A DNA stretch of 64,000 nucleotides from a virus. Its lineage: Duplodnaviria > Caudoviricetes. A program made the translations under genes and the position numbers. The DNA is taken from positions 64,001 through 128,000 of the IMG/VR virus record IMGVR_UViG_3300031994_000025. One strand, given 5' to 3'. Each line of letters starts with the position of its first letter. Position 1 is the stretch's first letter. Positions 1-64,000 of the stretch are shown one piece after another. Under the pieces are notes generated by a model that saw nothing but the letters and a program-made list of their open reading frames with translations, was not told the DNA's origin and did no database searches.

Positions 1-243
1 CTTAGACTGACAACACGACAGATTCTCGACCTGAAATACAAGGTCGAGAATCCTGTGCTGAAGCAGTGGAGCATGAGGCACGGTATCATCGACTGCATGA
101 CGAAGATACAAGCCTGTCTGCGCTCCGGCTTCGGCTACTTAGGCAACCAGCGCATCGACCGCAACTTCATCAATCAACTCAGCCACGGCGACCGCTCCAT
201 CTACAACGGCGTCACGGCATGGTGTAACCCAAGCAAACAGTAA
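1..243 (+). CDS. hypothetical early protein (5' truncated)
   Basis: Frame 1 is open from the window edge to TAA at 241-243, followed by the junction motif TAAACTACTATG. Confidence 0.6.
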   Translation, partial: LRLTTRQILDLKYKVENPVLKQWSMRHGIIDCMTKIQACLRSGFGYLGNQRIDRNFINQLSHGDRSIYNGVTAWCNPSKQ

Positions 244-249
244 ACTACT

Positions 250-498
250 ATGCAATTCGGACTCAACTGGAACGACGGCTATGAGGTGGCGGTGCTGATG
301 CCGGACGAGCGAGGGCTCGTCCGCTGGCACCCGCTGCGGAACTTCGGTCACAGGCAGGGCGACGCCAAGATATTCAAGTACGAAGACTGCCCCCGCCTGA
401 CCGACACTCAAATACGGATGCTCGTCAAACGCTTCGACCGCAGCGTGAAGTACGAGCGCATCAACAGCAGACATTTCATTAAACAACAAAACAAGTAA
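250..498 (+). CDS. hypothetical early protein
   Basis: 82-aa ORF tiling with its neighbours; ends in the AACAAGTAA junction motif. Confidence 0.7.
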   Translation: MQFGLNWNDGYEVAVLMPDERGLVRWHPLRNFGHRQGDAKIFKYEDCPRLTDTQIRMLVKRFDRSVKYERINSRHFIKQQNK

Positions 499-504
499 GC
501 GACT

Positions 505-1047
505 ATGTTAGTACAGATTTTCGACAAGGCCGACGGACAGTTATCGGCTGTGATTGACATCAGGTTTTCTACCCTGGAGGATGTGAAGCAGTGGTATCTC
601 AATACTTACACAGGCTGCATTGAGGATATCGAGTATATCAAGGACGTGCGGAGCGGCAATACCTACCGCTTCGGTGACTTGAAACGTGCCAAGGTAGAGC
701 AGTTGAGGGAGTTGATGGCCGACATCTGGGATGCCCGCGAACACTCCCGTAACCTGGGTAGGCTCTACAATAGCATGTACGACGACGAGGATGGAAAGCT
801 CGTGGTGGACTTCTGGGTTGATAAGTCGCTCCACGATCTCGACGGATGCCTGGTGGACTGGGGCAGAGTCTATATGACCGAGCGTTGTCAGGCCATGATT
901 TACGACCCTGACAACGAGCAGATGCCGCTGGCCTTCAAGTTCCGATACTTCTATGACACGCAGCAGCTCTACGTCCGCCCTGATCAACTGAAGGACGAGA
1001 CGCTGCAGGCAATCATCGACTGGATTTACAAGACGATAAACTATTAA
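505..1047 (+). CDS. hypothetical early protein
   Basis: 180-aa ORF with GACTATG start context, in a tightly packed operon. Confidence 0.75.
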   Translation: MLVQIFDKADGQLSAVIDIRFSTLEDVKQWYLNTYTGCIEDIEYIKDVRSGNTYRFGDLKRAKVEQLRELMADIWDAREHSRNLGRLYNSMYDDEDGKLVVDFWVDKSLHDLDGCLVDWGRVYMTERCQAMIYDPDNEQMPLAFKFRYFYDTQQLYVRPDQLKDETLQAIIDWIYKTINY

Positions 1048-1062
1048 AACAAGTAAACGACT

Positions 1063-1395
1063 ATGGCAAAGAAAAACGAAGCTGCTGCATTGCTGCAGCA
1101 CTACAAGGAGCGGCGTGAACGTCTGCGTGCCGTCGGCAGTCCATGGGTGGACGCTCCTCTGAAGAATACGAACGGCGCATTTAACATTCCAACAACCGAC
1201 GAGTCCCTGTATTGGGACTATGTGGCTGGCGTTATTGATTTGAACAAGGCGGCTTGTGAATTTCATCGGTGTGGATGGGATAACTTCATCGACGAGAAAG
1301 CGACTATGGAACGCTTTCGGGAATTAGACAAGAAATACCACAAACTTGGTTGTGAAACAGGCTTCACAACCATCTACAAATCCAAAAACAAGTAA
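1063..1395 (+). CDS. hypothetical early protein
   Basis: 110-aa ORF bounded by junction motifs. Confidence 0.7.
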   Translation: MAKKNEAAALLQHYKERRERLRAVGSPWVDAPLKNTNGAFNIPTTDESLYWDYVAGVIDLNKAACEFHRCGWDNFIDEKATMERFRELDKKYHKLGCETGFTTIYKSKNK

Positions 1396-1398
1396 CGT

Positions 1399-1635
1399 AT
1401 GAACAAAGAAAGACGAAAGCGGCTGGAAGACCTGATCGACCAACTCGGAACAATCAAGGACGACATTGAGGCCCTCATGAACGAAGAGCAAGAAGCCTTT
1501 GACAATATGCCTGAAGGCATTCAGAGCAGCGAGCGCGGCGCAGCCATGCAGGAAAACATCGACAATCTGCAGACGGCCATCGACAGTCTGGAGAGTGAAG
1601 TGATAGACTATATCCAAGGCGTGATAGACGCATAA
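1399..1635 (+). CDS. conserved phage coiled-coil protein
   Basis: Pattern MNKERRKRL...EEQEAFDNMPEGIQSSERG is typical of a widespread small phage protein family. Confidence 0.75.
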   Translation: MNKERRKRLEDLIDQLGTIKDDIEALMNEEQEAFDNMPEGIQSSERGAAMQENIDNLQTAIDSLESEVIDYIQGVIDA

Positions 1636-1648
1636 AACGATACGGACT

Positions 1649-1960
1649 ATGAGAACTATCAAATGCACATTCAAATCAAACGGCGAGGTCGTCAAGGTGA
1701 CGGCCATTGTCAGTGACGATCTGACAACACTCAGTAAGTCGAAGAAGAACCAGGCGACCGACATCGTTGACGAGGAATGGAACGACGGCAAAACGTGGGG
1801 CATTGTCTTCGCGGGAGACGAAGCCGACTATGAGCTTCACTTCAAAATGAAGGGTCACGTCAGGACACTGGAGCCTGACAGAGCCGTGACATGGGTTGGT
1901 GAAGATCGGAGTATAGTTGACGACTCGCAGTATTTTACCGTTGAACAACAAAACAAGTAA
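1649..1960 (+). CDS. hypothetical early protein
   Basis: 103-aa ORF bounded by junction motifs. Confidence 0.7.
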   Translation: MRTIKCTFKSNGEVVKVTAIVSDDLTTLSKSKKNQATDIVDEEWNDGKTWGIVFAGDEADYELHFKMKGHVRTLEPDRAVTWVGEDRSIVDDSQYFTVEQQNK

Positions 1961-1966
1961 ACGACT

Positions 1967-2197
1967 ATGGCACAGAAAATCATACAGAACGGACAAACGG
2001 TGATGAATGCGCCAGGCGAGGGAAATCCCACCTGCGCCATCATCTTCAACAACCTGACAGGAGTGAGCATACAGGGCAAAAGAGAACAACAGGCGTATCT
2101 CGCCATGATGTTCCACGATTTTCCCAAGCTCACATACGGAGAAATAGAACTCTGGGAAGACGGGAAGCTAATAGATAAAGGAAACATAAACAAGTAA
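1967..2197 (+). CDS. hypothetical early protein
   Basis: 76-aa ORF bounded by junction motifs. Confidence 0.65.
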   Translation: MAQKIIQNGQTVMNAPGEGNPTCAIIFNNLTGVSIQGKREQQAYLAMMFHDFPKLTYGEIELWEDGKLIDKGNINK

Positions 2198-2202
2198 CGG
2201 CT

Positions 2203-2331
2203 ATGGGAAAGTTTGGTTATTGCGACACCTGCAAGCACGATGGCGAGTTCTGCAGCAAGTGCTATCGTGGCAGTTATTATGAACATGACTGGGATAAAGG
2301 AGAAAGGGTAGGGCAGTATGGCCTGTATTAA
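2203..2331 (+). CDS. small Cys-rich protein (42 aa, CxxC-x6-CxxC)
   Basis: Read manually: MGKFGYCDTCKHDGEFCSKCYRG...; preceded by AACAAGTAACGGCTATG. Confidence 0.5.
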   Translation: MGKFGYCDTCKHDGEFCSKCYRGSYYEHDWDKGERVGQYGLY

Positions 2332-2344
2332 ACATCACCGCCCT

Positions 2345-2491
2345 ATGACCGAGAATGTCTATCCCCTCACCCTCACGGCCCCCGACGGCAGGGAACTGCG
2401 CACGCTGGCGTGGTTCCCCACCGAGGAGTGCCGCCGAGACTTCTACGAGAAGGCCGCCAAGCGTGGCCTGACCGTGACAGAAAATAAATAA
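2345..2491 (+). CDS. small hypothetical protein (48 aa)
   Basis: Read manually: MTENVYPLTLTAPDGRELRTLAWF...; GC3-rich codons. Confidence 0.5.
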   Translation: MTENVYPLTLTAPDGRELRTLAWFPTEECRRDFYEKAAKRGLTVTENK

Positions 2492-2578
2492 ATCTTAATG
2501 CGAGCGCAAAGTATCAGGAATTATTTGTATCTTTGACCTGCGGTCGAAGATACTCACGTTCGGAAAATCTCAAATATA

Positions 2579-2610
2579 TTTGGATTTTCGCTCACTTATT
2601 CGTATCTTTG
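2579..2610 (+). promoter_or_regulatory. Bacteroidota primary-sigma promoter
   Basis: TTTG (2579-2582), 20-nt spacer, TATCTTTG (2603-2610), upstream of the ORF at 2648. Confidence 0.75.
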
Positions 2611-2647
2611 CACCGCCACAACGAAACAATTAAATAGCTACACGAAT

Positions 2648-2935
2648 ATGAATCCAAAATTTACTTTCAGCGAATGTGCATGTGAGGCCGACATCGTGGC
2701 CGCCATTGAGAAGAGTCTTGAATACGACACCATCGTCGCCAGTGATGAACAAGCCGAGCAGTGGTTCCGCGACGCAGGCATGGAGGGCGAGGTGACACAC
2801 CGCGTCATCGTCAGCACCAACGTCAGCGTATGGAACGACGAGGCGCATGGCGAGGAAACCTACAACGTCATCGTCAAGGAGCACTTCACCGACCCCGGCT
2901 CTGTCGATTACATCTATTCCTACAGAATCAATTAA
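2648..2935 (+). CDS. hypothetical early protein
   Basis: 95-aa ORF just downstream of the promoter. Confidence 0.7.
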   Translation: MNPKFTFSECACEADIVAAIEKSLEYDTIVASDEQAEQWFRDAGMEGEVTHRVIVSTNVSVWNDEAHGEETYNVIVKEHFTDPGSVDYIYSYRIN

Positions 2936-3087
2936 AGCTACACGAATTATGACTTTGACATACGAACAGGCTATAAAGATAGCACAGATGATGTTGCAGC
3001 ACTCGAAGAAAGCGGGGCCATCGACGAAATGACTGACGAAGAATATCTCCGGATAGCGCATCTGTATCATTAAACAGAGTACGAACT

Positions 3088-3303
3088 ATGCACACCGACT
3101 TCACGCCCCACAGCCCGCAGGCGGGCTATACGACAACGATTGAAATCACCGGCACGAGGGAAGAACTCTCGGCCCTGTACGACCTGCTGAACCAGGCAGA
3201 ACCCTCTGACGACCGCGAGCGACGCATCAAGGACGACGTGCTCAACGAGCTGCGCTCTGCCAACGGCTGGATAACGGACATGGAGGACATCGCGAACAAG
3301 TAA
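3088..3303 (+). CDS. hypothetical early protein
   Basis: 71-aa ORF ending in the AACAAGTAA motif. Confidence 0.65.
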   Translation: MHTDFTPHSPQAGYTTTIEITGTREELSALYDLLNQAEPSDDRERRIKDDVLNELRSANGWITDMEDIANK

Positions 3304-3330
3304 CGAATAATTAATAAAACGAAACGAATT

Positions 3331-3585
3331 ATGCAACAGATTCTTAAATTCAAAAGCGGGAGCCAAAGGGTGATTATAGAGCCCAACGAGGACGTGACAG
3401 ACCACGCGGATATAGAAATCATCGTTGAGAACACCAACCCTGACAAACCAGACGACCCCGATGTAACCTATGTGTCTCTAAAGGAGCACGAGGCCGTATA
3501 TCTTGCCAACGCCATCTTGCGCTTTGTGGAGCAGACAGCGCTCTATAATGAGCGCTGGCTGGCTGATGAAGCGAAAAAAGAATGA
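3331..3585 (+). CDS. hypothetical early protein
   Basis: 84-aa ORF with an AT-rich leader. Confidence 0.65.
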   Translation: MQQILKFKSGSQRVIIEPNEDVTDHADIEIIVENTNPDKPDDPDVTYVSLKEHEAVYLANAILRFVEQTALYNERWLADEAKKE

Positions 3586-3666
3586 ATAGTCTTCCACGTT
3601 TTTCAGACGACGACTGGCAGGATACTGACACCGTGGAGTTCTGATTTCTTCCCGGGTGATACACGC

Positions 3667-3700
3667 AAAAGGACCGCTATCCATCACAGACGGCGGTCCT
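3667..3700 (-). terminator. intrinsic terminator of the holin-like operon
   Basis: AGGACCGC...GCGGTCCT stem with an A-run on its left (U-tract on the - strand). Confidence 0.6.
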
Positions 3701-3806
3701 CAGTCCAATAACTAAAAAACTAAATACTACTAACCTATGAAAAGAATCTGTATGAAACTAAAGACCGCTGCATCGGTTCTGTGTATATATAAACGTGTTT
3801 GTGTGG

Positions 3807-4211
3807 CTATGTTTGCTGGTCGCTGTCGCAATCCTCAGCTTCGCCGGGTATCTCCGGCTCGTCAGACGGCATCGGGCTCTCGCCGCTCATGTGGTCGATG
3901 TCCTTGTTGAGCACCATGTTGCCGCGCGTCAGGCGGTCGGGGTTGATATCCTTGTAGCCTCCGGCGACGGTGAACTTGCAGGCGAATACGATGCCGACAC
4001 AGGTGCCGAAGATATATCTGAAGGCTTCGTCCCACCATTCAGAGTGAGTGCCGCCGGCCATGGGTAGTCCAAGATTGATGGCTGCTGCCGTACCGCCGAC
4101 GCCGCAGGCCACGACGACCATCCAGTAGAAGAAGCGCGGCATCTGTTCGTGCCAGCGTTTCGTTATTTCACTTCCCGTGTGTCTCATTCTGCGTCTGAAT
4201 CTGCGTCCCAT
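3807..4211 (-). CDS. two-TM membrane protein, holin-like
   Basis: Basic N-terminus, two hydrophobic segments, acidic tail; downstream of a second membrane gene. Confidence 0.55.
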   Translation of the reverse strand: MGRRFRRRMRHTGSEITKRWHEQMPRFFYWMVVVACGVGGTAAAINLGLPMAGGTHSEWWDEAFRYIFGTCVGIVFACKFTVAGGYKDINPDRLTRGNMVLNKDIDHMSGESPMPSDEPEIPGEAEDCDSDQQT

Positions 4212-4219
4212 ATCCCAGT

Positions 4220-4519
4220 TTAATCTTTGTTCGGCTCTATAATCGTAAGTGTCGTATTGATCTTCGCGATGTCGATGGCTATCTTACTCAGTTTCTCGTT
4301 CATGTCGGTCTGGATGTTGTTGATGGCCGAGAGTATCTGGTCCTGCTTCTTCGAGTGCCCTTCCACGCGACGCTTCAGTTCCGCCAGTTCCACTTCCACC
4401 ACCGCCATGTCCGTCCGCAATCGGTGTACCCATCCGAAGTACATGCCTATAATGGAGAGCACGCCTGTTATAATCGAGCCCGTGATGACGGGCCATAGAT
4501 CTACAACTACCTGGTTCAT
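4220..4519 (-). CDS. single-TM coiled-coil protein (holin/lysis-cassette type)
   Basis: N-terminal TM helix plus coiled coil; preceded by the late promoter motif at 4569-4576. Confidence 0.6.
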   Translation of the reverse strand: MNQVVVDLWPVITGSIITGVLSIIGMYFGWVHRLRTDMAVVEVELAELKRRVEGHSKKQDQILSAINNIQTDMNEKLSKIAIDIAKINTTLTIIEPNKD

Positions 4520-4605
4520 TGCTTTGAATCTCTTTTTTATGCAATATCGGGATATGGGCGTCTGGAATCAAGGGCAATTTGCGTCAGCACCACATGACGC
4601 CAAGG

Positions 4606-4646
4606 ATGTTTAGCACCCGCGGTGTGACACCGCGGGTGCTAAACAT
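4606..4646. repeat. perfect 41-bp palindrome (20-bp arms)
   Basis: ATGTTTAGCACCCGCGGTGT-G-ACACCGCGGGTGCTAAACAT. Confidence 0.9.
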
Positions 4647-4667
4647 TTGAGAAACTCGTCGGTAATA

Positions 4668-5384
4668 TTATTTCGGGTCGGTGGCAATGCCGATAGTCCC
4701 GATATGGCTGTCGTTGATAGTGCCGATGTTCACCTGAAGTCGCTGTGCCAGTTGCTCATATTTCATTTGCAGACTCTCGTATTTCTGTTTCAAATCCTCT
4801 ACAGTCTGGTTGAGCGTTTCGATATCCTGGTGCATCTGCCTCACCTCGGCGTGGAGGGCATCGTCTTGACCGCCCGATGACGTGCGGCGGCTTTTCTTCG
4901 GCTCCGGGTTGGGATCGAGCAGGATGGTGAAGGGAGCGATCTTTAGTGCTTCACAGGCTTCGAGGAACCGGGTGACAGGCGTGCGACGGACGGCCAGCAG
5001 CGAGTTCTTCAGGTTGTCTCGTGACATTCCCGTGGCGACGGCAGCCTTCTGCCATGTGACATCGGGTCGGCTATCCACTATCCTCTGTAGCGCAGCGGCA
5101 TCATATTCGCAGGGCAGGTAGCCGTCGCGGACCACGCAATCCCTGCAGCTCCTGTTCACGTCCAACTTGCTGCCGGTCATGAAGAAGCGGCGCACGGGGA
5201 TGTGCAGGCCGTTGGCGAGGGCTATCAACTGCTGCACGGTGATTTCGTCGGGATGGTCCATCAATCGGTACCATGTGGACTTGTTCCTGACGGTCGATTT
5301 GATCATCTCGCCCGCAGGCAAGAGTTTTTCTTTCTTCAGACTGGCTATAAGCCCGGTGTTCAGTCGTACTTCATTCATAGGCAT
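4668..5384 (-). CDS. repressor-like regulator with tandem XRE-like HTH domains and C-terminal coiled coil
   Basis: ITVQQLIALANGLHIPVRRFF and TWQKAAVATGMSRDNL...FLEACEALKIAPF HTH-like segments; divergent from the lytic operon. Confidence 0.7.
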   Translation of the reverse strand: MPMNEVRLNTGLIASLKKEKLLPAGEMIKSTVRNKSTWYRLMDHPDEITVQQLIALANGLHIPVRRFFMTGSKLDVNRSCRDCVVRDGYLPCEYDAAALQRIVDSRPDVTWQKAAVATGMSRDNLKNSLLAVRRTPVTRFLEACEALKIAPFTILLDPNPEPKKSRRTSSGGQDDALHAEVRQMHQDIETLNQTVEDLKQKYESLQMKYEQLAQRLQVNIGTINDSHIGTIGIATDPK

Positions 5385-5416
5385 AATAAAAATATTACTA
5401 AAAGTTCAAAAATTAT

Positions 5417-5483
5417 TTTGTTTATATCCTAAAATTGTTGTATCTTTGCACCAAAGTTACAACAATTTTTTCAAAATCCCAAT
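5417..5483. promoter_or_regulatory. overlapping face-to-face promoters (putative lysis/lysogeny switch)
   Basis: On +: TTTG(5417-20)-N20-TATCTTTG(5441-48). On -: TAACTTTG (5459-5452) with ATTG 20 nt upstream (5483-5480). Confidence 0.7.
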
Positions 5484-5519
5484 AAAAATGGGAGAAAATA
5501 ACGCAATAATATTGAAGCT

Positions 5520-5912
5520 ATGCAGCAATATATCAGTAACCTATGGATGGCTCTGACGGGCAATAACCCCTACAAAGCAGAACTCGACGACCTGCGCGAG
5601 AAGCAGAAGAAGGCGGCAGAGAATGTCGCCGGGCTGAACGACCTATACTACAAGAGCATCGAGGCTTTCGACAATGTGAAGAAGCAGGTGGATGTGCTGG
5701 AACAGCAGGTGAAGCAGGTCAATGGTGAGAAGCAGAGCCTGCAGCAACTCGTGGAGAACCTGCGTGAGCGCATCCACGACAGGGAGCGGGAACTGGATCA
5801 GCAGGGCAAGGACTTCCGCGAGCGCATGGAGCGCATGAATGCGGACTACCAGAAGCGCATCGGCGAATACAACCGCGAGATCGACCGGCTGAAAAACACG
5901 CGGAAGAAATAA
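5520..5912 (+). CDS. coiled-coil protein
   Basis: 130-aa heptad-rich ORF, first gene after the + promoter. Confidence 0.75.
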   Translation: MQQYISNLWMALTGNNPYKAELDDLREKQKKAAENVAGLNDLYYKSIEAFDNVKKQVDVLEQQVKQVNGEKQSLQQLVENLRERIHDRERELDQQGKDFRERMERMNADYQKRIGEYNREIDRLKNTRKK

Positions 5913-5932
5913 TATATATAAGGTATAAGGCA

Positions 5933-6223
5933 ATGGACGTAGGACAGGCAATAAAAAACCTTCGGATGAAGCAGGGCATGTCGCAGGCGGCGCTGGCCGA
6001 GAAGTGCGGCATGAGCACCAACGGCGTGAACCTGCTGGAGACGGGCAAGCGGTTCCCGCGTAAGAGTACGGTGGAGAAACTGTGCCAGGTATTCGGCATA
6101 CCTCAGTCGTACCTGATGCTGGCGACGATTGAGGAGAGTGACATCCCAGAGGAGAAGCGCGTGCTGTATAGGGTTCTTGTTGAGCCCCTGCGCGACGAAC
6201 TGTTAGAGGCGGGCGAACTGTGA
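5933..6223 (+). CDS. XRE/Cro-family HTH regulator
   Basis: IKNLRMKQGMSQAALAEKCGMSTNGVNLLETG is a canonical HTH_3 pattern. Confidence 0.9.
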   Translation: MDVGQAIKNLRMKQGMSQAALAEKCGMSTNGVNLLETGKRFPRKSTVEKLCQVFGIPQSYLMLATIEESDIPEEKRVLYRVLVEPLRDELLEAGEL

Positions 6224-9200
6224 ACGACAATAATCTGAAGATATTAGACCAGATTCCACTCGTGGACGTACTGGCAGGGTGGAGGCATACGGCGCAGCGG
6301 ACGAATGCGAAGGGCACCGTGGCCTACTACCTGTGTCCGTGGCACGATGACCATGATCCGTCGCTGGTGGTGGAGAGTAAGACACGCGACGGTGCGACGG
6401 CACCGATGTTCAAGTGCTACGTCTGCGGAGCCACGGGCTACGGGGCGGTGCAGTTGGCGGCACGGCTGATGGGCAAGCCTGGCGGGAGGATTCCCGACGA
6501 GGAGATGCCGGAGGTGCTGACCGAACTGGCGACGCGCTGCAGCGTGGAACTGGAGGAAGAGACGGATGCCGAGGGCAGACGCTGGCAGACCAGACTGCGC
6601 TCGGAGATTACGGGATGGAGTGAGTTCCGCAAGACGGAACTGCAGTATGCCGACTGGGACGGCATCACGCCGATACTGGAGCCGGGCGAGTGGACCATCG
6701 AGAGTCTGAAAGCCCTGGGGCTGAAGGTGGAGATGTCGTCCCATAAGGCTGGGAAGGATGAAGTTTCTGCCACTGCCCCCGCCGAAATCAAGACAGGCGA
6801 CGTGATTACCGACTTCGACCCGGACACGGGCGAGGCGCTCTACCGCTGCTCGTTCGGGGCAGGCTTCTACGGCGACCCGAAGAAGGCGGAGGTGAAGACC
6901 GTCAGCGAGTGGGGTAGGGAGGTGGAGCGGCTGTTCCATGTGCAGCCAGTCGCCCGCGTCATCCGCCGCAAGGAGAACAAGGAGCAAGGCGGCTACTTCG
7001 TGCATATCACGAAGGGCAGCAGGACTTACCCCATCTTCATGTTCCAATACGACTTCGGTACAAAGAAGTACGAGCCGAGGGATGTCTACGGCAACAAGTG
7101 GATATGGGTGGGCAAGGACGAGAATGTGGACGCTGGCCACCAGTGGTACGGCGACGCGACGCTGGAGGACTTCCTGAAGGACGGCGTGATGCCCGAGCAG
7201 GACAAGCGTCACCCCTATGTGGAGATTGATGACAAGGAGAAGAAGACCAAGCAGATCCGATTCGGCAAGATTGTATTGTGCTCTGGTCCGAGGGATGCGA
7301 TAGCGGTCTATAGTCACAGCGACGCGCATGTGGTATGGCTCAACTCCGAACAGGCTGGCTTCGATGCCAAGGGCGGTGCGATGCGCCCCAACCGTTGGCT
7401 GCGTGCGCTGCTCCGCAAGTTGCAGAGCGTCTGCGTGGAGGGCGGTCTTTACGTCTGCTACGACGAGGACGAGACGGGGCTGAAGGCCAGCCAGGCCATT
7501 GCACTCAACAATCCGCAGGTGCATTGGCTCAGGCTGCCCAAGGAGTTGGGGCAGGTTATGGCCGGGAAGACGATACAGACCCCACCCCTGACCCCTCCCC
7601 TTGAGGGGCGGGGAATGCCTACGGACGGGGGCACAGCCGATTCGGGCTCCCTTGAGGGGCAGGGAATGCCTACGGACGTGGGCATAGCCGATTCGGGTTC
7701 CCTTGAGGGACGGGGAATACCTACGGACGTGGGCACAGCCGATTCGGGTTCCCTTGAGGGACGTGGAATGCCTACGGACGGGGGCACAGCCGATTCGGGT
7801 TCCCTTGAGGGACAGGGAATGCCTACGGACGGGGGCACAGTCGATTCGGGTTCCCTTGAGGGACGGGGAATGCCTACGGATACCATGGCGGCAGCAACTC
7901 CCCGCCCCTTTGAGGGGAGGGGCAGGGGTGGGGTAAAGGCCCCGAAACCCCTGAAAGACGCCACCGACTTCGTGACCCGTTTTGCCGAGGTGGAGCGGCT
8001 GATGCCCGCCGACCTGCAGCACGACGACCCGGCGGAGTGGTTCGAGAATGCCATGTTCGATACGCCGACGTGTAAGTTCTGGCAGTGGGAGTCAGAGCGC
8101 AAGGAACAGGACGGCAGCAGCCGGGCCCGCTATAAGTTCGACCTGCGAAATACCCCCGTGTTCCTCCGTGCCCGTGGCATCGTCCGCCGCGTCATGCAGT
8201 CGGGCGACGAGTCGTTCAGCCGCTTCTTCATGCTGGGCAATGACCATACCTATTATGAACTGTTCGTCGGACAGAAAGGTTCCAACAAACTGGTGCCGCA
8301 GATTCGCGACATCATGGCCGAATGGCTCCGTGCTCACTCGGAGTTCAACGATAAGAAGGGTGCGCTCTCGCGTGCCATCTACTCCGCCAAACTGGAGACC
8401 GGCATCATGGAGTCGATAGAGACGATGGACTTCGACGAGAAATCGTTCGGCGAGGACTTCGACCATTTCTTCTTCCATAACACCGCCGTCCGTGTGACGA
8501 AGGACGAAATCAAACTGGTGCCTTACTCCACGATGAAACAGTGGACCAACCAGGACGCCATCCTCGAAGGCGACTTCCACATCACCGACCGACTGTGGCA
8601 CGTGGAGGAAATGCCATACTACCAGGCCGAACTGGCGAAGCACGAGGCGATACTCAAAGCGGCGCAGGTGGAAGACGAGATCAAACAGGAGAACATGCGC
8701 TGGGACCAGTACGAGCAGTTGTGGCACTACCGCCTCGTGATGGATCGACCGCTGGAGCAGATGCCGCTGCACTTCCGCTTCCTGTATAACACCTGCCGCA
8801 TCTTCTGGGAGAAGGAGAAAACACAGGAACTCACCAAGACCGAACGGCAGGTACAGGACATGTACTTTATTGCGATGCTCCATGCCATCGGCTCGGCGCT
8901 GGTGCGCTTCCGCTCGGCTAACCGCCAGCAATTCATCCACATCACCGACAACGGAACGCGCCGTGAGGATCTGGCCTCGGGCGGCACGGGCAAGACCGCC
9001 ATATTGGAACTCTTCGCCCTCGTGCGCCGTGTGCTGGGCATCGACGGCAAGGCCCTTGAAGGGTCGAACATCATCCTGGAGCAGGAACTCGGAAAGGTCA
9101 TCCCCGGTCTGCACAACATCGCCTGCATCGACGAACTGCCGCAGGGCTTCTCGCCGAAGAAGCTCTACAACCTGCCGCTCAGCGTCACCTCGCGAGGCAT

Positions 9201-10035
9201 GTACCGCGCCTCAGTGAAACTGACGGGCGACGACGTGCCGAAAATCGTCATCTCCTCGAACGAGCAGATAGACCTCTCCAGCGAATCGACCTCGCGCCGC
9301 GCCTATCAGATACTGGTGGGCGACTGGTACCATCCCCGCTCGATGGACGGTTCGCGGCCTGCCCACACGCCAGCCGACGATTTCCGCAGCGAGGGCGTGA
9401 AGGAGATAGCCCACAACCTGCCGCCGCAGATTCTGAACGACGCGAGAAATCTGCTGCTGCAGTGCTGTCAGTTGTTCCTGCAACTGCCGGAGGTGACGTT
9501 CACGCCGCCGCGTGACAGCCGAGCACTGCTGCGCCAGGCACTGGCAGCAAGCAAGGACGAGCAGTTCACGCGCTGGATAGCGGGCTATCTCTCCGACAAG
9601 CGCCACCTCGGCATCCCTATTGCCGAACGCGAACTGATCATCTCGCTGCTCGACTTCTGCGGCATTGAGGTCGGTGCGAAGACGCTGCTGTCGGGCCGCG
9701 CCCGCATCAAGAACAACCTCGACGAGTATCTGAGGACAAGTCCCTACGTGGCAAATCCCAACATTGTGATGCACTCTAATACGGATCATCAGTGCGGCTA
9801 CCGCCGCTGCGCCACCTGGCAGTACCCGATGAATCCCGACAAGACCATCAAGACCGACAAGGACGGCAACAGGCTCCCCCGCGAACTGGTGAAGAAGGCG
9901 CCGTACCTGAAGACCTACTACTTCTACCGCAAGGGGCAGGTGCCGTTCCACGACTTCGACCCTGCGCATATCGGAGACAAGGACTACGTGCAACCCGCAC
10001 CGGAGACAGACCCGGATGAAGTGAAAAGTGAATAA
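6220..10035 (+). CDS. DNA primase-helicase (CHC2 zinc finger, TOPRIM, P-loop NTPase)
   Basis: CPWHDDHDPS...CYVC zinc finger; CYDEDETG TOPRIM DxD; KDATD; Walker A SGGTGKT; Walker B-like IACIDE. Confidence 0.85.
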   Translation: MNDNNLKILDQIPLVDVLAGWRHTAQRTNAKGTVAYYLCPWHDDHDPSLVVESKTRDGATAPMFKCYVCGATGYGAVQLAARLMGKPGGRIPDEEMPEVLTELATRCSVELEEETDAEGRRWQTRLRSEITGWSEFRKTELQYADWDGITPILEPGEWTIESLKALGLKVEMSSHKAGKDEVSATAPAEIKTGDVITDFDPDTGEALYRCSFGAGFYGDPKKAEVKTVSEWGREVERLFHVQPVARVIRRKENKEQGGYFVHITKGSRTYPIFMFQYDFGTKKYEPRDVYGNKWIWVGKDENVDAGHQWYGDATLEDFLKDGVMPEQDKRHPYVEIDDKEKKTKQIRFGKIVLCSGPRDAIAVYSHSDAHVVWLNSEQAGFDAKGGAMRPNRWLRALLRKLQSVCVEGGLYVCYDEDETGLKASQAIALNNPQVHWLRLPKELGQVMAGKTIQTPPLTPPLEGRGMPTDGGTADSGSLEGQGMPTDVGIADSGSLEGRGIPTDVGTADSGSLEGRGMPTDGGTADSGSLEGQGMPTDGGTVDSGSLEGRGMPTDTMAAATPRPFEGRGRGGVKAPKPLKDATDFVTRFAEVERLMPADLQHDDPAEWFENAMFDTPTCKFWQWESERKEQDGSSRARYKFDLRNTPVFLRARGIVRRVMQSGDESFSRFFMLGNDHTYYELFVGQKGSNKLVPQIRDIMAEWLRAHSEFNDKKGALSRAIYSAKLETGIMESIETMDFDEKSFGEDFDHFFFHNTAVRVTKDEIKLVPYSTMKQWTNQDAILEGDFHITDRLWHVEEMPYYQAELAKHEAILKAAQVEDEIKQENMRWDQYEQLWHYRLVMDRPLEQMPLHFRFLYNTCRIFWEKEKTQELTKTERQVQDMYFIAMLHAIGSALVRFRSANRQQFIHITDNGTRREDLASGGTGKTAILELFALVRRVLGIDGKALEGSNIILEQELGKVIPGLHNIACIDELPQGFSPKKLYNLPLSVTSRGMYRASVKLTGDDVPKIVISSNEQIDLSSESTSRRAYQILVGDWYHPRSMDGSRPAHTPADDFRSEGVKEIAHNLPPQILNDARNLLLQCCQLFLQLPEVTFTPPRDSRALLRQALAASKDEQFTRWIAGYLSDKRHLGIPIAERELIISLLDFCGIEVGAKTLLSGRARIKNNLDEYLRTSPYVANPNIVMHSNTDHQCGYRRCATWQYPMNPDKTIKTDKDGNRLPRELVKKAPYLKTYYFYRKGQVPFHDFDPAHIGDKDYVQPAPETDPDEVKSE
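7579..7934. repeat. palindromic MITE/REP-like element with an internal 51-bp tandem repeat, in frame in the primase
   Basis: ~36-bp imperfect inverted termini (7579-7614 and 7899-7934); CCCTTGAGGG recurs at 7598, 7649, 7700, 7751, 7802 and 7853. Confidence 0.9.
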
Positions 10036-10484
10036 TGCCAGTATATAAGCGCCGACCACCGAAGGTCACCGTCATCAAGTACTCATGCGTCACGGGGCAG
10101 GCCGTATGGCTCTACCGAGGACAGAGCCATGAGGGTATGTACAAGGCATACTCGCGGGCACGGCGCCACGAACTGACGCTGCAGCGCAAATGGCCACGCC
10201 TAATGAAGCGACGCACGGAGAGCATCCTCGGCTTCCTCGACGAGTGCCTGGCTGCGCTTCCAATCATCGGTGAACTGGCCAAGGAACAGCGCGACGCCAT
10301 CAGGACGCTCCGTCAACTGGCTGGCAACGCCCCGAAGTTCTACACCGCCTTCTACAACCACGTGCGCACCGAGCGCCGACGGCGCAAGCGAGACAGCGAG
10401 ATACGCCAGAAGATGCGCGAACGCGAGGCGCAGGAACGAGCCGAAACGGAGGCACAGAAAAAAATAGCAGAATATGAATTATGA
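10035..10484 (+). CDS. basic hypothetical protein
   Basis: 149-aa ORF coupled to the primase stop (TAATG). Confidence 0.7.
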   Translation: MPVYKRRPPKVTVIKYSCVTGQAVWLYRGQSHEGMYKAYSRARRHELTLQRKWPRLMKRRTESILGFLDECLAALPIIGELAKEQRDAIRTLRQLAGNAPKFYTAFYNHVRTERRRRKRDSEIRQKMREREAQERAETEAQKKIAEYEL

Positions 10485-10512
10485 TAAATAACGTATTGGT
10501 ACACAGCAATAT

Positions 10513-10746
10513 ATGAGCAAGAACGACAATATCAAGACCCAAGGCCAGGTGACGGAATCCCTCGGCTACGAGCGCTACCGTGTGACGCTTGACAACGGCG
10601 TCACCATCCTCGCCACACTCTCGGGGCGCATCCGCCAGAATCACATCCGCGTGATGACCGGCGACCGCGTGGAGGTGGAACTCTCGCCCTACGACCTGAC
10701 CCACGGGCGCATCTCATTCAGATACAACAAACCCAAACAACAGTAA
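10513..10746 (+). CDS. infA: translation initiation factor IF-1
   Basis: GQVTESL...YRVTLDNG...LATLSGRIRQNHIRVMTGDRVEVELSPYDLTHGRISFRY is the IF-1 signature. Confidence 0.95.
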   Translation: MSKNDNIKTQGQVTESLGYERYRVTLDNGVTILATLSGRIRQNHIRVMTGDRVEVELSPYDLTHGRISFRYNKPKQQ

Positions 10747-10749
10747 GAT

Positions 10750-10893
10750 ATGAGCAGACAAGACTACATCCGACGCACACTGGCGGCCCTCTGCGGCTCG
10801 TCGCCCGCCGACCCCGCCACCTACCACCTCGTCCGTGGCATGGCCGACAGGCTGGAGAGTGTGTTCCGTTTCGACACTAACAGCGACAAATAA
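10750..10893 (+). CDS. small hypothetical protein (47 aa)
   Basis: Read manually: MSRQDYIRRTLAALCG...; fills the gap between infA and the next gene. Confidence 0.5.
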   Translation: MSRQDYIRRTLAALCGSSPADPATYHLVRGMADRLESVFRFDTNSDK

Positions 10894-10925
10894 ATGATTA
10901 ATTTAATCCAAAAACAACAGAAGTT

Positions 10926-11525
10926 ATGCAAGGCATTAAATTCAAGATGACGGGTGTGTGTCCGCTGATGCTGAACAACCCGCAGACGGTGAACCCGATG
11001 AACGAGTATTCAAAGGCGCTGAAGGAGCTGACCTCGAAGCGCTCGAAGACCGATGACGACCAGAACGAGATCTTCCACCTGAAGTTCCTGGCATCGTGCT
11101 ACTACAACACGAAGGGGCAGTACATCCTGCCGGCCAACATGATTGCCAAGAGCTTCGAGGCGGGGGCAAAGGAGAACAAGCTGGGTGCCAAGTTCCAGCG
11201 CTCGGTGTTCGTCTTCAACGACGGCGTGCTGAAGTTCGCAGAGAACGGTTGCTCGCCAGAGGAGCTGTGGACGAACCACAGCGAGAAGTACGTTGACATC
11301 CGGCCCGTGGGCATCATGAAGTCGAAGATTGTCACCGCCCGAATGATCATCCCCGAGTGGAGCCTGGAGGGTGAGCTTTTCTTCGACGAGAGCCAGTTGA
11401 ACAAGAGCGATGTGTGGCTGGCCATGACCAACGCCGGCCTGCGCTACGGCATCGGCACCTACCGCCAGTGCTACGGACGCTACAACATCGAAGAGGTGAA
11501 AGACGATGGGAAGAAAAGGAAATAA
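10926..11525 (+). CDS. stand-alone Cas7/RAMP-like protein (candidate effector of an RNA-guided system)
   Basis: N-terminal strand IKFKMTGVCPLML, YILPANMIAKSF (resembles the RAMP 'IPgssiKG' motif), C-terminal Gly-rich loop GLRYGIGTYRQCYGRYNI; no other cas genes nearby. Confidence 0.7.
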   Translation: MQGIKFKMTGVCPLMLNNPQTVNPMNEYSKALKELTSKRSKTDDDQNEIFHLKFLASCYYNTKGQYILPANMIAKSFEAGAKENKLGAKFQRSVFVFNDGVLKFAENGCSPEELWTNHSEKYVDIRPVGIMKSKIVTARMIIPEWSLEGELFFDESQLNKSDVWLAMTNAGLRYGIGTYRQCYGRYNIEEVKDDGKKRK

Positions 11526-11530
11526 CAACA

Positions 11531-11788
11531 TATCAAAGTACTGTCAAGTGCAGTGGGGTTTAGCTTAGCGCGGAACAGTACAGCGAAGACTGGTTTAGCG
11601 AAGCAAAGCAAAGTTTTATCCTAATCGAGCTTAATTCAGCCAAGAAGTGCGGAGTAAAGCCTTGTATAGCGCAGAGCAGCTTAGTAAAGCATAGCACGGT
11701 TACATCCCGACGTGGCAAAGCGGAGCGAAGCATACTAATGTATAGTTAGGCCCAGATGAGAGCGGTTGAGCGAAGCATAGTAAATTTT
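11531..11788 (+). ncRNA. array of three 86-nt units of 5-nt-periodic (A/G)G(C/T)-NN motifs (candidate guide RNAs)
   Basis: YATC linkers at 11531, 11617 and 11703, exactly 86 nt apart. Unit 1 has G at every 5th base from 11538 to 11613 (16/16). The pattern is seen directly; the RNA function is inferred. Confidence 0.75.
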
Positions 11789-11805
11789 AAAAACATAGAC
11801 AGATT

Positions 11806-12030
11806 ATGACAAGAAAGAAGATCGATTACCCGAACCCCGTCGAGACCATCGACCGCAAGCCGCCGCAGGTGGCGCTCACCGAGCCCGTAGAGCCCGACAA
11901 GTTCGACCGACACATGCGCAAGGCCCGCCGCGACGACATCAGTTCGCGCCGCAAGGTCTTCGTCAGCCAGAGCCGCGCCGAGGACGAGCGCGACAGCCGC
12001 CGGCAGGACATCAGCCCGTCGGTTTATTAA
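11806..12030 (+). CDS. small basic hypothetical protein
   Basis: 74-aa ORF after an AT-rich leader. Confidence 0.6.
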   Translation: MTRKKIDYPNPVETIDRKPPQVALTEPVEPDKFDRHMRKARRDDISSRRKVFVSQSRAEDERDSRRQDISPSVY

Positions 12031-12130
12031 ACACGGCGGTAGCCGCTCGGCATCCCGAAGGGTGACGCTTGCTACCAACGGGACGCAAGAAATTATTCAC
12101 TATTCACTTTTCACTATTCACTTAGAAAGT

Positions 12131-12856
12131 ATGAGACATTTGGATTTTACAATCGACTTTGAGACCTGCGGGTTGACGGCCAATTCCGCCCCGATGCAGG
12201 TGGCCATCGTTCCGTGGCGGCGCGATGCGGAGAGTGACCCGTTCGTGGGCGACGACACGGGCGAGAAGACGGAGGAAGAGGCCAGCCGATGGCCGGAGCC
12301 GCTGGTCAAGTATGTGGATCTGAGAACGTGCGTGGTCGATGGGTTCGACTTCGACCCAGAGACCGTGAAGTGGTGGACCGGGCGCACGGAGGCGGCGAAG
12401 CGCGCCGTGTGCGAGGGACTGGCTGAGCCGGTGGAGGACGTGCTGATCAGCATACTCGACTACCTGCGCGAGACCGTGAAGCAGTACCGGCTGGAGAGCA
12501 TCTGCCTCTGGTGCCAGGGCATGGACGTGGACATCGCCATCCTGCGCAACCTCTGCAAGAAGTACGACGTTGACTTGGAGAACGAAATCCCCCACACCTC
12601 GTTCCGCGACTGTCGCACGGTGATACTGGAGGCAGCGCTGACAGAAGCCGAGCGCAGCATGGCCGGTAAGAGCACGCGGGCCAACGGCATCGCCCTACCC
12701 TATCAGATACAGGCCGACCCGACGCTGGCCTACAAAATCTTCTTATCCCTACCCTCTCACTACGCCGAGGGCCGCGAGGCCCACGACGCCCTCTACGACG
12801 CGCTGCGCTCCACATGGTACACCTGGCAAGCACTGAAATCCCTAAACAATGAATGA
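12131..12856 (+). CDS. DEDDh 3'-5' exonuclease (phage type)
   Basis: ExoI IDFETCG, ExoII-like WCQGMDVDIAIL, RDCRT, ExoIII HDALYDA. Confidence 0.85.
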   Translation: MRHLDFTIDFETCGLTANSAPMQVAIVPWRRDAESDPFVGDDTGEKTEEEASRWPEPLVKYVDLRTCVVDGFDFDPETVKWWTGRTEAAKRAVCEGLAEPVEDVLISILDYLRETVKQYRLESICLWCQGMDVDIAILRNLCKKYDVDLENEIPHTSFRDCRTVILEAALTEAERSMAGKSTRANGIALPYQIQADPTLAYKIFLSLPSHYAEGREAHDALYDALRSTWYTWQALKSLNNE

Positions 12857-12907
12857 TATGACAACAGACAATATCCCAGAAATCTGGTATTCCTAACAAA
12901 AGAGATT

Positions 12908-13300
12908 ATGATACAAGCATTACAGACAATCGCCTCAATTTTCGCCATGCTCTGCTACGGCGCGATAACGTACTTTGCCGTCAGCGCATGGTTCAAGCTG
13001 CGCCGCATGGAGAAGCAGATGGACGAGGTGAAGTATGCCGCCATGACGGCGATGGCAGTGACGATGGGCGAGCACCTGCGCCAGTCGTTCAACGAGATTA
13101 ACCGCATGCAGGACCAGTTGCGCAGCCTGGTGGAGCAGGAGCGCTACGAGGAAGCCGAGCGCATGAAGTCGTTCATCAGCGACGCCCAACAGTCGGCAAT
13201 GAGGGAGATGAAGAAATTTAAGCAGCACTTCGGCGAAGACATCTGCGACGTGAACGTGATGAACATCCACGTCAACAGCGGAAAGGAGGACGGCGAATGA
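12908..13300 (+). CDS. membrane-anchored coiled-coil protein (UVR-like motif)
   Basis: N-terminal TM segment; LVEQERYEEAERMK. Confidence 0.65.
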   Translation: MIQALQTIASIFAMLCYGAITYFAVSAWFKLRRMEKQMDEVKYAAMTAMAVTMGEHLRQSFNEINRMQDQLRSLVEQERYEEAERMKSFISDAQQSAMREMKKFKQHFGEDICDVNVMNIHVNSGKEDGE

Positions 13301-13345
13301 AACGATAATTTATTTTTTAACCCAATCAAAAAAAACATTACGACA

Positions 13346-13588
13346 ATGGAAAGAACAGACATTGAGAAAAAAGTGCAGGACATCCTCGTTGACAAGCTCG
13401 GCTTGGATGCCAGCGAAGTGAAACCGGAGGCAAACCTGAAGGACGATCTCGGAGCCGACTCGCTCGACGAGGCGGAATTGATCATGGAGACGGAGAAGGA
13501 GTTCGGCATCGGCATCACCGACGACGAAGCCGAGCAGGTGAAGACCGTCGCCGACCTCTGCGACCTCGTGGAGCGGAAGGTAGGATAA
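13346..13588 (+). CDS. acpP: acyl carrier protein
   Basis: Acidic 80-aa protein with DDLGADSLD phosphopantetheine motif and EKEFGIGITDDEAEQVKTVAD. Confidence 0.93.
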   Translation: MERTDIEKKVQDILVDKLGLDASEVKPEANLKDDLGADSLDEAELIMETEKEFGIGITDDEAEQVKTVADLCDLVERKVG

Positions 13589-13602
13589 TCGAAACAGCGA
13601 TT

Positions 13603-14541
13603 ATGACCCTCAAACAAGCATTCACACAATGGGCGGCGGCACCGCGCAACACGGTGCTGGCAGCCAAGAGCCGCCAGGCCGTGCAGCGCGTGCTGATGCG
13701 GCAGTACGGCGACCTCCATCTGGAAGTATTCACCGAGGCCTTCTGCCGACGGCTGTTCAGCGAGTGCCGCGAGATACAGGAACTGAAGGTCAAGGCAGCC
13801 TCCGTGCTCGTCTATGTCCTACAATGGGGCGGCGACCACGGCCACTGCCAGCGACCGAAGTTCACCTACGAGATAGCCACGGAGGAACACCGCAAGTGCC
13901 AGAGCCAGACCGAGCAGCCAGCCGACAAGCCCGCCGAGCCAAAGCCCGCATCGGGCCAGAATCGGGACAAAATCGGGCCAAAGCCCGACTCCTGCGACGG
14001 CTGCAACAACGTGAAGGGCTGCATCAACTGCACCGACGGCTCGGAGCGGGCAGTCATCACAGAGCCAAAGCCCACATCAAACGAAACATCAAGCGAAACG
14101 ACAATGGAACAACAGACCACCAAGAAGAAGACGCGAAGCAAAGCCCCGCGACCCGTCGTGCAGATAGACCCCGCGACGCTCGAAGCCGTCAAGGAATGGC
14201 CCTCGATGGCAGAAGCCGCCGATGCAGTCGGCAGCCTGCCCAGCAACATCCACCGCGCCGTCACCCAACTGCGCACCGCCGCCGGCTACTACTGGTGCGA
14301 CCCCGAGAACGCTCCGCAGTTCGCCGACACCATGGACCGCAAGAAGACCATCACTGCCACCCGCCGCGCCATCGCCGCCACCATCAACAAGGGCCGCCGG
14401 AAGCAGGTGGGCGACGCCAAGGCTGAGAAGGCCAAGGCCGAGAAGCAGGAGCAGCCCCTCGCCGCCTTCACCGACCGCGACCTCTGCGACGAGCTGCGCC
14501 GCCGTGGATGGAGCATCACCCTCACGATGGCCGCCGACTGA
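13603..14541 (+). CDS. NUMOD1/IENR1 DNA-binding domain protein
   Basis: RPVVQID...VKEWPSMAEAADAVGSLPSNIHRAV...TAAGYYW; also a CxxC-x5-CxxC segment. Confidence 0.75.
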   Translation: MTLKQAFTQWAAAPRNTVLAAKSRQAVQRVLMRQYGDLHLEVFTEAFCRRLFSECREIQELKVKAASVLVYVLQWGGDHGHCQRPKFTYEIATEEHRKCQSQTEQPADKPAEPKPASGQNRDKIGPKPDSCDGCNNVKGCINCTDGSERAVITEPKPTSNETSSETTMEQQTTKKKTRSKAPRPVVQIDPATLEAVKEWPSMAEAADAVGSLPSNIHRAVTQLRTAAGYYWCDPENAPQFADTMDRKKTITATRRAIAATINKGRRKQVGDAKAEKAKAEKQEQPLAAFTDRDLCDELRRRGWSITLTMAAD

Positions 14542-14606
14542 AATAATTTTTAATCCTAATTTTTAAATAATTTCCCTGCGAAATCAGGCCAAAACAAAAG
14601 AGCGGT

Positions 14607-14936
14607 ATGGAAAGAAACATCACCATCAAAGTGACGCGCCATGAGGCGACCGTCATTTTCGCGGCTCTCGGCACGCTGAAGAACCGCACGGCGCAGAAAG
14701 CACGCTGGCAGAACATCAAGCGGATGCGCACGTTAAGACAGCGGCTGGCCGTGGCCATCACCATCGGCGACGAGAAGGAACAGGCCGACGTCCGCCGCGC
14801 CATCGAGCACAGCGAACATCAGCACCGTAAGTTCAGCGTCCGCGCCGCAGGCATCGGCGGGCTGCAAGAGCACGTCAGGCTGTCGGCTGGCATAGCGAAG
14901 GACGAGAAAATCAACTACGAGAGCGACAACATATAA
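14607..14936 (+). CDS. hypothetical protein
   Basis: 109-aa ORF with AAGAGCGGTATG start motif. Confidence 0.7.
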   Translation: MERNITIKVTRHEATVIFAALGTLKNRTAQKARWQNIKRMRTLRQRLAVAITIGDEKEQADVRRAIEHSEHQHRKFSVRAAGIGGLQEHVRLSAGIAKDEKINYESDNI

Positions 14937-14961
14937 AGTCCGACTAAATACAAAGAGCGAT

Positions 14962-15141
14962 ATGAAAGTAAAGAAACACTACGAGCAGGATCACGTCATC
15001 CTGTATGTGACGGAGGGCGACCTCCAGACCACCATCACCCTGGAGAGCGACCGCCAGATGAAGCGGCTGGCCGACTGCCTCATAGACCTCTACCGCACCG
15101 ACGGCAGGGAGGTGAGCATCGGGGAAACGAAGGGGGAATAA
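14962..15141 (+). CDS. small hypothetical protein (59 aa)
   Basis: Read manually: MKVKKHYEQDHVILYV...; AAGAGCGATATG start motif. Confidence 0.65.
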   Translation: MKVKKHYEQDHVILYVTEGDLQTTITLESDRQMKRLADCLIDLYRTDGREVSIGETKGE

Positions 15142-15171
15142 TGTAAAACGGATAAAACAAGTAAGAGCGAT

Positions 15172-16017
15172 ATGGACTACGAAGACATAAAACATGCAGC
15201 CTCCGTGCTGAGCGAAGTCAGCCGATGGCGCGACTACGTTACCAAGGAGAGGTTCTGTCTGATAGCCAAGGCCCGATTCGGGATTGAAGACGGTGAACTC
15301 TGCGACGTGATGTACGGACTGATGCAGATGCCGCTGCCCAGACTGATAGCCTGCATGTCCATCGAACACAACGGATCCGACGGCGGCTACCGTATGCCGC
15401 GAGGCTGGAAGCACATGGCGAAGGCCGTGGAAATCATGCAGGCCGCCGACACCCTGCGGCCACGCGACTACTACGACGACACCGACGAGGTGCCAGCCAT
15501 CGACAAGGATCACGGCGGCTACCGCTACGACCGGCGCCGGTACTTCTACACCCGTGGCGGCGACCGGCAGATACACTATGCCGACATCAGCATGGCAAGA
15601 CGTGACGACATCGCCCTGCTCGCCGAACTGCTGTCCGGGGACGGTGTGGCGATAAAGGGCGTGGCCCACTACATCGACTCGCTCGACGGACAGCTGGAGG
15701 GCAACGCCAAGCGCGAGCGATTCGACTACTACGACGGCGACTGCTACCTGCTCTGGGGCGACCCTGCCGACCGCACCTTCTACGACTACTTCTCGCGTGG
15801 CGACTATGCAGGCGTGTATATGGCCACCGACAAGGGATGGCGTAAGCTGCTCTACACCCCCGGTCGCGGCTATCTCGACAAGGAGGGCGAGCCGCAGTTT
15901 GTCGACGACGACCACTTCTACTCTAACTACATGCTCGAAGCCAACGGCAAGGGCTTCCGCTACGTCGGAAACTTCATAGCAAGGCCCGAGGTGCTGAGAG
16001 AAACCAAGGAGGACTGA
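15172..16017 (+). CDS. hypothetical protein (YopX-like C-terminal end)
   Basis: 281-aa ORF ending RYVGNFIARPEVL; AAGAGCGATATG start motif. Confidence 0.7.
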   Translation: MDYEDIKHAASVLSEVSRWRDYVTKERFCLIAKARFGIEDGELCDVMYGLMQMPLPRLIACMSIEHNGSDGGYRMPRGWKHMAKAVEIMQAADTLRPRDYYDDTDEVPAIDKDHGGYRYDRRRYFYTRGGDRQIHYADISMARRDDIALLAELLSGDGVAIKGVAHYIDSLDGQLEGNAKRERFDYYDGDCYLLWGDPADRTFYDYFSRGDYAGVYMATDKGWRKLLYTPGRGYLDKEGEPQFVDDDHFYSNYMLEANGKGFRYVGNFIARPEVLRETKED

Positions 16018-16198
16018 GCCATGGGAGAAATGAAATGGAACTTTAACCTGTTCGGCATCCGTATAGGATGGTACAAACACTTTTCAGCCGTTTGTTACGA
16101 CCGCAGGAACCGACTCCTGCAAATCGGCAAACTGGAACTCTGGGTTTATGGATTGAATTAAACGGCAGAAGATAACAACAAAAAAAACAAAGAGCGAT

Positions 16199-16618
16199 AT
16201 GGAACAGATTACACTGACAAGAGAAGAACTGCTGGAGCTGGCGAGGGTGGTGACATTCCACCTCGACGACCGGCTCGTACCCTACAGCCGCGAAGACCTG
16301 CGGGCAATGTCATGGATAGAGGGCTTCATGTTTGCAAAGCGTCATCAACAGAAGACCGAAGACGAGAAAGAGCCTGCACCAGTGCCAGCCCCCTGCTGCA
16401 TACAGAAAATCCTACGCAACGTGGTAAGCAAAATGCTGAACTACTGGCTCCTGTGTACAGACGACTATGGACCCTTCCATAAGGGCGAGCGCTACTGGCT
16501 GGAACTGTTGGAGAGTGGCCGTGTCTGCGGGCGCAGCGACAACATGAAGGGAAAGAAAACCGACATCACCCTCGTCGAGCTACTGAGTTGCTTCGATGTA
16601 ACGGACGACAAGGTTTAA
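16199..16618 (+). CDS. hypothetical protein
   Basis: 139-aa ORF with AAGAGCGATATG start motif. Confidence 0.7.
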   Translation: MEQITLTREELLELARVVTFHLDDRLVPYSREDLRAMSWIEGFMFAKRHQQKTEDEKEPAPVPAPCCIQKILRNVVSKMLNYWLLCTDDYGPFHKGERYWLELLESGRVCGRSDNMKGKKTDITLVELLSCFDVTDDKV

Positions 16619-16640
16619 CCTATAAAAACAAAAGAGCGAT

Positions 16641-17177
16641 ATGAACGAGACAAAACAAATCTGGCATTCGCTGGCCGAGGTGCCGGACTTCAGCAGGAGC
16701 AAGGACGGTATTCTGCGGATAATGCTGACCAACGGCAAGGAGATGCACCCGATGGACAACTGCACCGAGGACAACTTCAAGTACATGCACCTCTACTACT
16801 ACGGCGCAAAGGCGTGGGCCTACTACGGCGACCTGCTGCCCGACAAGGTGGCAGAAGAACCGGAAAGGAGTAGTGCCTACGAGTTCGTTGACGACAGCGA
16901 GAAGATCTACAAATGGTTGTTCTCCGACAATCTGAAGCTGATAGGAATAGCCAATTTAAAATTCGGCGACAAGATTACCGAACAGGACAACTTTATCATC
17001 ACCATCGAACAAAGCGCAGGCGGAATCGACAAGGCCGACATCAGCCTGGAGTACCCACGAGACAATGGTAACAACTACGGTGGCAACATCACCGTCGAAG
17101 GCGACCCGCAGGAGTTCGTGAGCCGTCTCGTGGAAGAACGGCACATCAGAGTAATCCCACCGACAAACTTCAAATAA
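16641..17177 (+). CDS. hypothetical protein
   Basis: 178-aa ORF with AAGAGCGATATG start motif. Confidence 0.7.
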   Translation: MNETKQIWHSLAEVPDFSRSKDGILRIMLTNGKEMHPMDNCTEDNFKYMHLYYYGAKAWAYYGDLLPDKVAEEPERSSAYEFVDDSEKIYKWLFSDNLKLIGIANLKFGDKITEQDNFIITIEQSAGGIDKADISLEYPRDNGNNYGGNITVEGDPQEFVSRLVEERHIRVIPPTNFK

Positions 17178-17189
17178 CCCCGCTGAACT

Positions 17190-18203
17190 ATGGCCCTACC
17201 CTCAAAGACCAACGTACTCACTGCGCTGCCCGAAGTACCCCAGTCCTGGAGCGAGCTGTCATGGCAGCAGCTCTGCGGCTGCTGGCAGGCCAAGATGCGC
17301 TACGGCGGCAATGCCGACGTGGCACGCGCCGCCGCCCTGCTGGCCGTCTGCGGGCTGACCGTCGTGGGCCGCGAGCCTGCCGACGCCCGGACGGGCGAAA
17401 CCGTCTACCGCCTGAAGGACCAGGACGGACAGGCGTGGACGGCGACGGCACGCGAACTCGCACACCTCGCACGGCAGACGATGCCGTGGTACGACTATCC
17501 CTACGGCGACCGTGGTGACGAGGCGGTGAAGGACGAGAAGGGCAAGGTGATCCGCGAGGCCCGCGACCCGGTACACGGCTACGTCAACCCCGACTGGCGC
17601 GACGCCATGCGGCTGCCGGAAGAGAACATCACGGTTTGCAACATCACGTTTTCCCTCCCAGGCCTCGCCTGCAACAACCTTACGTGGGAGCAGTATCGCA
17701 GCATCCAGCCCCTCGTGCCCCTGCTGTGGCGCGAGGAAACGGGCGACGAGGAGCGTGCCCAGTTGCAGGCAGAGTTCGTGGCCCACTGCCTCGTGCCCGA
17801 GCAGCAGGCAGCACCAAACACCGCCCATCCCGACCGCTTCCAGCCCCCTCATGACTTCAAGTACGACGCGGCGCGTGCCGAGCAGTCGGTGGCCTTCTGG
17901 CGAGAGCAACTGCAGCAGCAGCCGTGGCTATATCATATCTGCTTCCAGGTGTATCAGACCGCCGTGCAGTACTACGAGACCGTCTATCCACTCCTCTTCA
18001 GCGGCGGCGGCAAGGACGACCCCCTGCGCGACGCCCTCACCGGCGAGGTGGGCACCATCAACGCCGTGATGAAGTACGCGCGCTACCGCAGCCAGCAGGA
18101 GGTCTATGCCTCCTTCCTCCCCTACATCCTCGACATCCTGAACACCATGACCAAGGAGGCCAAGGAAATCGAGAAAATGAACTCACGAATCAGGAAGAAA
18201 TAA
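17190..18203 (+). CDS. conserved Bacteroidota phage protein, function unknown
   Basis: 337-aa ORF, GC3-rich; N-terminal PQSWSELSWQQL motif. Confidence 0.7.
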   Translation: MALPSKTNVLTALPEVPQSWSELSWQQLCGCWQAKMRYGGNADVARAAALLAVCGLTVVGREPADARTGETVYRLKDQDGQAWTATARELAHLARQTMPWYDYPYGDRGDEAVKDEKGKVIREARDPVHGYVNPDWRDAMRLPEENITVCNITFSLPGLACNNLTWEQYRSIQPLVPLLWREETGDEERAQLQAEFVAHCLVPEQQAAPNTAHPDRFQPPHDFKYDAARAEQSVAFWREQLQQQPWLYHICFQVYQTAVQYYETVYPLLFSGGGKDDPLRDALTGEVGTINAVMKYARYRSQQEVYASFLPYILDILNTMTKEAKEIEKMNSRIRKK

Positions 18204-18241
18204 CAAGGAAGTTACATTATGAATCCCAAACGCAATACAAT

Positions 18242-19219
18242 ATGAAAATCCTATCAAGACCTAAGAAGAATGCCGAGGAGTACGGCAGATGGGCAGTGAA
18301 CCCGTATGTCGGGTGTAGCAACCAGTGTGAGTACTGCTATTTGCGGAAAGGCCCGTCTGGCAAATACCTCGGGCAAGACCACCCCGTGCTGAAGAAGGGT
18401 GTGGTGAATAAGGAACATGCCTATCACCTGGCGATGACCGAAATCATCGAGCACAAGGACGAGATCATCCGCGACGGCGGGTTGTTCTTCACCTTCACCA
18501 GCGACCCGTGTCTGCCGAATACGCGCAACCTGTCGCTGACCATCGCCCACGATGCAACCTACCAGATGCGCATCCCCGTGATGTTACTTACCAAGGATAC
18601 TACTTTTCTCAACCTCGATTCATTTACCGAGCAATTACTTGGATATGATAAAACAGAACAATGGAGCCGCAGTATTCCCTTCTATCATACAGGCCACGGA
18701 CGGCTCAGCTTCATCGATAACCCGCACTTTACCAGCGACCCCGACCCCATAGCATTCGGATTCACGTTGACGGGACACGACGAACTGGAATCCGGCGCCT
18801 CGCCCAACGCCAAGCGCATTGAGGCTATGAGCCGACTGTCTGCCGCAGGTTTCAAGACCTGGGCCAGCATCGAGCCGGTCATTGACTTCGACTCCAGCTT
18901 CCGCATGATACAGCAGGCGCTCGACGCGGGCTGCCGGCACTTCAAAATCGGACTGATGACCGAGCGCACAAAGGTATGTCGCAGTGGCTTCACGCTGGGC
19001 GGCAGGACATTCGAACCCTACGACCCCGCCCGCTGCCTGGCCTTCGTTCAGGACGTGATGCAGCAGACCCGCGACCGCGCTACGGTCTATTGGAAGCAGT
19101 CGTTCCGCGACTTTATAGGCGGCACCGACAAGCACCGCCTGTTCAGCGACGACGAGCTGCACAAGATCTTCGACGACTATCCCAATGCCGTCGGCAAGGA
19201 CTGGACGATGTTCAAGTGA
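18242..19219 (+). CDS. radical SAM protein (SplB/DUF5131-like)
   Basis: NPYVGCSNQCEYCY CxxxCxxC motif; FTSDP, LLTK and TWASIEP motifs. Confidence 0.85.
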   Translation: MKILSRPKKNAEEYGRWAVNPYVGCSNQCEYCYLRKGPSGKYLGQDHPVLKKGVVNKEHAYHLAMTEIIEHKDEIIRDGGLFFTFTSDPCLPNTRNLSLTIAHDATYQMRIPVMLLTKDTTFLNLDSFTEQLLGYDKTEQWSRSIPFYHTGHGRLSFIDNPHFTSDPDPIAFGFTLTGHDELESGASPNAKRIEAMSRLSAAGFKTWASIEPVIDFDSSFRMIQQALDAGCRHFKIGLMTERTKVCRSGFTLGGRTFEPYDPARCLAFVQDVMQQTRDRATVYWKQSFRDFIGGTDKHRLFSDDELHKIFDDYPNAVGKDWTMFK

Positions 19220-19256
19220 TTTTTAACGACCACGAATTTTACGAATTTAAAGCGAT

Positions 19257-19508
19257 ATGAAAAAACGAGAAGACATCGAACGACTGTTCAAGAACGATCC
19301 GTGGTATGCCTACAAGGAAGGGTATAACGACGGATGGGGCGAGACAGAGCAACGCATCTGGTACAACCTGCGCAATCACGCCGCCATCGCAGCCATGCAA
19401 GGACTGCTCTGTGCGCCCAGCTTCAGAGCCGACAGAGGTAGCATCGACATGCTGACATCCGACGCTGTTGAAATAGCCAACAGGCTTATTGAGAAACTAA
19501 AACAATAA
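19257..19508 (+). CDS. hypothetical phage protein
   Basis: LRNHAAIAAMQGLL...AVEIANRLIEKL is a common small phage protein pattern. Confidence 0.7.
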   Translation: MKKREDIERLFKNDPWYAYKEGYNDGWGETEQRIWYNLRNHAAIAAMQGLLCAPSFRADRGSIDMLTSDAVEIANRLIEKLKQ

Positions 19509-19514
19509 ACGACT

Positions 19515-19697
19515 ATGGTACATTTCGGAAAAACGCAGCCCGACGAACTGCAGATTATCGTCACTGGCCAGGACATCGAGTCGCTGCGCCGCATGATTGT
19601 TTCATCTTCGCTCATGGAACGTCGCAAGTTCTATAGACTGAAAGAGTATATCGAAACGGAGTTCAAGGGCATTATCATCAAACAGGCAAGCGTATGA
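19515..19697 (+). CDS. hypothetical protein
   Basis: 60-aa ORF with AAACGACTATG start motif. Confidence 0.55.
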   Translation: MVHFGKTQPDELQIIVTGQDIESLRRMIVSSSLMERRKFYRLKEYIETEFKGIIIKQASV

Positions 19698-20092
19698 AGA
19701 TTATAGACCGCGAGACATTCAAGCGGATGCCGAAAGGCACTGTGTTCTGCAAGTTCCCAAGGCTGAACAAGCAGACGAACAGCTACGACACCTACATGTT
19801 CGGAATGACCGACCCGATGATTCTCGACGGCCCGTGGGACGTAGACTTCTACTACACACAGCCTGGCTTCATGACTCCCGTCGAGAGCAGCGGCAGTTCA
19901 GAGGGCGACGAAATCATGATGGATATGGAACAACATCTGGGCAAGGAAGTTCCATTCGAGGCTTTCAGTTGTCGCGACGGCATGTACGAGGATAACGACG
20001 AGGTTGGCTTTGCCATCTATTCGCGTCATGAGGTGCAGCAGATGATTGATCTGCTGCAGCAAGCCCTCAAAGACGGCTATCCGGAGGAGTGA
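19694..20092 (+). CDS. hypothetical phage protein
   Basis: 132-aa ORF with ATGA overlap. Confidence 0.7.
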   Translation: MKIIDRETFKRMPKGTVFCKFPRLNKQTNSYDTYMFGMTDPMILDGPWDVDFYYTQPGFMTPVESSGSSEGDEIMMDMEQHLGKEVPFEAFSCRDGMYEDNDEVGFAIYSRHEVQQMIDLLQQALKDGYPEE

Positions 20093-20129
20093 AACAATAA
20101 TTACTGATAATTCTTTCAAGACAAAAGTT

Positions 20130-20396
20130 ATGGACAGACTGCCAGAGTGGATGTTCTTCAACGGCACCACTTACTATTTGCACTATCTACCGTGTACTCA
20201 GACGTTAAACGACTGGCACGGCTATTTCTATTCAGCATCGAAAGAAGGTAGTGATATTATACCGCCTTATGTAACAGACGGAAAGTCCTCTTATTATCTC
20301 ATATCATGTGACCCTGTGAAGGAACAGGCTTACGATGATTTGTTAGACAGAGTAAACAGAATGAAACCATGGCTTATCAAACAGACAGAACAATGA
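20130..20396 (+). CDS. hypothetical protein
   Basis: AT-richer ORF that tiles the operon; start uncertain. Confidence 0.55.
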   Translation: MDRLPEWMFFNGTTYYLHYLPCTQTLNDWHGYFYSASKEGSDIIPPYVTDGKSSYYLISCDPVKEQAYDDLLDRVNRMKPWLIKQTEQ

Positions 20397-20701
20397 CAGA
20401 CAAAAAGAGTGACCTCGGCAGTCTGCTAATACAGTTCGCCAAGGCAAATGGTCTGGAGTGGACAAAGAACGATACTGGCGTGGCCTGCCTGATGAACGGC
20501 GGTCAAACGCTAACGATATTCAACAAACCGACAATAATGGCCAGCCGCCCGCAACGAGGTATCATCTACGGAACTATATACTACCCGGATAGGAAATCCT
20601 ACCCGATACGCTTCGTGGACGATATTACAATCGCCTACCTACGCAAGAAAATAACAGAATCTTTACTCGGTCAAACTGCTGGGCAGATGGACGGAGGATG
20701 A
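20393..20701 (+). CDS. hypothetical protein
   Basis: ATGA overlap with the previous stop. Confidence 0.6.
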   Translation: MTDKKSDLGSLLIQFAKANGLEWTKNDTGVACLMNGGQTLTIFNKPTIMASRPQRGIIYGTIYYPDRKSYPIRFVDDITIAYLRKKITESLLGQTAGQMDGG

Positions 20702-20791
20702 CGAGGGCGTCACCTTCAGAGGAAAACCGATAGAGTGAATTTCAAGGGCGAAAGCCCGACCAGTTAATAACCCAATAAAACATTAACAACA

Positions 20792-21253
20792 ATGAGATTA
20801 AGAACAGCAACATGGTTTGAGTGCAAGATCCGTTACGAGAAGACAACGGAAGAAGGTTTGCAGAAGAAAGTGACAGAACAGTATGTCGTGGATGCCCTCA
20901 GTTTCAGCGAGGCCGAGAAGCGTATCATCGAGGAAATGTCCGCCTACATCAGCGGCGAGTTTGAGGTGACCGACGTAAAGAAGGCACAGTACAAGGAGGT
21001 GTTCTTCAGCGACGCGGCGAATGACGACCGCTACTACAAGGCCAAGCTCGCGTTCATCACCATCGATGAGCGCACGGAAAAGGAGAAGCGCAGCAACGTC
21101 ACCTACCTCGTGCAGGCCTCCACACTCGACGGTGCAGTCAAGAACATCAACGAGGTGATGGACGGCACGATGATAGACTACGAGAAGAGCAACATCGCCG
21201 AGACGAAGATTATCGACGTCTTCGAGTACAAGAAAGAGGACAGCGAAGAATAG
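20792..21253 (+). CDS. DUF4494 family protein
   Basis: TWFECKIRYEK...GLQKKVTEQYVVDALSFSEAE...ETKIIDVF. Confidence 0.85.
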   Translation: MRLRTATWFECKIRYEKTTEEGLQKKVTEQYVVDALSFSEAEKRIIEEMSAYISGEFEVTDVKKAQYKEVFFSDAANDDRYYKAKLAFITIDERTEKEKRSNVTYLVQASTLDGAVKNINEVMDGTMIDYEKSNIAETKIIDVFEYKKEDSEE

Positions 21254-21333
21254 AGAATGAGACACCGCCACTGACCCTCCCCTTGTATGGGAGGGCAGGA
21301 GTGGGGTCAGTAACTTGTAAAAATAAAAGCGTT

Positions 21334-21662
21334 ATGAATGAACAAGTAGACATTCTGAACCTGCTGAAGGACAAGTCGGGACTGCTGAAGTACATCCTCG
21401 ACATGATAGAATCGAGCGACAAGTTCGCGCGAAACCTGCCCGAACTGCGCCAACGCGGCTGGTCGGAGCAGGGAATGCTCGACAAGGTGCTGGAAATCTC
21501 AGCCATCCAGTCGCAGCAGATCAAACACTCGCACTGGTAGCCCTGCTGCTGGTGCAGTCGGACGACTTCAACTCAATGGTGGCAACACTGATGATCAAGA
21601 TGGGGCGCGGCGACGAAGCCCTCCGCGCCATGTTCGATGCCTTACTAAAAGGAAAGGGGTAA
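21334..21662 (+). pseudogene. hypothetical gene split by a 1-nt frameshift at ~21528
   Basis: ...SQQIKH continues as LALVALLLVQSDDF...LLKGKG* in the -1 frame to TAA at 21660-62, 3 nt before the next start. Confidence 0.6.
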
Positions 21663-21665
21663 GTA

Positions 21666-22181
21666 ATGAAACGACAGAAAGTTTATATCTCTGGCCCGAT
21701 GACTTCGAGCGACAGCGAGGAGCAGGTGCGGAACGTGCAGGCGTTTCACGACTGCGCCACGCTGCTGCGGGCCTCGGGCTGCCGACCCGTGAACCCGGCC
21801 AATGCCTGGCCCTGCAAGCACCCGCGCATCTACCGCCTGCTGGAGCGCGTACTGGGCAAAGAGCGTGCCTACCGCACGGTGCTCGTCTACGACCTCTGGC
21901 TGCTGTCCCGCTCGGACACCATCTGCATGATAGACAAATGGCAGGAGTCGAGGGGCGCGAAGATAGAGGAGAACTTTGCCTTCCGCCTGGGCATCGTCCG
22001 CTCGCACACCTACGACCAGAAGCAGCAAAAGCTCATGCCCTTTCTTCCTGGCAAGAAGAAGCGTAAATTAGACGAGCAGCAGCCCGTCAGCGAAGTCGCC
22101 GCTGCCTTCACCGCCCTCGGCAAGGCCATGAGCCGCATGGACGGCAGTAATAAAAAGAATGAACTCAAACGAAACAAATAG
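21666..22181 (+). CDS. DUF4406 (nucleoside deoxyribosyltransferase-like) protein
   Basis: KVYISGPMT...VNPA...WQESRGAKIE. Confidence 0.8.
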   Translation: MKRQKVYISGPMTSSDSEEQVRNVQAFHDCATLLRASGCRPVNPANAWPCKHPRIYRLLERVLGKERAYRTVLVYDLWLLSRSDTICMIDKWQESRGAKIEENFAFRLGIVRSHTYDQKQQKLMPFLPGKKKRKLDEQQPVSEVAAAFTALGKAMSRMDGSNKKNELKRNK

Positions 22182-22187
22182 CATTTT

Positions 22188-22610
22188 ATGGATCTTACAG
22201 GTACAATCATTCAAGTGATGCCCGCACAGTCTGGCGTCTCGCAGCGCAGCGGCAATCCGTGGATGTCACAGGAGTATGTAATGGAAATCCCCGGCCAGTG
22301 GCCGCGCCACATCGTCTTCCGTATCTTCGGCGAAGACCGCATCAAGCAGTTCAACATTCAGCAGGGCGAACAGAACGTCACCATACAGTTCGACATTGAC
22401 GCCCACGAGTACAACGGCCGTTGGTTTAATGAAGTCCGCTGCTACAACGTGCTCCGCTCCGTCGGGCAGCAGCCGTATCAGCAGCAGCCACCCAGCGGCT
22501 ATGCACCGAATGCCGCACCGTCCCAGACGGGCGCTGCCCCCTTTCCTCCGCAGGTAAACTCAAACGGTCAGCCAGCAGGACAGCCAGGCACCGACGACCT
22601 TCCGTTCTGA
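22188..22610 (+). CDS. DUF3127 single-stranded DNA-binding-like protein
   Basis: SGVSQRSGNPWMSQEYV...FDIDAHEYNGRWFNEVRC; Q/P-rich linker; DDLPF tail. Confidence 0.88.
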   Translation: MDLTGTIIQVMPAQSGVSQRSGNPWMSQEYVMEIPGQWPRHIVFRIFGEDRIKQFNIQQGEQNVTIQFDIDAHEYNGRWFNEVRCYNVLRSVGQQPYQQQPPSGYAPNAAPSQTGAAPFPPQVNSNGQPAGQPGTDDLPF

Positions 22611-22631
22611 CAACCAAACATTAAGAGCGAT

Positions 22632-22991
22632 ATGGCAAAGAAAACATCAACACCCGAAGAGCCAAAGCTCTTTGAAAAGTTCTGGAACGAATATGCAATG
22701 AAACTTGATCGCATTGCTGCCGTCAGAGCATGGAACAACCTCGACAAAGACTTGCGCCGAGCAGCTATAGACGGCATCCAGCACTACCGCGAGATTTGTG
22801 AGACTCTGGGCATCAGGAGAATGTGGCCACAAGGCTATCTGAACCACCGCAGGTGGGAGGATGAGGGAGAGGCTCTGGTTTCAAGTTTCAAGTTTCAAGT
22901 TTCAAGTAACGGTGCGCAGCCAACACCTGAAACCTGCAACCTGAAACCTGAAACTCGCGACAGCGACCTCCCCGACATGGCGATATGGTAA
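22632..22991 (+). CDS. phage replication-protein C-terminal-like domain protein
   Basis: FEKFWNEY...AVRAW...WPQGYLNHRRWEDE pattern; tail carries a heptamer insertion. Confidence 0.65.
   Translation: MAKKTSTPEEPKLFEKFWNEYAMKLDRIAAVRAWNNLDKDLRRAAIDGIQHYREICETLGIRRMWPQGYLNHRRWEDEGEALVSSFKFQVSSNGAQPTPETCNLKPETRDSDLPDMAIW
22878..22953. repeat. inverted heptamer arrays (GTTTCAA)x4 and (CCTGAAA)x4
   Basis: Read directly; the arms can pair with G-U wobble. Confidence 0.85.
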
Positions 22992-23011
22992 CACTCAACG
23001 AAAGTACAATT

Positions 23012-23503
23012 ATGGACACCCGACAGCAACATAATCCCTCTGCATCCACCGACGACTGGTACACGCCACGGTGGCTTATCGGCACACTCGGTCCCTTCGA
23101 CCTCGATCCCTGCGCCGCACCGGAGGACGTGCGCCCGTTCCCCACCGCCACGACCATGCTGACCCGACAGGACGACGGCCTCGCCCACGAGTGGCACGGC
23201 ACGGTATGGATGAACCCGCCCTACAGCCGCGCCCTGCTCCGCCAGTTCTGCGAGCGCATGGCACGCCACGGCGACGGCATCGCCCTGCTCGTCAACCGGC
23301 AGGACAACCTGCTCTGGCAGGAGGTCATCTTCCCCACCGCCGCGTCGATGATCTTCATGCGCCACCGCGTCCGCTTCATCCGACCCGACGGCACCACCGG
23401 CTCGCCCTTCTTCGGCTCCTGCCTCGTGGCCTGGGGCGCGACGTGCGACCGCCGCCTGCGCCAGTCGGGCATCGATGGCAAGTATGTGGTGCTGAATGTT
23501 TAA
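23012..23503 (+). CDS. phage DNA N6-adenine methyltransferase (Dam-like family)
   Basis: TDDWYTP, FDLDPCA, DGLAHEW, VWMNPPYS. Confidence 0.9.
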   Translation: MDTRQQHNPSASTDDWYTPRWLIGTLGPFDLDPCAAPEDVRPFPTATTMLTRQDDGLAHEWHGTVWMNPPYSRALLRQFCERMARHGDGIALLVNRQDNLLWQEVIFPTAASMIFMRHRVRFIRPDGTTGSPFFGSCLVAWGATCDRRLRQSGIDGKYVVLNV

Positions 23504-23522
23504 CAGAAAAAAAGAAAGCATT

Positions 23523-24143
23523 ATGAGCAAGACTGATTCACTACACTACAACCTCTGCGTGGAGGGAGCCAAGTGGATGCGCCGCCGTCAGGATGTCAGC
23601 CGCTGCCGAAAGGCGATGCGCCCATGCCATAAGCCCGGACTGTGCAGCGGCTGCCGGCTGACATTCAAGTATGTTGCCGTGGAGCTATGCACCTACGGTA
23701 CGGAGAACTGCGACGTGTGGGGCTACGACGGCTACGTGACAGGTGTCATCGAAGTAAAGACGAGCCACGCCGACTTTCTGGCCGACCAGAAGAAGTGGTG
23801 GCGCACGCAGGCTGATCCCGAAATGAGGGCGGGCAACCTGCGCTGGTATCTCTGCCCCACGGGCATCATCAGCCCCGACGAACTGCCCGAAGGCTGGGGG
23901 TTGCTCTACTGGGACGGCAAGCGCATCATCCCGCAGGTGGCTCCCGTGACCCATCTCGCCACGGGCCATGCCGACATGCAGATACTCTACTCAATACTGA
24001 GGCGCGAGGGATTCCCGCAGAAGATATTCAACTATCGCGGCCAGCCCTCCACCATCAAGCCCCGGACCATCAACGGCATACCCGAACGGGAATACCGCAA
24101 GATGCAAAGCAAGAAAGAACAAGACGAACAAACAAAAATTTAG
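23523..24143 (+). CDS. PD-(D/E)XK nuclease-like protein (MmcB-like)
   Basis: E...CDVWG...IEVKTSHADFLAD; ELPEGWGLL. Confidence 0.75.
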   Translation: MSKTDSLHYNLCVEGAKWMRRRQDVSRCRKAMRPCHKPGLCSGCRLTFKYVAVELCTYGTENCDVWGYDGYVTGVIEVKTSHADFLADQKKWWRTQADPEMRAGNLRWYLCPTGIISPDELPEGWGLLYWDGKRIIPQVAPVTHLATGHADMQILYSILRREGFPQKIFNYRGQPSTIKPRTINGIPEREYRKMQSKKEQDEQTKI

Positions 24144-24204
24144 AAACAATGACACAGAGAATCATCAATTACATGAGAAAACTTAAAATCTGGAGGGCTG
24201 ACCT

Positions 24205-24582
24205 ATGCTAATCGCCTTGTTTATCCTCATCGTGGTCACAATGGTTGCTGTAATAGCAAGCATCGTTGACAGCAAGCGTCCATCGGCAACTTCTCCAAAA
24301 CAAGAAGAGGTCGCAGAGGATAAGTCGTGTGACTTCTCAGGAACACTGTCAGACCGCAACGTGGCAGCGCTGAACTATATAAGGATGCGCGAAAGCCTTC
24401 GCAAGAACACCAATGACTTCAAGGACTTACCAGACGGTGCAATGAAACAATTCGACTACGTGGCAAGTCACTTGGCTACAATCGGGAACAAAGCCAAGCC
24501 AGAAGAGGTAATCCGAGGTAACGAGGACGGCCTGCCCGCCGGCTGGGGATTTGATAAGTCATCGAAGAAACAAGAAAATTAA
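24205..24582 (+). CDS. membrane-anchored hypothetical protein
   Basis: N-terminal hydrophobic helix. Confidence 0.6.
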   Translation: MLIALFILIVVTMVAVIASIVDSKRPSATSPKQEEVAEDKSCDFSGTLSDRNVAALNYIRMRESLRKNTNDFKDLPDGAMKQFDYVASHLATIGNKAKPEEVIRGNEDGLPAGWGFDKSSKKQEN

Positions 24583-24603
24583 ACAACGAAACCAAACGAA
24601 ACA

Positions 24604-24795
24604 ATGACACAGAAAATCATCTATTACTTAGTCCTGGCGCTGGTGCTCATAGCCGTGCCGATGGCCCTTGCCTGGCTGCTGCCAGTCCGTCTGACGGTGG
24701 GCATCCTCGCCGTTACCCAACTGCTCACGCTCATCATCGTGGGCGCAGTAATCCAAGACCTCAAACCCCGCAATCATGGCAAAGAAGAAAACTAA
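24604..24795 (+). CDS. small two-TM membrane protein
   Basis: Two hydrophobic helices in 63 aa. Confidence 0.65.
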   Translation: MTQKIIYYLVLALVLIAVPMALAWLLPVRLTVGILAVTQLLTLIIVGAVIQDLKPRNHGKEEN

Positions 24796-25255
24796 CCTCC
24801 AACCCTGGCTCGACTATTTCAAGATGCTGCAGCGGTACGAACAGAAAGGCTTCCTGGAGATAAAGCCGCAGGAGCACGAGGCATACGTGACCCGCGCCGC
24901 CCTGCTGACACTTGCCGGCATCGACGCTCAGGATGTTCAGTCTGCTGCGGTATCACCGCAGCCCGAAGCCCTCGCCGCCACCCTGTCCCGCCTCCGTGCC
25001 TACGCCGCCTACCGCTGGGCCCCTGCCGTCGGCCAGCAGCACCCCGCCGACATGAACGACCCCGATGCTGAGATACCCGTCATTCCCATCGAGGAGTTGA
25101 CCGCCTACTTCTCGCAGCCCTTCGCCACGCACATGGTCAAGGAAGACTACCCCCACGACCTGCTGCTCACGCTGCTGCTCCAGCAGAAGCGCGCTTGGTA
25201 CGGACGGCGCAAAGAGACCATCGAAGTCATCGACTATACACAAAAGAACAAATGA
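24776..25255 (+). CDS. hypothetical protein
   Basis: 159-aa ORF tiling the operon. Confidence 0.7.
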   Translation: MAKKKTNLQPWLDYFKMLQRYEQKGFLEIKPQEHEAYVTRAALLTLAGIDAQDVQSAAVSPQPEALAATLSRLRAYAAYRWAPAVGQQHPADMNDPDAEIPVIPIEELTAYFSQPFATHMVKEDYPHDLLLTLLLQQKRAWYGRRKETIEVIDYTQKNK

Positions 25256-25725
25256 CCAAGCCTAAGTTCACATTCGGCGACAAGATACGCCGCAAGGTCG
25301 GGGGCGAAGTGAAAACCATCCGAGACATCGACAGCCAGGCCTACCACTTCACGGACGGCACGTTCGCCCTGCGAGACGACGAGGACTGCTACGTCATGCA
25401 CGAGCAGCATAGCGGCTACTTCCTCGTGGACGGCAACCTCGACCGTGCTCCGATGGACCGCTACGTGGAGCACGGCTACGAGACCCGTGCCGACTTCCGC
25501 ACCGCCCTGCTCCGTCTCATCGACTGGTGGGGAGGACGGACTGGCCTGTACGTCGGTCACAGCCACGGTTTCCTTCGCCTGAAGTTTAAAGATATCCCCG
25601 GCGGCGGCGAGGAAGCATGGATCCCCCTGTATCTCGTCACCCCCGTCCCCATGCCCGACTACCTGAAGGAGCGCGAGCGCGACCCCATCGAGGAAGCCCT
25701 CGACCGCGCCTTCGGGTTCGAATGA
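25252..25725 (+). CDS. hypothetical protein
   Basis: ATGA overlap; last gene of the + operon. Confidence 0.7.
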   Translation: MTKPKFTFGDKIRRKVGGEVKTIRDIDSQAYHFTDGTFALRDDEDCYVMHEQHSGYFLVDGNLDRAPMDRYVEHGYETRADFRTALLRLIDWWGGRTGLYVGHSHGFLRLKFKDIPGGGEEAWIPLYLVTPVPMPDYLKERERDPIEEALDRAFGFE

Positions 25726-25793
25726 AGGCACGGCAATACTCGGTATCTATTGAAAATGCAGAATGTCACGGATTGCATTAAGCAATTCCGTAC

Positions 25794-26306
25794 CTACTCC
25801 ACCAAAAAAATACAAATTAAGCTCCCGAATAAGCTCAGCATACACATCACCTCAGCCACGAATACCCCCTTATGCTCCACAGTCTTGGCCATGCCCCCTT
25901 CCGGCTGTACGTACACGCTGCCCATGATGAAGAGAAACGCCGCCCATGCGAAGAGCCAGTCGGGGCAGAGCATCGCCACGCATACCTGACTCAGCACACC
26001 CGTAGCAATCCCGAGCCACTTGTGCCACATTCTTGTGTCAACATTTACCAAAGGCGTCAGCGCACTGCCAAACAAGCATGCCTCTGTCAGCCAGCCTACC
26101 CATCCGCATCTCTCAGTCAGAGGTGCAAAGAGTAACGCGCCAACAACGCACAGCCATGCGCTCCATATCCACTGCTTCCTATCGGGAAGCCAGTACACTA
26201 TATCGCTGATGCTCTCAGGCAACTCACGTCTTGTCAGCGTCATCAAGCCGATGAATAATACGGCAACAAGGATGAACAATCCTATCAGAAAGACACCCAT
26301 ATTCAC
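25794..26306 (-). CDS. multi-pass membrane protein (moron-like)
   Basis: About 5-6 hydrophobic segments; has its own host-type promoter. Confidence 0.75.
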   Translation of the reverse strand: MNMGVFLIGLFILVAVLFIGLMTLTRRELPESISDIVYWLPDRKQWIWSAWLCVVGALLFAPLTERCGWVGWLTEACLFGSALTPLVNVDTRMWHKWLGIATGVLSQVCVAMLCPDWLFAWAAFLFIMGSVYVQPEGGMAKTVEHKGVFVAEVMCMLSLFGSLICIFLVE

Positions 26307-26348
26307 ATTCGATTTATCAATGTTATCCTAAACAATCTTTTTACGCTA

Positions 26349-26380
26349 CAAAGATAAGCATTTATTTTGCTTTTACCAAA
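26349..26380 (-). promoter_or_regulatory. Bacteroidota primary-sigma promoter
   Basis: On -: TTTG (26380-26377), 20 nt, TATCTTTG (26356-26349). Confidence 0.75.
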
Positions 26381-26509
26381 ATTTTGTGCATAAATTTCAT
26401 AAATATGCAAACAAGTTCTTGGTTGTCAAAAATTCAAGGCACAAAAATTGCACTATACAGGTATGTGTCAGCTCATTTTCCGATTATATCACCTAAAAAA
26501 ATCACAACT

Positions 26510-27688
26510 ATGCATAAGAAAATAAGATACAGACTTGTGTTCAATTATGGTGGCAGGCTCAACAAGGACGGGCGTGCGCCAGTTGCCGTGGAGGCACGTC
26601 AAGGCAATAAAAAGATTCACCTTTCGTCGGATGTGGTACTTTTCCCGCACCAGTGGGACAAAGGGAAAGTCGTCGCGCACGACAATGCCGACAAGCTGAC
26701 GGTCTGGCTTGTCAGATGGATGCACCAGATTGAGGACATCGAACTCGACTCACTTCTCAGTGGACGGCCCATGACACTGACCAATCTGAAAAATGCCGTA
26801 AGGTTAGGTACCCATTCATCCGCCACCATCGGGGAGTTTGTCAGCGCCGTCATTGACAACAGCATACGCTCCAATCATACCAAGGCGGCTTATCACACCC
26901 TTGCGCGTGAAGTCGATAAGCATGACAAGGCAGTCAAAATGAATGACATCAATCATGACTGGATAGAACGGTGGCGAGCCTCGATGCACTCCCAGGGTCT
27001 CAGCGACAACACCATTAAGGGACGGCTGAAGCAGCTGCACTGCCTAACGCAGGAGGCCATCAAGCGAGACATTCTGACAAGCGACCCGTTCAAGTGGATC
27101 ACAATCGGAAACATGACGCCCAGACACGAATATCTCACACAGACTGAAATCAGGAAGTTCGAGACGGCTCGGTTAACGGGAAAGGAAGCAAAGGTGCGTG
27201 ACCTGTTCATGTTGTCTGTATATACAGGCCTACGATGGGGCGACCTTATCACGCTGGACGAAGCCGACATTAGCGGCGGCATCTTGAAGAAACAGATGTG
27301 CAAGACTAAGCGTGACGTTATGATTCCTATCAAAACACTTTTCTGGGGAAAAGGTCAAAGAATAATTGACCGCTATCAACCTGTATCAAAACTATGCAAA
27401 TGCGTGAAGTGCAACTCTTCAGCCAACCGTATTATTCAGGACATCGCCCGACGTATAGGCATCAAGAAAAGCGTGCATTTCCATCTGGCGAGAAAAACTT
27501 GCTCGACAATGCTCAGTTCCCTCGGTCTCCCGACAGGAGATATTGCCACCATCCTTGGGCACGCAAAGACAGAAACAACCCAGAAGTATTACATCTTTGG
27601 CAAGGAAGAGTCAATGATTAAGTCTTCAGCGAAATTGTTCCGTCAACCAAACAAGAATCCAGAACATATTAGTGAAGATGATCATTGA
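26510..27688 (+). CDS. tyrosine recombinase (probable shufflon invertase)
   Basis: YTGLRWGD, HFHLARKT, ILGH and TTQKYY catalytic motifs; arm-binding and SAM-like N-terminal domains; abuts the cassette array. Confidence 0.9.
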   Translation: MHKKIRYRLVFNYGGRLNKDGRAPVAVEARQGNKKIHLSSDVVLFPHQWDKGKVVAHDNADKLTVWLVRWMHQIEDIELDSLLSGRPMTLTNLKNAVRLGTHSSATIGEFVSAVIDNSIRSNHTKAAYHTLAREVDKHDKAVKMNDINHDWIERWRASMHSQGLSDNTIKGRLKQLHCLTQEAIKRDILTSDPFKWITIGNMTPRHEYLTQTEIRKFETARLTGKEAKVRDLFMLSVYTGLRWGDLITLDEADISGGILKKQMCKTKRDVMIPIKTLFWGKGQRIIDRYQPVSKLCKCVKCNSSANRIIQDIARRIGIKKSVHFHLARKTCSTMLSSLGLPTGDIATILGHAKTETTQKYYIFGKEESMIKSSAKLFRQPNKNPEHISEDDH

Positions 27689-27690
27689 TT

Positions 27691-27924
27691 CTGGGCGCAG
27701 ATGCAAATCTCAAATGCAAATATGTAGATAGTTTGAACGTGACAGAATCGGGCGCATACGCTATTGCCTGGAACCAAACAGAAGGTCTTTTTAGCGCTTC
27801 TGCATATTTCCTTGTATTTCAATATAACGGTTATGGAGCGCAACTTGCCATAGGGGCTAATGGCGAATTTTTTATTCGAAGAACAGACGGTGACTGGTAT
27901 AAAGTACAAACATCTAAAGTATAA
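27691..27924 (+). other. silent variable C-terminal cassette 1 of the shufflon
   Basis: Begins in frame at CTGGGCGCAG (LGA...), right after the recombinase stop; followed by a hairpin at 27933-27964. Confidence 0.75.
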
Positions 27925-27932
27925 ATACAATA

Positions 27933-27964
27933 TCGTGGGTGCAGGTATAAGTCTGCACCCACGA
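27933..27964. terminator. hairpin after cassette 1
   Basis: TCGTGGGTGCAG / CTGCACCCACGA 12-bp stem. Confidence 0.6.
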
Positions 27965-28030
27965 GTTCCATGCTGATGAGAATCCTGTTTTGTTGTGATT
28001 TGCTAATAAACAAGCATCTTTGCGATAGAA

Positions 28031-28303
28031 CTGGGCGCAGGTAAAAGCATTCCATTAAAATTAGTACCCTCTGGGACAAACTTCGATAACGTGATTGAAG
28101 GCGCATATCAAGTAGGTGCTTCCGATAATGTCAGCGGCCTTCCTATCAGTAATGCAGCATGTCTCGTATTCTGCCCTGTTTACGGGAATGGCTTTTGGAG
28201 GTTTCAGGTGTGTATATGCATGGCAAATAATCAAATCTATTTTCGCGGAGGCTATTCATCGTCATATAATGCATGGCAAAAACTGACAAGTACAGCAGTG
28301 TAA
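28031..28303 (+). other. silent variable C-terminal cassette 2 of the shufflon
   Basis: Frame is open from CTGGGCGCAG (LGAGKSIP...) to TAA at 28303; in-frame stop at 28007 with no start codon between it and the site. Confidence 0.75.
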
Positions 28304-28332
28304 AGAGGTGAGATTTTGTTCTCACCCCTTTA
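28301..28332. terminator. bidirectional hairpin between convergent cassettes
   Basis: TAAAGAGGTGAGA / TCTCACCCCTTTA. Confidence 0.55.
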
Positions 28333-28407
28333 TAATGCTATCCATAAAGACCAACTTGTATTCTTTTTTATGCAATTATTGTTCCTTCTTCAACCCGCTT
28401 AGGAATA

Positions 28408-28836
28408 CTAAACAGTAGATGAACTTAATTCTTGCCATCCGTCATTTCGCCATGAGCCGGAAGAGTAATATGCATAACAAAAAAAGATCTTGCTACCGCA
28501 AAAAATTAATATATGTTTATAGTTATCTGAGCCGTACAACTTCATCACGATGATTCGGCAAGCGTGTGTTGTGGGCATTGTAGAGGGCTTGTTGGCAAGT
28601 GAGGCAGTAACCGTACCAGATGTTGACTGATAACATCCATGAGAGAGTGATAATACATTAGCCCCAGAAGATAATATCGCACCTTCTGGAATGCTCCCTA
28701 CGCCCAGAACTGATTGAAGATTGGCAATGGAGATGATACCGTTGGTGTTGCCATTCTTGGCATACACGTTTGTTGCTGTTGTCAAAGTGTTTCCGAATAC
28801 TATTGACAGTGCTGCTGTTAAAGTTGATACATTCAT
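28408..28836 (-). CDS. expressed shufflon gene: ~43-aa constant N-terminus plus variable knob-like C-terminus (putative receptor-binding tip)
   Basis: Contains TTCTGGGCGTAG at SV|LGV (core 28707-28701), inverted relative to the cassette sites; all three variants end W-x-K/E-(V/L)-x-(T/S)-x(1-2)-V. Confidence 0.75.
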   Translation of the reverse strand: MNVSTLTAALSIVFGNTLTTATNVYAKNGNTNGIISIANLQSVLGVGSIPEGAILSSGANVLSLSHGCYQSTSGTVTASLANKPSTMPTTHACRIIVMKLYGSDNYKHILIFCGSKIFFCYAYYSSGSWRNDGWQELSSSTV

Positions 28837-28871
28837 AATCGTAAAAAAATTAAATGTTAGAAAATCCTAAG

Positions 28872-29150
28872 TTAGAAAATAGCGGTGGCGAGGATGGTTC
28901 CTATGACCACGCCGAGAAGCCCCCAGTCCCTGCTGAAGGGAAGCGGCATTGAGCAGATGCCAAAGAGTGCGTTGACCGTCAGGAGTGACAGTGCGCCTAC
29001 ACTCTGCGCCATGAAGATGGTTGATACCCTCGATGCCCCGCATGCCGCGCATAGCGCAGCCGCGAGCATCGTCATGATGAACGTGATGGCAAAGAGCGTT
29101 ATCGCTCCTCTGTTCGCCAGTAACAGTTGCTTGATTGATTCTTTTGTCAT
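28872..29150 (-). CDS. small three-TM membrane protein
   Basis: Hydrophobic 92-aa ORF in the late operon. Confidence 0.6.
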   Translation of the reverse strand: MTKESIKQLLLANRGAITLFAITFIMTMLAAALCAACGASRVSTIFMAQSVGALSLLTVNALFGICSMPLPFSRDWGLLGVVIGTILATAIF

Positions 29151-29162
29151 ATCTCTTGTTTT

Positions 29163-30581
29163 TTAACTGACATATACTTCCCAGTCTGAGTTGAGCGTCT
29201 GGTTTTGCACCACGTAGCATGTAGTGCCGCTGACCACCTGCGTGACCGCCGATGTGCCCTGGAAGATAAATGGGAACGGCGGTGCCGACGTGTCGGTCTT
29301 GCACCGGTATATCTTGCCGTCTATCTGCATTAACATGCCCGCCGTGAACGTGCTGGCCGACGTGAGGTCGTCCATGTCCACGATGTTCGGTTGCGTTGCG
29401 CTGACGGTAATCGTATAGGATGCCGACGCGCCCGTGTAGTTTGTATTTGCCGCCATTGTCGCCGTGATGGTCGCCGTGCCCGTTCCCTTGATTGTTACTA
29501 CACCAGTCGAGCTGTTGACGGTGGCCACGCTGGTGTTGCTCGACGAGTAGGTGATGGAGCCTGACCCCGCGTAGACGGGCTTGTTGGCTTGGATGGTGGT
29601 GAAGCGCACGTCCATCGGCATGGCGAAATAGCCGCAGTCGGGTATATGGTCTACTGAGCCGTCCTTGCGGTAGACTATCTGCAGGGTGTGCGTACCCGTG
29701 GGGATGGTGATGTCCACGTCCGTCCACTCCGCCGTGATATCTTTGCTCGTATGGATGACGCTCGACGGCACAGTGCTCGACGTGATGTCGGCGGCATCCC
29801 AGTTGGCGATATAGGGGAAATCGAAACTCGATTCCATCGCCTTACCAACCTTGACGGTCATGGGGATGGCCTTGCCGGTGGTATTGGCGAACGTCAGCTT
29901 CATTACGGAGACTGAGCTTTCCACATGGTAGTTGCTGAACGACTTGAATACCTGATAGCCGCTGACGGTCTTCTCTGTGGTCTTCTCCCATCCGCTGTTT
30001 GGAGCAGTGATGACGAGGGCTTCCGTCGTGCCTGCGTCGTAGGCCGCGAGGATTGCGGATATCTGGAAGCTGATGCTGCCCGAAGCCCTGTTGATGACGA
30101 GCGTGCCGGTGTAGTAGGTGACGGAGTAGTTGCCCGATCCCTTGCTGGTGGAGAAGCCTGTCGGAGTGATGGTGCCCGACTGGGTGGCGTTGGTCGTGGA
30201 CTGCGAGAGTTTCACGCCTGTCAGGCTGTCGCCGCTGACAAGTCCGCTGACGGTCACCTGTGACGTGCTCTGGCTGATGGACTGTCCGTAGGTGATGGTC
30301 TGGTTCTTCGCCGTGATGGTAAGACCCTTCCTGCTAATGGTAAATGTACCACTTGCCGTACCTGTATAATCTCCCTTACCTGTAATAGTAATGGTGGCTG
30401 TACCCGCATTGGTGTTGTTGCTGTACGCCACGTCGTAGTCGTCGGTGGTCAGCGTTACGCCGTTCAGCGTGACGGTCGGTGTCGGCGTGTGCGCGCTTCC
30501 GTTGTAGGTCTGGCTGCTCGCCGTCACAACAGCAGTGCTGATGTCCGTCCGAAGGGATTGTAGTAGCGTTCTTCTTCTCAT
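29163..30581 (-). CDS. Ig-like repeat virion protein (MBG/Big_2-type domains)
   Basis: DYDVAYSNNTNAGTATITITGKGDYTG; ITYSSSNTSVATVNSSTGVVTIKGTGTATITA. Confidence 0.8.
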   Translation of the reverse strand: MRRRTLLQSLRTDISTAVVTASSQTYNGSAHTPTPTVTLNGVTLTTDDYDVAYSNNTNAGTATITITGKGDYTGTASGTFTISRKGLTITAKNQTITYGQSISQSTSQVTVSGLVSGDSLTGVKLSQSTTNATQSGTITPTGFSTSKGSGNYSVTYYTGTLVINRASGSISFQISAILAAYDAGTTEALVITAPNSGWEKTTEKTVSGYQVFKSFSNYHVESSVSVMKLTFANTTGKAIPMTVKVGKAMESSFDFPYIANWDAADITSSTVPSSVIHTSKDITAEWTDVDITIPTGTHTLQIVYRKDGSVDHIPDCGYFAMPMDVRFTTIQANKPVYAGSGSITYSSSNTSVATVNSSTGVVTIKGTGTATITATMAANTNYTGASASYTITVSATQPNIVDMDDLTSASTFTAGMLMQIDGKIYRCKTDTSAPPFPFIFQGTSAVTQVVSGTTCYVVQNQTLNSDWEVYVS

Positions 30582-30585
30582 ATCG

Positions 30586-31209
30586 CTATTCCTCCGTTAT
30601 GACGTTTTCAGAAGATTCCTCCGATGCAGGTGTTTCCACGTTCGGATCTTTCTCCACGTCGGGTGCGTCTTCCGCCCCCTCCTCCACGGTCGGAGTGAAT
30701 TCCAGCTTCTCCGGGTAGTCGGCCGTCACGTCGATGACGGACACCTCTTCCATCGTCGCAGCCGCCATGATGTCGCGCTTGTGACGCTCCGTGACGTTCA
30801 GGCACTCGGAGGCATACACCTCCACTGCCGACAGCAGGGTTTCCCATGTGTCGAGGGGGAAGGTGAACTCCATACCCCCGTAGACCTTCGTCATGTCCGT
30901 TCTTCCGAGACGGCGGTAGGCCGATATGCTGGCGAGGATGCGGGAACGCTCCTCAAAGTAGAGCCACATCGGCTGTCCGTAAAGATAGAATACGTTCACC
31001 TCCGGGGAGTCATTGTATGTCTCCGCCTCCGCCAGCCTTGCGGCCTTGGCCTCCGCCAGCAGCTCTTCCGCCGTCTTCTCAGGCTCCGTCACCTCCGTAT
31101 AGCCGCTGGCCAGCAGCAGTTCTTCAGTAGGGTTCAGTATGGTCTTTCCGTCGGCCACTATAAAGCTGCCGTTCCAAGGCTGGCCGTTGCTGTCAATATA
31201 CTTCTTCAT
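30586..31209 (-). CDS. DUF4376-like tail-associated protein
   Basis: LAEAKAARLAEAETYNDS...EVYASECLNVTERHK...DYPEKL. Confidence 0.7.
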   Translation of the reverse strand: MKKYIDSNGQPWNGSFIVADGKTILNPTEELLLASGYTEVTEPEKTAEELLAEAKAARLAEAETYNDSPEVNVFYLYGQPMWLYFEERSRILASISAYRRLGRTDMTKVYGGMEFTFPLDTWETLLSAVEVYASECLNVTERHKRDIMAAATMEEVSVIDVTADYPEKLEFTPTVEEGAEDAPDVEKDPNVETPASEESSENVITEE

Positions 31210-31223
31210 AGTCTCTTCTCATT

Positions 31224-31853
31224 TTACCATTCGTTGATGATTCCGTAGTAAGCCTCCTTTGCACCGTTGTAGATGATTGTCACCTCGTAGTGGTGGCCTG
31301 CCCTTACCGTCGGGATGCCTGCCCAGATGATGCTCTCTGGCAGTACGAGCTGAGTGGCCTGCTGCTCAGGGGAGTCGAAGCTGAACCTGTACTCGTTGGC
31401 AATGCCGTCCTGCGGTGCCGCAAGCGTGATGACAAGCCTCCCCGCATCGCTGAAGTCATAGCGGACGTTCGGCTGTAGCGTGTGCTCCTGCCCCTCCGTC
31501 TGTACCACCTTCGAGTCTGCCAGGCCGAGGTTGGCGATGATCGCCGCACGCTCGTTCTCCGTCAGGTTCTTCGACAGGCTTTCAAGCGTCGGGTCGGGCG
31601 CGGGTTCCGGCGCGAGTTCCGGGTCAGGCCCCTGCTCAGGCTCGTTGAGCGCCATGTTCCACACTTCCTCGATGCTGGCCTCGGGATGCTCCGTGCGGAA
31701 TGCCTTCTGTGCCGTTGTCAGCTTTACCCACTTCCCGTCGAGGTAGTCCTGCCACGTCGTGCCGACGGGATAGTTATCGCTGTTCAGCGCCTTGCCGAGC
31801 GTCACGAACCCGCCGGGGGCACTCTTCTGTATATATACATGCTGTGTTGCCAT
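31224..31853 (-). CDS. tail fibre-associated protein
   Basis: GTTWQDYLDGKWVKLT and LQPNVRYDF...LPESIIW patterns typical of Bacteroidota phage fibre genes; start uncertain (31853 or 31892). Confidence 0.65.
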   Translation of the reverse strand: MATQHVYIQKSAPGGFVTLGKALNSDNYPVGTTWQDYLDGKWVKLTTAQKAFRTEHPEASIEEVWNMALNEPEQGPDPELAPEPAPDPTLESLSKNLTENERAAIIANLGLADSKVVQTEGQEHTLQPNVRYDFSDAGRLVITLAAPQDGIANEYRFSFDSPEQQATQLVLPESIIWAGIPTVRAGHHYEVTIIYNGAKEAYYGIINEW

Positions 31854-31875
31854 TGCTGTTTCTTCTTTTAAGTGA

Positions 31876-32229
31876 TTAGAGGGCACGGACATATATCTCC
31901 ACCGTGCCGCCTGTGGTCTTGTTGAGGAAGTTCACCTCGCAGTAGCCGCCAGCGGGACAGGTAACCGTGCTGGCGCTGGCGGACGGCAACTTGTAGATGC
32001 CTGCCGACGGTAGTGTAACGATACGGTCCGTGCTGCCTGTGTTCTTGATTATGAGCGTCTGCGTCTTGTCGTTGTCGTTGGCCGACGTGATGGTACAGGC
32101 TGCAGATGCGTCATAGTCCGTGGTTATGCTAATTACGCTGACTGCTCCCAGCGCTATGATCCAAGGCTTCATCGAGTTGTTCCATACGGCCTGGAGGTCG
32201 TCAAGCGCCATATAGTGGTCTTTTGTCAT
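31876..32229 (-). CDS. small tail fibre/tip protein
   Basis: N-terminus is paralogous to that of 32319-33248; beta-rich C-terminus. Confidence 0.65.
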   Translation of the reverse strand: MTKDHYMALDDLQAVWNNSMKPWIIALGAVSVISITTDYDASAACTITSANDNDKTQTLIIKNTGSTDRIVTLPSAGIYKLPSASASTVTCPAGGYCEVNFLNKTTGGTVEIYVRAL

Positions 32230-32318
32230 ATCCTAATCCTGTTTTTATGAGTGAAAGGAAAACGGAAAAGGGAGAGGGAGGATAGTGTTAAACCGCTCCC
32301 TTTCCCATTTGCGAGAGT

Positions 32319-33248
32319 TTAGGCCACGAATGTGGCCAGTTCCTCGGCGGTCACGCGCTCGGGGATCTCAAACGTCACGTCGACGGCGTTGTTGCCGTCG
32401 GGCGTCAGAGCCGTGCCGTTCACCTTGACGCTCTGGATGGCTGAGTCGGCCTTTGCACCCTGTGCGGCGGTGGCGAAGTCGGAAGCCTTCGAGCCTGAGT
32501 CCTTCAGGTTGCCGTTGGCATCCAGGCCTGCGAAGTTGTCGGCGGTAGCACCGCTGACGATGTCGGCCTTGTCGGCGATGTCGGCTGCCTGCAGTGCGGT
32601 GTCTGCCTTGCCGAGGGAAGCCTGCACGTCGGAGGCGAGGTCGGTCTTGGCAATACCCGTAGCGGGCTTGTCATACTTGGCGTTCCAAGCAGCCTTGTCA
32701 CTTGTGGTCACGTGGATGTCGGTGTCGGCAGCGTGCAGGTCGTAGGCATCCTTCAGGGCCTTACCCTTGGAGCCCTCGTAGGCAGTGCCCTGTGTCTCGC
32801 CGAGAGCCAGGCCGGCTGCGATAGGAACGTAGGTCGTTCCGCCCCAGCGGTAGGTCTGGTTGTTGGAGAGGTCGATGTAAATCTTACCGCCCTCAGCGGG
32901 AATCTCCGTGGTGTAGGCGTTCTCCTCGTAGAACTTGCCGTCAGTGGCGTTCAGGTAGCCTTCCAGAACGTCGTCAACAAAGGACGGCAGCTGGCTTGAC
33001 GGCACCTTGCCGTTGGCATCGAGGGTAGCCACGCCGTTGTTGGTGCCCTTCTCAGAGGCCAGCACGTAGGAACCTGCTGACTGGAAGGTTGACTGGTCGA
33101 GCAGCGTGCCGTCCTGGAGGACGAGCTTCGGTGTTGCGCCTTCGGCAACTGCGGTTACGGCGATGAATGCGCCCACAATCCAAGGCTTCATCGAGTTGGT
33201 CCATACTGTCTGGAGGTCAGCCAGGGCCATGTACTTTTCTTTTGTCAT
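32319..33248 (-). CDS. tail or head fibre protein
   Basis: NGVATLDANGKVPSSQLPSFVDDVLE, LALGETQGTAYEG and ATAAQGAKADSA fibre repeats. Confidence 0.8.
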   Translation of the reverse strand: MTKEKYMALADLQTVWTNSMKPWIVGAFIAVTAVAEGATPKLVLQDGTLLDQSTFQSAGSYVLASEKGTNNGVATLDANGKVPSSQLPSFVDDVLEGYLNATDGKFYEENAYTTEIPAEGGKIYIDLSNNQTYRWGGTTYVPIAAGLALGETQGTAYEGSKGKALKDAYDLHAADTDIHVTTSDKAAWNAKYDKPATGIAKTDLASDVQASLGKADTALQAADIADKADIVSGATADNFAGLDANGNLKDSGSKASDFATAAQGAKADSAIQSVKVNGTALTPDGNNAVDVTFEIPERVTAEELATFVA

Positions 33249-33348
33249 AGTTGAAAAGATTTTAAAAATTGAACTTGTGATGGACTTGCACCATCGTTAT
33301 CTAATTTATTGATTGAGTTCCGATTTGCAAGGTCAACATAAACCCTGC

Positions 33349-33636
33349 TCATATTCTGGCTATCAGGTTGAGCGCGTAGGAGCGCAGCCGGCCCCTGTCT
33401 TCGCCCTGCTTTTCGGCCTGGTCGATGAGCGTCTTCAGCACGGTGGTGGCTCCCATGATGTAGCCCATCGGACTGGCCTTCGGCGCGTCGGGTGCGGTCA
33501 GTGCGGCGTATAGCGTGCGGGCTATCTGCTCCGACTGCTGCGCCTCGCGGCTCACGGCGGGCTTGGTATGTGTGCGTTTGCGGCCTCGCGGTGCGGGGGC
33601 CTTGGCGGTGGGTTTCTTGATCTTTGTCGTTGTCAT
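33349..33636 (-). CDS. small basic hypothetical protein
   Basis: 95-aa ORF in the late operon. Confidence 0.6.
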   Translation of the reverse strand: MTTTKIKKPTAKAPAPRGRKRTHTKPAVSREAQQSEQIARTLYAALTAPDAPKASPMGYIMGATTVLKTLIDQAEKQGEDRGRLRSYALNLIARI

Positions 33637-33658
33637 AGTTTCATCCGTTTTGTTTGGT

Positions 33659-33865
33659 TTACACTTGGAATCCGGCGAGATCTTCCTGCGTCACGCGCTC
33701 GGCCATCTGTTCCTTCACCCCTGGCGAGAGGTCTTCCATCTCGACGCTTTCATCCTTTATCTCCTCCGAGCCGACGCTGTCGGCTGGCGCCACTCCGCTG
33801 CCGCCGCCCGTAAACTCATACTCCTTGCCGCCAACCTCGACGACTAATTTTTTCATTTCTTCCAT
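33659..33865 (-). CDS. small fibre-related protein (paralog of 56983-57270)
   Basis: DSVGSEEIKDESVEMEDL...ERVTQEDL. Confidence 0.65.
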   Translation of the reverse strand: MEEMKKLVVEVGGKEYEFTGGGSGVAPADSVGSEEIKDESVEMEDLSPGVKEQMAERVTQEDLAGFQV

Positions 33866-33901
33866 ATCTCTTATCTTTTTAATGATTTACTTGCTATATC
33901 C

Positions 33902-36262
33902 TTATTCATTTGCACTTATAATCATCCATGCATAGTCTGACGCATCCTGTCCGTTCTGCGTCGTATTATAGGTCGATATGTACGGATTCTTCTGCGCCAC
34001 CAGTTCTATTGACTTGTAAAGGGCATTGGGACTTCCCATAATCCCGAAGACCGTAAAGCTGTTTGCTGAAGAGGGTGTAAGGTCCGTGCATTTTACAGAG
34101 TCAGGAGACCCGACAAAGGTAAAATCGACAGTCCCCTTGCGGAATTTCACAGGAACAGCCGCCACAATCATATTGGCGGTATAGGACAGATCTGCCAAGT
34201 CTTTGTATTCCTCTGTATCTTCACGGTAGATAACCGCCAGGTTAATTTGACTCGGATTGAGTGAAGCCGCCGTGCCGTTCCCGCCACTAATCGTACCGTT
34301 AATAATCCTGATTCTCATGCCTTCGAAGAATCTGGCGGGAGGAAGAATAATGGTATATCCTACGCAAGTAATCCCGGAAAAGAGACTGTATGAACTGTCA
34401 CGTTTGCTGCCGGATATAATTATGGTATCTCCATGAAGGGTTATATTTGCCACCGGGCCGCTTGCGTCTATGTCCATTCCTGTGCCGTTGGCCTTCCAGA
34501 ATGTAAAAGGACGAATGTAGTTGTTTACCTTATCGACTAACACCTTGTGATACATCAACGAACCTCTGATTGTGACATTATCCATCGTTACATTGCCATC
34601 GGCATCCACATGAACCTTCCCACCTGCAATATTCACCTCACCGTTACCCTTTACCTGAAAATTGCCGAGCGCACCAATCATTGCACCCGTGAGTCCGTCA
34701 ACAGCCTGAGTGGGGGTAAACCCGTACTCCCTGGCCACAGCCACAGTCACCTGACTGCTTCCGTATGATGACGACGACGTAGTTGCATGCTCCAACCGAA
34801 GGTAGTAGTAGGCCGTCTCGTTACAGACGTAGGTGGCCCGTTTTGTCGCGTTCGTCGTCGACGTAAACGTCATCAGATCCTGCACCAGAACCCATGAGTC
34901 TCCGCTTCGTCGATAGAGCGCCAGCCGAGTGTCGGAATAGCCGTTGGCATACCCCGATGCCTCGACGTAAAGGTCGCGTCCTGCCGTAAGCCGCATCAGA
35001 GCATAATAAGCCGACTGGGCGGTGTTCCTTGCAAGAGTCTTGGTGATGGGGCCGGTCTGCTTGTCTACGCCTTGTCCGAGCGGATCGTCGGAATTGAATC
35101 CAGTATATGCGGCTACGCCGCCGTGCATGGCAGGATTGTCAGGATCGGTGGTGTTATAGCGGGTGAACGCGGGATTGCCGGAAGCGTCCATGCCCCTGAT
35201 GACACCACTGGCCGACATCTGCCATTGGCCGCTCACGATGAAGGCACCCAGATTCGCGAAGTCGGCAAACAGGTATTTGGTGCGGATAAGGTTTTCGCGG
35301 TTTAGCCCTTGTTTCCATATCGTGTGTCCCGTGTCCTGCTGCGGACTGATGTGGTTATTGTTCGCATCAAGATTGGTGGCGGCATCAAGGTAATATATCT
35401 CAGCCGAGCCCGACCCGTCGTCCACCTCAACGGCTACCGTCTGCCGGTCGTCACTGCGGTAGATGATGGTTGGGTCGTATTCTCCTGCGATATAGCACAT
35501 TTTACCTGTTGCTCCCGTAATACTGTCTCCGTCCTGTCCGTCATGCACAATCGTTACATATTCCGCCCTGACGGCTCTGCCGCCAACCATGATAGAAACG
35601 AATATACTCGCCGCGTTGTTAGCCGTAGATACGTCATTCAGGTCGTCGTCAAAATAGCCACCATCCGAGAATGCGCCTGTGCCGCTCGTTGTAAATTCTG
35701 CGGATATACCGCCGGAATAGCCCATAAGTACCTGAGCATTCTTCATTGCCGTCCACGTTTCGCCAACCACCTTGTAGGCATACCCTTTTAGCGAACCTGT
35801 CACATGTCCGTTCTTGTCACACCTGGCCCATGCGTCGGTCAGAAGTATCTCATAGCTTTCCGGGCTGTCGCCGTCCGCCAAGACCGCGATCTCCTTCTTT
35901 GCAAGGAAGGTCGTAGGGGCAGCGGCATTGGCACCGACCACCGTATCGGTGGCATATATCACGACAGCGCCGACGGTCTTCGCAACGGTGATGCCGCTGA
36001 ACGCCCTGCTTGAGACCTTACCCGTGTATCTCGCCGCCTGACTCTGGCCTGTTCCCGTGCGGAAGTAAACCGAGAAATAGCATGCATAGGCTACCGGGGC
36101 ACTGTTGCCTGACTTCATGTAACAGGAGGCGGTGAAGGCAAGCGTGGCCGACGCACCGCCAGAGGCTATGCGCAACGTATCAACGTTCGAACGGACCTCG
36201 TAGGTCTGTCCGTCCCTGACTGCCGTCACTGTGAACGCCCTGCTTGGTGGTTTCCTGTTCAT
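33902..36262 (-). CDS. tail fibre / receptor-binding protein
   Basis: 786-aa beta-rich ORF; GNFQVKGNGEVNIAGGKVHVDADGNVTMDNVTIRGSL shaft repeat; AT-richer C-terminal domain. Confidence 0.7.
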   Translation of the reverse strand: MNRKPPSRAFTVTAVRDGQTYEVRSNVDTLRIASGGASATLAFTASCYMKSGNSAPVAYACYFSVYFRTGTGQSQAARYTGKVSSRAFSGITVAKTVGAVVIYATDTVVGANAAAPTTFLAKKEIAVLADGDSPESYEILLTDAWARCDKNGHVTGSLKGYAYKVVGETWTAMKNAQVLMGYSGGISAEFTTSGTGAFSDGGYFDDDLNDVSTANNAASIFVSIMVGGRAVRAEYVTIVHDGQDGDSITGATGKMCYIAGEYDPTIIYRSDDRQTVAVEVDDGSGSAEIYYLDAATNLDANNNHISPQQDTGHTIWKQGLNRENLIRTKYLFADFANLGAFIVSGQWQMSASGVIRGMDASGNPAFTRYNTTDPDNPAMHGGVAAYTGFNSDDPLGQGVDKQTGPITKTLARNTAQSAYYALMRLTAGRDLYVEASGYANGYSDTRLALYRRSGDSWVLVQDLMTFTSTTNATKRATYVCNETAYYYLRLEHATTSSSSYGSSQVTVAVAREYGFTPTQAVDGLTGAMIGALGNFQVKGNGEVNIAGGKVHVDADGNVTMDNVTIRGSLMYHKVLVDKVNNYIRPFTFWKANGTGMDIDASGPVANITLHGDTIIISGSKRDSSYSLFSGITCVGYTIILPPARFFEGMRIRIINGTISGGNGTAASLNPSQINLAVIYREDTEEYKDLADLSYTANMIVAAVPVKFRKGTVDFTFVGSPDSVKCTDLTPSSANSFTVFGIMGSPNALYKSIELVAQKNPYISTYNTTQNGQDASDYAWMIISANE

Positions 36263-37458
36263 GATGCCTGTTCCGTTATCTCTGATTCTGATGCTATGAC
36301 GATGCCACTCATTTCCCCCCCGGCGCTTTCGTTGAGATAGCCATACGTGATGGTCACACTGCCGCCAGTCTTCGTTCCAGACACGCCAGGAACGGTTACC
36401 TGCGACGTGATGTCAAACAGACCAGATGGCATGATGGTTTTCGTTCCCATCGGAGTCCCTGCGCCTCCTACCTTCAGCACATTGTTCTTGTTGTCATAGA
36501 GACGGCAGTAGAAATGCTGGTAGCGCTCATCTATGGTTGTTGCACTGGTATTCTTCCCCATCCACGCCGTGAACGTCACGCTCTGGCCGTCTCGAAGGAA
36601 CGCACCGCCTTTGTTGTTCGCAGCGTTACCCGTGGCATTGTTGGCGATATACATACGCTCGTCGTCTGTCTCATCGTCTACTTCCCAGAATGCTGAGTAA
36701 ACGGGGGTTGCTCCATTGTTATTCGGATTTTCCGTGTAGAAGTCGCAGCGCAGGACGATGAAGTCTGTGATGTCGCTGACGCCGATGCTTAACTGTGCAA
36801 CGCCGCCAGAACCCGCTGCTATCGGGTTGCCGTTGTTCAGATACTCACCGCTTCCCTCGTCACACCACTTCGTCCAGAATGTCGTCTCTGGGGTCGTGCC
36901 GTTGTAGAGTTTTGCACTGAGGGTGATGTTGGGTGTTGCGGTAGTCACGGCCTGCTCACCCGTAATCTGGCCAATATATCCGCTGCCGGTCATGGCAGAC
37001 ATACGAACGGGCAGCGACACGGCGAAGTCAAGCGGATAGCCGTTGTCCTCGACGCTTCCAGAGCAGGCAATTACGTCATTGTCTGTGTTGCCTTCCGACC
37101 CGAGGTTGCGCATGATGTTAATCGCTGGGAAGTCGATTGTCCCAACGCGCCGGGTGGTTTTTTGGAAGAGCGGATTGCCGAAGGCATCCACGAATGACCC
37201 TGTGCTCATATTTGTCTGCTCATCGAACGTGATGGCGTTGCCGTTATACGACCAGACGATGCTTGCCGCGGTCGGTGCTTTTGCCGCGCCGGCAAGGTCG
37301 GTCTGTACCCACACCTGCGGATGGTCGGTGTTCCAGTCTGGCACGCAAGTGTTGCCGCTGACCATCTGTGAGAGGGTTGTATTGCATCGCATGATGGCAT
37401 TCAGGGCGGTCCCGTCGTGGATGGCAGTTACCATGAACCTATTACTAACTTTTCCCAT
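36259..37458 (-). CDS. tail/baseplate structural protein (Ig-like)
   Basis: 399-aa beta-rich ORF in the late operon. Confidence 0.65.
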   Translation of the reverse strand: MGKVSNRFMVTAIHDGTALNAIMRCNTTLSQMVSGNTCVPDWNTDHPQVWVQTDLAGAAKAPTAASIVWSYNGNAITFDEQTNMSTGSFVDAFGNPLFQKTTRRVGTIDFPAINIMRNLGSEGNTDNDVIACSGSVEDNGYPLDFAVSLPVRMSAMTGSGYIGQITGEQAVTTATPNITLSAKLYNGTTPETTFWTKWCDEGSGEYLNNGNPIAAGSGGVAQLSIGVSDITDFIVLRCDFYTENPNNNGATPVYSAFWEVDDETDDERMYIANNATGNAANNKGGAFLRDGQSVTFTAWMGKNTSATTIDERYQHFYCRLYDNKNNVLKVGGAGTPMGTKTIMPSGLFDITSQVTVPGVSGTKTGGSVTITYGYLNESAGGEMSGIVIASESEITEQAS

Positions 37459-37461
37459 GAT

Positions 37462-37860
37462 TTATTTCTCCTCTTCGTTAACTTGTTCGACTTCTTCCTC
37501 TGCAGACACGTCATCTCCCGGCGTATCGGATTCCCCCTCGACGGGGCTTTCCACCTCGTTATCGACGGTATTTGCGTTCACGTCCCCGTCGGCTGGTTCT
37601 TCGCCTGACGTTTCCTTTGGCGTATTCTCAGCGGGTACTCCAATCTGGTAGCCGTTTTCGGCTATCAGGCGCTCAGCCTCCGCCTCGCTGATTATCTCCA
37701 CGTCAAGGCCGTTGACGTATTCCTCCGGCATGATGCTTAGTGCCCGCAAGGCTTTCTCAGACACGATGTATCGACCATCCTTCGTCCTGTAGTTGGTCGT
37801 AATGACACCCGCGCGCCTCGCTATCTCTGCGGATGCCAAGAATGTAGACTCCTTTCTCAT
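37462..37860 (-). CDS. hypothetical late protein with acidic tail
   Basis: 132-aa ORF tiling the operon. Confidence 0.65.
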   Translation of the reverse strand: MRKESTFLASAEIARRAGVITTNYRTKDGRYIVSEKALRALSIMPEEYVNGLDVEIISEAEAERLIAENGYQIGVPAENTPKETSGEEPADGDVNANTVDNEVESPVEGESDTPGDDVSAEEEVEQVNEEEK

Positions 37861-37887
37861 AGTGCTATTCTGTTTATTTTAATTTGG

Positions 37888-39258
37888 TTATGTCCTGCAA
37901 ACGATATATGAGTTCCCGTCGTCTGTCGTAATGAGAGTGTCGTCGTCTTCGCTCACCTGTATGAGTGTCAACGGGCCGAGAAGGCAGGTGTCGGCATAGA
38001 CCTCGACGTGCTCGCCGCCCGTCCTGTTGAGTGCCGCATGGTCAACGGCCATCGTCCTGCCATACCCCAGGTCGGTCACGGTGCTGCTGTTCATCGGGTG
38101 GAGATGCCAGTCCAGCCGTATGTGCTCATCGACAAAGGCATCGTCCAAGTCCACGCCGTCGGCCTGAACTATTGCCTCAAACACTTTGCTCCCGCTGCTC
38201 GACCTGACGGCATTGCCGCTGTGGCTGAATGGCTCGTTGTCAATATCCGGCCACTCCCACATCATCGTCCGCTCGTCCGTTGAAGGAAGGTTGGGTGCCG
38301 ACGGCTTGGTATAGTACACCTTCGAGGCGTTTACCGTCGTGTCTGTGGTCAGAACGAAGTCGTTTCCATTCATTTCATAGTAGCCCTTCGTCTTTGGGTT
38401 GCCCGTCGGTGAGCCGACCTCGTTAAACGTGCCTATCTGCACCTGTACCTTGAATTTCTCAGCGTAGTCCATGTCGAGCACGATGGTGTCCGTGCCGAGT
38501 CCCTTTCCCGCCAGCTGGTTCTCCTGAGAGTATTGTAGGAAGTCAAGACCCTCGACGATAGGTTGCCCGTCGATATACCAGAAGTAATAGACACCGCTCG
38601 TCGCGTCATTACTGCCAAGCATTGTCTTGGCAGACAGGCGGAACTTGCTGCCGTTCTGGAACAAGCCGTTCGCCAGGTTGCCTGTCTTGATGTAGACCGG
38701 GTCGTATGTAATCACGGCTGGGGCCTGTAAGGACACGACATAGTTCTCCTCTGGCATGTTGGTCGATGTAAGCGTCACGATGCTCTCCTTCGTATAGATC
38801 TCCTGCCTGAGATTGTCCGTGTACGTGGCGACACAGCGCAGGGTGACGGGTGTGCGGTAGTCGACGTTCTTCCTCACGACGAGCCGTCCCGTCAGCCTGG
38901 TCGTGGACTCCCCGGATTCCTCGTCATATACCGTCTCTTGTTCGAGGTAGTAGTCCTGGGACGTCACCGTAGACGTTATCTGCGTCTGCGTATCTCCGTT
39001 GACTATGTACCACTTGATGTCATACCCCGACGTGATAGTCTCACCCGTCCCCGTGTCCTTGGCGACGAACAGCGGCGTGAGTATCAGCGGATGCAGCCTG
39101 CGGTCTGGAATCCAGACCTGCGGGTTCTGCTGCGTGTCCTGTGCCTGTGTCAGTGGACCGCCGTTCTCGCCAGACTGCGCGATGGTCAGCGACGTGCTGA
39201 GCGGCGTCCTTATCGTCGTCACCACTACTGGCACTGATGTGTTGATGATTCTCTTCAT
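37888..39258 (-). CDS. tail structural protein (Ig-like)
   Basis: WIPDRRLHPLILTP...LVVRKNV pattern; contains a module shared with the capsid C-terminus. Confidence 0.65.
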   Translation of the reverse strand: MKRIINTSVPVVVTTIRTPLSTSLTIAQSGENGGPLTQAQDTQQNPQVWIPDRRLHPLILTPLFVAKDTGTGETITSGYDIKWYIVNGDTQTQITSTVTSQDYYLEQETVYDEESGESTTRLTGRLVVRKNVDYRTPVTLRCVATYTDNLRQEIYTKESIVTLTSTNMPEENYVVSLQAPAVITYDPVYIKTGNLANGLFQNGSKFRLSAKTMLGSNDATSGVYYFWYIDGQPIVEGLDFLQYSQENQLAGKGLGTDTIVLDMDYAEKFKVQVQIGTFNEVGSPTGNPKTKGYYEMNGNDFVLTTDTTVNASKVYYTKPSAPNLPSTDERTMMWEWPDIDNEPFSHSGNAVRSSSGSKVFEAIVQADGVDLDDAFVDEHIRLDWHLHPMNSSTVTDLGYGRTMAVDHAALNRTGGEHVEVYADTCLLGPLTLIQVSEDDDTLITTDDGNSYIVCRT

Positions 39259-39261
39259 GCC

Positions 39262-40608
39262 TTATATTATTGTTATGCTATTGATAATTTCCGCCTCTTC
39301 GCCGCCGTCAAGAAACCGAGCCGTACACTTGAACGAAACCTTTCCGCCGTCAATGCTCCAGTCGCCTGGCAGGTCATCGTCAGTTATATGGATGGCACGT
39401 GTGTCGCTTTTCAGTGGCGACTGGTCATCGTCCCGTTCGGTGTGCATGGAGTTGCCCCAAGCCTCGTCAAGCGCGGCGTTCCCGCTCTCGCGCACCCACT
39501 TCCACGCCGTCACCATGTCGCTAATGTCCTCCTGCCCGAAAAGCAGATGTGGCACAACGGTCTCGTCGATGAAGCCAGGCCGGACGTTTAACCCGCTGAT
39601 AGGCGTAGGATCGTCGCCAGAGGTATAGAATCCAAGGGAGAATGTGCCGCCGCTGATGAGCTTCCAGTCTGTGCGTCCCAGCATCGGCTCCTGCATCGTG
39701 CCGTCGACGAGACATTCCCACAGGGCACCGTGGTTCCACGCGCGGCTTATCTCCAGAATGTTCTCTTGATCCCAGCCTTTTGTTACGCCGGTCAGCTTCT
39801 TATAGAGGTCTGCGTCGGAGTAGGAATCATTGACTTGCAGGAAGCGTTGTGTAATCCAACGGAGCCTTGTCAAGAATCTGTAGTGGTAGGGTTCGTCGAT
39901 AGCCTGTCCTTTAGTAAAGCTGATTGGTTCGTCCCCCGTCCAGCCGAGTTTGGATGCGACGGCGGTGGCGAGGGTTCCGTCAGGTGCCCTCTGGCCGGTG
40001 ACACCCGTGTATTCGACGCGGGGCGTGGCGACCCACTGCCCACGGTCCTCTATGGCGTAGCGTGGGTCCTTGTCCGGTAAGTCATCGGGGTTGATACGCC
40101 ACTGCGCGTTATACTCGTCAGTGCCGAGAATGCCGGTGTCGAGTGTCAACTCCCGTCGTCCGGATTCCGGTAGGGAAACCTCGCCCATCCTGACGAACAG
40201 GTATTTATCCATCATTTCGAGGGTCTCTGCAGACGGGTCGTAGTTGATGGTGCTGAACCCGCTTGGTGTCATGTTGGTCAGGTACTTGTACTTCTCCGAG
40301 AAATCTTCGCCTTTCTTGTATTTGGGCGCAAACACGATGTAGCCGCTGTCCGTGTCGTCTTTCTTTAACCGGGCAAAGACGGTATATCTGTTCTTACCTT
40401 CGGGGTCTGACAGCCGCCTGTTACGACCGGCCAGCACCCATTCCCGGAAGTTCCCGTCCTCATCCATGCCGATGCCCGCATTGGGGCAATACACCTTTAT
40501 CTTCGTGCCGCGCGCCACGTTCACAGCCAGGTCGTTGGCGGAGCCGTTGGCGTTCGGCGTGATACTGATCGCCGATGGAGCTATGTAGTGGGTTGGTGAT
40601 GTCCGCAT
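39262..40608 (-). CDS. tail structural protein
   Basis: 448-aa ORF; WNHGALWECLVDGT...EP...DW and WKWVRESGNAALDEAW motifs. Confidence 0.65.
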   Translation of the reverse strand: MRTSPTHYIAPSAISITPNANGSANDLAVNVARGTKIKVYCPNAGIGMDEDGNFREWVLAGRNRRLSDPEGKNRYTVFARLKKDDTDSGYIVFAPKYKKGEDFSEKYKYLTNMTPSGFSTINYDPSAETLEMMDKYLFVRMGEVSLPESGRRELTLDTGILGTDEYNAQWRINPDDLPDKDPRYAIEDRGQWVATPRVEYTGVTGQRAPDGTLATAVASKLGWTGDEPISFTKGQAIDEPYHYRFLTRLRWITQRFLQVNDSYSDADLYKKLTGVTKGWDQENILEISRAWNHGALWECLVDGTMQEPMLGRTDWKLISGGTFSLGFYTSGDDPTPISGLNVRPGFIDETVVPHLLFGQEDISDMVTAWKWVRESGNAALDEAWGNSMHTERDDDQSPLKSDTRAIHITDDDLPGDWSIDGGKVSFKCTARFLDGGEEAEIINSITII

Positions 40609-40816
40609 GTCAGATTTATTTCTGACATCAATTTAACAGAAAAAAGATTGCGGTCAAGGGCACGGCCAATAGAAAAGAACCGCTATCCTCACGGACTCGG
40701 CCCCCATATCAATGACTAAAAACCTAAAAAACTACGATATTAAACTTATTAACCGCGTATAAATGTGACTGTGTTGGTTTCCTGCCTATTCCCATGGCTG
40801 CTCCCCGTCGCAGCGA

Positions 40817-41926
40817 CTATCCCTCCAGCGCCAGCGTCACGGTGAAATCGACGTGTGGCATGTTCTGCTTCGAGCGGTCGTAGATAGAGATGCTATTCTT
40901 GGCGGGTGTCACGATGACGGGCACGTAGCGGCCACGGTACTTCATCCACCACTGCTTGCGCTTGCCTCCGAGAAATTCCATCGCCCACCACTCGGCCCAC
41001 TCGCGGGTAACGAAACCGCTCGACATCGGCCACGAGCGACGACCGTCGGAACCGAGTGCCATCAGCGAGCGCGTCGGTATGAATGCCGGGCGTTCCACAC
41101 GGGCGTACTGTTTCGTCTCTACGTCGATGTTCATTGCCTCCGCCGTCAGACCGCTGCAGGTCTCGATGGCACCGCGCCGGTTCAGGAAGAGAAAATCGAC
41201 ATACTCCTGAGAGTCGCGCAGCACCAGCGGGGCGTGTGGCGATGCGCTGTCTGCCTCCGCTTCTGCGCCGGCTGCATAGAACACGCTCTGCGTGCCGGAC
41301 ACCTGCACGTCCACCCACGACGTGATGGAGTCTATGCCAACGCGCTCCGGCGAGTCCGTCGGCTTGGTGCTGGCATCGCCGAAGCGATGGTTCCTGTGCT
41401 CCAAGTATGACACGTCGGCATCCTCCTTCCTGCTGACCGTTGAGCGTTCCCATTCCGTCAGTCCACCGATGGCGCAGCGGCCGCCAGGGATGGTTGTATT
41501 TCCGTTTTCGTCCTCGCAGATGGTCTGTGTAAACACACCGCCGTCATCGCTGGCCAGGTATTCCGTATATACACGGAGAAAATACGGCTTGTAACTCCTT
41601 ACCCATAGTTCCGACGGGCTGTTGCCGTTGACCGCCGACTGCGCATCGCTAATCTCGTCTTGATAAGTCTCGTTGGTCCACATCGCCAGTAGCGCTGACG
41701 AGATGTCGAACGATATACTCGTCTGCCCGCCTGTGTCGGCCTTAAACTCGCCCACCACCTTGCTGTCGTAGACCACCTCCACGCGGACGATGGTAAACGG
41801 ACTGGTAACAGGTTGTCCTTCCTTGCTCCACCGTAGTCCGCTGATGTCTATTACCACTGGACTGTCGGCAAAGTAGGTCTTACCGTTGCCGAACATGCCT
41901 GAGATTGCTACTTTATTGCTTGACAT
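40817..41926 (-). CDS. tail tip/distal tail-like protein
   Basis: FLFLNRRGAIET...SSGFVTREWAEW pattern; adjacent to the large tail gene. Confidence 0.6.
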   Translation of the reverse strand: MSSNKVAISGMFGNGKTYFADSPVVIDISGLRWSKEGQPVTSPFTIVRVEVVYDSKVVGEFKADTGGQTSISFDISSALLAMWTNETYQDEISDAQSAVNGNSPSELWVRSYKPYFLRVYTEYLASDDGGVFTQTICEDENGNTTIPGGRCAIGGLTEWERSTVSRKEDADVSYLEHRNHRFGDASTKPTDSPERVGIDSITSWVDVQVSGTQSVFYAAGAEAEADSASPHAPLVLRDSQEYVDFLFLNRRGAIETCSGLTAEAMNIDVETKQYARVERPAFIPTRSLMALGSDGRRSWPMSSGFVTREWAEWWAMEFLGGKRKQWWMKYRGRYVPVIVTPAKNSISIYDRSKQNMPHVDFTVTLALEG

Positions 41927-41955
41927 ATTTCTTAATTCTTAATTCTTAACTCCCG

Positions 41956-44900
41956 TCAGATGTACATTATCTCCATTGTCACATCGCCCAGCCCCGTCTT
42001 GTTGCTGATGGTATATTGCATCTTGCGGATGAATCCCGTCACGTCGCCTACCTCCGAGCGCTTCGTCTTGTCGATGGTCAGCAGTTGCGCCAGCGTCATG
42101 CGCACCGTGCGCTTCACGATGCGGGAGTTTCGAATCCAGTAGGAGTACTCCTTATAGAATTGGTCGGCAAGTCCGCGACCTTTCAGATTCTCATTGGTGA
42201 TGGCCAGATATCGGCGGTTGTAACTACTCTCTTCCTGTGTTGGGTCGAAGTATGGGTTGGGCTTCTCGGCCCGCAGCTTCAGCGAGAAGCGTCCGTAGCG
42301 CGAGTCTACGCCATTGTCAATCGTCATGGACTCGCCGCTATTGCCGTATGCCATTTGGCAGAGCTGCAGCAGTGTATCGCATCGTTCCCAGCTGCTGTCC
42401 ATCTCAATGATGATTTTCTGTCCATAGGCGTCCATACGCATTATATCTTCGACAGAGTGGAGTATCCAAGATGGGATGTAGTACGGACCAAAGTCAATTA
42501 TCCCAGACATACTGCGATATGTAGCAATGAGAATATTGTGTAAGGTTTTGTTGTTATCGGGGATGGTTATGACACTCGCGCCGGAGATATATCCTCCAGT
42601 GCCGTTGAAAGCCGCGTTGCTGCCAGGGAAAATCTCTGACAGTTTGTTTATCGCCAATTCCCTTGTGTTTATAATATCGCTTCCGCTCGTCCCAGACTGT
42701 TTGCCGTTGTAGTCCCATAATTTGCCATAGTTGTCGCAGGTGTCGGGGTGGGCAGTTACACTGCTGCCCGGCATGAGCCTCCAGGTATCGTTGCCCTCGC
42801 CGTCGTCGGGGTCTCCCTCGTAGCGCACGTAGGCATCGTCGCCAGAGCCGCGCATGATGCCAAGTGTCAGGCCCCAGTCGTGGGATTCCACGGGTGACAC
42901 GCCGTTGTCGTTGGGCTCGTAGTTATCCTGGAGATACAGGCGGTAGCCTTCGTTGATGTGGCCGTCGATGTTCATCGTTACGGGCAGGGTGGTGAGTCCG
43001 ATCGTCGAGACCAGCATCACCTTCAGGTCGGCGCTGAGACGATAGTCGTCCTTCTGTGCATACATGTCCGACCTCACGGCAAACTCTCCCGGCTTCACGA
43101 TGCCGTCAACCTTCATGCTGCTGGCTGGGGCTTCCTTGCTCTCGTCATAGAGCCCACCGCTGCCGTAGATGGGGTACTCCGTTGCGGGGTCGTCGTAGTC
43201 CGTGCCGTCGCCTTTCAACGAGGGACGGCGCGGGCGCATCGTCTCGTCCACGAACAGGGCAAACAACTGTTCGGTTTCGCCCTTGCGCTCATTCTCCATA
43301 TTGAGGTCGTTCATGATGGCCGGCATGAAGCCGACATTAACAGTCTCGATGGTCTCTTCCTCGCCCGTGCAGTCACCGTCTTCCGCATCCATGTACTCGC
43401 CGTAGCCGAAGAGCGACGGATAGAGCTCGTCGTAGCGCTTGGCGTCCTTGTCGATCTTGATACCGTAGGCGTTACCCGTCGCGGGGGTCACGTAGCAGGT
43501 CTTGTCGAAGGCGTTCACGCGCTTGATGATGTCTGCGTAGTTGGCGTCGAGCTTCCACTTCGAGTAGTCGTGGGTGTCGCTGTTGTCCTGCCACAGCTCC
43601 TTCTTGTGGGGCAGCATGTCGTCGAAGCCCTTGTAGTGGAAGTGCGTGTCGTCCTTGTCGCCGTAGGTCATGCGGAACCCTCTGATGGAGTTCTCCACCT
43701 TTTCCTCCGGCCGTACCACCTCACAGTTGATGTGCTGCACCGCCGTATCGCGGAACAGGTTGCGCAGCAACACGATGCGCACGCGCTTGTAGTCGTCGCT
43801 GAACAGCAGGCGTATGCCGAAGCCGCTCTCCAGGGCATGGATGACCTCTGAGATGTCGACATTGGGGAAGCATTCCGGCGTGGCATAGGCGCGGTGCAGA
43901 TAGCCGTTGTCGTGCTCGTATTGCTCGCGGTCGGTTTCGCTCCACTGTCCGGCACTCTCTATGTCTATCTTAATATGCTTCACGGCGGGCATCCCGCTGG
44001 GGAGGGCTTGGCCGAGCCTGTAGTCGGTGCATACAAATCCGCTCTCCTCCTTGTTGATGTTCTCTCCACGTTTGTATTCATATATCTTCCGCCCTGCCAC
44101 TTCCGACACCTCCTCCCGGCGTCCGAAGTACTCCGGCACGAGGCGGCTGATCTGCCGTCCGTTCATGTTGAACCGATACTTGCCGAGCGATGGGTCTGAG
44201 ATGGCGGTGCGCAGCGTGGTTGGTTCCTTGTAGGCACAGTTGGTGTTCACGAAGAACAGACGTTTCAGGTCTTCCACGTCCATCATCTGATTCTCCTCGA
44301 TATAGATGCCGAGGTGCTTCATCAAGGCGCGGAGCCAGTAGATAACGTAGAAGTTCGGGGCCGAGTTCAGACGATTAGCGGGCATGTACTCGTAACCGCG
44401 CTGCGCCTCCGGCTCCTCGTTGTACTTGGGAATGTAGGTTCCGTCCGTCTGCTTCTTCTCGTAGCCCTGCTTCTGGTAGCAAAGGGCCACGTTGCAGTAG
44501 GGGTGGCTGTCGTCGTAGGGGCTGTCGGTGTTGATGCAGTCGAACTCCGTCAGCCCCTCACCCGTCAGGTCGGTGAACGTGCCAGTCTCCAGCCGTGGGA
44601 ACACCATGCGCGGGTACTCCTGTACCGCCTGCAGTTCTTTCTCACCATCGCTGGTGAACGGCACGTCGCGGCCGCGTGTCCCGTCGTGAGGCTCCGTTTG
44701 GTAGAACACATCACTCGGTTCGGATGTCAAGTCTTCCGTCTCCTGATAGTCGAACACGAATGATGCCTTCAGTCTTACGGATACCGACACCTTTCGTTTG
44801 CGCCACAGGGCAAGGCCGATCATCACGTCGCCCATCATCGGCACCTGGTTAGCTTTTGCCCCCTCTATCATCTCGTCGAAGGTGTGCTGGCCGCTCTCGA

Positions 44901-45225
44901 AGGTCAGGTCAAAGTTGCCGTCACCGTCCACCTCCACCTCGTCGTCGAGCACCAGATAGCCCAGGAAAAGCGGCAGCCCCTCCACCCAGAGGCGGGCGCG
45001 TCGCTTATGCAGGATGTCGTGAAGGCGCGAGCCGTGTATCTCTCCGGCGGTGCCTACGATGTGTGCGTTGGCGGCTGCGTTGAGGGAGAACGCATGGCTC
45101 CACACGTCGCCCTTGGCGAATATCTCCGACGTGGCGGTGATGGTGATGCTGGCGTCCTCTGGCAGGCTGGCAAACTGCGAGCCGGTGCCTTCGCGGTCGA
45201 AAACTTCTAATGCAAGATGTTCCAT
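41956..45225 (-). CDS. large tail hub/baseplate protein
   Basis: 1089-aa ORF with N-terminal WSHAFSL...NAHIVG and FPNVDISEVIHALESGFG patterns of siphovirus hub proteins. Confidence 0.65.
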   Translation of the reverse strand: MEHLALEVFDREGTGSQFASLPEDASITITATSEIFAKGDVWSHAFSLNAAANAHIVGTAGEIHGSRLHDILHKRRARLWVEGLPLFLGYLVLDDEVEVDGDGNFDLTFESGQHTFDEMIEGAKANQVPMMGDVMIGLALWRKRKVSVSVRLKASFVFDYQETEDLTSEPSDVFYQTEPHDGTRGRDVPFTSDGEKELQAVQEYPRMVFPRLETGTFTDLTGEGLTEFDCINTDSPYDDSHPYCNVALCYQKQGYEKKQTDGTYIPKYNEEPEAQRGYEYMPANRLNSAPNFYVIYWLRALMKHLGIYIEENQMMDVEDLKRLFFVNTNCAYKEPTTLRTAISDPSLGKYRFNMNGRQISRLVPEYFGRREEVSEVAGRKIYEYKRGENINKEESGFVCTDYRLGQALPSGMPAVKHIKIDIESAGQWSETDREQYEHDNGYLHRAYATPECFPNVDISEVIHALESGFGIRLLFSDDYKRVRIVLLRNLFRDTAVQHINCEVVRPEEKVENSIRGFRMTYGDKDDTHFHYKGFDDMLPHKKELWQDNSDTHDYSKWKLDANYADIIKRVNAFDKTCYVTPATGNAYGIKIDKDAKRYDELYPSLFGYGEYMDAEDGDCTGEEETIETVNVGFMPAIMNDLNMENERKGETEQLFALFVDETMRPRRPSLKGDGTDYDDPATEYPIYGSGGLYDESKEAPASSMKVDGIVKPGEFAVRSDMYAQKDDYRLSADLKVMLVSTIGLTTLPVTMNIDGHINEGYRLYLQDNYEPNDNGVSPVESHDWGLTLGIMRGSGDDAYVRYEGDPDDGEGNDTWRLMPGSSVTAHPDTCDNYGKLWDYNGKQSGTSGSDIINTRELAINKLSEIFPGSNAAFNGTGGYISGASVITIPDNNKTLHNILIATYRSMSGIIDFGPYYIPSWILHSVEDIMRMDAYGQKIIIEMDSSWERCDTLLQLCQMAYGNSGESMTIDNGVDSRYGRFSLKLRAEKPNPYFDPTQEESSYNRRYLAITNENLKGRGLADQFYKEYSYWIRNSRIVKRTVRMTLAQLLTIDKTKRSEVGDVTGFIRKMQYTISNKTGLGDVTMEIMYI

Positions 45226-45265
45226 AAGTTGCGATATTGTTTTTGCTTAATATCGTCAGGATCAA

Positions 45266-45305
45266 ATCCCGAATCAAGGGCAGATATCTGCCCTTGATTC
45301 GGGAT
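45266..45305. promoter_or_regulatory. 40-bp perfect palindrome formed by two back-to-back late promoter motifs
   Basis: ATCCCGAATCAAGGGCAGAT|ATCTGCCCTTGATTCGGGAT. Confidence 0.75.
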
Positions 45306-45399
45306 GGAAACATCTGCATCTTACAGGCAGATACTTTTTTGCTAAAATTATTATGTTAATACGGAAAGATTGTTTCACGCTTGGCCCGTAACCAGCGTC

Positions 45400-45540
45400 T
45401 GAGGTAAAAGAAATACCTCGGCTCCTTTACAATATGAAGATTCCACCCAACATACGTGACCTCACTGGCCAGAGCCGAGGCATTATTGCCCGTTTCGGTC
45501 AGTGAGATTTCTTTCGTATGGTCTTGTTGAGTGGAATTGG
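45400..45540 (-). ncRNA. candidate structured ncRNA with nested stems and a pseudoknot
   Basis: Promoter on -: TTTG(45575-72)-N20-TACCTTTG(45551-44). Stems 45440-52/45525-37, 45451-56/45515-20, 45461-70/45497-506; cross-pairing 45416-24/45472-80. Confidence 0.55.
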
Positions 45541-45574
45541 GTGCAAAGGTATAACAAAATACTCAAAGCGCCAA

Positions 45575-45805
45575 ATGAAAATAGTAAAATTCATTGAGAT
45601 TAACGCTAATTTGTTAAAAATACTCCGCGAAAACGGGATTAAACTCAGCTACGTGGAGTTGACTGAGATGTATCGCGACTATAAGTCGCTGCGCTCCGTG
45701 CCCGGCAGCAAGCACACCGAGGTGCTGCGCGAGGTGTGCGGGCGGTACGGTATCGGACACACCAAGGCATGGGATGTTATCACGGCCTTGGACAAGGACA
45801 TCTGA
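45575..45805 (+). CDS. small HTH-type DNA-binding protein (Mor-like C-terminus)
   Basis: MYRDYKSL...KHTEVLREVCGRYGIGHTKAWDVITAL. Confidence 0.65.
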   Translation: MKIVKFIEINANLLKILRENGIKLSYVELTEMYRDYKSLRSVPGSKHTEVLREVCGRYGIGHTKAWDVITALDKDI

Positions 45806-45827
45806 ACGATGATATTAAAGTGTTAAA

Positions 45828-45929
45828 GACTCCGCAAAACGCGGAGTCGAAACGCGCCGCGTACCGTGGTCTGCCAACGGTTTTCGGCGTAACTTTGTAG
45901 CGGGTTCCCCAAGACGGGTTCCCGCTACA
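45828..45929 (+). promoter_or_regulatory. operator-like palindrome, -7 box and leader hairpin of the Cys/Gly-rich island
   Basis: GACTCCGC-N5-GCGGAGTC (45828-48); TAACTTTG (45890-97) with no TTTG -33 box; TGTAGCGGG...CCCGCTACA. Confidence 0.55.
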
Positions 45930-45967
45930 GTTCATTTTATTATTCACCAACACAAAAACAAAACATC

Positions 45968-46606
45968 ATGGCAAACTTAGACATGAATGACCTCATGGCG
46001 ATCCGTGGCATCGACCGCGACGACGACCGTCGGTATGGCTGGGGTGGTGGCTACGGCTACAACCACGGCTACGGTAGTATGACGCCTTATGAGCAGATGA
46101 AAGTCTCTCACATGGCTTCAAAGCGCCCCAGTGGCGTGGCAGTGGCAGGACTGACCGTCGGCTCAGTGGCCGTCGTTGCCGGTATCGGCGCGTGGATTTT
46201 CGGTGGCATGCAGGCCAGTGCCAAGGCCAAGGAGGCTGCCCAGATCGGCATCGCAGCCAAGGAGCAGGCCGCTATGCAGTACAACGCTTCAACCAAGTTG
46301 CTGGAGACCGTACACGACAACACGCAGAAGACCATCGACCGTCTGCTTTACAGCTTGCAGCGTGAGACAGACGCTCGTGTGAACGGTGACCAGACCATCA
46401 CACAGACCATCACCGACACCGTGAGCGGTTCGCAGCAGGGTTCGCTGACCGCCAACCAGCAGGCTGACCTCTCTGCCGTAAACAGTGTGATGCAGCAGAC
46501 CTTTAGCGATGCCATCACTGGCCGCTCCAGTCTGAACCCGACTCCGGTGAACATCTTCTCTTCACCGAAGCCCTGCGACTGCCCGGGCTGTGGTTGCAAC
46601 GGCTAA
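45968..46606 (+). CDS. Gly-rich TM/coiled-coil protein with CxCxxCxC tail
   Basis: GWGGGYGYNHGYG, hydrophobic segment, PCDCPGCGCNG end. Confidence 0.8.
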   Translation: MANLDMNDLMAIRGIDRDDDRRYGWGGGYGYNHGYGSMTPYEQMKVSHMASKRPSGVAVAGLTVGSVAVVAGIGAWIFGGMQASAKAKEAAQIGIAAKEQAAMQYNASTKLLETVHDNTQKTIDRLLYSLQRETDARVNGDQTITQTITDTVSGSQQGSLTANQQADLSAVNSVMQQTFSDAITGRSSLNPTPVNIFSSPKPCDCPGCGCNG

Positions 46607-46625
46607 GCAGACCGCCCGCATTCCT

Positions 46626-46662
46626 TCCCCGCCCCTCTAAGGGGAGGGGTTAGGGGTGGGGT
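46626..46662. repeat. solo copy of the palindromic element terminus
   Basis: TCCCCGCCCCTCTAAGGGGAGGGGTTAGGGGTGGGGT closely matches 7899-7934. Confidence 0.8.
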
Positions 46663-46685
46663 GCTTATCGAAACATTCACGGCAA

Positions 46686-47060
46686 ATGAAATGGTTTACC
46701 AACAAGCAGAAACGACTCGAAATGATCCAGGCCATCAGACCCACCAGCCGCGCCACGCTGAAGATGCAGTGTCTCTTCGCAACCAAGGGCGACATCGACG
46801 AAGCAGCCAAACTGTATGACTACTTTGCCAAGGATATGCCCGAACTGCCGGACTACGACCCCGTGCCTCCCACGTGGATTGACAAGACGGGCGACGTGGC
46901 CAACGGCATCGTCAACTGGCTCGGACAAAACAAGGAGGCGCTGGCTCAGGGCTACGAGATCATCCGGGGCATCACAGGCAACCGACTGCCCCCGCTCATG
47001 GGCGGCGTCGCCGACGCCTCCACCACACCGGCAGAACCCCTGCCTCCCATCAACGAATAA
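46686..47060 (+). CDS. hypothetical island protein
   Basis: 124-aa ORF, GC3-rich. Confidence 0.7.
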   Translation: MKWFTNKQKRLEMIQAIRPTSRATLKMQCLFATKGDIDEAAKLYDYFAKDMPELPDYDPVPPTWIDKTGDVANGIVNWLGQNKEALAQGYEIIRGITGNRLPPLMGGVADASTTPAEPLPPINE

Positions 47061-47116
47061 CAGTTCAGTATGCTGCTGTATCACAGCAGCCAAACAATTA
47101 AAATCATCACGGCATT

Positions 47117-47344
47117 ATGAATGAGAAGAACAAACAACCGCTAAAGGGCTACCCGATCACCTTCCAGCTGTACGCTCACAGCGAGGAGGAAGCGGAGGAA
47201 GCACGCATGGCCATCGTGGCCTTCATCGGCCACCTGCGCCAGTACGGCATACCTGTCACGGGTAAGAAGGTGGCACAGGCCGCCGCAAATTGGGACCGCA
47301 ATCCCATCGTAAAGAACCAGATTATGAAACATTTCAAGGAATAG
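47117..47344 (+). CDS. hypothetical island protein
   Basis: 75-aa ORF. Confidence 0.7.
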   Translation: MNEKNKQPLKGYPITFQLYAHSEEEAEEARMAIVAFIGHLRQYGIPVTGKKVAQAAANWDRNPIVKNQIMKHFKE

Positions 47345-47349
47345 AGAAT

Positions 47350-47727
47350 ATGCCAGACTTAGACAACAAACCCACCGTCGGCACCGCTCCAGCAGCCCAG
47401 CCGACAACCGCCACGCAGGAGGCTCCGAAACCCGACCCTCGCCAGACCCTGAATCCCGACCCTCGCTCGGGCAACCAACCCGATCCTCGGTCGGCTTCAG
47501 AGGGCGCCCGCCAACCGCAGCCCAGACCCTGCCCGCAGGACTGCTCGAAGTGCTCCACGCCACAGCACATCTTCTGTTCGGCGAAGATGCTCTTCGACCT
47601 CTCGCGCGCCTATCAGGAACAGCGCCAGCAGCAGGCAGAACTGGTAAAGGCAGTGGCCGACATCCAACAGCAACTGAAGAAGGAGCAGGAAGTACAGCTC
47701 TCGCTGCCGTTCGACGCAGGAGCCTGA
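47350..47727 (+). CDS. Pro/Gln-rich protein with CxxxCxxC-x7-C motif
   Basis: PDPR repeats, CPQDCSKC...FC, C-terminal coiled coil. Confidence 0.7.
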   Translation: MPDLDNKPTVGTAPAAQPTTATQEAPKPDPRQTLNPDPRSGNQPDPRSASEGARQPQPRPCPQDCSKCSTPQHIFCSAKMLFDLSRAYQEQRQQQAELVKAVADIQQQLKKEQEVQLSLPFDAGA

Positions 47728-47836
47728 AAAAGAAAACCTAAGGTTTGCGATTTTGGCCGCCATAAGCACAAGAGGAGGACGGTGCAGAAAATAGAGCCTC
47801 GAAACAATCAACAACCAACACAAACAACAAACAACT

Positions 47837-48307
47837 ATGGCTTGTCAAACAAGAAATGGGAAGACGTACTTCAACAGTCTTACGCCATTCCCCGGCGGCA
47901 CTGCAGCCGCCACGTCGTATCTGCTTGATGCCACGCACTTCACCTGTGGCAACAAGAAGATGTGTATCAACTCGGCAGAGGGATTCCCTCTCGTCAACGC
48001 CTTCGAGGTGCAGGTGCTCGGCACGCCGCGCTCGCTGGGCGGCGACACCTACTGCTGTGACATCAGATGTATCTGCGACCTCACCTACCAGCAAGTCTAT
48101 GGCTGCTGCGGAGGGTGCCAGAACACCTGCCTGCAAACGGAGAAGATCGTGGTGACGCAGTGCGTCCCTTGTCCTTCGGCAGAGGTGCCGACGGTAACCG
48201 CCAACGGCGTCGTCTGCTCGCCGGTCGAGGTGCAGTGCGGATGCTCGTCCACCAATCAGGTACACGTCGAGTTCTCCTTCGAGGTGGCTGAACAGGCAGC
48301 GCCCTAA
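47837..48307 (+). CDS. Cys-rich beta-structured protein (16 Cys in 156 aa)
   Basis: Cys counted directly. Confidence 0.75.
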   Translation: MACQTRNGKTYFNSLTPFPGGTAAATSYLLDATHFTCGNKKMCINSAEGFPLVNAFEVQVLGTPRSLGGDTYCCDIRCICDLTYQQVYGCCGGCQNTCLQTEKIVVTQCVPCPSAEVPTVTANGVVCSPVEVQCGCSSTNQVHVEFSFEVAEQAAP

Positions 48308-48318
48308 CCACTGACGGT

Positions 48319-48349
48319 GTGCGGCGGTCCCGTGAAAGGACTGCCGCAC
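48319..48349 (+). terminator. stem-loop after the Cys-rich gene
   Basis: GTGCGGCGGTCC / GGACTGCCGCAC. Confidence 0.5.
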
Positions 48350-48365
48350 CTTATCCCCCTATGCC

Positions 48366-48734
48366 ATGCCCTGGATTGATATCGCCTGCATCATCATCGC
48401 CGCGACGTCGGCCAACCGCCTCGGACTCGTCGAGGCGGCCGAAAGCTTCATAGGCCGTCGCATCCCCGTCGTCAGTTGCTCGAAGTGCCTGACGTTCTGG
48501 AGCGTCCTCGCCTGGTGCTGTCTTGTATGCTGCGATAACATCGCGGCCCTCCCGCGCAGCCTGCCGCAACTGCTCGCCGTATCATTCCTCGCATCCTATC
48601 TTGCCATCTGGCTCGAACTGCTGATGGCCTGTATCGACACTATTTACAACAAAGTATATGAAAAAATCATCAACCCCGAAACAGACACCGAAGGCCCTGG
48701 AGAAGAAGACGGAGGCGAAGGCCAAGACTCCTGA
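48366..48734 (+). CDS. membrane protein with CxxC-x-x-FW motif (DUF1360-like)
   Basis: VSCSKCLTFWS flanked by hydrophobic helices. Confidence 0.65.
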   Translation: MPWIDIACIIIAATSANRLGLVEAAESFIGRRIPVVSCSKCLTFWSVLAWCCLVCCDNIAALPRSLPQLLAVSFLASYLAIWLELLMACIDTIYNKVYEKIINPETDTEGPGEEDGGEGQDS

Positions 48735-48899
48735 TGTCGCATCAGCCGCACAGCCCGTCTCGTCTGTTGCTGTATCTCAGCAACAAAAAACCCGCCGTCC
48801 GCATCCGTCGGTAGCCCGCCGTCCGGCAACGCTCCCCGTTCATCACACGCCGCGCCTGCCTCACGCCAGGTGTCCGTTTTGCTAATCATCGAATCAATC

Positions 48900-49406
48900 A
48901 TGGAATGGACAATCAATGAAATGAAACAGGAGTTCGCCAACCTCTATCAGATGATGGCAACCTCCAACGAAGTAACCTACATGCACGTCTTCGGACAGGT
49001 GCATAAGGAAATGTTCGAGTGGCTGCTCGCCAACAAGCCCGACGTGGCCGAGGAGATGCTGCTGAAACTGGAGGCCATCCGCTGGTGCCAGTACCTTACG
49101 CCCAAGGAGGCCGACAAGATCATTGCCGGCATGGACCCCAAGGCACCATGGAGCCGCGAGGCATGGAAGAGCGCGATGTCATCCTTCGGCCTGCCGCTCG
49201 AAGAGCAGCCGTACTATAACCAGTGCGCCCTCTTCGTGGAGATGTCGAAGATGTACTCCGATTTCGGCGACACCATCGCCGAGATGCTCGGCAAGCCCCT
49301 CTCACCGACCGACAAGGATATCATCGCCGCATGCTATAAAATGGCCCTGAAAACCCTGAAGGACAAGGACTCCGTATACGACATCCGCCGCTACTTCGGT
49401 CTGTAG
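48900..49406 (+). CDS. conserved helical gut-phage protein
   Basis: YLTPKEADKII...PWS...YNQCALFVEMSKMYSDF...CYKMALKTLKDKD...IRRYF. Confidence 0.75.
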   Translation: MEWTINEMKQEFANLYQMMATSNEVTYMHVFGQVHKEMFEWLLANKPDVAEEMLLKLEAIRWCQYLTPKEADKIIAGMDPKAPWSREAWKSAMSSFGLPLEEQPYYNQCALFVEMSKMYSDFGDTIAEMLGKPLSPTDKDIIAACYKMALKTLKDKDSVYDIRRYFGL

Positions 49407-49448
49407 TCCAGTACGCTGCGATACCATCGCAGCCCAAATGACACCGCC

Positions 49449-49766
49449 ATGCCGACCCCATCCCTCGACCACCTCGCACGCCGCGAGTTGCTCCAGCGCA
49501 TCTACGACAAGATGACCGACGAGGAACGCCGCCTCTTCGTCATGATGACGTTGCAGCACCGCAGCACGGAGGACATCATCCGCGCCCTCGCCGAACGCCA
49601 GCACCGCGAGACGATGCAGGCGCTTCAGGCACAGCGTGAACAGATGGAGCGGATGGCCAGCCGCATGGAACGGCAGAACTGGTACACGGACTTCGGATCG
49701 GACGTGGCAGCCAACCTGTTCACCGACGGGCTGATATGGCTTGCCCGCCGTCTCTTCCGACATTAG
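49449..49766 (+). CDS. coiled-coil protein with C-terminal amphipathic helix
   Basis: 105-aa ORF closing the island. Confidence 0.7.
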   Translation: MPTPSLDHLARRELLQRIYDKMTDEERRLFVMMTLQHRSTEDIIRALAERQHRETMQALQAQREQMERMASRMERQNWYTDFGSDVAANLFTDGLIWLARRLFRH

Positions 49767-49920
49767 CCCACCGTGCCGTGCGCTTCTCAGTACGGATCAC
49801 ATCTATCATTCGCCGTGAATGATCCTGCGGGGCGCTCAGGCTTTCTGTGGCCTTTGCGCCCCGCTTTTCTATGCCCTTGCTTTTCTTCCCCTCCGCACCT
49901 ATCTTTCGGCAAAAAGACTC

Positions 49921-50403
49921 ATGACCACTTGCAAAGAATTTGTCCTCGACGACCTCATGGCCATCACCGCCATTCCCGTCACAGACTTCAACCTCGGCTT
50001 TGCCGACTGGCAGATGAAGAAAACCATCCCCGCCAGTCAGTTCTCCCCCACCCTCGCACGCTCCATCACCATCGGGCAGCAGCCCGCCGTGTCAGACGCT
50101 GTGCTCATCCCAATCATGCGGCTGACTGGAAAGGCCAAGGACGACGAATCAGACAGCGTAGCCAGCCGCCTGCATCCCGTCAACGTCACCTGTCAGGTTG
50201 ACGACCGCGACCCGTCCGTCTGGGAGGACTTGCTCCGGCTGGAGCGCACGCCCTCCCATCTGCTCCTCACCTTCCGCGATAAGACGCGCGGCTTCGCATC
50301 CGCCACCATCGACACCTACCTATGCACAGCGGAACGCGACGGTGCAAAGGTGACCGTCACGTTCCGCATCCAGAACTATATGGGCATCCAGCTTATCGTC
50401 TGA
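49921..50403 (+). CDS. late (probably virion) protein
   Basis: Preceded by the TGCCCTTG late motif at 49872; beta-rich. Confidence 0.65.
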   Translation: MTTCKEFVLDDLMAITAIPVTDFNLGFADWQMKKTIPASQFSPTLARSITIGQQPAVSDAVLIPIMRLTGKAKDDESDSVASRLHPVNVTCQVDDRDPSVWEDLLRLERTPSHLLLTFRDKTRGFASATIDTYLCTAERDGAKVTVTFRIQNYMGIQLIV

Positions 50404-51061
50404 ACATCATACGCTTCTTGTCCTTTTTCTCTTCCTCCGGCTTTGCAGGTTCTGTCTTGTCGGCAGCGGTTTCCGTCGCAGTGGCATTCGCTATATCCTT
50501 CTCGTCGGGTTCGACTTCCTCCGCAGTCTTTGCGTCGCCGTCCTTTCCCATCACCGAGAAGCGCTTCCAGAGCGCGTCTATCTCATCCTGCACGGCGGTG
50601 GCGGTGGCAGTGAAGTGACGGCCGTAGCGCAGGTTTACGGGGCCTGTGACGGCGAAGTCTGGCAGCAGCAGGGCTGTGTCAGGCTGGGCGTAGTCGACGA
50701 GCGTGAGACGGTCCTTGAAAGGATTCTCCGCAAACCACTGCGAGGGCATGGGCGACTGCTCCGGCGAGAGGTCGGCCACGATGGTCATGTGGGCGACGTA
50801 GTTCAGGTAGCCATTGCCGTCCATGCGGGCACGCTGTTTCTTCATCCACTTTCCGATGATCTCCGCTGCCTGGTCGGGTATCGACGGGGCGGCTATCAGC
50901 ACTTCCGTCTCACAGTAGCGCGTCAATATTGCTGGCAGAAGTTCGGTCAGGCTCAGGTCGCCGTAGCCCTCAAAGTCTGTCTTGCCGTTAGTTCCGATAG
51001 CATCCCGCATTTCTCTTACATGCTTTTGTGCGCAACAAGGTTCTATTAAACGCATAATCAA
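50393..51061 (-). CDS. hypothetical protein
   Basis: 222-aa ORF downstream of the tail tube-like gene. Confidence 0.7.
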   Translation of the reverse strand: MIMRLIEPCCAQKHVREMRDAIGTNGKTDFEGYGDLSLTELLPAILTRYCETEVLIAAPSIPDQAAEIIGKWMKKQRARMDGNGYLNYVAHMTIVADLSPEQSPMPSQWFAENPFKDRLTLVDYAQPDTALLLPDFAVTGPVNLRYGRHFTATATAVQDEIDALWKRFSVMGKDGDAKTAEEVEPDEKDIANATATETAADKTEPAKPEEEKKDKKRMMFRR

Positions 51062-51091
51062 TAATTTTTAGTCCATAATTACTTAAACTAA

Positions 51092-51128
51092 CGAGGCCCA
51101 GGCTCGTTTGATGGGAGCCTGAGCCTCG
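51092..51128 (-). terminator. stem-loop after the tail tube-like gene
   Basis: CGAGGCCCAGGCTC / GAGCCTGAGCCTCG. Confidence 0.5.
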
Positions 51129-51173
51129 TGATGATTGAGAGATCCGGAGAGGATTCGCTTAGGGATTTGTCTG

Positions 51174-51737
51174 CTATTCCTCTTCCTCGATGGTGCCGTA
51201 CCACTTCACGGTGTCGTAAGGCTGATAGTTGCAAACGACCTGTGGAGTGGTGCCGTGATCGTCGGTACGCTGGGCACCGCTGTCGTTGCCCGAAGAGTAC
51301 TGGATGTCACCGTCGGGATTGCCAACGACCTTCCATTCCTTGCCTTCGGTAGTGGTCTTACCCGTGGGGAAGAAGCAGAGATAGCCACCGCCCATGTTGC
51401 TGAGACGGCGACCCAGGACGGCCATGTCGTCCTCGTTGGTGTCCACACGCCAGGTTCCAGTGTGGGCCCAGCCCGTACCTTCGCCGTTGTGCTCAGACGT
51501 CACCTGTCCGGTGGCAGACTTGAAGTCAATGCGGAAACCCTTCAGGGAGGGACTGGGATTCTGTCCAGTAGCACCTGCGGGAGTAATCGTGTACCGGTTC
51601 TTCTCGTCATCCACTTCAATCTTGGTGATGTGGTCGCTGTCGAGCGGCACAACCATCATGAACTTGCTCAGACCGGCAGGGTTCTCCTGACAGTTCTGAG
51701 AAGACTTTACGTGTTTGAAAGCGCAATCTAATGCCAT
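51174..51737 (-). CDS. major tail tube-like structural protein
   Basis: Follows the capsid gene; C-x-ENPAGL...GQVTSEHNGEG...VVGN...SG...D pattern of Bacteroidota phage tube proteins. Confidence 0.65.
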   Translation of the reverse strand: MALDCAFKHVKSSQNCQENPAGLSKFMMVVPLDSDHITKIEVDDEKNRYTITPAGATGQNPSPSLKGFRIDFKSATGQVTSEHNGEGTGWAHTGTWRVDTNEDDMAVLGRRLSNMGGGYLCFFPTGKTTTEGKEWKVVGNPDGDIQYSSGNDSGAQRTDDHGTTPQVVCNYQPYDTVKWYGTIEEEE

Positions 51738-51850
51738 AATATTCTTCTGTTTTTTTGTGTTGGTTGTTATTTTTCTTACTGATATTCCCCTGTCAGAGGG
51801 CGGCAGCGCGGGCGGCGATAGTCCCGCGCCGCCGCGCACCTCCGATGGGT

Positions 51851-53302
51851 TTAGCCCTTCACGTAGTAGGTCTTGCCAGACACTACCGCGGTGTCCTCAG
51901 TCAGAGAATACACGTCGCCGCTCTTCTCATACCAGCCCTTCTCAGCGGGGTTGCCAGAGGGGTTATCTACGGCTGTGTAGGTGGGAGTCTCGGCGCCGCC
52001 GTCGCCAGATCCGCCGTTGCCGCCGTCAGCAGTTTCCTCGAACTGTGCCACCAGGTGAACAACGCCACCGCCGAAGGTGTAGTTGAACGGGTTGGCACCG
52101 TTGATAATCTGGCCGCTGATGCCCTCAGACCAGCCTACGAACACGTAGCCGCTCTTCGGAGTAGCCTTGACGGTGATGACGTCGCCCTCCTTGTAGAGGT
52201 CCTTCTCGCCGCTGGCCAGCTCGGCAGTACCCTTCTCGTCGTCAGAGGTGGCGACGGTGAAGATGTCGGCGATGTAGTCGCCTGCAGGCACGTTGTTCGG
52301 CGTGTTCACTTGCTCGTTCACGCAAATCACCTTCGGCGAGTAGTCGTAGATACGAGTAGCCTGGGCGGTCTGAATCTGGTAGTCGAACAGGTTGTGGTCG
52401 TCGGGGTTCATGGCCACGGTGATGTTTGACTGGCCCTCGGGGCGCACGTCGCAAACATACTCCAGGTTGTCGGGCAGAGAGAAGATGATCTGCGAGCCCT
52501 TACCCATAGAGGTATGGGTCACGATGGTCAGGTTCTTCATCTGGGCGAACTTCCAGCCGTCCTTCAGCGTCTCGGGCGACAACTGCGGGTGCATGATCAT
52601 GTAGCCCTCGATGATGTGGTCGGCCAGCCCCTGCGACATGTAGGCCAGCAGCTCGTCGGCGGCGCGCAGGTCGTCGTTCAGCGCGTTGTAGGCTGCCTTG
52701 AACTTCGTGTAGGCCACGTCGCTCTCCATAGCCATCAGGTCGCCGGTCTCAATCAGGTTGCCGATTTCCTTGCTGATGTAGCCGCGAGTGATACCCTTGG
52801 CGACCTTGGTGTAGATGCCGTCGTAGAGCGACAGGCCCTTCTTCACCAGGTTGGCCTTCGTCTCGGGCAGCTTGTCGTTCTCCTCGTTGCCGAAGAAGAA
52901 GTTGGCGCGGACGTCCTTGGCATGGCGGTCGGCAATCTTGTTGATGAGGAACGTGGTCTTCTCGGCGTTGTTTGATCCGTCGGGGTTCACGTGGAAGGGT
53001 TCCTTCTCACGATACTTCTGCACGTTGTCCTGCGGGTGAGTTACTGCGAGAATCACCTTGGTGGGGTTCTCAATCATGGTTCCGAGTTCCACCTTCTTGA
53101 CGGCACCCTGCTTGTACTGGCGTGCCAGCAGGCCCTTGTCGTTGAAGATGAACACCTTGTCGATATTCTCGACATCGGTAGTGACCTTTACGTGGAGATC
53201 CTCCAGCATTCGGTCGTTCAACATGGAGGCGCGAGCCACCAGGTCGACGTGCATCTGTTCGGTAACAGTCTGCACCTGAGAGAGGTTGATTGCGTTTGGC
53301 AT
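51851..53302 (-). CDS. major capsid protein with C-terminal decoration domains
   Basis: Directly downstream of the protease/scaffold gene; LYDGI motif; C-terminal B-repeat-like domain (VITVKATPKSGYVFVGWS). Confidence 0.75.
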   Translation of the reverse strand: MPNAINLSQVQTVTEQMHVDLVARASMLNDRMLEDLHVKVTTDVENIDKVFIFNDKGLLARQYKQGAVKKVELGTMIENPTKVILAVTHPQDNVQKYREKEPFHVNPDGSNNAEKTTFLINKIADRHAKDVRANFFFGNEENDKLPETKANLVKKGLSLYDGIYTKVAKGITRGYISKEIGNLIETGDLMAMESDVAYTKFKAAYNALNDDLRAADELLAYMSQGLADHIIEGYMIMHPQLSPETLKDGWKFAQMKNLTIVTHTSMGKGSQIIFSLPDNLEYVCDVRPEGQSNITVAMNPDDHNLFDYQIQTAQATRIYDYSPKVICVNEQVNTPNNVPAGDYIADIFTVATSDDEKGTAELASGEKDLYKEGDVITVKATPKSGYVFVGWSEGISGQIINGANPFNYTFGGGVVHLVAQFEETADGGNGGSGDGGAETPTYTAVDNPSGNPAEKGWYEKSGDVYSLTEDTAVVSGKTYYVKG

Positions 53303-53477
53303 ATTCTCTACTGTTTTTGTGTTGGTGAATATTATTTTTGTCTTTGTGTTGTTAGCCGCAATTTAGCGTGATGCGTCAGGCAAATCAAGGGCAGACGAAC
53401 CGAGTGCAGAATCCATGAGCTCGCTCAATGGTTATGCCGAGGTGAGGAATGCGCTCGGTCGAATACCAAGGGCAGCC

Positions 53478-55415
53478 TTAGCGGCGGTGATTGCGGGCGG
53501 CGATTTCCTCGTCCTGCTTGCGCAAGGCGGCGGCAATCTCCTTGGGAGTCATGCCCGGCTTCACAGCACTCTTGATGCCGTTATACTGGGGAGCGTCGCC
53601 TGTTCCGTTGTCCTGCGGAATACCGGCACCGGCGTCCACCATCGGCGCTGGCTTCTCCGAGAGTTCCTTCACCTCGCTCTGCAGCTCCTTCACCTGCTTG
53701 TTCAGCTTCTCGATGGTAGCCACGTGCTCGGCAATCTTTGCCTCGGCAGCGGTGATAGCCTTGCCCTTCTCGTCCACCTCGGCGGTCAGCGTCTCGATGG
53801 TCTTGTCGCGCTCGGCGAGGGTGGCGTTGGCCTGGTCGCGCTCTTCGGCGATGCCGTTCAGCGTAGCCAGCGTTTCCTTCAGCTGGGCAATCTCCTTGTC
53901 CTTCTCGGCAATCTTCTGCTCCGCCGTGTGCAGCGTATCAGTGATCTTGTCGATCTCGGCAGCGGCGTTCTCCTGAGCCTCCTGCGATGCAGGTTCCTGA
54001 GCGGCACCCTGTGCGCCCTCGCCAGAGCCGTCGCCGTCGCCAGCGGCCTCGCCGCCCTGCGCTCCGGCGTTATCTTCTGCGGCAGCAGCCTGTGCGCCAG
54101 CCTGCTCCTGTGCGTTCTCCCCTGCGGCCTGCTGACCGGCAGCGGGTTCCTCGTTGGCGGGAGCCTCCTGTGCGGCTTGCTCCTGCCCAGCCTCCTGTGC
54201 GGCGGCTTCCTGTGCGGCCTGGGCTGCGGCAGCCTCCTGGGCCTTCTTCTCTTCGTCTGTCATATCTTCTTGGTTTTGGGGTTTGGCTATCTCTACAGTC
54301 TTAGGACCGAAAAAGCCCTGCTCTTCTTTCTTTACATGACCGTCATCGACTATTCTCAGGTCGCCACGGCTCGTAGCGACAGCGGCTTTCTGCTGTGCGT
54401 TGAGTTTGGCCATCTCCTCCGGCTCCTCACCATCCGGCTCCTCACCATCCGGTTCGTTCTTAGGCTCTGCTGTCACCAGACGTGCGGCTGTCAGCGTCTC
54501 ATTGGCCAGTTCGTAGATGCACTCGATGGCGCGGTTCATGTCGCCTATCTCATCGACCAGTGCCGGCATCACCTCCTGCGCCTCGAACACCTTTCCCGTC
54601 AGCATGTCGGCAGTAACCAGCGGACGGTTCTCACGCACCGTCTGGTGGAACTGTTCGGTATCCTTATCGAGTTCTGCCTGCAGCTTCTCATACTCACCTG
54701 CGGCAGCCTCGCGATACCAGTCGTTCTTCTCGGGGCAGTCCTTACCGACGAGCTCTACATAGCGGTAGCCGTCCTGATCGACGGTATCATGGGCGACGGC
54801 CCAGAAAGCGGCCATCGTGCCGATGCAGCCGAACTCGTCGTGGGGGTTCATCACCACCACGCGGTCGCAACGGCAGGCAAGGTTCACGCCGCTGCTGCAG
54901 CACATGCCGTCAACGAAGGCCACGGTGGGCTTGCCGGCCCGTCGACAGTCGTCAATCATCATCTCGTAGTCGTTACGGCACGATGCCTGTCCGCCCGGCG
55001 TATTGATGAGGAACAGGTGGCCTATCACCTGTGGAATCTGGTTGGCGTACATCACCTGATCACGGAAGTCCTTGGTGCCATACGAGCAGCCGTCGCCGTC
55101 GCGGGTCACGGGACCGTCCACCACCACCACATTGATAATCTCGTCGTCCTCCTGCAGTTCCTCGTCGTTCCAGTACAGGTGACGCTCTATGCGGTGGATG
55201 TTGCCGACGTACAGCTTATCCTCGAAGTTGGCTCCTACGGTCTTGCCGTCCTTCTGGTAGCCCTTCTTCGAGAGGAAGTAGCCGTGCTGCTTTTCTATAT
55301 CGTTGGGCAGGTGCAGCTCTACGGCATTCTTCAGCGCGTCGGCATACGTCTGTGCCAGGTCTGGGCGGAAGTCCCAGACCTTGTTGTGCATGATGTTCAA
55401 TAGTCCGATATTCAT
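53478..55415 (-). CDS. S49/ClpP-type prohead protease fused to a coiled-coil scaffold
   Basis: LINTPGG, KPTVAFVDGMCCSSG, FGCIGTM, LVDEIG; Ala/Gln/Glu-rich linker and coiled coil. Confidence 0.88.
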   Translation of the reverse strand: MNIGLLNIMHNKVWDFRPDLAQTYADALKNAVELHLPNDIEKQHGYFLSKKGYQKDGKTVGANFEDKLYVGNIHRIERHLYWNDEELQEDDEIINVVVVDGPVTRDGDGCSYGTKDFRDQVMYANQIPQVIGHLFLINTPGGQASCRNDYEMMIDDCRRAGKPTVAFVDGMCCSSGVNLACRCDRVVVMNPHDEFGCIGTMAAFWAVAHDTVDQDGYRYVELVGKDCPEKNDWYREAAAGEYEKLQAELDKDTEQFHQTVRENRPLVTADMLTGKVFEAQEVMPALVDEIGDMNRAIECIYELANETLTAARLVTAEPKNEPDGEEPDGEEPEEMAKLNAQQKAAVATSRGDLRIVDDGHVKKEEQGFFGPKTVEIAKPQNQEDMTDEEKKAQEAAAAQAAQEAAAQEAGQEQAAQEAPANEEPAAGQQAAGENAQEQAGAQAAAAEDNAGAQGGEAAGDGDGSGEGAQGAAQEPASQEAQENAAAEIDKITDTLHTAEQKIAEKDKEIAQLKETLATLNGIAEERDQANATLAERDKTIETLTAEVDEKGKAITAAEAKIAEHVATIEKLNKQVKELQSEVKELSEKPAPMVDAGAGIPQDNGTGDAPQYNGIKSAVKPGMTPKEIAAALRKQDEEIAARNHRR

Positions 55416-55563
55416 AATCGTCCGTGTTGTTAATTGTTTCTGATTGCATTATAATGGCAGGCGCATTGATAATCAAGGGCAGGTTTTACGATGTATGATG
55501 TATGATGGAAGATGGAAGATGTGCGCTGGAGCATTTCATCCATCAGCCATCATCCATCAGCCA

Positions 55564-56862
55564 TCATTTAATCTCCGGTGTCCGATGCGTAGCAGGGAAA
55601 GCAGTGAACAGCCGCCTGCGGCTCTGCTCGCACGTCGCCCTCCTGCGCCGTGCCTCTGCCGCACAGGCGCACGCCTTGTCCCGTGCCTCCTGCGCCTGTC
55701 TCTCGCGTATCGCGTTATATATAGGTGTGCCCACCGCCGCTTCGCCAAGCGCCTCCAGGTTCTCGGCGATATAGTCGCAAGCCATCGCCATCGCCTGCTG
55801 TGCGTCGGTCATCGAGTCGCGCCGTGCCAGTTTCTCCTCCTTCTGATACACGGCACCGCTGCTGCGCGTGCCGGCACCCGACAGCAGCGATGTCTGCGTG
55901 ATGGTGGTGCGGCGGCCCTCCACATAGAAGGCCAGGGCCTGACGGAGCATGTCGAGCAGTTCATCGAAATGCTCCTTGTTGACGGTCGTGGTCTCGCCGC
56001 CTTCGTCGGTTCCCTCGTCCTCCTGTCCTGTTTGCTCCGATAATATCGCTGCCTCCCCCTTGTTCGCAAAATCCACCACTGCCTTCAGCAACTTCGCGCC
56101 GATGCGGGGTTTCAGATACGTGTTCTGGCAGAAGCGGATATCCCGCACCAGCGACACATACACCATGCGCTCCCCCTTGATGTCGAGGTATTCGTTCAGC
56201 ACACGCGCCGTCTGGAAGAGCAAGTCCTTGTGCAGGTAGAAAGCGTCTGCTTCCTTCCACTTCTCCGTGAACATCCTGCCGTCCTTCGCGTCGGCTTCGA
56301 GGAACAGCAACAGCGAGTCCGTGGCGCGGCCTGCCGACATATAGGCATCCTTCACCACGCGCTCCATGCGCTTCTCGTCGGCAGGGTCGTAGCCGTCGGC
56401 AGTCACCACGTTCATGCCGCCGCCCTCGTTGAACGAGACGGTCAGCAGTCCCGCCTTGTGACTCAGCATCCGGTAGAACTCTATCTGCTGGCAGATGCGG
56501 ATGAGCTTGATGGTCTTCAGGTCCTCTGCCGGCACCTCCTTGTCGTCATCGGCAGATGCCACATACGTCTCTCTGTATTTCCCCTGCTGAATCTGGTCCA
56601 GCCGTTCCGTCACGTCGGCGTGTGCCAGCCGTGCGTCCTTCCGCGCCTTGCCCGTCGGGCGGACGGTCGTGGCGGTGATATCGGTGTACTCCTGGCGCAG
56701 GCGGTCGTACTCCCCCAGCAGGTGCTGGTAGAGCGCGTTGCCTAATAGCGGCTCCAGTGCCATCGCTTCCTCTTCCTCCAGGTAGCCGAACAGTTGTTCC
56801 GGCCGGTCCCACCGCGCCGTAGGCATCAGGCTTTTGATTTCGTTGTCTGTGGTAATAAGCAT
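55564..56862 (-). CDS. DUF6712-like putative head-tail adaptor
   Basis: LEPLLGNALY...ATDSLLLFLE...QNTYLKPRIG repeated helical pattern; between the tape measure and protease genes. Confidence 0.6.
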   Translation of the reverse strand: MLITTDNEIKSLMPTARWDRPEQLFGYLEEEEAMALEPLLGNALYQHLLGEYDRLRQEYTDITATTVRPTGKARKDARLAHADVTERLDQIQQGKYRETYVASADDDKEVPAEDLKTIKLIRICQQIEFYRMLSHKAGLLTVSFNEGGGMNVVTADGYDPADEKRMERVVKDAYMSAGRATDSLLLFLEADAKDGRMFTEKWKEADAFYLHKDLLFQTARVLNEYLDIKGERMVYVSLVRDIRFCQNTYLKPRIGAKLLKAVVDFANKGEAAILSEQTGQEDEGTDEGGETTTVNKEHFDELLDMLRQALAFYVEGRRTTITQTSLLSGAGTRSSGAVYQKEEKLARRDSMTDAQQAMAMACDYIAENLEALGEAAVGTPIYNAIRERQAQEARDKACACAAEARRRRATCEQSRRRLFTAFPATHRTPEIK

Positions 56863-56982
56863 ATCCGTGTCGTTTTTGGCAATTTAACGGTCATGCGATG
56901 ATAAAGCAAGGGCACTGCCCTTGACCCACACTCATCCACCACCGATATTACCACAAGCAAGAACCCTTAAAAACATTACAAC

Positions 56983-57270
56983 ATGGCAAGAGACTTAGCA
57001 AAATTGCAGCACGTCCTGGCAAACTCGCCTATTCATCTCTATTTCGAGAAGGACAAGGACGGCAACGATGTACTCAGACACATACGTGTCAACCAGCGTA
57101 CCATCGACGTGCCAGCCGACGGCATCACCATCGACGTGATTCCGCCAAACAGCGTTGGAACGAGAGAGATTGAAGACGAGTCGGTGATGATGGACGACCT
57201 TCATCCCGATGTAAAAAACAACATGGCAGATCGCGTGTCGGGCGAAGAACTCGAAAAATTCAAGGTTTAA
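56983..57270 (+). CDS. small fibre-related protein (paralog of 33659-33865)
   Basis: NSVGTREIEDESVMMDDL...DRVSGEEL; has its own late promoter at 56916. Confidence 0.7.
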   Translation: MARDLAKLQHVLANSPIHLYFEKDKDGNDVLRHIRVNQRTIDVPADGITIDVIPPNSVGTREIEDESVMMDDLHPDVKNNMADRVSGEELEKFKV

Positions 57271-57286
57271 CCCAGACAATAGGAAC

Positions 57287-57323
57287 ACAGGAAAAGGCTA
57301 CGCGGTGCGTAGCCTTTTCCTGT
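57287..57323. terminator. bidirectional intrinsic terminator
   Basis: ACAGGAAAAGGCTACGC-GGT-GCGTAGCCTTTTCCTGT between convergent genes. Confidence 0.8.
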
Positions 57324-57333
57324 TCTTTCTGAA

Positions 57334-60300
57334 TCAATACCGCTCCCCGTGGCGGTTCACGGTTTTCTTGCCTGTGTCGTAGGAGTCGATGAGTCCTCCC
57401 TTGCCGTACACGTCGAAGATGGCGTGGATGGGGTTGTCGCGCAGATATTCGAGCAATTCGTTCTGGTGGTCGATGCTGGCTTGCAGTGAGGCTATATGCT
57501 CCATGCTCATGCCGCTGCCCGTGCCGCTGCCCGTGCCGCTGTCGAAGCCGCTGTCTGCTGCCATATCCTCGAAGTCGTCGATGTTGCCGTCGGCGAAGGC
57601 GGGCATGCCACGTCCCGTGCGTCGGCGCGACGGGGTGATGCTGCCACCGTTGTAGAGCGTCTGGATGGTGCGCCAGATGCCCGGCTCATCCATCTGGATC
57701 TGCCGTGTGGTCTTCGCGTCGATAATCGCCTCGCGGCCTGCCTCGCCCACGAGGTGAAACTCCGGCCCGTTGGTGATGTGCGTCTTCGCCCCCTTACCCA
57801 TGTACCGGGCGCGGTACGTTTTACCGTCCGCCCCGTCCACGTTGTACTGCCTGCCAGGGGTCAGCGAAGCCGGGTCGGTCAGTTCATTCACGTTACCCTT
57901 TTTATACGTCAGCATGCCCGTCGCCAGACGGCCAGCACCTACCGATGCGCCCGTCACTTGCGCAATCTGGCTCTTCGACTTAGCAACCTTGCTTGCGGCA
58001 AGTCCCATCAATCCGCCGACCAAGGCGCTCAGGGCTGCGAAGAGAATAGGACCGACTATAGGACCAGCTTCTGCCGTTGACTTGGCAGCTGCGGGAGGAA
58101 GATTTGTGGCTGTCTCAGCGGTAGAACTTGACAGTGCAACCTGCAGTCCGGCGATAGCGGCATTACCCACAGCCTGCAGGGCAATCATCTCGAACTTTTG
58201 TGCCATGTCAAGGTTGTCGTTGCTCATAGCCTGATAAGCCACGCCGTAGAGGTTGGCAGCGGCAGTCATCTTGGCAAACATGCTCTGCTTACTCGTCTGC
58301 TCTTTCTTGTCGCCCTCCGTCTCGGTCTTGACCTCCTTCTGCTTATTGCTGATGAAGTTCTCCGTCACTGCATTCTGCTCATTGATCTGCTGCTGGGCAG
58401 CGGGCGAAAGTTCTCCCCCACCCGACGGATAGCCAGCCTGTTTGTCGGCTGCGAAGTCGCTGCCGCCCGTTGCGACCGACTGAGTGCCGTCCTGCTTGAT
58501 GGTGATGCCCTCGGCCAATTGCTGTGTCAGCCCCTGCACCGCCTGCGTGTTGGCATCCGTGGCGGTGACGCTCGCGTCCATCTTCTGCTGCTCTGCTTCC
58601 AACTTCTGCTGCAGTCGTTGCAGCTCAGCGGTGTTGTCCTCAGTGGCTTTGTTCTGAAGATAAGCATTCATCCAGTCCGTAATCTGCTCGCTCATCTTCA
58701 TGTTGATGTCGTCCCAGAGTTTCTTCCACGCTTCCGCCTGTGCGTTCTGGATTTCTATCTCGTGCTGCCTTTCCAGTGCCTGCCGCTCGTCCAGATATTC
58801 GTAGTGGGCGGTGGCGTCGCTGGTTCCCTCGTTGTCGATGACGATGTACGTCCCCGCTCCGGGGCCTCCCTTGCCCGTCAGGTCGAGCTTTGCCCGTTCA
58901 TTGTAGTATTCCGCATCCCCCGCATGACTGGCCTCCATCACGCCCTGCAGCGAGCTCGAAAGCAGGTCGGCCCATTCGCGCAGGCTGGTATAGAGGCGGT
59001 TCTGGCTCTCCTCCTGAATCTTCAGCAGTTCAGCCTTTTGCTCTTCCTCCTTCTTCGTTTCCTCGGCCAGCGTCAAGCCCAGCGAGAGGCGCACGTTCTC
59101 AGCATCGCGCAGGGCCACCATCGCCTTCGTGCGCTGCTCGGCGGCGGCGGCCTCGTGCCCGGCCTGCTTCTCCAGCTCGGCTATGCGCTGGTGCTCCTTG
59201 GCTTCCGCCTTCAGTGCCGCCATGCGCTGTTTGGCCTGCACGCGGTACATGTTGTACTGTGCCTCCTGCATGCGCATCTGCACCTCTATCTGCTTCATGG
59301 CCAGTCGCGAGGCCACGTTGTCGCTCGCCGCCCCGGCACCTATCAGGCTGTTGGCGCGGCTCACCGAGTCCTGCTGCATGCCCAGCTGTGCCAGGGCTTT
59401 GTCGAAGGTGGCCTTCATCGACATGCCGCCAATGCCGCGAGCGTCGTCGTTCCAGATGATTTCCACGTCCTTCTTGATCTGCGAGGCCTCCTTCTTGATG
59501 GCGTCCTGCACCTCTTGATAGGTCTTGCGCAGCTGTCCCATCACGGCCTGCTTCAGCATGTCGCTCTTGCTGATTTCCTCGGCGGTGGCCGTCATGCCCT
59601 CCTTCACCATGCGGCGCAGCAGTTCGTCGATGTCTATCGAGTAGGCGTCGGCGGCCTGCCGCAGGTAGAAGGCCATCTCGTCGTAGCTCTGGGCGGTTAT
59701 CTGCTCGTTCGAGTACTTCGGCCCCTTGCCCCGCCGTGCCAGTTCCTCGTTCTCGCGGCGGTACTTGGCGGCCAGCACACCCATCTTGTCGAGGTTGTCT
59801 TGCAGGTTCTTCGTGATGCCGTCGTAGGGCCGCTCCTTGGCCAGCGTGTCCTCGATGAACTTCATCTGCTTGCCGATGGCCTGGGCAGCTTTCAGGTAGC
59901 TCTTCTCGGCCCCCAGCTCTATATCGCCGTAGATGCGGTCCATGGCGGCCTTGCTCTTTTTGCCTACGTCCACGATGAACTTGTTAGTCTGTGCGATGTC
60001 GGCCTTGATGTAGTTGACGGTCTCACCGGTGCGCTCGCTGATGATGCCGAAGATAGCCTGCATCTCATCCTCGGTCACCTTGGCAGCCCTCCTGGAGTAC
60101 AGCAGCTGCAGCTCGGCGCGCCTGGTCTGCCACTCGTTGTCGTTCTGTATGGTGCGCCGCCACGCCTCGCCCTCGGTTATCTCCTCGTCGTTGCGGGCCT
60201 GCTCTATGCGCGTCTTGCGCTCCGTGTAGTAGGCATCCAGCTCGTCGAGATAGTATTTCATCTCGTCCTGCACCACCCTGCCGGCACGCTTCCTCACCTT

Positions 60301-63300
60301 CTCCGGGTCCTGCCAGTCGCCGGTGTTCGTCAGGTGCTTGCCGTGCAGTGCTTCCTGTATCTTCAGCCGCTCGGTGTTATACCACTCGATAGCCTGCTCC
60401 GTGGTCTTGATGTTCTTGCGCACGGCATCGCTGATGAACTTGGCATCCTCCGACAGCACTGCCTGCACGTCGGCACCGTTGGCCAGTGCCTTTACCCTCT
60501 CCAGCATCTCCTTGCGGCGGGCCACGAGGTCGTTGCCGTTCCAGTCCTTATAGGGCGACGTCACCTTGTTGTAGTCGCCGTAAGGGTTGGTGCCGCCACC
60601 GCCACCGCCGTTGTCGCCGCTGTCGCCAGAGGCGTCGCCTTTGATACCGGTGATACCCTCCACCTGCTTCTTTACCTTTTCAAGATCGGCATCCACCTGG
60701 GAAATATCGCTTTCCAGTTTGTTAATTTCCCTGATGTTACCCTCGAACTGGTCGATGATGGCAGGCTTCATGGCGGCAGAACCACGTTGGACTATCTGTG
60801 ACTCCTGGAATCCTGCCGTTGCGCCACCCGTCACGTTGCTTGTGTATCGCTGCTGGCGGTCATACTCCTGTTTGCCGGCATTGTAGCTGCCCTGGTTCTC
60901 TTCGCGCCACTGCTGACGCTCCGTCTTCTTGTCTTCCAGTTCTATGCGCTTACGCTGCAACTCCTCTGCTTTGGCATCGAGTGCTCTTGCACGGGCCGTA
61001 GCAATAATCTGCTCGGACAGTTCCTTGTAGGCACTGGCAGCAGCCTTGGCCAGTTCGCTCTCGGTGTTCAGCTTCGAGTAGTATTCCTTATATTTAGCGT
61101 CGCCCACCATGTCTTTCAGTGCCTTCTTGCGCTCCTCCATCGACTTGGTTTGGTCCTGCGTCGCCTTGTAAAGTCGCTCCAGTTCAGCACGTTCCTTGAC
61201 GCTTTCCTCTCTGGCTTTCTTCTCTACATCGGCCATCACGTCCATCTGTCGTGCCGCCGCCTTTGCCTTCTTGATGTATTCGTAGAGGGCAAATCCCAGA
61301 GCCACCACCGCCGTAGCCACAGCCGCGATGACGTTGGCCTTCATAGTCTTGTTAAACAGGCCCTGCGCCGCCGCAGCCTTGCCGCTGGCCACGGCCTGTG
61401 CCTCCGTCGCCGCTGTGTTGGCAGCCTTGGCGGCGGTGTCGCCAGCAGTAGCCACGGTCGACTTGCTGGTGGCGAAGATGTATTGATGCAAGGATATGAG
61501 TGCCGTGCCGATGGCTTTAGTCCATCCTGCCTGCCACATGCCCAGATACACCAGCGACCAGCGGAAGAACCGTCCGAGGGGGCCGTCTTCAGTAAGGAAG
61601 TCAACCAGCACTCGCAGTCCGTCGATGATGCCAGCCAGTACGCTGGTATTGTCGGCAGTCACCCAGAACTCCTCCAACTGGTTCTTCAACCGCTCCCAGC
61701 GGGCAGCCGCCGTGTCGTTCATTTTGTTATACTCCTCCATCAGGGCGGCGTTGTCGCGGTAGGCGTCGGTGGCAGTGGTCAGTTGCTCCTCCAGCTTGTC
61801 CACGTTCTGCGACAGCAGTCCGAACACGATGCCCGCACGGGCTCCCTGCTGATTAAGGGTCTTCATCACCTCCTGCATCGACGCCGAGTTGCCCAGCATC
61901 TGCTCCACCTTGTCGGCCATGGCGTTCATACCCTCGTCTGTCGAGGTGTCAAACTGCTTCACCGAGTCGCGCAGCGCCTTGAAGATGGCCACCATCTGTT
62001 CCATCGCCGTCATACCCTTCAGCTCCTTCTCCGTCATGCCGATGGCGTTGGCCACGGCAAACGAGTTGTTCCTGATAGCGGGTATCATTCGCGACAGCGC
62101 CGTAGCTGACATCTCCACGCGACCACCCAGTGCATCGACCGTAGCACCCAATGCGGCTATCTGGTCAATCGAAATGCCCGCCTGAGCACCCACCGCACCG
62201 ACGCGGCTAACGAAGTCGGTGATAGGTCCGGCGGCAGCAGCCGAATTGGCACGCAGGGCGATGATCGTCGAACCCACGCGCTCCAGCGTCTCACGCACGT
62301 CGCCGCCGTTCTTCTCCAGGTCGCCCGTCGCGTCGGCTATCTTCATCAGCGTGCGGGCCGCCTCCGTACCCATCTCGGGCAGGGCCACCATCAGCTGGTT
62401 GGCGGCATCGGTAAAGCCCTCCACCTGCTGCTGTGTCTTCAAACCGATACTACCGGCAATAGAACTCAGCTCCATCAGCTTCACCATCGGCGTGCGCGTA
62501 TCAAGGTCTTTCAGGTTGTCCGACAGCCGCGCCACCTGGTCAGCCGTAAAGCCCGTGGTCTTCATCACCTCACCCATCTTGTCCGACAGTTCCAGCATGT
62601 CGCCCATCGTGCCCGTAATCTTCTGCCACAGTTCATTGAAGCCCATATAGAGCACCACGTAAGTTTTGATACGGCTTACGGCTTTCTCCCAGGCGGTGGC
62701 GCTGGCCTTTGCCTGCCCCTCCATCTCCTTCATCACGTTCTTGGCCTGGCGCACCTGCTCGGCGAAACGTTTGTATTCGTCGCTGTTCTGACCGAGCGAC
62801 TGCTCCATCTGGCGCAGTTGTCCGTCGGCACGCTTGATGGCTGCCCGCAGCTCGTCGAGGTTGACGGCGTTGGCGGGTGTCTCGATGAGCGTCCGCATCT
62901 TCTCCTGCGACATGTTGACGTTATCCTGCTCGAACTTCAGCGAGCGCAGCTTCTTCGTCAGGTCGTCGAGTTCCTTCTCCTGAGCGTCCACGGCGTTGCC
63001 CAGGTCGCGCTCGGCTCTTATCTGCTTGATCAGTTCCTCGCGGCGGAGTTCCAGCGCCTTGGTAGCCGCCTGTATCTCCTGCGCACTGTAGTTGAACGGC
63101 TTCTTCGAGTCGCCCGCTTTCTCGGCAAGGTCGAGGGCATCCTTCAAGTCCATCACGTCCTCGGCGGCTTTCTTTGCCGATACGCCTGCGGCTTTCAGGT
63201 AGCCGTCAATCTCGGCGATAACGTCGGCCTGCGTCTCTTTCGGCAGCGAGTCGCGCCATGCCTTCAGGTCGGCGGCACGTTCCTTTATATCATTGTCACT

Positions 63301-64000
63301 GGCATCGGCATCCATGCCGCCACGGAACCAGTCGAGGGCTTCCTGTCCCTGCTTGTCCACCATGCGGCGTTGCAGACGCTCCGTCTCGGCGAGGTTGTCC
63401 TGATACTGCTGCAGGTTCTCGGCGGCTGTCTTCGGGTCGTCGATGAGTTTCTGCCAGTAGGAGTGCTGTGCTTTCAAGGCGTTCACCGACACGCTGTTGT
63501 GCTGTGCCATCTGGTTGGTCATGCCCTGCAGCTGCTGCTCCATCGTGACCACCTGCTCGCGCTGCTTCTGGGCGGCACGCTCGGTTTCCAGACCGTATTT
63601 GTTGATGTGTTCCTCGGCGGCGACAATCTTCTTTGTTAGTTCCGTGGCTTCGGTGCTACCCGACTTATACGATGCAGCCAACTGCTTGGCGGCCTCGATA
63701 GCCTCGCGAATTTCGGCGGTGCTGTAGTCTCCCAGGTTGCCGTTCAAGCGGGCGGCACGCTCCTCACGAGTGACGGATGCCTGTTGCTCCTGCAGAGCGA
63801 TGGTGCGCTCCAGTTCGTAGCGGTAGCCTGCCAGGCTCTCCTTGGCGGTCTTGGGATCGTCAATGAGCCGCTGCCAGTACTGCTGCTGTGTCTTCAGCGC
63901 CGACTCCGAGAGCGACGTACCCTGGTCGAGCTGCTGGCGCATCAGTTGGTCCTGCTCCTTGCGGCGCTGGGCGGCTTCCTCCAAAGCCTGCGCCTCGCGG
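57334..64000 (-). CDS. phage tail tape measure protein (5' end outside window)
   Basis: >2200-aa helical ORF with TP901-type core (ELSDKMGEVMKTTG...DTRTP...ITDFVSRVGAVGAQAGISIDQIAALGA). Confidence 0.92.
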   Translation of the reverse strand, partial: REAQALEEAAQRRKEQDQLMRQQLDQGTSLSESALKTQQQYWQRLIDDPKTAKESLAGYRYELERTIALQEQQASVTREERAARLNGNLGDYSTAEIREAIEAAKQLAASYKSGSTEATELTKKIVAAEEHINKYGLETERAAQKQREQVVTMEQQLQGMTNQMAQHNSVSVNALKAQHSYWQKLIDDPKTAAENLQQYQDNLAETERLQRRMVDKQGQEALDWFRGGMDADASDNDIKERAADLKAWRDSLPKETQADVIAEIDGYLKAAGVSAKKAAEDVMDLKDALDLAEKAGDSKKPFNYSAQEIQAATKALELRREELIKQIRAERDLGNAVDAQEKELDDLTKKLRSLKFEQDNVNMSQEKMRTLIETPANAVNLDELRAAIKRADGQLRQMEQSLGQNSDEYKRFAEQVRQAKNVMKEMEGQAKASATAWEKAVSRIKTYVVLYMGFNELWQKITGTMGDMLELSDKMGEVMKTTGFTADQVARLSDNLKDLDTRTPMVKLMELSSIAGSIGLKTQQQVEGFTDAANQLMVALPEMGTEAARTLMKIADATGDLEKNGGDVRETLERVGSTIIALRANSAAAAGPITDFVSRVGAVGAQAGISIDQIAALGATVDALGGRVEMSATALSRMIPAIRNNSFAVANAIGMTEKELKGMTAMEQMVAIFKALRDSVKQFDTSTDEGMNAMADKVEQMLGNSASMQEVMKTLNQQGARAGIVFGLLSQNVDKLEEQLTTATDAYRDNAALMEEYNKMNDTAAARWERLKNQLEEFWVTADNTSVLAGIIDGLRVLVDFLTEDGPLGRFFRWSLVYLGMWQAGWTKAIGTALISLHQYIFATSKSTVATAGDTAAKAANTAATEAQAVASGKAAAAQGLFNKTMKANVIAAVATAVVALGFALYEYIKKAKAAARQMDVMADVEKKAREESVKERAELERLYKATQDQTKSMEERKKALKDMVGDAKYKEYYSKLNTESELAKAAASAYKELSEQIIATARARALDAKAEELQRKRIELEDKKTERQQWREENQGSYNAGKQEYDRQQRYTSNVTGGATAGFQESQIVQRGSAAMKPAIIDQFEGNIREINKLESDISQVDADLEKVKKQVEGITGIKGDASGDSGDNGGGGGGTNPYGDYNKVTSPYKDWNGNDLVARRKEMLERVKALANGADVQAVLSEDAKFISDAVRKNIKTTEQAIEWYNTERLKIQEALHGKHLTNTGDWQDPEKVRKRAGRVVQDEMKYYLDELDAYYTERKTRIEQARNDEEITEGEAWRRTIQNDNEWQTRRAELQLLYSRRAAKVTEDEMQAIFGIISERTGETVNYIKADIAQTNKFIVDVGKKSKAAMDRIYGDIELGAEKSYLKAAQAIGKQMKFIEDTLAKERPYDGITKNLQDNLDKMGVLAAKYRRENEELARRGKGPKYSNEQITAQSYDEMAFYLRQAADAYSIDIDELLRRMVKEGMTATAEEISKSDMLKQAVMGQLRKTYQEVQDAIKKEASQIKKDVEIIWNDDARGIGGMSMKATFDKALAQLGMQQDSVSRANSLIGAGAASDNVASRLAMKQIEVQMRMQEAQYNMYRVQAKQRMAALKAEAKEHQRIAELEKQAGHEAAAAEQRTKAMVALRDAENVRLSLGLTLAEETKKEEEQKAELLKIQEESQNRLYTSLREWADLLSSSLQGVMEASHAGDAEYYNERAKLDLTGKGGPGAGTYIVIDNEGTSDATAHYEYLDERQALERQHEIEIQNAQAEAWKKLWDDINMKMSEQITDWMNAYLQNKATEDNTAELQRLQQKLEAEQQKMDASVTATDANTQAVQGLTQQLAEGITIKQDGTQSVATGGSDFAADKQAGYPSGGGELSPAAQQQINEQNAVTENFISNKQKEVKTETEGDKKEQTSKQSMFAKMTAAANLYGVAYQAMSNDNLDMAQKFEMIALQAVGNAAIAGLQVALSSSTAETATNLPPAAAKSTAEAGPIVGPILFAALSALVGGLMGLAASKVAKSKSQIAQVTGASVGAGRLATGMLTYKKGNVNELTDPASLTPGRQYNVDGADGKTYRARYMGKGAKTHITNGPEFHLVGEAGREAIIDAKTTRQIQMDEPGIWRTIQTLYNGGSITPSRRRTGRGMPAFADGNIDDFEDMAADSGFDSGTGSGTGSGMSMEHIASLQASIDHQNELLEYLRDNPIHAIFDVYGKGGLIDSYDTGKKTVNRHGERY

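What the first reader, a model, noticed from the sequence alone, without database searches (positions are those of the whole stretch)
10926..11788. Stand-alone Cas7/RAMP-like gene plus an array of 5-nt-periodic units: candidate phage RNA-guided system with a gapped dinucleotide code
Seen: 5 nt after the stop codon of a 199-aa gene, three units begin with YATC linkers at 11531, 11617 and 11703, exactly 86 nt apart. Each is a chain of pentamers, a semi-constant triplet plus a variable dinucleotide. Unit 1: AGTac TGTca AGTgc AGTgg GGTtt AGCtt AGCgc GGAac AGTac AGCga AGAct GGTtt AGCga AGCaa AGCaa AGTtt. Unit 2: AATcg AGCtt AATtc AGCca AGAag TGCgg AGTaa AGCct TGTat AGCgc AGAgc AGCtt AGTaa AGCat AGCac GGTta. 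Unit 3: GACgt GGCaa AGCgg AGCga AGCat ACTaa TGTat AGTta GGCcc AGAtg AGAgc GGTtg AGCga AGCat AGTaa. The dinucleotides differ freely between units while the register is held, which fits information storage better than slippage. The protein has RAMP/Cas7-like marks (N-terminal G-x-x-PL, 'ILPANMI', C-terminal GIGTYRQCYGRY loop). Established: Cas7-family RAMPs polymerise along guide RNA with a fixed nucleotide period. Inference: one protomer binds each triplet and displays the NN for target pairing, so each unit is a guide; with no nuclease or cas1/2 nearby, binding or repression is more likely than cutting, possibly against competing phages. From memory and unverified, this resembles the recently reported VIPR (GGY/NN) architecture; this copy would be an AGY-dominant Bacteroidota variant.
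Basis: partly seen in the sequence, partly recalled or inferred. Interest (0 to 1): 0.95.

Follow-up and report, generated by a model that had tools for sequence, protein, structure and literature searches.

The report
Rumen phage VIPR with AGY guides
A rumen phage of Prevotella-like bacteria carries a VIPR system (a CRISPR-related, RNA-guided DNA silencer first described in 2026) with a variant guide format, and one of its three guides spells out a conserved gene of small islands in Prevotella chromosomes, which the phage probably switches off.

Summary
Observation confirmed. It is a VIPR system, a class already published and already seen by this scan in about 294 other genomes. The 199-aa protein matches SUSP1 Vipr (PDB 36PP) over its full length, E 1.7e-28. 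The three units are AGY/NN guides. Read by the published 1-nt-skip rule, unit 3 matches 25/26 bases, skips on wobble positions, in a 148-aa orphan gene. That gene heads the core operon of Prevotella chromosomal islands (HU-HIG, restriction cargo, DUF3987 primase/helicase-like, DUF5675). Six sister guides from related phages hit the same site, also outside the search pattern. Units 1 and 2 have no target yet. Two rival phages' guides match this phage's vipr (20/22) but spare their own (15/22). Binding and silencing are inferred from SUSP1, not shown. Whether the islands are satellites is unproven. New variant of a known kind.

The parts
10926..11525 (+). vipr gene, 199 aa RAMP (RRM, thumb, G-loop); keeps K33, R39, K82, R139 and R180 of SUSP1 Vipr; the G1-reading H17/D177 are N17/T178
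   Evidence: PDB 36PP E 1.7e-28, residues 4-193; phrog_4652 E 3e-42; model pLDDT 93, Foldseek top hits Cmr/Csm RAMPs
11537..11616 (+). vrRNA unit 1, 16 pentamers, target not found
   Evidence: negative searches
11617..11622 (+). 6-nt linker (YATCCN) that shifts the register by one base; followed by an AAY-NN first pentamer
11623..11702 (+). vrRNA unit 2, 16 pentamers, target not found
   Evidence: negative searches
11703..11708 (+). second 6-nt linker
11709..11783 (+). vrRNA unit 3, 15 pentamers; matches the early codons of a 148-aa gene of Prevotella islands by the 1-nt-skip rule, 25/26
11806..12030 (+). 74-aa basic ORF (62 aa in relatives), candidate accessory (vap) gene of unknown family, not Vap1
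   Evidence: present after the array in all 18 related loci of the clade while flanks are unrelated; no match to Vap1-like profile; no family hit
11397..11429 (+). site in vipr matched 20/22 by the first guides of two related phages (L016, L017), whose own vipr matches only 15/22
11469..11507 (+). site at the 3' end of vipr matched 20/26 by the first guide of L012 (other relatives up to 23/26, own gene 19/26); weak for this phage

Best explanation
A VIPR module (vipr, guide array, small accessory ORF) in the early/replication region of a 140-kb rumen Bacteroidales phage. The array is transcribed with vipr. Vipr coats each 15-16-pentamer unit, one protomer per repeat, burying the AGY triplets and showing the NN pairs; the out-of-register linkers stop the filament and mark where units are cut apart (inferred). 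Each guide pairs with the template strand of double-stranded DNA, skipping every third base, which falls on codon wobble positions, and blocks transcription without cutting (inferred from SUSP1). Unit 3 is aimed about 25 codons into the first gene of the operon ORF148 - DUF3987 primase/helicase-like - DUF5675 of small islands in Prevotella chromosomes, so binding should silence the island's replication operon while the phage infects. Asn at position 17 in place of His most likely fits the pocket to A instead of G. Shown here: protein identity, array grammar, target match, clade-wide skip rule, accessory swap. Inferred: processing, binding, repression, benefit to the phage. Odds: VIPR member 0.97; unit 3 target real 0.9; silencing of a parasitic or competing island is the purpose 0.6.
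For: Protein. Arrays beside nearly every homolog with enough flank. Target: all 58 metagenome hits of a 20-base gapped pattern fall in one gene family, sense strand, wobble-aligned, mostly in contigs whose accessions I recognise as rumen; unit 3 scores 25/26 with skip 1, 18 with skip 0, 2 or 3, shuffles at most 19; the window's own pattern hits 12 of 151 genomes of the genus of a Prevotella MAG against 0 for the reversed control, 11 at this site; sister guides match outside the scan pattern 12/14, 11/14, 7/8, 7/8, 6/6, 10/14. Family-wide: 30 of 155 guides have matches at E<0.01 with skip 1, against 1 with skip 0 and 0 with skip 2, including AGT-rich guides at 30-31/32 in loci fetched by protein homology. 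No self target. NN usage follows sense codon prefixes, r 0.60. Island anatomy; a second island gene (DUF3127-like) is hit 19/20 by guide L011_2. N17 lineages have A1 fraction 0.49-1.0, H17 lineages 0-0.41. 100%-identical RNA-library contigs cover vipr, array and small ORF in one sheep gut sample (weak).
Against: Two of three guides have no target. No island copy matches unit 3 perfectly (first dinucleotide differs); most match 21-24/26. A conserved gene family can collect chance hits from a short pattern (T4-like portal), though that one did not extend. No integrase, att repeat or phage structural gene was found on the islands, so satellite status is not shown. Vap1, needed for SUSP1's anti-satellite effect (10.64898/2026.10.15.759431), is absent. 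The His/Asn link rests on 3 changes, and L075 (His17) uses TGT/AGT. RNA evidence is low-depth contigs from one sample and may be DNA.
Confidence: 0.8

Rival explanations
1. Same VIPR chemistry, but the purpose is anti-defence or host control: the islands are immobile defence islands and the phage silences them (or a defence function of ORF148) rather than blocking a satellite.
For: Islands carry type III RM, BsuBI/PstI, C5 methylase and GmrSD genes; no recombinase or att site found; HU-HIG proteins were proposed to act in conflicts with invasive DNA (PMC5499826).
Against: The guide lies downstream of the cargo genes, at the head of the primase-like operon, so it would not silence the RM cargo; DUF3987 is a replication module of mobile elements and of PICMI satellites (PMC5862659, PMC10803314); the islands sit at many different chromosomal sites.
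Confidence: 0.25
2. A real but partly decayed or recently imported VIPR cassette: the guides reflect the history of other phages and do little in this one.
For: The cassette moves between unrelated phages; only 3 units against 3-10 in relatives; units 1 and 2 have no target; the small ORF has a divergent N-terminus.
Against: Intact ORF with key residues kept; unit 3 is among the best-matching guides of its family; RNA-library cover.
Confidence: 0.1
3. Not RNA-guided: a degenerate pentanucleotide satellite or protein-binding array next to a stray RAMP gene.
For: No bench data for this clade.
Against: Homology to SUSP1 Vipr, skip-1-specific matches to genes, self-sparing.
Confidence: 0.02

Closest known systems
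Type II VIPR of Escherichia phage SUSP1 and the Pseudomonas fulva prophage (bioRxiv 10.64898/2026.04.26.720920, .720927, 10.64898/2026.10.15.759431; PDB 36PP)
   Same: Homologous Vipr (about 31% identity to Felixounavirus copies; E 1.7e-28 to 36PP); pentamer guides; 1-nt skip on wobble positions; no self target; aim at a host-integrated element; rival guides against vipr with self-sparing.
   Different: AGY not GGY; N17/T178/Y179 for H17/D177/W178; no 40-nt pseudoknot tail, only two constant pentamers and a 6-nt linker; no Vap1, a 62-74-aa ORF instead; target is an orphan gene before a primase-like gene, not a recombinase; Bacteroidota host.
VIPR with alternative repeats (YNNNG/NNNNG) and 'staggered' arrays (720920 methods, figs S17-S18); WGT/NN, TGH/NN, GAC/NN, CAC/NN arrays (bioRxiv 10.64898/2026.10.21.760802)
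   Same: Non-GGY triplets; back-to-back units with a register shift.
   Different: The texts do not mention AGY in Bacteroidota, the residue-17 link or this accessory ORF; figures and tables could not be seen, so overlap with a published type is not excluded.
Other Bacteroidota Vipr clades found here (L018-L087)
   Same: 45-58% identical Vipr, mostly N17 with AGT-rich guides, skip-1 targets at 28/30-31/32.
   Different: They keep a Vap1-like gene (29% identical to the wV8 gene beside vipr) and long gaps between units.
Class 1 CRISPR backbone RAMPs (Cas7/Csm3/Cmr4)
   Same: Fold (Foldseek E 2e-6, TM up to 0.57); filament on guide RNA.
   Different: 8-16% identity; no repeat-spacer array, no neighbouring cas genes; gapped code.
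PICMI/PICI-type phage satellites (for the target island; PMC10803314)
   Same: Small integrated island with a DUF3987-type primase/helicase and defence cargo.
   Different: No integrase, AlpA or att repeats found; has HU-HIG, DUF5675 and an orphan 148-aa gene.

Membership tests
VIPR | Vipr: minimal RAMP with RRM, thumb and G-loop, homologous to characterised Vipr | tested here: met
VIPR | Residues needed for silencing in SUSP1 (K33, R39, K82, R138) kept | tested here: met
   K33, R39, K82, R139; D177 is T178
VIPR | Minimal locus in a virus, no CRISPR array or cas genes beside it | tested here: met
   complete IMG/VR virus record, tape measure; neighbours IF-1 and an exonuclease
VIPR | Guides of 9-16 pentamers, fixed triplet plus variable NN (GGY or related consensus such as YNNNG) | tested here: met
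   15-16 pentamers, G2 43/47, Y3 41/47
VIPR | Targets read with a 1-nt skip, wobble-aligned, no self target | tested here: met
   unit 3 and clade; self; units 1 and 2 unresolved
VIPR | Guides expressed as small RNAs that co-purify with Vipr | tested here: inconclusive
   low-depth contigs of one metatranscriptome sample; ends and binding cannot be seen
VIPR | Programmable DNA binding and transcriptional repression | not testable with these tools
   bench assay needed
VIPR type II (SUSP1) | Canonical GGY triplet | tested here: not met
   A at position 1 in 35/47; 0.76-0.94 across the clade
VIPR type II (SUSP1) | Vap1 gene next to vipr | tested here: not met
   Vap1-like HMM hits nearly all of L018-L087 but not the 140-kb genome, L001-L017 or L081; small ORF unrelated by HHalign. 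The Vap1 identity of the reference genes is inferred from synteny.
VIPR type II (SUSP1) | Structured 3' tail of about 40 nt with pseudoknot | tested here: not met
   only 6 nt between chains; no fold beyond shuffles
VIPR published types I, III-VII / staggered arrays | Type-specific phylogeny, vap gene and array layout | not testable with these tools
   definitions are in figures and data files not held
Class 1 CRISPR-Cas | Repeat-spacer array and multi-RAMP cas operon | tested here: not met
Phage satellite (target island) | Integrase and att sites, helper-induced excision and packaging | tested here: inconclusive
   none found in the islands examined; primase/helicase-like DUF3987 present

The most novel reading that the evidence does not exclude
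This clade is an undescribed VIPR type (tail-less AGY arrays cut at register-shifting linkers, a new small accessory protein in place of Vap1, scaffold specificity set by residue 17, so orthogonal to GGY systems), and its guides expose the integrase-less HU-HIG/DUF3987/DUF5675 islands of Prevotella as a large unrecognised family of phage satellites.
Probability: 0.3. Interest if true: 0.75.

Novelty: new variant of a known kind. Interest (0 to 1): 0.5.

Why it matters
It extends VIPR's gapped code to rumen and gut Bacteroidota with sequence evidence that AGY guides obey the same skip rule. It gives three testable leads: a one-residue switch for guide scaffold specificity (useful for orthogonal programmable repressors), a compact tail-less multiplex array, and a function for a widespread unexplained Prevotella island family (at least 1,546 clusters of the target protein). 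The class, the skip rule, anti-satellite use and vipr-against-vipr guides are already published.

Tried and rejected
Pfam finds nothing for Vipr. Exact 18-20-base skip-1 scans of viral contigs: no hits. 16-base scans for units 1 and 2 gave only chance hits with no extension, including a misleading cluster in T4-like portal genes. Unit 1: 0 of 401 genomes; unit 2: 0 of 401 and 0 of 121; neither matches the islands, five rival phage records or the own genome. Skip 0, 2 and 3 rejected. The target protein has no Pfam, NCBIfam, PHROG or PDB sequence match; its model is poor (pLDDT 64) and the fold search is uninformative (best Z 4.0). The small ORF has no family or usable Atlas hit. No att repeats at island ends; no orphan guides on 487 kb of island DNA; no island core genes in the phage. 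No Rfam hit, no clear promoter or terminator. Complex prediction and the Atlas fold library were not available. The rank test ignores kinship and used hand-entered values, so it is not counted.

Full report
Observation. The periodicity is far beyond shuffles (lag 5: 0.44 against at most 0.36), the units share almost no dinucleotides, and the array is unique in the 140,421-bp genome. The genome is a complete IMG/VR virus record with a tape measure gene; its closest Vipr relatives come from IMG/VR contigs and Bacteroidales MAGs, and a sheep gut metatranscriptome holds the stretch.

Protein. It matches SUSP1 Vipr (PDB 36PP) over residues 4-193 at E 1.7e-28, the only significant PDB sequence hit. 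The model (pLDDT 93) finds Csm/Cmr RAMPs by fold. K33, R39, K82 and R138, whose mutation impairs silencing in SUSP1 (bioRxiv 10.64898/2026.04.26.720927), are kept. The two residues that read the first G of the triplet, H17 and D177, are N17 and T178. This settles VIPR membership on the protein side; VIPR itself is published (10.64898/2026.04.26.720920).

Array grammar. Seventeen relatives at 84-89% identity and one at 68% all carry arrays after vipr. A unit is a 6-nt linker, an AAY-NN pentamer, a run of mostly AGC/AGT-NN, and two near-constant closing pentamers. Linker spacing is 56-127 nt and 5n+1 in 50 of 55 cases, so 86 nt is just this copy's length. There is no structured tail, unlike SUSP1's pseudoknot. 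The layout recalls the published staggered arrays, whose figure I could not see. The register shift probably stops the filament between units and leaves a cut site; that is inference.

Third part. A 62-74-aa basic ORF (11806-12030) follows the array in all 19 loci of the clade, while the immediately flanking genes are unrelated between phages, so vipr-array-ORF is a mobile cassette. More distant Bacteroidota Viprs instead have a 153-157-aa gene homologous to the gene beside vipr in phage wV8, by synteny Vap1. The two accessory genes are mutually exclusive and unrelated, and the phage has no Vap1-like gene anywhere.

Target of unit 3. Several relatives share this guide family. A 20-base gapped consensus, one skip after each NN, gave 58 metagenome hits. 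All lie in one gene family, on the sense strand, with skips on wobble positions, about 25-27 codons after the start. The window's guide matches 25/26 at best; other skips give 18 and shuffles at most 19. Because that search was built from the guides, I checked independent evidence: the window's own pattern hits 12 of 151 genomes of a Prevotella MAG's genus, 11 at this site, against 0 for the reversed control, while equally long patterns from units 1 and 2 hit 0 of 401; six sister guides match 6/6 to 12/14 bases outside the scan pattern. The guide reads like the coding strand, so it pairs with the template strand.

The targeted element. The 148-aa gene has no known family but at least 1,546 sequence clusters. 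It overlaps and precedes a 740-850-aa DUF3987-type gene and a DUF5675 gene; an HU-HIG gene faces outward at the other end; variable cargo between them includes restriction-modification genes; the islands sit at many chromosomal sites. DUF3987 is a predicted replicative helicase of mobile elements and part of the PICMI satellite primase definition (PMC5862659, PMC10803314). No integrase or att repeat was found. A guide of L011 hits a second island gene 19/20. By analogy with SUSP1, which uses VIPR to hold a resident satellite in place (10.64898/2026.10.15.759431), the likeliest role is to silence the island's replication operon during infection. That the islands are satellites is not shown.

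Family-wide test of the code. Of 155 guides from all fetched loci, 30 match at E<0.01 with skip 1, against 1 with skip 0 and none with skip 2. A few of these are the unit-3 family, whose target loci were fetched by pattern; most are not. AGT-rich guides reach 30-31/32 on genes of related elements and 20-22/32 on their own locus. So AGY guides follow the same rule as GGY guides.

Arms race. The first guides of L016 and L017 match this phage's vipr at 11397-11429 (20/22) and most relatives (20-21/22), but their own vipr only 15/22, because their proteins differ at that site; L012's first guide does the same at the 3' end. Anti-vipr guides and self-sparing are already reported for Enterobacteriaceae phages.

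Scaffold and residue 17. N17 lineages have A at triplet position 1 in 49-100% of repeats, H17 lineages in 0-41%, including a Bacteroides subclade with His and GGT despite T178. The tree needs three changes, and L075 (His17, TGT/AGT) fits poorly. With the structure this is a plausible, untested specificity switch. Non-GGY triplets as such are in print.

Expression. Contigs of one sheep gut RNA sample are 100% identical over most of vipr, 11590-11797 and the small ORF, with sparse cover on either side. Depth is 2-4, DNA carry-over is possible, and it may be the source sample: weak support only.

Verdict. Real, a VIPR system, not type II by three tested features, type otherwise unassignable. This scan has 447 earlier notes on VIPR arrays in at least 294 genomes, none on look-alike DNA of this clade in other genomes. 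New variant of a known kind; interest 0.5, carried by the decoded island target, the accessory swap and the residue-17 lead.

Noticed in passing
L022-L078 (e.g. L023:3658, L042:4620, L073:4766 against L036:6546, L029:7063, L022:7401): In gut Bacteroides-type prophages, guides match 28/30-31/32 the tape measure gene (Pfam TMP_3) and an upstream gene of sister elements, and spare their own copy: close relatives silencing each other.
   Followed up: partly
L010, L012, L017 arrays: Guides of the unit-3 family carry one 6-nt repeat (a bulge) yet stay in register with the target on both sides, so an extra base may be tolerated.
   Followed up: partly
arrays of window and L001-L017: Triplet variants depend on the neighbouring NN (chi-square p 1e-11 to 1e-14); may reflect how guides are made, RNA folding or shared ancestry.
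   Followed up: no
P0121-P0240: Most of the top homologs of the target protein have Val for Ile inside the guide footprint, a possible escape variant.
   Followed up: no
L082 and L087: The same Vipr locus occurs in a Bacteroidales MAG and a 'Bathyarchaeota' MAG; the latter is probably mis-binned.
   Followed up: no
L080:4580-4825: A 35%-identical Vipr with GGC-NN units separated by only 2 nt, plus arrays upstream.
   Followed up: no
window 12044-12124: Short intergenic motifs shared with many other contigs and abundant in the RNA library; probably host-type repeated elements.
   Followed up: no
window 10513-10746 and 13346-13588: The phage encodes translation factor IF-1 directly upstream of vipr and an acyl carrier protein downstream.
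   Followed up: no
G000 345-1193 and 139334-140182 (outside the window): Near-identical gene starts at both ends of the record suggest terminal redundancy although it is classed linear.
   Followed up: no
window 6220-10035: 1271-aa primase-like ORF with a low-complexity repeat insert near 7600-7900 and no relative among 50,697 annotated phages.
   Followed up: no

Follow-up and report, generated by a model that had tools for sequence, protein, structure and literature searches.

We read positions 26510-28836 of the analysed window (a 64,000-nt stretch of a 140-kb phage genome) as a three-site DNA-inversion switch, or shufflon, in which one expressed and two silent host-binding knobs are available to a small tail protein, and we give this reading a probability of about 0.8. 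Tyrosine-recombinase shufflons in phages have been published previously (Rin; BV01-like), and the locus is a minimal three-cassette shufflon member. The phage is from the gut or the rumen, and its host is a probable member of the Bacteroidota. A switch with three alternative adhesin tips had been suggested in a preliminary description of this DNA, and it is now supported by a single knob-domain family, by a match to the knob fold and by alternative fusions in relatives.

Four features were used to define a shufflon: at least three short sites in opposed orientations at one locus, a constant 5' part together with start-less in-frame 3' parts, an adjoining site-specific recombinase gene, and the occurrence of alternative arrangements, which are seen in the sister lineage described below. 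Within 1.02 kb the locus carries two sites on the plus strand and one on the minus strand. The constant part covers 43 codons and the 3' parts 77, 90 and 99 codons counted from Leu-Gly. A recombinase gene adjoins them, as it does in 8 of the 8 related loci with enough flank.

Sites, cassettes and recombinase

The features of the locus are collected in Table 1. The 10-mer CTGGGCGYAG is found at 27691 (+), 28031 (+) and 28698-28707 (-), in the Leu-Gly frame in all three cases, just as first described. It is expected 0.33 times in the whole window, where four copies were found, a number that none of 100 shuffles reached, and three of these copies cluster within 1 kb. The fourth copy, at 50684 (+), was rejected as a site, being located in coding DNA that is GC-rich and lacking the conserved left arm. 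The 7-mer CTGGGCG alone is not enriched (16 found against 12.5 expected in the window), so that it is the longer match, the clustering, the reading frame and the content downstream that make the sites significant. Throughout the site family, conservation extends to the left arm but not to the right side. Arm and core of site 3 are identical to those of the expressed genes in nine other contigs.

Table 1. Features of the locus, in coordinates of the window
Feature	Position	Strand	Remarks
Tyrosine recombinase, 392 aa	26510..27688	+	presumed invertase; Pfam matches, intact catalytic residues, homologues beside cassettes in relatives
Site 1	27684..27700	+	left arm and 7-bp core CTGGGCG; arm overlaps the recombinase stop codon
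Silent cassette A	27691..27924	+	77 codons and stop, without its own start codon; reads from Leu-Gly
Hairpin after cassette A	27933..27964	.	12-bp stem; terminator-like when read on the minus strand
Site 2	28024..28040	+	left arm and core
Silent cassette B	28031..28303	+	90 codons and stop; reads from Leu-Gly
Hairpin between tail-to-tail cassettes B and C	28307..28326	.	likely a shared two-way terminator
Cassette C, variable knob expressed at present	28408..28707	-	99 codons and stop
Site 3, inside the expressed gene	28698..28714	-	core 28701-28707; left arm ATCAGTT 28708-28714
Constant 5' part	28708..28836	-	43 codons; ends ..ANLQSV before Leu-Gly

The expressed gene (28408-28836 on the minus strand) is intact and has 142 codons, and the minus-strand site lies 43 codons into it, in agreement with the preliminary description. 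The same description had called the very short constant part unusual. It is indeed short (43 aa), and this is a trait of the family, in which it covers 43-105 aa in ten loci. The constant part is 46% identical to the 46-aa constant part of locus L009, and it aligns with the constant parts of proteins P0002-P0013. Neither the 142-aa protein nor the expressed genes of the other loci were recognised by Pfam, PHROGs or NCBIfam. GenBank phages gave no match for the locus (blastn) or for the 142-aa protein (tblastn); the latter had no matches in viral or metagenome contigs, and its relative P0006 had none in genome contigs, in sets from which near-identical records may be absent. The gene closes a minus-strand block containing tail-protein families, and the predicted fold together with this position points to the tail tip as the location of the protein.

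The two plus-strand copies of the core head cassettes that contain no ATG start and end much like the expressed gene, and a hairpin follows each of them; both had been claimed from the outset. Tail-to-tail cassettes with hairpins also occur in the related loci L003 and L006. The silent cassettes share a domain family with the expressed C-terminus, as the alternative-tip proposal implied. Cassette B matches that C-terminus by BLASTP with an E-value of 3e-7, and shares 90% identity with the C-terminus of P0003, in which it is joined to a constant N-terminus. Plain BLASTP found no similarity between cassette A and cassettes B or C, and A was placed in the family only by a broader HMM. When the knob HMM was built without A, it scored A with 24.7 bits (E 1.9e-9), compared with 9.7 bits for the best of 2000 shuffles; hhalign of cassette A to a small alignment (A2) was weak (P 0.0015). 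Cassette A had no homologue in the protein database, so the databases searched give no sign that it is ever expressed.

The region is AT-richer than the rest of the phage, as initially noted: the cassettes have a GC content of 41% and the recombinase gene one of 49%, compared with about 56% in the flanks. The stop codon of the recombinase gene occupies 27686-27688, 2 nt before site 1, which also confirms the first account. The protein matches Phage_integrase (8e-17), Phage_int_SAM_5 (3.5e-11) and Arm-DNA-bind_5 (8.6e-5) in Pfam; for PF00589 the score is 62 bits against a cut-off of 27.1. In the conserved alignment columns the catalytic R, K, HxxR, H and Y residues are all intact. Homologues with 27-73% identity lie beside cassettes in the 8 related loci with enough flank. 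The arm-binding architecture had been considered unusual, a view that did not hold, since annotated Bacteroides phage integrases align with the protein over most of its length.

Fold of the knob and proposed mechanism

The knob of cassette C was modelled by AF2 with a pLDDT of about 90 over residues 50-140, while the first 47 residues of the 142-aa protein were poorly modelled (pLDDT 52-69). A model made from the single sequence (pLDDT 43) was useless. The modelled knob matches the knob of the R2 pyocin fibre (6cl6) with a Z of 10.7 and an rmsd of 2.4 A over 84 residues, and the receptor-binding proteins of P68, phi11, 80alpha, phi812 and Pa193 with Z of 9.4-10.5. Altogether twelve phage fibre or receptor-binding entries were matched with Z between 7 and 10.7, compared with 4.3 or less for the best unrelated chains. 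Profile matches of the cassettes were to the phi812 receptor-binding protein (1.7e-7), the R1/R2 pyocin fibres (2e-6) and the F2 pyocin fibre (6e-5). The predicted fold, of roughly 90 residues, and the profile matches both indicate a receptor-binding domain of the pyocin-knob type, and the expressed C-terminus is, on this modelling, a knob domain as in phage receptor-binding proteins and pyocin fibres.

The same fold is found in the knobs of the R1/R2 pyocin fibres (6cl5, 6cl6, 6ct8) and of the staphylococcal phage receptor-binding proteins (6iab, 5efv, 9euf), to which the cassette C model compares with Z of 9.7-10.7 and rmsd of 2.1-2.7 A over 83-90 residues, with profile E-values from 1.7e-7 to 3e-3. 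Those knobs form the tips of long trimeric fibres and, unlike the knobs proposed here, are not exchanged through inversion.

In the mechanism that we propose, the 142-aa protein would start with a 43-aa N-terminal anchor, followed by a short linker helix (..ANLQSV-LG..) and by a host-binding knob of roughly 95 aa. The recombinase would pair site 3, within the gene, with one of the two inverted sites, each made up of a left arm and the asymmetric 7-bp CTGGGCG, and would invert the DNA between the paired sites. The constant part would be connected to cassette B by inversion between sites 3 and 2 and to cassette A by inversion between sites 3 and 1, with the stop codon and the hairpin supplied by each cassette. 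Given such inversions and self-contained cassettes, the phage population would carry three alternative knobs on one small tail protein. The inversion is presumably catalysed by the adjoining recombinase, crossover probably takes place in or beside the 7-bp core, and the knobs may be expected to differ in receptor specificity.

Related loci and rival explanations

The pattern ..ANL..SV-LG on the same core was found in nine other IMG/VR contigs, in whose expressed genes the constant part ends with ANLASV|LG on the CTGGGCG core. Each of these relatives has an expressed gene with a constant part of 43-105 aa and 1-30 silent cassettes, and the homologous recombinase stands at the far end of the cassettes wherever the flank is sufficient. 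When 59 cassettes were compared all against all by BLASTP, no two loci had a near-identical cassette in common, and consequently no pair of contigs shows one cassette both silent and expressed. An inverted CTGGGCG pair elsewhere in genome G002 was considered as a second shufflon and rejected, since no cassettes follow it.

Public protein sets show a nearly identical 44-aa N-terminus joined to at least five different knobs, which include close copies of the expressed cassette of the window and of silent cassette B. Identical N-terminal alleles carry a B-type knob in P0003 and P0006 and a C-type knob in P0004 and P0005, and the same N-terminus is found with three further knobs in P0011-P0013. 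The preliminary description had named alternative arrangements in relatives as a check, and this sister lineage provides them. Because one N-terminus is joined to different knobs, C-like and B-like ones included, swapping does occur in relatives.

The rival that survives best is a true shufflon family whose switch no longer turns in this phage, with A and B as silent leftovers with drifted arms and the C form always made. We consider it unlikely. This lineage is known in the assembled orientation alone (protein P0001 is identical to that form), whereas the sister lineage expresses a B-type cassette. Sites 1 and 2 have left arms that agree only partly with the consensus ATCAGTT, but the silent sites of another member, L014, have similarly divergent arms, including AA before the core. 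Three sites are present here compared with 31 sites in 8.4 kb in one relative; nevertheless, the two silent frames are open along the whole of their 77 and 90 codons and continue to score as knob domains, and the catalytic residues of the recombinase are intact. We therefore prefer the inversion switch to such a relic.

Another explanation is that the recombinase merely serves as a lysogeny integrase, with coincidental repeats and with plus-strand frames that are independent small genes or old duplicates. It is the sole PF00589 match in the 140-kb genome, and as the only tyrosine recombinase it could also serve as an integrase. Its closest relatives among GenBank phages carry the annotation integrase, and in another phage (L004) a recombinase with 72% identity has no shufflon nearby, for which reason the clade may have, or also have, another job. 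However, all 8 loci with enough flank, from two recombinase clades with only about 29% identity, share the order of recombinase, cassettes and expressed gene, the sites keep to one reading frame at a domain boundary in front of cassettes without a starting ATG, and alternative fusions are present in relatives. Furthermore, the site pattern of the family gave no prophage-like match in 185,579 bacterial species genomes; the three matches were in soil bacteria (Gemmatimonadota, Pseudaminobacter and Blastocatellia) and were taken as chance from the organisms. A role as integrase only is accordingly very improbable.

Equally hard to maintain is an origin of the relatives' fusions in rare homologous or illegitimate recombination over evolutionary time, which would fit fusions seen as proteins from different assemblies and not as mixed reads of one sample, yet the sites have just 10-16 bp of identity in common, different knobs are found with identical N-terminal alleles in each of two separate backgrounds, and the recombinase is always alongside.

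The inversion switch described here may be a member of a separate, as yet undescribed family of mini-adhesin shufflons in Bacteroidota phages of the gut and rumen, a view that we favour on balance. In such a family a whole knob would be exchanged on a docking peptide of 43-105 aa, the crossover site would lie within the conserved knob linker ANLASV-LG, two recombinase clades with only about 29% identity would keep the same site, and the number of cassettes would range from 3 to 31. The module may move between phages, as it is AT-rich compared with its host phages and is found in unrelated genomic contexts. Read-through cassettes could stack two knobs.

Host recognition is the main barrier to the prediction and use of gut and rumen phages. 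The locus represents a compact means for one phage to hold several tips for host binding, exchanged at a point that coincides with a clean domain boundary, and the family is therefore a natural and testable model of the docking of small knob adhesins on a tail and of the exchange of receptor specificity. For this one genome the gain is modest: three reading frames that could not otherwise be annotated receive a well-supported annotation, and the only 'integrase' of the phage is reassigned as a probable invertase; host-range switches of this kind are already known from a few other phages.

Comparison with known inversion systems

The shufflon of plasmid R64 combines the tyrosine recombinase Rci, sfx sites and pilV, and undergoes multiple inversions. 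Each of its asymmetric sites has a 7-bp centre and a single conserved arm, and the cassettes lie tail to tail in invertible segments, the layout also seen in the related locus L006. R64 concerns a plasmid pilus adhesin with a long constant part, whereas here a phage protein with a constant part of 43 aa is altered, and Rci is not known to have N-terminal domains of the Bacteroidota type. In Mu, P1 and p15B, phage host range is switched via inverted 3' ends of fibre genes by Gin, Cin and Min, respectively (summarised in PMC6109161). These are serine invertases that depend on an enhancer and on Fis, in contrast to the only recombinase at the present locus, which is of the tyrosine type.

The Rin shufflon is found in prophages of Bifidobacterium and Eggerthella, with cassettes that are 6-30% identical to each other (PMC6109161; PMC8778435). 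Like the present locus, it is encoded by a phage and is bounded by a tyrosine recombinase and, on the opposite side, by the constant 5' part of a receptor-binding gene, with start-less C-terminal cassettes in between, behind a short asymmetric repeat. The repeats differ, being the 11-bp rix TTCCCTAACCC in Rin (PMC6109161) and the CTGGGCG core with an ATCAGTT arm here. Rin hosts are Actinomycetota, compared with probable Bacteroidota here, and the constant part is that of a full receptor-binding gene in Rin and 43 aa of a 142-aa protein in our case.

Probably closer in host are the BV01-like Phocaeicola phages, in whose tail-fibre shufflon three cassettes form a block of 1.7 kb that overlaps the fibre gene at its distal end; the cassettes give six isoforms, and junction reads demonstrated activity (PMC13596623, a 2026 preprint). 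Both are loci of Bacteroidota phages (probable for ours) with a recombinase beside three cassettes. The BV01-like system uses a 10-bp motif, TGGGAGAACT, and a full-length fibre gene (PMC13596623), whereas the core here is a different one and the protein has 142 aa. In BV01-like phages the end of a full-length carbohydrate-binding fibre is altered; here a complete knob would be exchanged on a mini-protein, giving three isoforms.

Sites and layout of the locus

The preliminary description proposed a shufflon with three alternative adhesin tips, and this reading is supported by the sites, the knob family and the fusions found in relatives. As judged from sequence, the locus is a real, well-supported shufflon. 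It lies at the end of a block of minus-strand genes (about 45.2 to 28.4 kb) that includes PHROG tail-protein families and an Ig-domain protein, and it adjoins the only tyrosine recombinase of the genome. This genome is an IMG/VR record of 140,421 bp, rated complete by CheckV, and the window covers its bases 64001-128000. A hydrophobic 92-aa protein without a family match is encoded between this Ig-domain tail protein and the shufflon gene.

The decamer CTGGGCGYAG has an expected count of 0.33 per window. By itself, the 7-mer CTGGGCG shows no enrichment (16 copies against 12.5 expected); the argument therefore depends on the longer match, on how the sites cluster and on their context. A fourth exact CTGGGCGTAG at 50684-50693(+), without the conserved left arm and in GC-rich coding DNA, was judged a chance match. 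Site 3 follows the first 43 codons of an intact gene of 142 codons. From sites 1 and 2, frames without an ATG extend for 77 and 90 codons, and the reading frame at all three sites is Leu-Gly. Only 2 nt separate the recombinase stop codon from site 1. The cassettes have a GC content of 41% and the recombinase gene one of 49%, compared with about 56% in the surroundings. The copies with their frame and orientations, the intact gene, the startless cassettes, the hairpins after the silent cassettes, the 2-nt gap and the AT-rich region had all been noted earlier and were found again here.

In a comparison of 59 sites, conservation was confined to the left arm (consensus gcATcAgTT) and the core and did not extend to the right side, an asymmetry that resembles the sfx sites of R64. 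Sites 1 and 2 have imperfect left arms.

Coordinates of the features (window positions unless a related locus is named)
Feature	Position	Remark
CTGGGCGYAG, site 1	27691(+)	pattern match, window
CTGGGCGYAG, site 2	28031(+)	pattern match, window
CTGGGCGYAG, site 3	28698-28707(-)	pattern match, window
Hairpin 3' of cassette A	27933-27964	
Hairpin between cassettes B and C	28307-28326	cassettes tail to tail
Cassette A	27691-27924(+)	silent
Cassette B	28031-28303(+)	silent
Cassette C	28408-28707(-)	expressed
Recombinase	26510-27688(+)	392 aa
Hydrophobic protein	28872-29150(-)	92 aa
Membrane proteins	25794-26306(-); L004:7202-7714(-)	170 aa
31-site array	L006:1872-10269	IMGVR_UViG_3300032007_000075, contig bases 56371-64768; same CTGGGCG core, after 73%-identical recombinase
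Small upstream protein	L003:5494-5772(+); L004:5376-5783(+)	92-135 aa
Tandem-knob cassette	L015:3279-3830(-)	184 aa

Sites 1 and 2 both point the opposite way to site 3. An inversion that pairs site 3 with site 2 would flip 28038-28700 and join the constant part to cassette B; one that pairs it with site 1 would flip 27698-28700 and bring in cassette A. The cassettes would thus move and the left arms remain in place, with cassette A carrying its own hairpin and the hairpin between B and C common to both. We infer that crossover occurs in the core or directly beside it, and that inversion is favoured over deletion.

The swapped domain and its exchange in relatives

Cassette B matches the expressed C-terminus in BLASTP (E 3e-7). 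Cassette A, an orphan, is too divergent for BLAST and was recognized by an HMM of 52 family sequences from which it had been left out (24.7 bits, E 1.9e-9; best of 2000 shuffles of A, 9.7). The two silent cassettes and the expressed C-terminus fall in a single knob-domain family. A profile of 53 cassettes and relatives matches, by sequence alone, the structure of the phi812 receptor-binding protein (1.7e-7); it also matches 9cod, an SGNH-esterase-domain protein (4.8e-7), R1/R2 pyocin fibres (2-3e-6) and the F2 pyocin side fibre (6e-5).

AlphaFold2, with the 53-sequence alignment as input, modelled residues 50-140 of the 142-aa protein with a pLDDT of about 90; the N-terminal 47 residues were poorly modelled, except for short helices at 3-14 and 37-43. 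The best ten Foldseek matches of the model were all phage fibres or receptor-binding proteins, and in the ESM Atlas a Bacteroidota 'pyocin knob domain' cluster ranked second. VIA-align gave Z 10.7 against the R2 pyocin fibre knob (residues 446-535; rmsd 2.4 A, 84 residues) and Z 9.4-10.5 against the P68, phi11, 80alpha, phi812, Pa193 and AS12 proteins, compared with 4.3 for the best unrelated chain. The profile, the predicted fold and these structure matches identify the swapped unit as one complete receptor-binding knob.

Residues 20-76 of the 142-aa protein, its anchor-linker region, are also matched by 13 repeated stretches (E 3e-6) of P0010, a giant fn3-repeat protein of 2580 aa from a public protein set.

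The sole close homologue of the 142-aa protein, P0002, is 77% identical, with much stronger conservation in its knob than in its N-terminus. Silent cassette B, used as a query, retrieved P0003, in which a P0002-type N-terminus with one residue different carries a 90%-identical copy of B. Among cluster members, identical N-terminal alleles occur on both knobs, in P0003 (B) and P0004 (C) and in P0006 (B) and P0005 (C). Exhaustive searching with HMMER also retrieved P0011, P0012 and P0013, in which the P0002/P0003-type N-terminus carries three more knobs; in P0008 and P0009, a window-like N-terminus is joined to other knobs. The preliminary description had named alternative arrangements in relatives as a test, and one N-terminus is indeed found on B-type, C-type and three further knobs. 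At the level of protein sequence, these fusions are direct evidence of swapping, in relatives.

The recombinase

The recombinase contains Arm-DNA-bind_5, Phage_int_SAM_5 and Phage_integrase domains, with the R, K, HxxR, H and Y residues all intact. Its closest GenBank phage relatives (<=32% identity) are annotated integrases of Bacteroides, Phocaeicola and Porphyromonas phages, which points to a Bacteroidota host; it may additionally be an integrase. Three IMG/VR contigs encode recombinases 73%, 72% and 50% identical to it. The recombinases of CTGGGCG loci form two clades that share about 29% identity, each as distant from a plain Bacteroides phage integrase as from the other clade.

No shufflon was found near the 72%-identical recombinase (L004:6001-9832, IMGVR_UViG_3300037454_000334). 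It adjoins a 170-aa membrane protein and a 458-aa DGR-like reverse transcriptase, and an Asn-rich C-terminal frame beside it resembles a DGR variable region; a DGR may here occupy the place of the shufflon. The multi-pass membrane proteins of L004 and the window are homologous (32% identity), and their genes flank the recombinase gene on opposite sides.

A family of CTGGGCG shufflons

The locus is a minimal (three-cassette) member of a family. In the related locus L003/L006, 31 CTGGGCG sites spread across 8.4 kb directly 3' of the recombinase; the backwards-read control 8-mer TCTGGGCG has zero occurrences in that contig. Each site opens a frame of 55-105 codons, 30 cassettes are silent, and the cassettes are arranged tail to tail with two-way hairpins between them. 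At its end the array has an expressed gene for 191 aa, the constant part of which runs up to ..ANLASV and is followed by Leu-Gly. With a knob HMM built without any sequence from this locus, 12 of the 31 cassettes match at E < 1e-3. The cassette number is far above that of any published shufflon found.

The DNA pattern of ..ANL..SV-LG on the CTGGGCG core was found in nine viral contigs, each with an expressed gene (constant part 43-105 aa, variable part 79-117 aa) and at least one further site with a cassette nearby, mostly in opposite orientation. In 8/8 loci with enough flank, a homologue of the recombinase is encoded beyond the cassettes. At every locus the cassettes form a block of lower GC content than the flanks (38-44% vs 47-57%), with the exception of one L011 flank (41%). 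The adjoining genes differ from locus to locus, which suggests a mobile module.

This kind of system is already known: phage tyrosine-recombinase shufflons act on receptor-binding proteins in Bifidobacterium and Eggerthella prophages (Rin; PMC6109161, PMC8778435) and in a BV01-like Phocaeicola phage (PMC13596623). The present locus works alike, but its recombination site differs, its target is a mini-protein, and a complete knob is swapped at its linker.

A cassette of L015, another related locus, continues past a second, internal ..ELASA-LG.. site into a further knob, so that two knobs stand in tandem; some cassettes may therefore add a knob and not replace one. Just upstream of the recombinase, a small protein is conserved between L003 and L004; the window has no counterpart, 26307-26509 being non-coding there. 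This protein could be a directionality or regulatory factor.
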